In this document: positions 1 to 28,538 of the stretch, in pieces | Numbering within the stretch: position 1 is the stretch's first letter | How the letters are laid out: each line of letters begins with the position of its first letter | Source of the DNA: Octopus sinensis | Lineage: Eukaryota | Length of the DNA: 28,538 nt | Assembly: GCF_006345805.1 (NCBI RefSeq) | Contig: NW_021833527.1 | Span: forward strand, 1-28,538 | Direction: 5' to 3' | Notes under the pieces: generated by a model | Told to the model about the DNA's origin: nothing | Databases searched by the model: none | What the model saw: only the letters and a program-made list of their open reading frames with translations | Position numbers and translations under genes: made by a program

Positions 1-38
1 ACGACAGACAGACAGACAGAAGACAGACAGACAAATTG

Positions 39-135
<97 letters not shown>
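1..135. repeat. (GACA)n/(GATA)n microsatellite
   Basis: Direct reading: GACA units to about 32, then about 22 perfect GATA units. Confidence 0.97.
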
Positions 136-459
136 TAATTATTTGAGTGAATGCATATCCTCTCATTCCCCAGAATGACCATAATTGTTTTCTTTTCTTT
201 TCCTTTTCTTTCCTTCTCGTTCTCCTTTTCTTCCAACTCTTTGACTCTTAATCACACCCAATCTATCCATCATTTCGGTTCCACCTTACGCTAAAACAGT
301 CATTGGTTGTTTAAACTTGCTTCCTTTATCGTTTTGTTATTGACTTTTCTATTCATTTGGAATTCCTAGCAGTAATGTAAACCTAAGTGAGGTAATTTCA
401 GCCTGATAACTAGCTAGTCTGTGGAGAGTTCATTGCATACCACTTATGTAAAGAGCTTG

Positions 460-596
460 AACAGATGCTATAAACACTTGTGCCACCTCCGCCCTTCCTA
501 GCAGAGATAATGCCATTCCAGACCAGGTCCGGGTTAGGGCAGTCACCCTACCTGTAACCTCGTTCGAATTCTTCTCTATCTGGTGTCTGAACAGTA
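460..596 (-). mobile_element. Diverged Tx1/L1-clade ORF2 fragment (RT motif 7 to thumb region)
   Basis: Manual minus-strand translation VLFRHQIEKNSNEVTGRVTALTRTWSGMALSLLGRAEVAQVFIASV aligns with VWFGPDLQVEKNWNEITSRVVTLARQWAERKLSLKGRAEVANTYIASV of the Tx1 copy near 19000. Confidence 0.75.
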
Positions 597-1641
597 CTCA
601 CAATGCTAACCTGGGAGGTGCCAAGGGGGGAATCCAGTAGTGACTTTAGTAATGTAGGCGGTGTAAAAAAATTGATAATGATCAAATTTCCCGTAAAACC
701 CTATTTTTGCCTCATTTAAACTATGTAACCAGAAATAAACTTCAGTGCCCTCTGAATAATATGCTCTTCACTAAAAGTATTGTGTATCCACTAAAAGAAT
801 ATTACTTATTCATACTAGCCAGAATACTTTTATATTTGTGGATTCGATTTCTTCAACCTTTAAATTAAGTTTTCATAACTACACTTTTAGATGAGATAAA
901 GCTAAATCCACATCCCTTGCTAAAAAAATCTAGGAGTTAAAAGATGAAAAACTGCCTTCAGTATTATCTGGAGTATTATGAAACCTGCTAAACCTTTAAC
1001 GATAGATATCGTTGCAAGCTCTGGTGTACAGAATTATTAGAAATCCTAAGATGTTCAGGCGAGGTTATTAATAAATCGGACGAAGTTGGGGTTAAATGCT
1101 CACATTCTATACAGTAATATTTTTTTGTACTTTAAACTCGTTCTGTAGATCACTTCTGTTTATTGCACTCCTATCTATAATCATACATCGTGAAAATTAA
1201 TTTTTAATAAGCGGTTTTTCTCGCAACTTTAGTAGCTTAGTATAACCCAATATTATTGTTATCATAACTGTGAATAATCTAACTGCTCGGACAACCATAG
1301 CTTATAATAACGAACGCTACAGTTTAATCTTAGAGCTTTAAGTTTGATTCGAGTATTGGGATATCTTCATAAGGACTGCATGATCCTTATCTAATCACTG
1401 AATATACACCTCTTTGTAGAATTGTGTTCTATTAACTTAGTTATCTTTGGATATCAAATATTAAATACTAAATATTAAGTATCAAATGTACGAATTTCAA
1501 TATTTAGAACGTTCATAGTTTTGCTATTCTATTATTTCCATATTTTATTACTATTTATTTTACATATTATAATTATTAGTTTAGGACAATCAGTTATCTT
1601 TGTGTGGCTAGAGTTCACTATTCCTGTATTGTTCTCTTTTA

Positions 1642-1889
1642 AGGCGGCGGGCTGGCAGAAACGTTAGCACGCCGGGCGAAATGCTTAGCAGTATTTCGTC
1701 TGCCGTTACGTCCTGAGTTCAAATTCTGCGGAGGTCGACTTTGCCTTTCATCCTTTCGGGCTCGATTAAATAAGTACCAGCTACGCACTGGGGTCGATAT
1801 AATCGACTTAATCCGTTTGTCTGTCCTTGTTTGTCCCCTCTGTGTTTGTCCCCTCTGTGTTTAGCCCCTTGTGGGTAGTAAAGAAATAG
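1642..1889 (+). mobile_element. tRNA-derived SINE family A, monomer
   Basis: Near-identical to copies at 9356, 8682 and 16286. A-box-like TGGCAGAAACG and B-box-like GAGTTCAAAT. Approximately 15-bp TSD GTATTGTTCT(C)TTTTA at 1626-1641 and 1890-1904. Short internal duplication of TGTTTGTCCCCTCTG. Resembles described octopus tRNA-SINEs (OK/OR1/OR2 group), exact name not assigned. Confidence 0.9.
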
Positions 1890-2339
1890 GTATTGTTCTT
1901 TTTATCCTTCACTCTGTAGATTTCTTTCTTTCTTCTTCTTCCATGTCTATACCTTTCCCTCTCGCTACAATGCATTTACTCTCTTTTTTTATGCCTTCAT
2001 CCTGTCCGTTTCCTATATATCGTTGCTATTATGTTAAACTGTCGTATGTCCAAATTTGGCCAAATGCGTTTTCTTCAATATTTATTTTTGTTTACAATAG
2101 CCGGTTCTTTGGGTCAAAGTATCGTATCTCCAGCTGCTTCAGATGCCAAGATATCAAAAAATTGTCAAAGTGAAGTACAATGGTTCTGGTATGAAATTGT
2201 GAAGCTATTATTTTGTTTTCTGAAAAAGCAACGTTTTGGACTTAGGACACTGTTTCATAATAGCAACGACATATAGTGCTTATTTTTTCTATTTCCTCTT
2301 TTTTATTTTAGATCACCAGTGCAAAATTAACGAATGTAA

Positions 2340-2450
2340 GCATGCGTGTGCATGCACATATGTGTGCGTATATGTGTTTATATATAAATGTGTGCGTGCG
2401 TGCGTGCGTGTATGTGTTTGTGTGTATGTGTGTATGTGTGTGTATGTGTA
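2340..2450. repeat. Mixed (TG)/(TGCG)/(TGTA) microsatellite
   Basis: Direct reading. Confidence 0.8.
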
Positions 2451-2774
2451 GTAAGGAAAATAACAAAATAAATGCTTTTAGAAGACATTGAAAAACATCT
2501 GCTCTGAAAATGTCTAAAGAGTTCATGCAATTCGCAGCTCTAATTGTGTATTTTTATCGAGTATTAATGACTGTTTTATCTTAAAATCTATAACTGTAAA
2601 TTATAGATCTCCTCCTTCCTCTTCTATACTATTCTTAAATGTAACTTTCATGACATACCCACTTTTTACATATTAGAAATCGGTAACATTGTTTGTAACC
2701 TAACTTACTGAGAATCAATCGATTACTGAACTAGTCTTTATATAAAGGTTTTTTTTTTATTCTCTCTTTATTTC

Positions 2775-2910
2775 CATGTGCTCCTTTCTGTTGGAGAGCG
2801 TAGGCTCGAAATGTAAAATACTTTCTCACCTTCTCAAGCATTAAACTAATACACCTTTTTGCTGTTTATACACTTGTCTTCGTCTTTTGTTTTCCTGTAA
2901 ATTTCAACTA
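2775..2910 (+). mobile_element. Short repeat remnant with a minimal hammerhead-like motif, probably a PLE terminal repeat
   Basis: CTTT-CTGTTGG-A-GAGC-GTAG-GCTC-GAAAT-GT-A-AAA at 2784-2818 has the layout of a minimal type I hammerhead with a perfect 4-bp stem II but a mutated core. PLE assignment is inference. Confidence 0.4.
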
Positions 2911-3280
2911 GTCATTATCTTACTGTTTTAAATATATCCTAATGAGCGTTAGTATCGCATAGTGTATTGTGTAATCCGAAGAATTGCATTACGCTTGCAT
3001 CAAAAGTAAGACTATCAGGGAAACCATTGCTGCAACATTAAAAATCCATTCGTCTTTGTGTCCATTGTTATTTTGCGCCATGCTCAATGTTTTACTATTC
3101 GCTAAATAACTTGTAAACTATTGGAATTGCGGATTACCCAACAAGAGTGTCTTGAATTCAGCGATGCTTTCTACGTTGATAACGGATTACTTCAATGTCT
3201 GTTCTGCACGATTCCGTCTAGCTAATCAGTGGCGTACTACTCGCTGTTGTGCCATGATTCTTTATAAATCCTTTATAACG

Positions 3281-3423
<143 letters not shown>

Positions 3424-4678
3424 TGTTTCTTTATTAGCCACACAGGGCTGCACACAGACAGGACAAATTACAAGGTAGAGCTTTTCTTTTGGGGGTAAAA
3501 AAGGGGGTTTGGTTTTCGATCAAAGGGATCGTAAAGGGAAAGAAAGAGGACAAAATAAGGGGGGAATAAATTTTTTTAAAAAGGGGGGAGAGGAAAAAAA
3601 AGGGAAAGGAAAAAAAATTGAATAGGGATCGTTATCACAGAAATGTCAATATGAAGTGTAAAGGGGAGGACAGGTGAGGTTTACCCGTGGAAAGAAAAGC
3701 CTACAGAAAAAACCACGGTAACCTCGGTCAATGAAGTCACATGTTATATTTCTTTTTTTTTTGCAAATAAGCAACTCTCTGTTTTAATTTTTACGGTTCA
3801 TAGAATGATAGTCAAGGTGGCTTCGTCATTCATACGTGCCATCCTTGCTACATTCACCTATCTTTTTTTAAAACATTCACTAGACAAAACTTGCCTCTCT
3901 ACTCTCACTTTCCTCTTCAAGTGATACTTGAAGAAGTTGATGAGAGGTTGACCAGAGAGGAAAGTGTCTGTCTCTAATCCTTTCAGGCGCGTCCACCAGA
4001 TACTTCTTTCGCCATAGCTACAAGTATGCTAAAAATAGCTCTTCTTTCCCGTTTGAAGGAAGGAGGCGTGACGATATTAACGATAGACTCGGCTGATAAA
4101 CCGACACGTCCCACACGTGACAGCAGTCGTTCGACATAAGCCCACAGGTCGGAAATTGCTGGACACTGCACGATTGCGTGCAGAGCGGTTTGGTCGCTCT
4201 GCCCGCATCCCGTGTTTCTCGAGCCATGCCTATAGAGCTTATCCCGAACGGGTAGCGCTTCTCGGTAGCACCGCCAGGCCAGGGATCTCTGGAAGTTGTC
4301 CATAGGTCCCGGCGCGAAAGTCGTTTCAAACAGGCAGGTTGTGTTGAAGTCACTCAAGGTCGACCCGGGACGGCAGAGTTGCTTGAGAGCAACGCGACAC
4401 TCGCGGTGCCATTCGCCCTTCCTCGGCCTCTTTTTGATCCACGACTGCAGTTCAGTCATGGAGACGAGCTACGGGAACGCGTGCCTCACAAACGGCGACC
4501 ACACCTGTTCACCGTCGTCTACATAGAGCCGGAGATGTCGCAGTCTCAGCGCGTGTCTGCGCATCATCAACCACGACATGCCCAGCCCTCCTTTTAACGA
4601 GTGTTGACAGCAAATGGATCGCCTGACCATCGGGACGCATCCTGTGCCAGGCGGTGTTGCTAAACCAGGGTGAGGGCG
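3424..4678 (-). mobile_element. Tx1/L1-clade non-LTR retrotransposon, copy 1 (5'-truncated, internally deleted)
   Basis: Colinear with 17453-18865. Encodes the ORF2 C-terminus (MDNFQRSLAWRCYREALPVRDKLYRHG...TALHAIVQCPAISDLW, a damaged CCHC zinc knuckle). Purine-tract 3' UTR on the plus strand. Ends AATAAAGAAACA-(TATC)n. Confidence 0.92.
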
Positions 4679-4692
4679 GATAGATAGATAGG

Positions 4693-4766
<74 letters not shown>

Positions 4767-4785
4767 TATGTATGTATGTATGTAT
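4679..4785. repeat. (GATA)n then (TATG)n tract abutting the 5' junction of Tx1 copy 1
   Basis: Direct reading. Confidence 0.95.
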
Positions 4786-4864
4786 ATATACCCTCGGACC
4801 TTGAATTACATTTTTACCTGTACTAAATACAAATCTTAATGTGCGGTTGTGTGTATGTGTGTGC

Positions 4865-5000
4865 ATTTGAGTGTATGGCAAGAATCTTGTCCCTCATTCA
4901 CATGGCTCCGTGTTCATTCCCACTGCGTGGAACCGCGGGCCGACCAAAGTCTTCTGAGTGGATTTGGTAGACGGAAACTGAATGAGAAAGAGGTCAGTCG
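4865..5000 (+). mobile_element. Degenerate left monomer of SINE family B
   Basis: Matches CCCACTGCGTGG...GGGCCGACCAAAG...GAGTGGATTTGGTAGACGGAAACTGAA of the 14303 copy, with an internal deletion through the CORE-like segment. Confidence 0.75.
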
Positions 5001-5007
5001 TATATAT

Positions 5008-5383
5008 GTGGAAGCACTCCGTCGGTTACGACGACGAGGGTTCCGGTTGATCCGAATCAACGGAACAGCCTGCTCGTGAAATTAACGTGTAAGTGGCTGA
5101 GCACTCCACAGACACGTGTACCCTTAACGTAGTTCTCGGGGATATTCAGCTTGACACAGAGTGTGACAAGGCCGGCCCTTTGAAATACAGGTACAACAGA
5201 AACAGGAAGTAAGAGTGAGAGAAAGTTGTGGTGAAAGAGTACAGCAGGGATCCCCTGCCGGAGCCTCGTGGAGCTTTAGGTGTTTTCGCTCAATAAACAC
5301 TCACAACGCCCGGTCTGGGAATCGAAACCGCGATCCTATGACCGCAAGTCCGCTGCCCTAACCACTGGGCCATTGCGCCTCCA
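5008..5383 (-). mobile_element. tRNA-derived SINE family C, apparently full length
   Basis: Minus-strand head GGAGGCGCAATGGCCCAGTGGTTAGGGCAGCGG...GGTTTCGATTCCC has pol III A and B boxes. 13-bp TSD CAGTCG(T/C)ATATAT at 4995-5007 and 5384-5396. Confidence 0.85.
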
Positions 5384-7916
5384 CAGTCGCATATATATAT
5401 ATATATTAACAAGAATGCACTGGATCCAGGGAGAGATGAATATTATTTATTTATACAGACATTAAAAGTCGAGCTACTATTAATTTCATACTGGAGAAAT
5501 ACTTGTAAACAACAAGCTTGTAATGGCCTGTCGTGTGTTTCCAAGCAATCTATCAGACTCAAAATATACAAGTTCACTTCTCATTTTGAGGAAAAGCTAC
5601 TGATCTTTGAGAAAACACGAGAAAGGTCGGAAAGAAGCTAGAAGAAAAAGGTGGAAAGAAAAAACAGAAAATTAAGAGTTATGTTTCTTTAACCCGTCTG
5701 AATCAGTGTTATTATCGTTGGCGTTAATTAATTCAACGATGAGCTGGTCAAAGTTTGTGTGACTGCATGCTTAATCCAAGGAGGGTAGTGTTCAAGAAAA
5801 ACAAAACAGATCTGGTATTAACTAGGTCAGAGGAGATCTGTATAAATGTATGAATGTACATATGTGTGTTTATGAATTTATATACCATCATCCATTACTA
5901 ACTAAACACAAACCGCAGACGTGTATCACTGAACCAGAAATATATTTGCACATAGACACACACAAATTAGACTCCAAGACACGGCAGTTGTACAATCCCA
6001 ATACTAAATAAACTATAAATACTAAGGTAAAATCACAATAATCGCTTTGTGAAACCATCAGAAGATACACATCAGCATGAAGAAGAGTAATTTGGTAAGA
6101 TCATAAAATATGATGAAGGGATTCTTGATAGAACATCCGATGAAGTAATTGGTCAGCCAATTAATTAATGGACTCTCTAGTTAACTAGATATTTGATATT
6201 CGTGTGTTTTTCTCTTTGTAATTGTATTTTCGCATTATGTATTTTTTCATTACTTCAGATAGAGAATTAAATCATGTTCGAAATAAAACATAAGAAACAG
6301 ATAGTGATAGGGGAGAGTGAGAGACAGACAGAGACAGAGGCACAGAGAGAGAGAGAAATTAAAAGGTGAATTATTGAAGAGTCGAACACTATAAAGCAAT
6401 ATATGGTGGGGAAAGAAGCTTGAATACAGTCCTGAATAATGTTACGAACTTGAAATATGCGATTGTAAATCAACAAATGTTAAGTTAACGTCACTTCTGA
6501 CACTTCATTAGTGCTGTATAATTAAACATTATTACTACTTTCTAAGCATTCGTTTTCTTTCTCAGTACCAAAGAATTACTCTATCATTAAAAATAAAGTT
6601 ATTTACTAGATTGAGCTGCGAGACAACAGCATGTAACAGTGAGAAAATTAGAATGGAGTTGCTGGAGTATCAGGTCTTTATGTCACTTGTCGTTGCAGCA
6701 AAAGATAGATGATGAAGGGTGAATGACAGAAACAGAATTAAAATAAGAGCGTGTTGGCTTAAAAAGAATTACGCTGGTCAGAGTGGTATCAAACAACAAA
6801 ATTAAAAGAGACATCGCCAAAAATGCTTGTGTTTATAACTTGTTTAAAATAGTATTAAAAGTGTAAAAGAGAAAAACAGACTATCACGTGTAAACAGTTC
6901 ATACTATTTTTGAAATTGTTTTTTTCCTTTACAGTACTAGTGAAATATTGTAACATTTAAAAATATATGAAATTTTATATAGTTCATATATTAACCCTTA
7001 AACAGGTGTTTCTTTTTACAGCATTTGGCCCATATGTTGAGTGACATGCATCTGAACAAGCGTAAGACTTTTCAAATAACTATTTCTTGAAACAAAATGG
7101 TGGAAATTGAACAAAATACCCAATGGAAGCTAGCATTGGGAAAATACAAAAAGAATTTTAAAATATTGAATGAGACAGCAGCTGAAACAGGACAGATGAT
7201 CAAAGTAGGTAGCGGTCTTCGTTAACCGAAAATTATTACAAGTGTGAGATTAAGAGATGAAAGCAGTTTAATAAAATATATGGAAGAACTTAAGCATCAC
7301 AAAAAGTAATGCTGTGAATGAGAAGAATGGAGAACGAAGAGTAAATTCATCAGAAAAAAATAGAGAGAACAAGAATAGAGTAAGATTTGCAGAAACAGTG
7401 ATAAACATTCTGAAAATAAATAGAAAAACGGAGAATAGAAATTGAGAGAATTGCAGTCAGAAGAGAAAAAGAAACTGATGAAGATGTTTTATAGCCCCTG
7501 ACAAAAATGACACTGAAGAATTTAACATAAAATGAAACTGAAACTCAACCTCACAACTGACAGCATGATATCTGTCAGCCGTACAGATTAATAAAATATT
7601 TAACACAAGCACAACTTCAACATACGAAAGGGAAAATGCACAAATATCTGCATTTAGGCATTTCCAAATGATAGGAAAAAGAAGAAACAGTTGCTAAACA
7701 GTGGTTTGCTGAACGAAGAATAATTAGAATGCAAAACAAGGTAAATGATACACTTCTAGAAGTGTGACAACTGTTGTGCACAGAGTGCTGATCCAACTAG
7801 ACTTGGTTCTTAGTGTTTCAGAGTGCATGGTCAAATCTATCACTGTACGTTTAATATGTGAACAGATGATAGTGAATAGTAACAGTTTGCACTTAGACTC
7901 CAATTTCTTTTATATT

Positions 7917-8369
7917 CCTCTTGATGCCTTCTGCTACTGTTCCCTAGGACGCAACAATGATTGACACTATCTTCACATTCTTCCTTTTCCATAGCCAGGC
8001 TATTTCGTATTTAAGAGGGTTGTATCTATCTATCTTCTTGACTATTCGTGGATCAAAGGGACATGCAACATCAACTATATATCATATAGGGTGCACCTTG
8101 TCCACCAGCACTTGGTCTGGTCTGTTGTGATCTAGCACCTGCTCTGTTTGGAATGGGAAATCCTTAAGGATTTTGTTAGCATCCGACTCCGCCACTCTCT
8201 TCGGTTTGTCCTCATACCACGTCTTGCCTCTCTAGCCCCACTTTTCGCACAGTTTCCAATGTAGGACTTTCGCTACCTGGTCGTGTGGCCGCAAATTTGT
8301 AGTGGTTTAGAGCAAGTCTAGGGCATTCGTTCGTGATATGGGCAATGGTCTAATCCACTCTACTGCAGA
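7917..8369 (-). mobile_element. R4/Dong-like non-LTR retrotransposon fragment (zinc knuckle plus restriction-like endonuclease), degenerate
   Basis: Manual translation across frameshifts and stops: TIAHITNECPRLA / HDQVAKVLHWKLCEKW / KTWYEDKPKRVAESDANKILKDFPFQTEQVLDHNRPDQVLVDK...IVDVACPFD...LKYEIAWLWK...KIVSIIVAS*GTV. This has the RHD-like, RPD and D-x-A-C-P signatures of RLE-type elements. Confidence 0.8.
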
Positions 8370-8681
8370 AGTGTGTAGATCATCATATTGAGTAAGGATT
8401 TCATAGGCTGAATATCAGAGAGGGAGAAGTCAGAGAGATGTAAAAACGAGGGAAAGTCTGCAATCGAGAAAATTAGTTTATTCCAGTTTGCGAAGAATAG
8501 GGGAAGGATCAGAGTAAAATAGGAATGCGTTAAGTAAATCCAAGATCAAATAATAAATACAAGTAATATCCCGTTGCAACTTCAAATGAGAATATTCGAT
8601 GATAATCCATTTCGAGGAATAGTGGAAGTTGCTAGTTCCAATTTTGAATAGAGAATGAATAAGGGTAGAATAGGAATATAT

Positions 8682-9106
8682 TTTATCTATTTCTTTACTA
8701 CCCACAAGGGGCTAAACACAGAGGGGACAAACAAGGACAGACAATCGGATTAAGTTGATTACATCGACCCCAGTGCGTAACTGGTACTTTATTTATCGAC
8801 CCCGAAAGGATGAAAAGCAAAGTCGACCTCAGAGGAATTTGAACTCAGAACGTAACGACAGACGAAATACATGTTTCTTTATTACCTACAAGGGGCTAAA
8901 CATACAGGGGACAAACAAGGACGGACAAACGGATTAAGTCGATTACATCGACACCAGTGCGTAACTGGTACTTAATTTATCGACCCCGAAAGGATGAAAA
9001 GCAAAGTCGACCTCGGCGGAATTTGAACTCAGAACGTAATGGCAGACGAAATATTGCCAAGCATTTCGCCCGGCGCGCTAACGTTTCTGCCAGCTCGCTG
9101 CCTTCG
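8682..9106 (-). mobile_element. SINE family A head-to-tail dimer (full monomer plus monomer lacking the first ~50 nt)
   Basis: Two tandem bodies with junction near 8870. The whole dimer is bounded by a 15-bp TSD AGAATAGGAATATAT (8667-8681, 9107-9121). Confidence 0.9.
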
Positions 9107-9355
9107 AGAATAGGAATATATATTATAGTCAAGGGGAAGGACAGACATGTGGGCATAATAGAGTAGATATATACTAATCAGTGTATGAGAGTAGGCATGT
9201 GGAGAGATATTAGGGGGTGCATGTATAAAGACAGATAGATAAAGGGATGAAGAATAACAGATGCCAGATGATGTCAAATGACCACCAAGGCTGACTAGAT
9301 TTAGCAAAAATGGGAGAGAGGGGTAGTGATGTAATAAAGCGGTTGTAAAAGATAA

Positions 9356-9588
9356 GGCGGCGAGCTGGCAGAAACGTTAGCACGCCGGGCGAAATGTGTA
9401 GCCCTATTTTGTCTGCGGTTACGTTCTGAGTTCAAATTCCGCCGAGGTCGACTTTGCCTTTCATCCTTTCGGGGTCGATAAATTAAGTACCAGTTACGCA
9501 CTGGGGTCGATGTAATCGACTTAATCCGTTTGTCTGTCCTTGTTTGTGTCCTCTGTGTTTAGCCCCTTGTGGGTAGTAAAGAAATAGT
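9356..9588 (+). mobile_element. SINE family A, monomer
   Basis: Full match to the 1642 copy. Perfect 13-bp TSD TTGTAAAAGATAA (9343-9355, 9589-9601). Confidence 0.92.
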
Positions 9589-9862
9589 TTGTAAAAGATA
9601 ATGAAGATCTCAAGCTAAAGGGATCCTGATAATAATGGTTCTAATGCTGCTAAAAATAGATACCCATAATAATGAATGCTAGCGTGACTCGCGAATATTT
9701 CACAGAATTATTGGGTTATTTCTGAAATCTTTATCCAAAAATCTGGAAGCATAGCCTGCATTGTGTCGGTATTAAAAAATAGTCGCTCATCTACTATACA
9801 TTGAAAAGTGAAGGAAATTGGAATATGATGGTTACTTAATGCACTTTATATATAGACATTTT

Positions 9863-10629
9863 GGCAATCACTCGCATTTCGTCTCTCTCACAGCTGTCAC
9901 AAACTTCGTGAATTTCCGTAGATTTTGTTTTTATTTACTTTTGTTTTCATGACTTGTTGAGCGCAACATTTGCTTTGAAGCCGGAGGAAAGTAAAACAGA
10001 CGATAGCGCGCGCGCGCATTCACACACACACACACAAACACATACGTTGTTCATGACTTGAATAGTGAAACACACTATTGTATGTATGTATGTATGTATG
10101 TATGCAGTGTATATGAAGGATAACAGGTGAACGTGTGTGTGATCGTGTCCCACTGAGTGTACGCGCGCGAGCGTGTTCAACTCTAAGCATTTGTATTCTC
10201 TCACTCACACACATACAAACACACACTTATACAGTGAATGTATGTATGTATTTATGCATGTACATATATATGAAAAATAATGGGTATACGTGTGCGCGCG
10301 CGCGTGTGTGTGTGTGTGCGTGTGCGCGAACATGTTCAGATTTATGTATTTGTTTTCACACACACATGCATGCGCGCCCACACACGCACATACGCATACG
10401 CACAGGTACACGTACGCACATATGTACTTACATATATACATTGGTACAAAAATACATACGTACATTACATATATTGTCCGAGTGGATGTTTCACTATTCA
10501 AGTCATGAACACGAAAGCCAATGAGTGTGTGCGTGCGCCGCGCGCGGAATTGAACAATTGTTACGGATATTAACGAACAACCATTTGTAAAATTATTGAC
10601 AGTTCTGAAACCAAATACGAGTGATTGCC
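9863..10629. mobile_element. Non-autonomous DNA transposon (MITE) with long imperfect TIRs and a microsatellite-filled centre
   Basis: Terminal GGCAATCACTCG(C/T)ATTT inverted (16/17; 9863-9879 vs 10613-10629). Perfect 24-bp inverted GTTCATGACTTGAATAGTGAAACA (10049-10072 vs 10487-10510). Intervening blocks also mirror. No convincing TSD. Confidence 0.7.
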
Positions 10630-11451
10630 CACTTTTTATACATTATTCACAATTTCATAAACTTAATACATAGTACTCTCCCTCTTTCTCAATCACTCTC
10701 CGCCTTACCCTCTTTTCTCTTTCCTTTATCTTTCGCTCTTCGCCCTTCCCTTCAGCTAGTCACGTGAAAGCGTTACGGATGGACTAAGTAACGGAAGGAA
10801 AACTTAGCTACAACAATTACATATTTCAATCACCACCACCTCCCCTTCCCCTCCAACTAATCACTTTGGAAGCGTTACGGACGGGCAAAGTAACAGACAA
10901 GCAAGCAGAATAAAAGAAGATAAAATAAGATAAAATGTGGGATATAAAAAAATAAAATGTTAAAGTTTGCGATGTGAATGAAGGTGTATGTTTCATATGT
11001 TAAAAATATTTTGAACATTTCAATAAACCGTTTTTCTTTTATCTTTCTTCCAACCTCACTTATGTCATGTAGTTTGTGGAAAGGAAAACTTAGAAACATT
11101 TTCTGACCACATGGTTCTAACATTTCACTTAATGGCGTTTGTTCAACATTAGTGTTCCGGATTTGTTGTCTTTGAACTCGTGAGCGTTCCGATAACATAA
11201 TCCCTGTTTCACCAATATATAGTTCCTTTAATGCAGATCAAATTTCTCTTTTTGCAGATCAAATTTCTCTTTTTGCAGTTCATATCTGCATTTGTGAAAA
11301 TCTGACCATTTTTTTTTTTGTTCTGGATACTGTGAATGTTTCATCTTGTTTGTTCATGTTGAATTTTGCCTTTGTTAATAGTTTCTTTAGGTTATGTAGT
11401 TGCCTTTTACTTAAGATAAGTGTTTCGTTAGTTTTTCTTTTCTATATACTT

Positions 11452-11655
11452 TTATTTGTTTCAGTCATTTGACTGCGGTCATGCTGGAGCACCGCCTTTA
11501 GTCGAGCAAATCGACTCCGGGACTTATTCTTTGTAAGCCTAGTACTTATTCTATCGATCTCTTTTGCCGAACCGCTAAGTTACGGGGATATAAACACAAC
11601 AGCATCGGTTGTCAAGCGATGTTGGGGGGACAAACACAGACATACAATCACACAC

Positions 11656-11710
<55 letters not shown>

Positions 11711-12017
11711 ATAAATATTAGGGAATGAATCCAAACTTACAGGGAAAAATCAGATTTAGTATTGAATCCAATTTTATAGTAAAATATTATATTATATTAA
11801 ATTAAGTCTTTCATTGTTTGATTTGCCTAATAGTGGTTTTGTCTCTAATTTAATATAATATATATATATATATATGTTTCCGTCTACCAAATCCACTCAC
11901 AAGGCTTTGGTCGGCCCGAGGCTATAGTAGAAGACACTTGCCCAAGATGCCACACAGTGGGACTGAACCCGGAACCATGTGGTTGGAAAGCATGCAACTT
12001 ACCACACAGCCACTCCT
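11452..12017 (-). mobile_element. Bipartite SINE family B (tRNA/CORE-like left monomer, microsatellite spacer, right monomer) inserted in the PLE
   Basis: Reverse complement of the 14303-14716 copy. Its (CA)/(TA) spacer holds an extra AT-rich module at 11712-11864. Confidence 0.9.
11712..11864. repeat. AT-rich interspersed module embedded in (TA)n
   Basis: Flanked by (TA)n on both sides. 11809-11864 matches 22161-22216 at 53/56 nt. Confidence 0.55.
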
Positions 12018-13619
12018 TTTTTTAATTTTTCACTGTTTTATGACTGGAAAATTTGTTTTGAAGATGTTAAAAATGTTTTGGTGATGCGGATTGTGTTACT
12101 AGAAATGGTATTGTGTTCCTTTGATGGATTCGTCTTTCTCGTGTTGCCCTAAGTTGTACTATCGGTATCTCTTTTGCTCGTTGTATGTTATTTTCTATAA
12201 GTAGGAGAGGGTATTTTTGCTTGAGTAGAAATCCTTTACGTTCTATAAGTCGTGTGTTCCTGGCATTTGTATCATCTGCTATAGTAAATATTTTCCTGGC
12301 TAGACAGTACAGGATGTTGCATTTTGTGTGTGTTGTGTGACATGATTTGAAATTTAGGTACTGGTGTGTATCTGTGCTTTTGTAATAAATATCAGTTGTG
12401 ATTGTGGTGTTGTTTTTAATTACCATTATGTCAAGAAATGGTAACTGTGCGTTGTTCCTTTCTCTTGTGAATGGAAACAAGGGTATAGATTGTTAAGGAA
12501 GGTGCTGAATTCTTCCAGATTTTCTAGGGGTTTGGTCCAAATTAGGAAACAATCATCAAGGTATCCTTTCTATGTGTCTTCTATATGTCTTCTAAAGGTC
12601 ATGCCGTAGTTTTCTTCAATTTTTTTACATAGGTATCCCAATACTGAGTTCACGACAACTGAGAAAATCGCTTCCCTTTAGCGGTGCCTCGAATTTGGAG
12701 GTAGATTTTTCTGTTGTAAAGGAATGTATTATTTTCGAGGATGAGGCTGACTGCGTCTAATATGAAGGTTACTGTAAATTTAATAGGGATCACTTCTCTA
12801 TGTTTCCCGACCTAATATTTTATGGCAGTAATTCCCAAATCATGTGAATTGTTCGTATGTAAGTTTGTTATATCAAAACTAACTAGCAGTGAATTGGGTT
12901 TGGATATGCGTTGCTAATTCGCAATTTTACAACCTACTGCCAGAAATATATACGTCACTAAAGTGATAGAGGGCACTAATCAGCACCAGTATTGCTAGAA
13001 ATAAGAGTCAAAACAACAGAAGCCCTATCTTAATGAGTGATAAGGGAGGTAAGCTCCCCCCGGCAACAGATATAGCCGGATCATCGATAATTTCACACTT
13101 TGATGCTCAGGCATCGTAATGCTCGTCGGTAGCTATGGTTAAACTCATCTCGCTTTGTCAGTTTATATGATTTCTATTGAAATCTAACGCTGATTTCATG
13201 AACAGTAAAAGTGAAAATTACATGGGTGTTTAGTGTCTTTTGTCACTTTATTGACGTATATATTTCTGCCTTTAGGTTGTAATATTGCGAATTAGCCACC
13301 CATAGCTGAGAAAATAAAAGAGATGTGGATTAAAGCTTTTACAAAAGAAGAAAGTAAGTCAATATATTTATGGCAAAAGAAACAATTATTAAACATGCTG
13401 CAAAGTACGGAAATGACACTTCAGTACCAAGTAAAAGAAATATAAGGAAGTAACCTAACAAACACCACATACACGAAAACACGTGGGAGCAAAAACAGTC
13501 AACCAACCTTAAGGAACTACTGTAAGTACACGTTACCATTTAAAAATAGAAAGAAACATACCAACACATGTAACATACAATATATATCTGTGTGTATGTG
13601 TGTGTATGCGTGCGCGTAC

Positions 13620-13652
<33 letters not shown>

Positions 13653-13676
13653 TGTGAGTGTGTGTGTGTACATTAA

Positions 13677-14164
13677 GGTGGAGTAAAAATTTTTAAAATT
13701 GTAGAAATTGAAAATACCCGAGGTCTAAAATGTTGCTTTATTTGATTACAAGAATAATACGGAATTTTCGCTGATATCAGTTAAGAGTATTTACTCCCTC
13801 AAGTCTCCTAAACCCCGAAAATGGAGGACTTTAGTAAATGTGTTACAATAGCAGAGTTTGGCGGGTTTGAGGGAGTAAATATCCTTGAGGCCTAAAATCT
13901 TGCCGTTTATTATTACTACAAAAATACTAAATTTTCGCTTAGATCATTCAAGAGCATTTACTCCCTCAAACCCTCAAACTCCGCTATTGTAAAGAATTTA
14001 CAAAATTCCTCCCATTTTCGGAGTTCAATGGGCTTGAGGGAATACATGCTCTTGATTAAAATCAGCGAAAATTTCGCATTTTTTTTTTCTAATAATTAAA
14101 TATGGCAACATTTTAGACCTCAAGCATTTTCAATATTTACAATTTTTTTTATTTTCACTCCACC
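13677..14164. mobile_element. Foldback MITE with ~210-bp TIRs, possibly Kolobok-type
   Basis: Arms 13677-13888 and 13948-14164 are inverted repeats (first 60 nt match at 50/60). Termini GGTGGAGT...ACTCCACC flanked by TTAA (13673-13676) and CTAA (14165-14168). Confidence 0.85.
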
Positions 14165-14233
14165 CTAATATACAAATACATAGATACATACATACATACA
14201 TTTATCCGTGTTAATTGTTAACAAGTTAAAATA

Positions 14234-14243
14234 CACTCATCTA

Positions 14244-14302
<59 letters not shown>
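14234..14302. repeat. (TA)n microsatellite
   Basis: Direct reading. Confidence 0.97.
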
Positions 14303-14305
<3 letters not shown>

Positions 14306-14715
14306 CGCAGGAGTGGATGTGTGTGAAGTAGCTTGTTTACCAACCACATGGTTCCGGGTTCAGTCCCACTGCGTGGCACCTTGGGCAAGTGTCTTCTACT
14401 ATAGCCTCGGGCCGACCAAAGCCTTGTGAGTGGATTTGGTAGATGGAAACTGAAAGAAGCCCGTCGTATATATGTATATATATATATATGCGTGTGTGTG
14501 TTTGTGTGTCTGTGTTTGTCCCCCTAGCATTGCTTGAAAACCATTGCTGGTGTGTTTATGTCCCCGTTACTTAGCGGTTCGGCAAAAGAGACCGATAGAA
14601 TAAGTACTGGGCTTACAAAAGAATAAGTCCCGGGGTCGAGTTGCTCGATTAAAAAAAAGGTGGTGCTACAGCATGGCCGCAGTCAAATGACTGAAACAAG
14701 TAAAAGAGTAAAGAG

Positions 14716-14716
<1 letters not shown>
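14303..14716 (+). mobile_element. Bipartite SINE family B, full length
   Basis: tRNA-like head AGGCGCAGGAGTGG...GGTTCAGTCCC, CORE-like CACCTTGGGCAAGT, (TA)/(TG) spacer, right monomer, and short tandem tail (TAAAAGAG)2. At least six related copies occur in the window. Confidence 0.92.
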
Positions 14717-14746
<30 letters not shown>

Positions 14747-14957
14747 GTGGAAAGAAACCCGGGGAGAACGTAACAGCAGGTGGTCCTCAGAGGAGAACCC
14801 CCCTTTAGGCAAGTGTTTCAGTCCCTACCTTCTGACACTCTAGTGGAGCGGGCTACATCCGAGTCATGACTCCCAGATGTCCACCTGTTGTCCGTTTTAG
14901 TACGCTTAGGTGGGACTAGTTGGTATATATATATATACACACACACACACATACATA

Positions 14958-15240
<283 letters not shown>

Positions 15241-15546
15241 TCTTTACTCTTTACTTGTTTCAGTCATTTGAATGTGGCCATGCAGGACCACCGCCTTTAG
15301 TCGAGCACATCGACCCCAGGACTTATTCCTTGTAAGCCTAATACTTATTTTATCAGAATCTTTTGCCGAACCGCTAAGTTACGTGGACGTAACACACCAG
15401 CACCGGTTGTCAAGCGATATTGGGAGGACAAACACAAACACACAAACGTATACACACACACATACATACATACATACATACATACATACATACATACATA
15501 CATACATACATACATACACACACACATACATACATACATACATACA

Positions 15547-15582
<36 letters not shown>

Positions 15583-15861
15583 TATATGAATTTTTCTTAA
15601 AGTAGTGGAAATAGCTAAAAAACCTTTTGGCTGCTATTTCTAAAAACTTCAGTATGTGGCAAAGTAATTTATTTTAATAAGCCCTAATTATATATATATA
15701 TATATATATACGACGGGCTTCTTTCAGTTTCCGTCTACCAAATCCACTCACAAATCTTTGGTCGGTCCGAGGCTATAGTAGAAGAGACTTGCCCAAGGTG
15801 CCACGTAGTGGGACTGAACCCGGAACCATGCAGTTGGTAAGCACAGAGCCACTCCTATGCC

Positions 15862-15862
<1 letters not shown>
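15241..15862 (-). mobile_element. Bipartite SINE family B with expanded (TACA)n spacer and a ~100-bp insert
   Basis: Both monomers match the 14303 copy. Spacer has (TACA)n at about 15460-15575 and non-SINE sequence at 15586-15688 bounded by (TA)n. Confidence 0.9.
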
Positions 15863-15899
<37 letters not shown>

Positions 15900-15902
15900 T
15901 GC

Positions 15903-16725
15903 ATTTGTTTCAGTCATATAATTGCAGCCATGCTGGGGCACTGCTTTGGAGAATTTTAAGTCGAATAATCGGCACCAGTACTTAAATTTTTTATCTAAAC
16001 CTCGTACTTATTCTATCGTACTTATTCTATAAGTTATGGGGACGTAAACAGACTAACACCGGTTGGCAAGTAGTGATAGGGAACAAACCTAAATACAAAA
16101 ACACACACACATACACACACACGAGAACACACACATATGTGTACGATGAGCTTATTCCAGTTTCCGCCAACCGAATAAACTCACAAGGATTTGGTCGGCA
16201 CGAGGCTGTAGTAGAAGATGCTTACTCAAGGTGCTATGCTGTGGGACTGCAGCCAAAACCATGTTGTTAGAAAGCAAGCTTCTTATTTCTTTATTGCCCA
16301 CAAAGGGCTAAACATAGAGGGGACAAACAAGAACAGGCAAACGGATTAAATCGATTAGATTGACCCCAGTACGTAACTGGTACTTAATTTATCGACCCCG
16401 AAAGGATGAAAGGCAAAGTCGACCCCGGCAGAATTTGAACTCAGAACGTAACGGCAGACAAAATACCTATTTCTTTACTACCCACAAGGGGCTAAACACA
16501 GGGGCGACAAACAAGGAAAGACAAACAGATTAAGTCGATTATATCGACCCCAGTGCGTAACTAGTACTTATTTAATCGGCCCCGAAAGGATGAAAAGCAA
16601 AGTCGACCTAGCGGAATTTGAACTCTGGACGTAGCGGTAGACGAAATACCACAAAGTATTTCGCCCGGCGTGCTAACGCTTCTGCCAGCTCGCCGCCTTC
16701 TTACCACATACCAATGCCCGCACCT
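15903..16725 (-). mobile_element. Older, diverged SINE family B copy, split by a family A dimer
   Basis: Recognisable right monomer (15903-16080) and left monomer (16145-16285). The head resumes after the insertion at 16701 (TTACCACATACC). Confidence 0.75.
16286..16696 (-). mobile_element. SINE family A head-to-tail dimer, second instance
   Basis: Same architecture and junction as 8682-9106. CTTCTTA is duplicated at 16279-16285 and 16697-16703. Confidence 0.9.
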
Positions 16726-17227
16726 ATGTGTGTGTGTGGATAGGGGTGTTAAACATTGTGGTATAAGCTCATAAAGCTCTGATAAGATTCTGCCCCATAT
16801 AGTTGAAAATGATGACTAATTCTTGGCATATGAGCCTTCCCAAACGCTTAGAATTACTAATCACCAAGGGTCATGAACCGAAACATACATGTAGGTATTT
16901 GGCATCTGCCATTTCTTTTAGAGCTTTATAAATTATAATATATTTGTATTGTATTTATTAAAAAAAACTTTCAACCTTATTATATCATACGAATAAATTA
17001 TTCATACATCCATAATTCTCCATTTTCGTTTTTCATCATTATGAACAATATGTATTACTATAATAATTACTATAATAATTACGATAATCGTTGACTCTGT
17101 TATCGGAGCAGCATTCTTTTTCCTTGTTTCTTTGTGCGCATGTGTGTGTGTCAGTATGCCTGTGTATACACATATGTATGTATGTGTATGTATGTATGCG
17201 TGTATGTGTCTATATATATAGAGAGAG

Positions 17228-17229
17228 AT

Positions 17230-17274
<45 letters not shown>

Positions 17275-17282
17275 CAGATAGA

Positions 17283-17342
<60 letters not shown>

Positions 17343-17367
17343 TAGACAGATAGACAGACAGACAGAC

Positions 17368-17452
<85 letters not shown>
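17228..17452. repeat. (GATA)n/(GACA)n tract abutting the 3' end of Tx1 copy 2
   Basis: Direct reading. Confidence 0.97.
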
Positions 17453-17453
<1 letters not shown>

Positions 17454-20400
17454 GTTTCTTTATTGGCCACACAGGGCTGCACACAGATGGGACAAGTTAC
17501 AAGGTAGAGCTTTTCTTTTGGGGGATGAAAAAAACAAAAAACAAAAGAAACAAAAAAAGGGGTGGAGTAGGTTTTCGATCAAGAGGGATCGTAAAAGGGA
17601 AGAAAAGAACAAAAAAAAATAAAATAAATAAAAAATAAAAAAAGAAAAAGAAAAAGAAAAAAGAAAAGGAAAAGGAACAAAAGAAAAGAGAAATGAAAAA
17701 AGAAGAAAAAGGGAAAAAAAGGGGAAGAGAAAAAAAAAAAAAGGAACGATCAATAGGGATCGTGTATCACAGTGTTATGATATATGGTGTAAAGGGGAAA
17801 GCAAGTAAAGTTTATCCGTGGGAAGAAAAGCCTACGAAAAAGACCACGGTAACCTTGGTCAATATTGTTATATGTTACCACATTTGTTTGCAAGTGGGTA
17901 ACCCTCTGTTTTCAATTTCTGGGTTCATAGGATTATGCTCAAGGTGGCTTCGTCATTCATACGTGCCATCCTTGCTACATTCACCCATCTTTTTTTAAAA
18001 CATTCGCTAGACAAAACTTGCCTCTCTACTCTCACTTTCCTTTTCAAGTGGTACTTGAAGAAGTTGATGAGAGATTGGCCAGAGAGGAAAGTGTTTGTCT
18101 CCAATCCTTTCAGACGCGTCCACCAGATACATTCTTTCGCCATAGCCACAAGGATGATGAAAATAGCTCTTCCTTCCCGTTTGAAGGAAGGAGGCGTGAC
18201 AATATTGACGATAGACTCAGCTGATAAACCGACTCGTCCCACACGTGACAGCAGTTGTTCGACACAAGCCCACAGGTCGGAAATTGCTGGACACTGCACG
18301 ATTGCGTGCAGAACGGTTTCGTCGCTCTGACCGCATCTCGGGCAGGTCGGCCCCGTGTTTCTCGAGCCGTGTCTGTAGAGCTTATCCCGAACGGGTAGCG
18401 CTTCTCGGTAACACTGCCAGGCCAGGGATCTCTGGAAGTTGTCCATGGATCTGGCCCGAAAGTCGTCCTGAACAGGCGGGTCAGGTACTCCTCGTCGACG
18501 TCCAGGTTCGCCCCGAGCTCGTCGTCGTACCTCCCTCCCTAATCCCCTATAGAATGCTTTGGTTGTGTTGAAGTCACTCAAGGTCGACCCAGGACGGCAG
18601 AGTTGCTTGAGAGCAACGTGACACTCGCGGTGCCATTCGCCCTTCCTCGGCCTCTTTTGATCCACGACTGCAGTTCGGTCATGGAGACGAGCTGCGGGAA
18701 AGCGTGCCTCACAAACGGCGACCACACCTGTTCACCGTCGTCTACATAGAGCCAGAGATGTCGCAGTCTCAGCGCGTGTCTGCGCATATCAACCACGGCA
18801 TGCCCAGCCCTCCTTTTAACGGGTGTTGACAGCAAATGGATCGCCTGACCATCGGGACGCATCCTTTCCACAAGAAGCGAAAGAGAATGCGTTGTAGTTT
18901 GGTGATGGTAGGGTCGGGACAAGGTACGACGGTCAGGCGGTAGTAGATGACGGACGCGATGTACGTGTTCGCCACCTCCGCCCGACCTTTTAGGGACAGT
19001 TTCCTCTCGGCCCATTGCCGGGCGAGAGTGACCACCCTACTCGTTATCTCGTTCCAGTTCTTCTCCACTTGGAGGTCCGGACCAAACCAGACCCCGAGCA
19101 ACTCAACCGGGCCGTCGGTCCAGCGTCCCACGACGGAGGCGCTGGTGGACGGCATGGGCTTGCTTCTCCAGGTGCCTAGTCGCAAGCCCACTGACTTTTC
19201 CCGGTTGATTTTCGCTCCTGTCACCGCTTCGTAGTTTTTCAGTGTCTCGCCGACCTGCTCGATGTGCTCGTGGCTAGACACTATGACGGTGACGTCGTCC
19301 GCGTATGCAGACACGCTCGTCCCGCATCCCAGTTCTCGCGGGATGTCCCTTAAAGTTGCCAGCTTCCGCAATAATGGCTCGAGAGTCAATACGTATAGAA
19401 GCGACGAGAGGGGGCATCCCTGACGGACCGAACGTGCGATGTCGAAGGGTCTCGATAGATGTCCATTCACGCGAATTAACCGAACGGATGCCTCTGTACA
19501 AAGCGGCTATCCAGCCGCGGAAGACGGGACCGAAGCCAGCCGCTCTGAGGACCGCCTCCAAGTATCGATGGTCTACACCCTATCGAAAGCTTTCGATTGA
19601 TCCAAATTGATCAGCGCCCCACCCATGCCAGGTTCGCTAACTACCCGTCTATGATGTAGCGCATCAGGTGTAGGTTGTCATGGATGGTCCGGCCTGGCAC
19701 GGCGCATGTTTGCGCCTTGTCGACCAATTTCTCGATGACAAGCGCCAACCTCTTGGCTAGCACCTTGGCCAAAATTTTCAAGTCTGCATTAAGCAGAGTG
19801 ATGGGCCTAAAGTTATCTATTACATTTCCCCTGTTTAGATCTTTCTTCAGCAGTGTTACGGCTCCTCGGCTCACAAAACCAGGAATGCTCCCGTTTTGCT
19901 GCCAGTTGCAGTACACCGCCGCCAAGAGAATTCCAAACAAGTCTGGCATACAATTGTAAAGCTCGTAGGGTAGACCATCCAAACCCGGTGATTTGTCCCT
20001 CGAGCATTCTGCCATCGCGTCCTGCACTTCTGCCGCCGTGATGGCACCTTCGCAGCACCCTGCCTTTCTTGTCGAGAGTCGTGGTAGGTTATGTAGGTAG
20101 GCACTGAAGTCCACCCTACGTTCTTGCCCTCCACTTGTCCCGAACAGTCGGGCAAAATGCTGCTGAAAGGCCTCACAAATTTTACTTGGCTCGAGCAATT
20201 CGCGCCCCTGTTCATCTACCAGGGACCGAATGGTGGCTTTGTTGCCCTGTTGCGCCTCTGCCACCCGGGCCTCTCTCGCGGCTCCAACACCTTCGTTCCT
20301 TAGAGCACGCATCCTAGCTCTGACAGCACATCCTTCGTGTTTGGCGTTGAAGTGTTGGTCGAGGGCCAACCTCGCCGCCAAAACGTCGGATGCGATGCCG

Positions 20401-20598
20401 CTTCTAATTGCCTCTTCTAGCTTCTTAACTAGCTCACCCTCTACTCTATTTCTATCTATGGCTAGTGCTTTGCTGTACCTAATCGCTCCTGCTTTTACTG
20501 CTCTCTTGAGGGCAAACCACCATTTGTTGTTGATGATGGCTCCCGTCAAAGCCCTCTTTACTAGTGTGCTAATCCGGTCTCTGAAAACCTGTCTCGAT
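17453..20598 (-). mobile_element. Tx1/L1-clade non-LTR retrotransposon, copy 2 (about 3.1 kb, 5'-truncated just downstream of the expected APE domain)
   Basis: Complete RT motif series plus a CCHC knuckle, a 3' UTR, and an end AATAAAGAAACT-(TATC)n. (GATA)n lies on both flanks. Confidence 0.95.
17925..20598 (-). pseudogene. Frameshifted ORF2 (reverse transcriptase plus zinc knuckle) of Tx1 copy 2
   Basis: NFRPITLLNADLKILAKVLAKRL, QTCAVPGRTIHDNLHLMR, LINLDQSKAFDRV, RSVRQGCPLSSLLY, SAYADDVTV, YEAVTGAKINREKS, VELLGVWF and CPRCGQSDETVLHAIVQC are spread over several reading frames (ORFs 19641-20738, 19274-19561, 18769-19470, 17925-18725). Confidence 0.9.
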
Positions 20599-20623
20599 GA
20601 GATAGATAGATAGATAGATAGAT

Positions 20624-20681
<58 letters not shown>
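20599..20681. repeat. (GATA)n tract abutting the 5' truncation point of Tx1 copy 2
   Basis: Direct reading. Confidence 0.97.
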
Positions 20682-20915
20682 GCGTGTGTGTACGTTTGTA
20701 TGTATGTATTCTGTATATTCATGTGTTTGTGAGTTCATGTTTGTATGCTTGTGTGTGTATTTGTGCGCGTATCTCTTTGTGCATGTTTGAGTGTGTCTAT
20801 GTATATGGGTTTTGTTACTATGTACGTCTGTCTGTTATGTATATGTGCGTACCTTTGTGTGTCGTTGTGTGTATGCGTATAGGAAGTGTGTGAAGTGTTT
20901 AATATATATATAATA

Positions 20916-20946
<31 letters not shown>

Positions 20947-21019
20947 CATCTACATAACAGCCTACTAACAAATCTACCTGTGTATGAATAAACTGTGGAT
21001 ATTGGAGTATCACTACCTT

Positions 21020-21435
21020 CTACGTATATCTATGTAGTACTGGGGATGTTCCATTTATGAGGACGTACTCCTGTATTTGTCTGAGTGTTGGATTCTCCGG
21101 GCGCTTGGATAAAATGCGGATGTCAAGTCGACTCAGTGTACCCCCACGTTGGTCTTTGGCAAGTTGGAAGAGTATTGAGGACTGTTTTTTGTCGGCATAT
21201 TGTCTTAAATATTTATTTATCTCTCCGCAATACCTCTAGATGTCTCACCATTGTATGTCATTTTCTTGTCTTTACAAGCACTCTCTAGATACCTTATTCT
21301 GTAGACTACATTTCTGGTCCTACAGTTAATGCCAGGTTTAATATTACATACTATGCAGTTCTCATTGATGCATGTGATATTCTCAAACGGGTACGTCCTA
21401 CATAATTGTAACCTGGAGGAGCTCCCTGGCTCCGT
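21020..21435 (-). mobile_element. Isolated GIY-YIG endonuclease fragment of a second PLE family
   Basis: CINENCIVCNIKPGINCRTRNVVYRIRYLESACKDKKMTYNGETSRGIAER then, after a frameshift, LRQYADKKQSSILFQLAKDQRGG...IRILSKRPENPTLRQIQEYVLINGTSPVLH*. This gives a Cys-rich linker, VVY...YNGET motifs and the R...E catalytic C-terminus. Confidence 0.75.
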
Positions 21436-21593
21436 CAGAGAGACAGACAGACAGACAGAAGGAAAAGCATATACACGGTATGCAATTAAAGTAGGAAAAT
21501 ATACATAGTATACCACACTAAGAAAAATAATAATAAATGTGTGTGTATGTGTGTGTACATACACACATTTATACATACATACATAAATATACA

Positions 21594-21594
<1 letters not shown>

Positions 21595-21636
<42 letters not shown>

Positions 21637-21737
21637 TTCTATATACATATAGATATGTATATATATGTATATATTGTATATATACATATATATATATATA
21701 TATTATATATATATATATATAATATATATTATATATA

Positions 21738-21785
<48 letters not shown>
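21595..21785. repeat. Degenerate (TA)n tract
   Basis: Direct reading. Confidence 0.95.
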
Positions 21786-21788
<3 letters not shown>

Positions 21789-21946
21789 TAAAAACGGTAA
21801 GGTAACAAAAGAAAGAAAGAGACCTCAATATTATGTAAATTGAGGAATCTATCTGTAAAATAATATGTGACAATTATTCATTAGCCAAGATAAAACTCTG
21901 AGTTCGGATGCCGAGGTGGAAATCCACACCACCATCTCTTCGGTAA
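21786..21946 (-). mobile_element. (TA)n-embedded module carrying a degenerate hammerhead-like motif, probably PLE-derived
   Basis: Minus strand 21943-21889: CCGAAGA-GATG-[GTGGA/TCCAC hairpin]-CATC-CGAACTC-A-GAGTT-TTATC. Bounded by (TA)n on both sides. Confidence 0.45.
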
Positions 21947-21970
21947 TATAATATATATATATATATATAT

Positions 21971-22079
21971 ATACTTACCTGGCACAGGGGTAAACCATGA
22001 TCATCAAGGTGGTTCTCCCAGAGTGAGGCCCTTCCATTGCACTCCGGTTGGGTTGACCTTTGCGATCGCCCCAAATGTG
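21971..22079 (+). pseudogene. U1: U1 snRNA 5' fragment (109 nt; 3'-truncated, lacks Sm site and stem-loop IV)
   Basis: ATACTTACCTGG 5' end, stem-loop I (loop GATCATCAAG vs canonical GATCACGAAG), stem-loop II loop ATTGCACT, then ...GCGAT..CCCCAAATGTG as in metazoan U1. Similarity stops at 22079. The upstream sequence is only (TA)n, with no room for a PSE. Confidence 0.92.
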
Positions 22080-22699
22080 TGTTATATTAATTATCTTTTT
22101 TATAATTTTGATATATATTAAATAATATAAATTAATTAATCTTATGTATTGGCTTTAATTTTTCATTGTATGATTTGCCTAATAGTGTTTTTATCTCTAA
22201 TTTAATATAATATATATTATATATATTATATATATATATATATAGCCAAGCAGGCGAAGATAGAGAGATCTAGATATGTACGTACACACATTCACATCTA
22301 TAAGTTCTGTAATGCTTAACAACAAACGACACAGTAAATAGGGAGAACTCAATACTTACAGAGTGAATATATGTATTTATACAATACGTATAGTCATGTC
22401 TTTAGCGAACCCGCGTATTTGCGCATACACACACGTGAACGTACACATATTAAAGTGTAGTTGTATTCAGTTGTTACACAGGCAACATGCAAACTGGGTA
22501 ATACATTTAAAATGGCATTCACTAGTTGTAAAATCAATACATGACTATTTCTGCTAAGTCTTACCATCGATTTACTCTTCCTCATTAATTAGTTGTAAAG
22601 ATAGCAATTATTATTGTTATTAATATTAATACTATTGTTTTAATAGCAATTATTATATTTTTTTATTTGCTATAAGGCTGCAGCGCAAGAAGAGTATAC

Positions 22700-23460
22700 C
22701 ACGCGCGCACACTTACACACGCGCACACTTACATACACCCACACTTACACACACACACACTTACACACATACACACATACACACACACACTTACACACAC
22801 ACACTACACACACACACTTACACACACACATACATACACACACACACACACTTACACACACACATACTTACACACACACACACCACACTTACACACACAC
22901 ACCTTACACACACACTTACACACACACACACTACACACACACATACTTACACACACACACGCTCACACACACTACTTACCACACCACCACACCTACACAC
23001 ACACACACTTACACACACACACACTTACACACACACACCACACTTACACACACACACACTTACACACAACTTACACACACATACACTTACACACACACAC
23101 ACACTTACACACACAACACTTACACACCACACACTTACACACAACACACTTACACACACACACATACACTTACACACACACACACTTACACACACACTTA
23201 CACACACACACACTTACACACACACACACTTACACACACACTCACACTTACACACACACACTTACACACACACTTACACACACACACACTTACACACACA
23301 CAATTACACACACACACACTTACACACACACTCACACTTACACACACACACTTACACACACACTTACACACACACACTTACACACACACACACACACACT
23401 TACACACACGCACATTTACACACACACATACTTACACACACACACACACACGCTCACACA
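22700..23460. repeat. CA-rich minisatellite of variable (CA)3-7-CTTA units
   Basis: Direct reading: dozens of ACTTACACAC units. Confidence 0.92.
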
Positions 23461-23999
23461 TGTATGCAATACGCACATACGCACCCAAATATTAAACATT
23501 GTTCTAACTAAAATATTTGTACATTTTGCAATAAAGTTTCAATAGAATAGCAACAATTAATAAAATATAAAAGATAAACACACTGTACCCCCACCCCATG
23601 GCTAGGCGTTATTTTAGCTTTGTTTTTCTTTTTTCTTTTTGTTTCCCTTTTTTTTATATATATAATTTTTTTTCCATTGCCGGTGTCATTGTATATTTTT
23701 TTAATTAGCTAAATAGGGAGTGCAGCCATGCGTAACCATGTGGTTGACTGGTTTTTTTGTTGGTTGGCTTGGAGGGCGAGCTGGCTGCTGTCTGGCAGGA
23801 TGGGTGGATGGATGGATGGATGGATGGATGGAGGGATAAATGGATCAATGGATGTTAGAATGAAAAGGCAAATGAGGAAGGAGTAAGGAGGGGGGGCTGA
23901 TGTGATGTGGTTTGGCTGTGGGTGGCTGATTGAGGCAGTGATGTGCTTTACTGCTTTGCTAATCAGCAAGTAAATCTGTAATAAAATATTGCAGCGTTT

Positions 24000-24763
24000 T
24001 ACGTGCTAGTGGTGGGGGTGGGGTGGGGTGGGTGTTGGGTGGGGTGGGTGTTGGGTGGAGTGGGGTAGGGAGTGTAGCGATAGACTTTTGTTGATGTCAT
24101 TGTTAGCGTTGTTAGCAAGGATCGTGGTGGTGCTGGTGCTGGTGCTAGTGGTGGTGCTAGTGGTGGTGGTGGTGCTGCTGCTGCTGGTTCTGGTGGTGGT
24201 GGTGGTGGTGGTGGTGGTGTCGGTGCTGGTGCTGGTGGTGGTGGTAGTGTCGGTGCTGGTGCTGGTGGTGGTGCTGGTGGTGGTGCTGGTGGTGGTGCTG
24301 GTGGTGGTGGTGCTGGTGGTGGTGGTGGGGGGGGGGGGTTGTATCGATAGACTTTTGTTGATGTCATTGTTAGTGTTGTTAGCAAGGATCGTGATGGTGG
24401 TGGTGGTGGTGGTGGTGGTAGTGGTGATGGTGCTGGTGGTGCTGGTGCTGGTGCTGGTGCTGGTGCTGGTGCTGCTGTTGCTGCTGGTGCTAGTGCTGAT
24501 GCTGATGGTGGTGCTAGTGCTGGTGCTGATGGTCGTGGTGGTGGTGCTGGTGGTGGTGGTGGTAGTGTCGGTGCTGGTGGTGGTGCTGGTGCTGGTGCTG
24601 GTGCTGGTGCTGCTGTTGCTGCTGGTGCTAGTGCTGATGCTGATGGTGGTGCTAGTGCTGGTGCTGATGGTGGTGGTGGTGGTGGTGCTGATGCTGGTGG
24701 TGGTGGTGCTGGTAATGGTGGTGGTGCTGGTGGTGGTGCTGGTAGTGGTGGTGGTGGTGGTGG

Positions 24764-24795
<32 letters not shown>

Positions 24796-25100
24796 GTAGT
24801 GGTGGTGCAGGTGCTGGTGATGCTGGTGGTGCTGGTGGTGGTGCTGGTAGTGGTGGTGGTGGTGCTGCTGCTGCTGCTGCTGCTCCTGGTAGTGGTGGTG
24901 CTGGTGCTGGTGGTGCTGGTGGTGCTGGTATTCGTCGTCGTCGTTCTTGTGTGCAATGTAGAGGGATCGGAGGTCATTTTGTTGTTTCCGTTGTAATTGC
25001 TTATGGTGGTACTGAGAATGTGAACAATGGTGATGCCGGTGGCTGTAGAAAGTGTATATAGTAATGGTAATGGTGGTAATGGCGGTAATGATCATGCTGG
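24000..25100. repeat. GGT/GCT/GAT trinucleotide low-complexity block with internal duplications
   Basis: Direct reading. The ~48-bp non-repetitive spacer CGATAGACTTTTGTTGATGTCATTGTTAG...AGCAAGGATCGTG is duplicated at 24078 and 24345, and a ~90-bp unit is duplicated at about 24445 and 24583. Confidence 0.9.
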
Positions 25101-25521
25101 TGCTGATGGTTGTAGTATTGGTAATGGGTTCGGATTATGTTTTGCTTGCTGGTATGCTAAGTCGTGGTGGGGGATGTAGCGATAGAGTTAGGTAAAATTT
25201 GGATTATTGGAAGGGGTCGATTGGAGGGATTTTGGGGACGTAGGTTTTACTTAGCTATACGTCAACCCTGATCAACATCGTTCCAGCAACGACCACCTCT
25301 ATTTCTTAATTTTCTTTTCTGTCCGGACAAATGTGTCCAATGTGTTCTCTTTCAAGACGAAGTGCAGAAGATAGGGTTGCTATTTCTATCAGGGCTTGTG
25401 ACCAGATAAGGTTCCTTCGTTGGAGTGTTTTTGCTGTGAGCAGTTGTTGTGGCAGTGACGTGGTTGATGGATATAACAGCGAATGCTGATGAATGGAACA
25501 GAAGTATCGATGTGATTAATG

Positions 25522-25522
25522 G

Positions 25523-25557
<35 letters not shown>
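25522..25557. repeat. (GTT)12 microsatellite
   Basis: Direct reading. Confidence 0.95.
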
Positions 25558-26609
25558 AGTGGTGGTTGGGGTGCAAAAGTGGTTGTATGTGTGGTGATCG
25601 GATAAATGATATTCTTGGTCCTGGCGAAGTGGTGAGAATAGGGAAGGGGATCATCATAGTGTTGGAGATTGATGGAGATTGTGATGCTGGTAGTTGTGGT
25701 GATGGTAACGGTGGTTGGTGGAGACAATGACGGTGACTGGAGTGGAGATGGTGAAGATGAACGTGGTGGTGGTGGTGGTGGTGGTTATGATAGTGCTAGT
25801 GATGATGATAGTGATGATGATAGTGATGAAGACACGCTGCTGGCAGGAATGATCATGGAAACGATCATTGGTGAAGGCGATGGTGATGGAAATGGTTATA
25901 GTGATGCTTGTGGCGACAGATTGTCATTGTGGAGTTCAGAGATGCTGATGTACACTGCTTACGTGGCAGTTGGTCTACTTAATTGCCGCTAAATGGCTAT
26001 AAGTAGCCGGCGAAATGAACAGGAAGAAGGAGTTGCTGGTGTGACGTGGGTGGGTTTTGTGAGTGGTGTAAAAGAGGAACAGCGACAGCAAAATGAATCA
26101 ACAACAATAATACATGATAAAAAGATTTTTTTTTTTTTAATTAAGTCCAATAACCAAACAGAAATATGAGTAACGATGGGTAAATGATATATAGATGATG
26201 GTAAAATACTAGTTACATGATGGGGATACAGGAAACGTATAGATGACTGGTGGCAGCTGGGTTAGATTTATAGTTAGATAATGTTGGGATGATGAGTTCA
26301 AGATACATGAATAGATGATGGGTGTGTGATGATTAGAGACTGAATAGTTAGTGTAAACATTATGACATTTGAAACAAAACTGGCATGACTGGAAAGAGAA
26401 ACAAACAAACAAACAAACAAAAAAAGAAATTAATGTGTGACTACGGCAAAGCAGGACCGCGGAGACAAGGAGACATATACGAATGATTAGAGAGAAGGAA
26501 AGAGAGATAGGGAGAGAAAGAGGAAGAAGAAAACAATATAAATATAAGGGAAAACTAGTAAAACGGAGAGTGAGTAATGCAAATATAGAACGCAAGTTAA
26601 TTACCAGAT

Positions 26610-26686
26610 GTATACGTGTGTGTACGTGTGCGTGCATACATATGTGTGTGATATGTGTGTGTGTGTGAATAATATGTGTGTGTGTA

Positions 26687-26733
<47 letters not shown>

Positions 26734-26772
26734 CTATATAATATGTGTGTGTGTGGGGTATATATATATATA

Positions 26773-26806
<34 letters not shown>

Positions 26807-26832
26807 ATATATATTATTATATATATATATAT
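26610..26832. repeat. Mixed (TG)n/(TA)n microsatellite
   Basis: Direct reading. Confidence 0.9.
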
Positions 26833-26993
26833 AGGTAAGAAAGTTGGTATGTGAAAGCACGTAGTTGAATATATAGAAATAGTAAAAAGTGAAAAAACTA
26901 CAGAAGGCTTGTTTTAAAGGTTAAAAAATATATATTTGAGTCAATATGTCTGAAGAATGTTATAATTTTTTTATATACAATGACATAGTATAG

Positions 26994-27215
26994 AAGAAAT
27001 GACCGGTTTCGCGTTCAGCTTTTCAATTTCTTAAAACGTTATGTTTACGTTGAGCGGTGATCTAGATAATAAGTGATTTCTTCCGGTGTAAGGGAGATAA
27101 TCGCTTAAAATTATTTGCCTTTCTTTTGGATTGAGTTTCTCTGTATAAGTATGTTGGAATGGTTAAGTTTGGGCTTGTATTTTTCAATGAAGAATGTTTC
27201 CTTGTTTAGTCTAAA
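26994..27215 (-). mobile_element. PLE 3' terminal segment (ORF end, 3' UTR, hammerhead-like motif), inverted relative to the adjacent PLE body
   Basis: Minus strand FRLNKETFFIEKYKPKLN matches the GIY-YIG C-terminus seen near 11020. The hammerhead-like motif is at 27032-26994. Confidence 0.65.
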
Positions 27216-27587
27216 ACAAACATCCCCTTCAACCTTGCAAGAAGGATATGCACAATAGTGTCAGAACAAAATACCAGGAACTTTAGACTGCAAGAACTCA
27301 AAAACACCCTAATTGACAGACATTACCCAGCTCAACTCATAGAGGATGGGATCAGACGTGCAACAGAAATCAACATAGAAACTTTAAGAAAAGTTCAACA
27401 CAACAACACACCTTCCTCGAAAATACTACCTTACATATCCACATACAACCCCAGAAACAAAGAAGCCTTCACCATCATCACCCAGAATTTACCAATACTT
27501 CATAAGGACCCCAAATTAAAGGAAATTCTAAACATACACCAAATCATTAAAAGCTACAAACAACCTAAATCACTTAAAAAGATTCTC
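27216..27587 (+). mobile_element. PLE internal segment (RT thumb/linker), open frame
   Basis: TNIPFNLARRICTIVSEQNTRNFRLQELKNTLIDRHYPAQLIEDGIRRA...LPYISTYNPRN...IIKSYKQPKSLKKIL is homologous to the 12067-12480 and ~11390 segments of the other PLE. Confidence 0.85.
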
Positions 27588-27591
27588 CCAG

Positions 27592-27760
27592 AGGGTTTTA
27601 GTCGAACAAATCGATCCCAGGACTTATTTTTTTAAATCCTGGTATTTATTCTATTGGACTCTTTTGCCGAACTGCTAAGTTATGGGGACGAAACGAAATA
27701 TATCAACACCGGTTGTCAATCGGTGGGGAGGAAAATCACACACACACACACATACATATA
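27592..27760 (-). mobile_element. Right monomer of SINE family B, lacking its tail
   Basis: Inverted near-copy of 28135-28285. Confidence 0.85.
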
Positions 27761-27799
27761 TATATATACATGCGTACCTTCTCTCTCCCTCCCGCCTAC

Positions 27800-27892
27800 C
27801 TACATACATACATGCATGCATACATACGTACGTACATACATACATACATACATACATACATACATACATACATACATACATACATACATACA
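27800..27892. repeat. (TACA)n microsatellite
   Basis: Direct reading. Confidence 0.95.
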
Positions 27893-27970
27893 TGTACCCA
27901 GGGAAGGTTCGACACGATTCGGACGAACCCCACCAGCGACTCTACATAAACACTTTCTATGTAAACACCC

Positions 27971-28345
27971 AGGCGTGGCTATGTAGTAAGAAGCTTGCTT
28001 CCCAATAAACATGACTCCGGGTTCATTCCCACTGCGAGACACCTTGGGTAAGTGTTTTCTACTATAACTTCGAGCTGACCAAAGCCTTGCGAGTGGATTT
28101 GGTAGACGGAAACTGAAAGAAGCCCGTCGTATATGTATGTGTGTGCTTTTCCTCTCCACCGCTTGACAACCGGTGTTGATGTATTTCGTCCCCATAACTT
28201 AGCAGTTCGGCAAAAGAGTCCAATAGAATAAGTACCATGATTTTAAAAAATAAGTCCTGGGATCGATTTGTTCGACTAAAACCCTTCAAGGCGGTGCTTC
28301 AGCATGGCGGCAGTCAAATGACTAAAACAAATAAAAGAATAAAAG
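27971..28345 (+). mobile_element. Bipartite SINE family B, full length
   Basis: Head, CORE-like CACCTTGGGTAAGT, short spacer, right monomer and (TAAAAGAA)2 tail. Confidence 0.9.
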
Positions 28346-28538
28346 AATATGAAATTTTTTTTTTAAATATTGTATTTATGGTGAGAGATTTTGAAATGAC
28401 ATTCATAAATGTACGTGCATGCATATTATTCATATTTGCAGCAGCATCACGAAAGCATCATTGCTGTTAATGTATTTCGTTCTACTTATGATTACCATTA
28501 TTGGTGAACTAACAGAATCGCTAACATGCCAGGTAAAG

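What the first reader, a model, noticed from the sequence alone, without database searches (positions are those of the whole stretch)
21971..22242. U1 snRNA 5' fragment fused to an interspersed-repeat end inside (TA)n: snRNA chimera or U1-headed SINE
Seen: U1 similarity starts exactly at +1, directly after (TA)n with no promoter, and stops at nt 109 before the Sm site. About 80 AT-rich nt follow, then a 56-nt segment 53/56 identical to 11809-11864, then (TA)n again. The splice-site-pairing 5' end and the U1A loop are intact, while the U1-70K loop has two changes. Known: snRNA-head/retroelement-tail chimeras arise by template switching (U6-L1), and U1/U2-headed SINEs (SINEU) exist in crocodilians. 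Inference: an RNA-mediated U1 capture by a (TA)n-inserting element. The hammerhead-bearing module just upstream (21786-21946) may be the other arm of the same host element, with U1 replacing its middle.
Basis: partly seen in the sequence, partly recalled or inferred. Interest (0 to 1): 0.7.

Follow-up and report, generated by a model that had tools for sequence, protein, structure and literature searches.

The report
U1 snRNA fragment retrocopy in (TA)n
A copy of the first 109 bases of the spliceosomal U1 RNA sits in a TA-repeat tract of a cephalopod genome, next to or fused with the tail of a small mobile element; this is an ordinary by-product of retrotransposon activity, not a working U1 gene or a ribozyme-bearing element.

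Summary
The sequence observation is real. Window 21971-22079 is U1 snRNA nt 1-109: Rfam scores it 71.5 bits, and it is 89-93% identical to three full-length U1 genes I fetched. It starts at +1 directly after (TA)n and breaks at the edge of the stem-loop 3 loop. The Sm site and stem-loop 4 are missing, and no displaced 3' half exists elsewhere in the window. An 81-nt spacer (10% GC) follows, then a 56-nt tail that is 53/56 identical to 11809-11864 (0 of 1000 shuffles reach this score), then (TA)n.

New context: the other tail copy is an insert in the internal (TA)n of a SINE-like repeat whose sister copies lack it. The window's L1/Tx1-type LINE has a (TCTA)n tail and lies inside (GATA)n. So microsatellite-targeted retroposition operates in this genome.

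Best reading: an RNA-mediated U1 fragment joined by reverse-transcriptase template switching to a (TA)n-tailed non-autonomous retroposon. I could not tell a one-off chimera from a U1-headed SINE family, because no searchable collection holds host DNA.

Rejected: the upstream "hammerhead" module has no Rfam hit and no CUGANGA core, and it is unrelated to the tail. The "U1-70K loop changes" are at least partly typical of the lineage.

This is a known kind of feature and of modest interest.

The parts
21537..21785 (.). Compound (CATA)n/(TA)n microsatellite, the host tract that holds the inserts
   Evidence: Sequence; list of TA tracts
21786..21952 (.). Module A: an unclassified ~165-nt insert flanked by (TA)n. 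It has a 7-bp hairpin near its 5' end and a GC-rich hairpin near its 3' end, and it ends ATCTCT-TCGG-TAATATAAT. It is not a hammerhead and is not related to the tail or to module B.
21953..21970 (.). (AT)n stretch between module A and the U1 fragment
21971..22079 (+). U1 snRNA nt 1-109: the 5' splice-site-pairing end, SL1, SL2, and the SL3 5' arm plus loop. It is 3'-truncated at the edge between the SL3 loop and its 3' arm.
   Evidence: Rfam 71.5 bits; 8, 9 and 12 mismatches to L001, L002 and L003, while those differ from each other by 11-18; SL1 differences are compensatory; all 3 CpGs are kept
22080..22160 (+). AT-rich spacer (81 nt, 9.9% GC) of unknown origin. It could be the body of the retroposon or degenerate target tract. 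It contains an Sm-like AATTTTGA at 22104-22111 that is no more than chance.
   Evidence: no significant match to module B; 181/2000 shuffles have an Sm-like site
22161..22216 (+). 56-nt shared 3' tail module, TTTCATTGTATGATTTGCCTAATAGTGTTTTTATCTCTAATTTAATATAATATATA, with a small internal hairpin (CAUUGU/AUAGUG)
   Evidence: 53/56 identical to 11809-11864, 0/1000 shuffles; folds
22217..22244 (.). (TA)n after the tail: either the element's 3' repeat or the rest of the target tract
11712..11864 (+). Module B, the second tail-bearing element (tail = 11809-11864). It is inserted in the internal (CA)n(TA)n tract of a SINE-like repeat. Its 5' part is unrelated to U1 or to the spacer. A perfect 17-bp AT stem (11788-11804 / 11846-11862) encloses the tail core.
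   Evidence: Alignment with sister copies that lack the insert, 14295-14640(-) and 27990-28300(-)

Best explanation
The U1 piece is a dead, RNA-derived copy of the first 109 nt of U1 snRNA. It is not a gene.

Proposed sequence of events:
1. A LINE-encoded reverse transcriptase that works on (TA)n tracts started cDNA synthesis on the (UA)n end of a short, AT-rich, non-coding retroposon RNA. That RNA is the spacer plus the 56-nt tail.
2. The enzyme ran to or near the 5' end of that RNA.
3. It then switched template into the single-stranded stem-loop 3 loop of a U1 snRNA. A UG/GUG microhomology at ...AAAUGUG|UGUU... may have guided the switch.
4. It copied U1 to its capped 5' end, and the cDNA was joined into the (TA)n tract.

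Shown:
- the anatomy;
- the RNA-type 5' boundary;
- the break at a loop;
- the shared terminal tail in two (TA)n-embedded elements;
- that one of those two is an insertion;
- that a microsatellite-tailed LINE embedded in its own microsatellite exists in this genome.

Inferred:
- that U1, spacer and tail arrived in one event;
- the template switch itself;
- the identity of the LINE.

Unresolved: whether the fusion happened at this locus (a one-off chimera, about 0.35) or in a master copy that then multiplied (a U1-headed SINE family, about 0.25). Both are sub-cases of this explanation.
For: - U1 begins at +1 with no upstream gene sequence. No promoter-like or 3'-box similarity to real U1 loci was found.
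- The break lies at the SL3 loop. Published snRNA retrocopies break in single-stranded segments, and U3 and U5 enter chimeras by internal switching (PMC4476161).
- There is no displaced U1 3' half anywhere in the window, so U1 was not split by a later insertion.
- The fragment is undecayed: compensatory SL1 differences, nt 48-109 differ from L001 at one base, CpGs kept.
- The 56-nt tail is shared in the same orientation and ends at (TA)n in both copies.
- Module B is an insert relative to two uninterrupted sister repeats, and a third sister copy has a different insert at the same tract.
- The window's own L1/Tx1-type LINE (RVT_1 + zf-RVT) ends in (TCTA)n and is flanked by (GATA)n on both sides, in two copies truncated at different points.
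- LINEs that need a specific 3' tail make snRNA copies only as template-switch chimeras (PMC4476161). Tx1 LINEs and SINEU repeatedly gained U1/U2 heads this way (PMC4494074).
- An Octopus vulgaris repeat annotation lists one 'SINE/U' family (369 kb) and one 'U-L1' family (53 kb) (PMC13282606).
Against: - Only one U1-tail junction could be seen, and no other copy was available.
- The 81-nt spacer has no counterpart in module B, so the donor RNA is not defined and the spacer could be degenerate target tract.
- Target-site duplications cannot be read inside a microsatellite.
- No LINE with this 56-nt 3' end was found in the window or in 20 kb of O. bimaculoides.
- In platypus U6-L2 chimeras the snRNA is mostly 5'-truncated, whereas here it is 5'-complete and 3'-truncated.
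Confidence: 0.6

Rival explanations
1. Two independent insertions lie side by side. A 'tailless', 3'-truncated U1 retropseudogene was primed directly on the U1 SL3 loop by a nicked (TG)n(TA)n target. It landed in the same TA-rich tract as a separate, possibly 5'-truncated, copy of the tail element. Under this reading the 81-nt spacer is degenerate tract.
For: - (TA)n tracts here collect several unrelated inserts. Module A lies about 18 nt upstream of U1, and the same tract of a SINE-like repeat holds two different inserts in two copies.
- The spacer is 90% AT, begins TGTGTTATATTAATTAT, which resembles a compound microsatellite, and does not match module B.
- In human, 3'-truncated tailless copies are the commonest class of snRNA retrocopy (65%) and break in single-stranded segments (PMC4476161).
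Against: - No clean (TA)n separates U1 from the spacer, unlike the stretch between module A and U1.
- Tailless copies are a property of relaxed L1. LINEs that need a specific tail were reported to give only chimeras, and a conserved 56-nt tail suggests such a requirement.
- The spacer has T-runs and other motifs that are not simple TA repeat.
Confidence: 0.2
2. This is capture during break repair. Long (TA)n tracts are fragile, and a double-strand break was patched by end joining that copied or ligated in stray nucleic acids (U1 cDNA, other fragments) without any retrotransposon integration machinery.
For: Four unrelated inserts sit in TA tracts within 28.5 kb. No readable target-site duplications or element termini were found for module A or for 15588-15690.
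Against: - Two inserts share a defined 56-nt terminus in the same orientation, abutting (TA)n. That points to an element end rather than random filler.
- The window shows a LINE with the analogous behaviour of lying within its own microsatellite.
Confidence: 0.06
3. This is DNA-level capture by a TA-targeting DNA transposon (a Tc1/mariner-type MITE or a Helitron-like element) that picked up part of a U1 gene.
For: Insertion at TA/AT sites. Module B has a perfect 17-bp inverted repeat around the tail core.
Against: - There are no terminal inverted repeats at the ends of the U1-tail unit, and no 5'-TC / CTRR-3' ends or GC-rich 3' hairpin.
- The inverted repeat is internal and is not conserved in the U1 locus.
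- A DNA capture would not be expected to start exactly at the transcription start of U1.
Confidence: 0.03
4. It is an assembly artefact: a collapse or mis-join inside a long TA-rich region has juxtaposed pieces that are not adjacent in the genome.
For: The locus lies within about 700 nt of low-complexity TA repeat, where assemblers fail.
Against: The junctions U1/spacer and spacer/tail lie in unique sequence, not in the repeat. There is nothing else to indicate a join. It cannot be tested without reads.
Confidence: 0.03
5. It is a working variant U1-like RNA gene with a replaced AT-rich 3' domain: the Sm-like AAUUUUGA followed by an AU hairpin.
For: The 5' splice-site-pairing end, SL1 and SL2 are intact. 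An Sm-like site lies at 22104-22111.
Against: - The Sm-like site is expected by chance (181/2000 shuffles).
- There is no promoter-like or 3'-box similarity to real U1 loci.
- The 3' arm of SL3 and all of SL4 are absent.
- (TA)n abuts +1.
Confidence: 0.01

Closest known systems
snRNA/LINE template-switch chimeras: U6-L1 and U3-, U5-, U1-L1 in mammals; U6-L2 and U6-Mon-1 in platypus; U6-AnolisSINE2 in lizard (PMC4476161; PMC13174262)
   Same: - The snRNA sits at the 5' side, in sense orientation, and reaches its own 5' end.
- The 3' side is a short terminal piece of a retroposon.
- For U3 and U5 the snRNA is 3'-truncated at loops.
- For L2 the tail ends in a simple repeat and target duplications are tiny.
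   Different: - The host is a cephalopod.
- The 3' repeat is (TA)n and the insertion is inside (TA)n.
- The partner retroposon and LINE are unidentified.
- Platypus U6 pieces are mostly 5'-truncated, whereas this U1 is 5'-complete.
SINEU (U1/U2-headed SINEs of crocodilians; Kojima 2015, PMC4494074)
   Same: - A short non-coding retroposon with a U1-derived head and an unrelated 3' part.
- Heads are added by template switching.
- It is mobilised by target-specific (Tx1) LINEs with a shared target preference.
- It has no internal promoter.
   Different: - SINEU has poly(A) tails and prefers a Mariner element as target; this unit has (TA)n at both ends.
- SINEU is defined by thousands of copies sharing junctions, which could not be tested here.
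- The paper reports SINEU only in crocodilians.
Tailless 3'-truncated snRNA retropseudogenes (Van Arsdell 1981; Schmitz 2004; Group II of Doucet 2015)
   Same: The copy is 5'-complete and broken in a single-stranded segment, with possible short complementarity (UGUG) at the 3' junction.
   Different: Those join directly to target DNA and have clear target duplications at L1 cleavage sites. Here a 137-nt AT-rich segment with a shared retroposon tail follows, and duplications cannot be read.
Auto-classified 'SINE/U' and 'SINE/U-L1' families of Octopus vulgaris (PMC13282606)
   Same: The host group is the same or close, and the class label implies an snRNA-derived head on a repeated element.
   Different: That paper gives only counts (369 kb and 53 kb, one family each) and no sequence or description. 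The 19 'recent' SINE/U insertions average about 730 bp, which does not look like this 246-nt unit. Identity with this element was not testable.

Membership tests
U1 spliceosomal RNA gene (Rfam RF00003) | Score at or above the curated gathering score | tested here: met
   71.5 bits against 69.5, so barely over. All of the score comes from nt 1-109. Real U1 genes found here score 126-156 bits.
U1 spliceosomal RNA gene (Rfam RF00003) | Complete fold: four stem-loops plus an Sm site | tested here: not met
   The SL3 3' arm, the Sm site and SL4 are replaced by AT-rich sequence. The Sm-like motif is at chance level.
U1 spliceosomal RNA gene (Rfam RF00003) | External snRNA promoter upstream and a 3' box downstream | tested here: inconclusive
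   (TA)n abuts +1, and there is no similarity to the flanks of three real U1 loci. However, no cephalopod promoter model was available, and the three comparators share no obvious upstream motif with each other.
SINEU (snRNA-headed SINE) | 5' head derived from U1 or U2 snRNA on a short non-coding unit | tested here: met
   U1 nt 1-109 heads a 246-nt unit with no ORF of note.
SINEU (snRNA-headed SINE) | Many dispersed copies sharing the same head-body junction | not testable with these tools
   There is one copy in the window. SINE-core and U1 probes find no host DNA in the metagenome, genome or viral collections. The window's ORFs are not in the gene index. The junction-ORF search found only full-length U1 genes.
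SINEU (snRNA-headed SINE) | 3' poly(A) tail | tested here: not met
   The unit ends in TAATATAAT(AT)n, not poly(A). PMC4494074 states that all SINEU groups have poly(A) tails.
SINEU (snRNA-headed SINE) | Target preference shared with a partner LINE | tested here: inconclusive
   Both tail-bearing elements lie in (TA)n. No LINE with this tail or this target was seen. The window's LINE uses (GATA)n.
snRNA/retroposon template-switch chimera | snRNA at the 5' side, in sense, reaching its own 5' end | tested here: met
   The alignment to U1 starts at model position 1, with a 3-nt ambiguity against the (TA)n.
snRNA/retroposon template-switch chimera | The 3' part is the normal 3' end of a known LINE or SINE | tested here: inconclusive
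   A 56-nt terminal module is shared with one other (TA)n-embedded insert. Its parent family is unknown, and the 81-nt spacer is unmatched.
snRNA/retroposon template-switch chimera | The whole unit is flanked by one pair of target-site duplications | not testable with these tools
   Both flanks are (TA)n, so any duplication is invisible. No orthologous empty site was available.
Hammerhead ribozyme (claimed for 21786-21946) | CUGANGA and GAAA core in a three-helix junction | tested here: not met
   No Rfam ribozyme hit at E<=10 on 601 nt. No CUGANGA on either strand of 21700-22300.
TA-targeting DNA transposon (MITE or Helitron-like) | Terminal inverted repeats, or 5'-TC...CTRR-3' ends with a 3' GC-rich hairpin | tested here: not met
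   Only low-complexity AT inverted repeats were found. None lies at the ends of the U1-tail unit.

The most novel reading that the evidence does not exclude
The unit is one copy of a multiplied U1-headed SINE family of cephalopods: head = U1 nt 1-109, an AT-rich body, and a 56-nt LINE-derived tail ending in (TA)n. It would be mobilised by a LINE that needs this tail and that integrates specifically into (TA)n microsatellites. That would be the first characterised snRNA-headed SINE outside crocodilians, with a microsatellite tail and target instead of poly(A).
Probability: 0.25. Interest if true: 0.5.

Novelty: new member of a known kind. Interest (0 to 1): 0.3.

Why it matters
If it is only a chimeric retrocopy, it is a routine footprint showing that template switching onto snRNAs also happens with cephalopod retroelements. 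It also marks (TA)n tracts as insertion hot spots in a very repeat-rich genome.

If it is a family, it would extend snRNA-headed SINEs to molluscs. It would also give a handle on a (TA)n-specific LINE/SINE partnership, which may help explain how microsatellites and SINEs spread together in octopus genomes.

Either way it has a practical use: annotation pipelines will call this locus a U1 gene, because it passes the Rfam threshold, although it cannot make a U1 snRNP.

Tried and rejected
1. Hammerhead in module A. No Rfam hit even at E<=10 on a 601-nt scan, and no CUGANGA core. Rejected.
2. Module A as part of the same element. It has no similarity to module B or the tail beyond chance, and no second copy. 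The only shared feature is a short 3' motif, ATCTCT-N4-TAATATAAT, which is suggestive but weak.
3. Tail homology extended to ~96-117 nt. Not above shuffles.
4. Module B's 'AAACTTACAGGG' as a decayed U1 head. Not significant (133/1000). That region is a ~34-nt tandem duplication (my reading of the sequence).
5. The Sm-like AAUUUUGA plus an AU hairpin as a replacement 3' domain. At chance level.
6. A displaced U1 3' half or promoter similarity. None found.
7. Finding more copies:
   - Chance ORFs across the junction were used as handles in the 5.8-billion-protein database. This found four ORFs over full-length U1 genes but no junction copy. The minus-strand ORF found nothing.
   - Exact look-ups of window ORFs failed.
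   - DNA pattern scans for the tail, the lineage U1 and the SINE core in metagenome, prokaryote-genome and viral collections all gave 0 hits. Those collections therefore hold no host DNA, and the negatives carry no weight.
8. Sampling related genomes through LINE reverse-transcriptase homologues. 20 kb of Octopus bimaculoides shares a ~165-nt repeat family (79-83%) but contains no tail, module A or main SINE. An ENA contig shares only a LINE fragment.
9. Identifying the assemblies behind the closest hits from the literature. Nothing found.

Full report
**What is there**

Rfam finds one family above its curated threshold in the whole 28.5-kb window: U1 spliceosomal RNA at 21971-22136, 71.5 bits against a gathering score of 69.5 (same result in a local scan). 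The score comes entirely from the first 109 nt.

To fix the boundary I needed real U1 genes from related animals. I translated the reading frame that happens to be open across the U1 fragment and searched the large protein database with it. This returned four chance ORFs lying over U1 genes. I fetched the contigs for three of them, and each holds a full-length U1 scoring 126-156 bits.

Aligned to these, the window is collinear through ...GCGATCGCCCCAAATGTG (22079). It then reads TGTTATATTAAT where all three read GGGC(G/A)ACTCG.... In the Rfam structure line the last shared base is the first base of the 3' arm of stem-loop 3, so the break is at the edge of the loop.

The fragment differs from the three comparators at 8, 9 and 12 of 109 positions, while they differ from each other at 11-18. 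Its stem-loop 1 differences are compensatory. Nt 48-109 differ from L001 at a single base, and all three CpGs are kept. It therefore looks like a fresh copy of a functional U1, not an old decayed one.

The 5' splice-site-pairing end and the stem-loop 2 loop are intact.

**Around the fragment**

(TA)n runs directly into the U1 5' end, and the first ATA could belong to either. After nt 109 come:
- 81 nt at 9.9% GC;
- a 56-nt segment that is 53/56 identical to 11809-11864;
- (TA)n again.

Against 1000 dinucleotide shuffles, the following results hold:

| Comparison | Shuffles reaching the observed score |
|---|---|
| 56-nt tail core, 22161-22216 vs 11809-11864 | 0/1000 |
| AT-rich spacer vs 5' part of module B | 805/1000 |
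| U1 fragment vs 5' part of module B ('ACTTACAGGG') | 133/1000 |
| Module A vs module B | 851/1000 |
| Module A vs spacer + tail region (22080-22216) | 439/1000 |

Only the 56-nt core is significant. No 3' half of U1 lies anywhere else in the window, so U1 was not split by a later insertion. The upstream sequence shows no similarity to the flanks of real U1 loci. An Sm-like AAUUUUGA in the spacer is expected by chance (181/2000 shuffles).

**The 'hammerhead' module**

Scanning only 21700-22300 with the most permissive Rfam setting gives no ribozyme hit at E<=10. Neither strand of that stretch contains the CUGANGA core, and the single CUGA is followed by GUUCGG. Module A (21786-21952) has hairpins and a 3' end, ATCTCT-TCGG-TAATATAAT(AT)n, that loosely echoes the tail's ATCTCT-AATT-TAATATAAT(AT)n. 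Otherwise it is unrelated and unique in the window. I treat it as a separate insert in the same tract.

**Context that bears on mechanism**

1. The second tail copy can be shown to be an insertion. A SINE-like repeat of this genome has an internal (CA)n(TA)n tract.
   - Copies at 14295-14640(-) and 27990-28300(-) run straight through it.
   - The copy at 11490-12030 has module B (11712-11864, ending in the tail) inside the tract.
   - The copy at 15380-15860 has a different ~100-nt insert at the same place.

   So (TA)n tracts here repeatedly receive short foreign pieces. At least two of these pieces share a fixed 3' end that abuts (TA)n.
2. The window's own LINE has RVT_1 plus zf-RVT domains, the L1/Tx1 type of domain set. 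It is present as two copies truncated at different 5' points. Both end ...GGCCAATAAAGAAAC(T/A)TA(TCTA)n and both have the same microsatellite on their 5' side. That is direct evidence for a microsatellite-tailed LINE embedded in its own microsatellite in this genome. It is the behaviour needed to explain (TA)n-embedded, (TA)n-tailed short elements.
3. The host is a cephalopod related to, but not the same as, Octopus bimaculoides. One reverse-transcriptase homologue is annotated from that species. 20 kb around it shares a ~165-nt repeat family with the window at 79-83%, but not the window's main SINE.

**Mechanism**

The exact RNA 5' end, the absence of gene flanks, the break at a loop and the retroposon-type 3' end together point to reverse transcription.

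The literature supplies close parallels:
- In mammals, snRNA retrocopies break in single-stranded segments. U3 and U5 enter LINE chimeras 3'-truncated, by internal template switching (PMC4476161; PMC13174262).
- LINEs that need a specific 3' tail (L2, RTE) were found to make snRNA copies only as template-switch chimeras. Platypus U6-L2 chimeras carry a short L2 tail ending in a simple repeat.
- In crocodilians, Tx1 LINEs and their SINEU partners repeatedly gained U1 and U2 heads this way (PMC4494074).

I therefore favour a single retroposition event. cDNA synthesis started on the (UA)n end of the spacer+tail RNA, switched into the U1 stem-loop 3 loop (possibly through UG/GUG microhomology at ...AAAUGUG|UGUU...), and ran off at the U1 cap.

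The steps actually shown are the anatomy and the insertion behaviour of the tail family and of a LINE. The single event, the switch and the partner LINE are inferred.

**What could not be settled**

Whether this junction is unique or shared by many copies is the key question, and it was not answerable.
- The tail core, a lineage-specific U1 stretch and the SINE core each gave zero hits in the collections scanned with them. Those collections therefore contain no host DNA, and the negatives mean nothing.
- Exact look-ups of window ORFs failed.
- An Octopus vulgaris repeat annotation lists one auto-classified 'SINE/U' family (369 kb) and one 'U-L1' family (53 kb) without description. So a family is plausible, but the 19 'recent' SINE/U insertions average about 730 bp, unlike this unit.

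I put a one-off chimera at about 0.35 and a multiplied family at about 0.25.

The main true rival (0.2) is two neighbouring insertions: a tailless truncated U1 retrocopy next to a separate tail element, with the spacer being degenerate tract. The crowding of inserts in these tracts makes that credible. The lack of clean (TA)n between U1 and spacer, and the apparent tail requirement, argue against it. Break-repair capture, DNA-transposon capture, mis-assembly and a working variant U1 are each unlikely, for the reasons given under the rivals.

**Verdict**

The feature is a non-functional U1 5' fragment generated through RNA, associated with a (TA)n-dwelling retroposon. This is a known kind of event in a new host. 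It passes Rfam's U1 threshold and would be mis-annotated as a U1 gene.

Noticed in passing
window 17230-20700 (minus strand) and 3277-4770 (minus strand): Two 5'-truncated copies of an L1/Tx1-type LINE (RVT_1 + zf-RVT). Both end in ...AATAAAGAAAC(T/A)TA(TCTA)n and both are flanked on the 5' side by the same (GATA)n microsatellite. This suggests a (GATA)n-specific LINE family.
   Followed up: partly
window 11490-12030(+), 14295-14640(-), 15380-15860(+), 27990-28300(-): An abundant SINE-like repeat with an internal (CA)n(TA)n tract. The tract is expanded to (CATA)n in one copy and holds foreign inserts in two of the four copies. Two copies are followed by (TA)n at the 3' end.
   Followed up: partly
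window 15588-15690: A ~100-nt insert in the SINE's (TA)n tract. It has a strong hairpin (GGAAAUAGC...GCUGCUAUUUCU) and is unrelated to module A, module B or the tail.
   Followed up: partly
window 1641-1854, 8687-9587, 16284-16699; L004:3789-3954: A ~165-230-nt repeat family present in tandem and inverted pairs (for example 8874-9104 against 9354-9584, 92% complementary). It is shared with Octopus bimaculoides at 79-83% identity.
   Followed up: no
window 21942-21979: Module A ends GGTAAT, and U1 begins with its complement, ACTTACC. Together with the (TA)n between them this makes a 19+19-nt near-palindrome in which a 5'-splice-site-like GGUAAU faces the U1 5' end. It is probably coincidence.
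   Followed up: no
window 24000-25000: A GTG/GCT-rich minisatellite (60% GC, strong GC skew) with a higher-order repeat marked by ATCGATAGACTTTTGTTGATGTCATTGTTAG. The long ORFs on both strands (322-323 aa; Ser/Thr-rich on the minus strand, Val/Leu-rich on the plus strand) look like low-complexity artefacts.
   Followed up: no
window 12067-12480(-) and 27258-27635(+): Two ORF fragments with no Pfam hit (for example ...LPFLDIMVIKNNTTITTDIYYKSTDTHQYLNFKSCH...). From memory they resemble the region after the reverse transcriptase of Penelope-like elements. This was not verified.
   Followed up: no
window 22659-23440: A long (CACACTTA)n-like degenerate satellite immediately downstream of the locus. 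It accounts for the strong negative GC skew at 22-24 kb.
   Followed up: no
whole window, e.g. 27813-27885, 10304-10374, 14239-14309: Dozens of sub-threshold Rfam 'microRNA' matches (mir-297, mir-466, mir-1277 and others) all lie on TG/TA/CATA microsatellites and are artefacts of repeat hairpins.
   Followed up: yes
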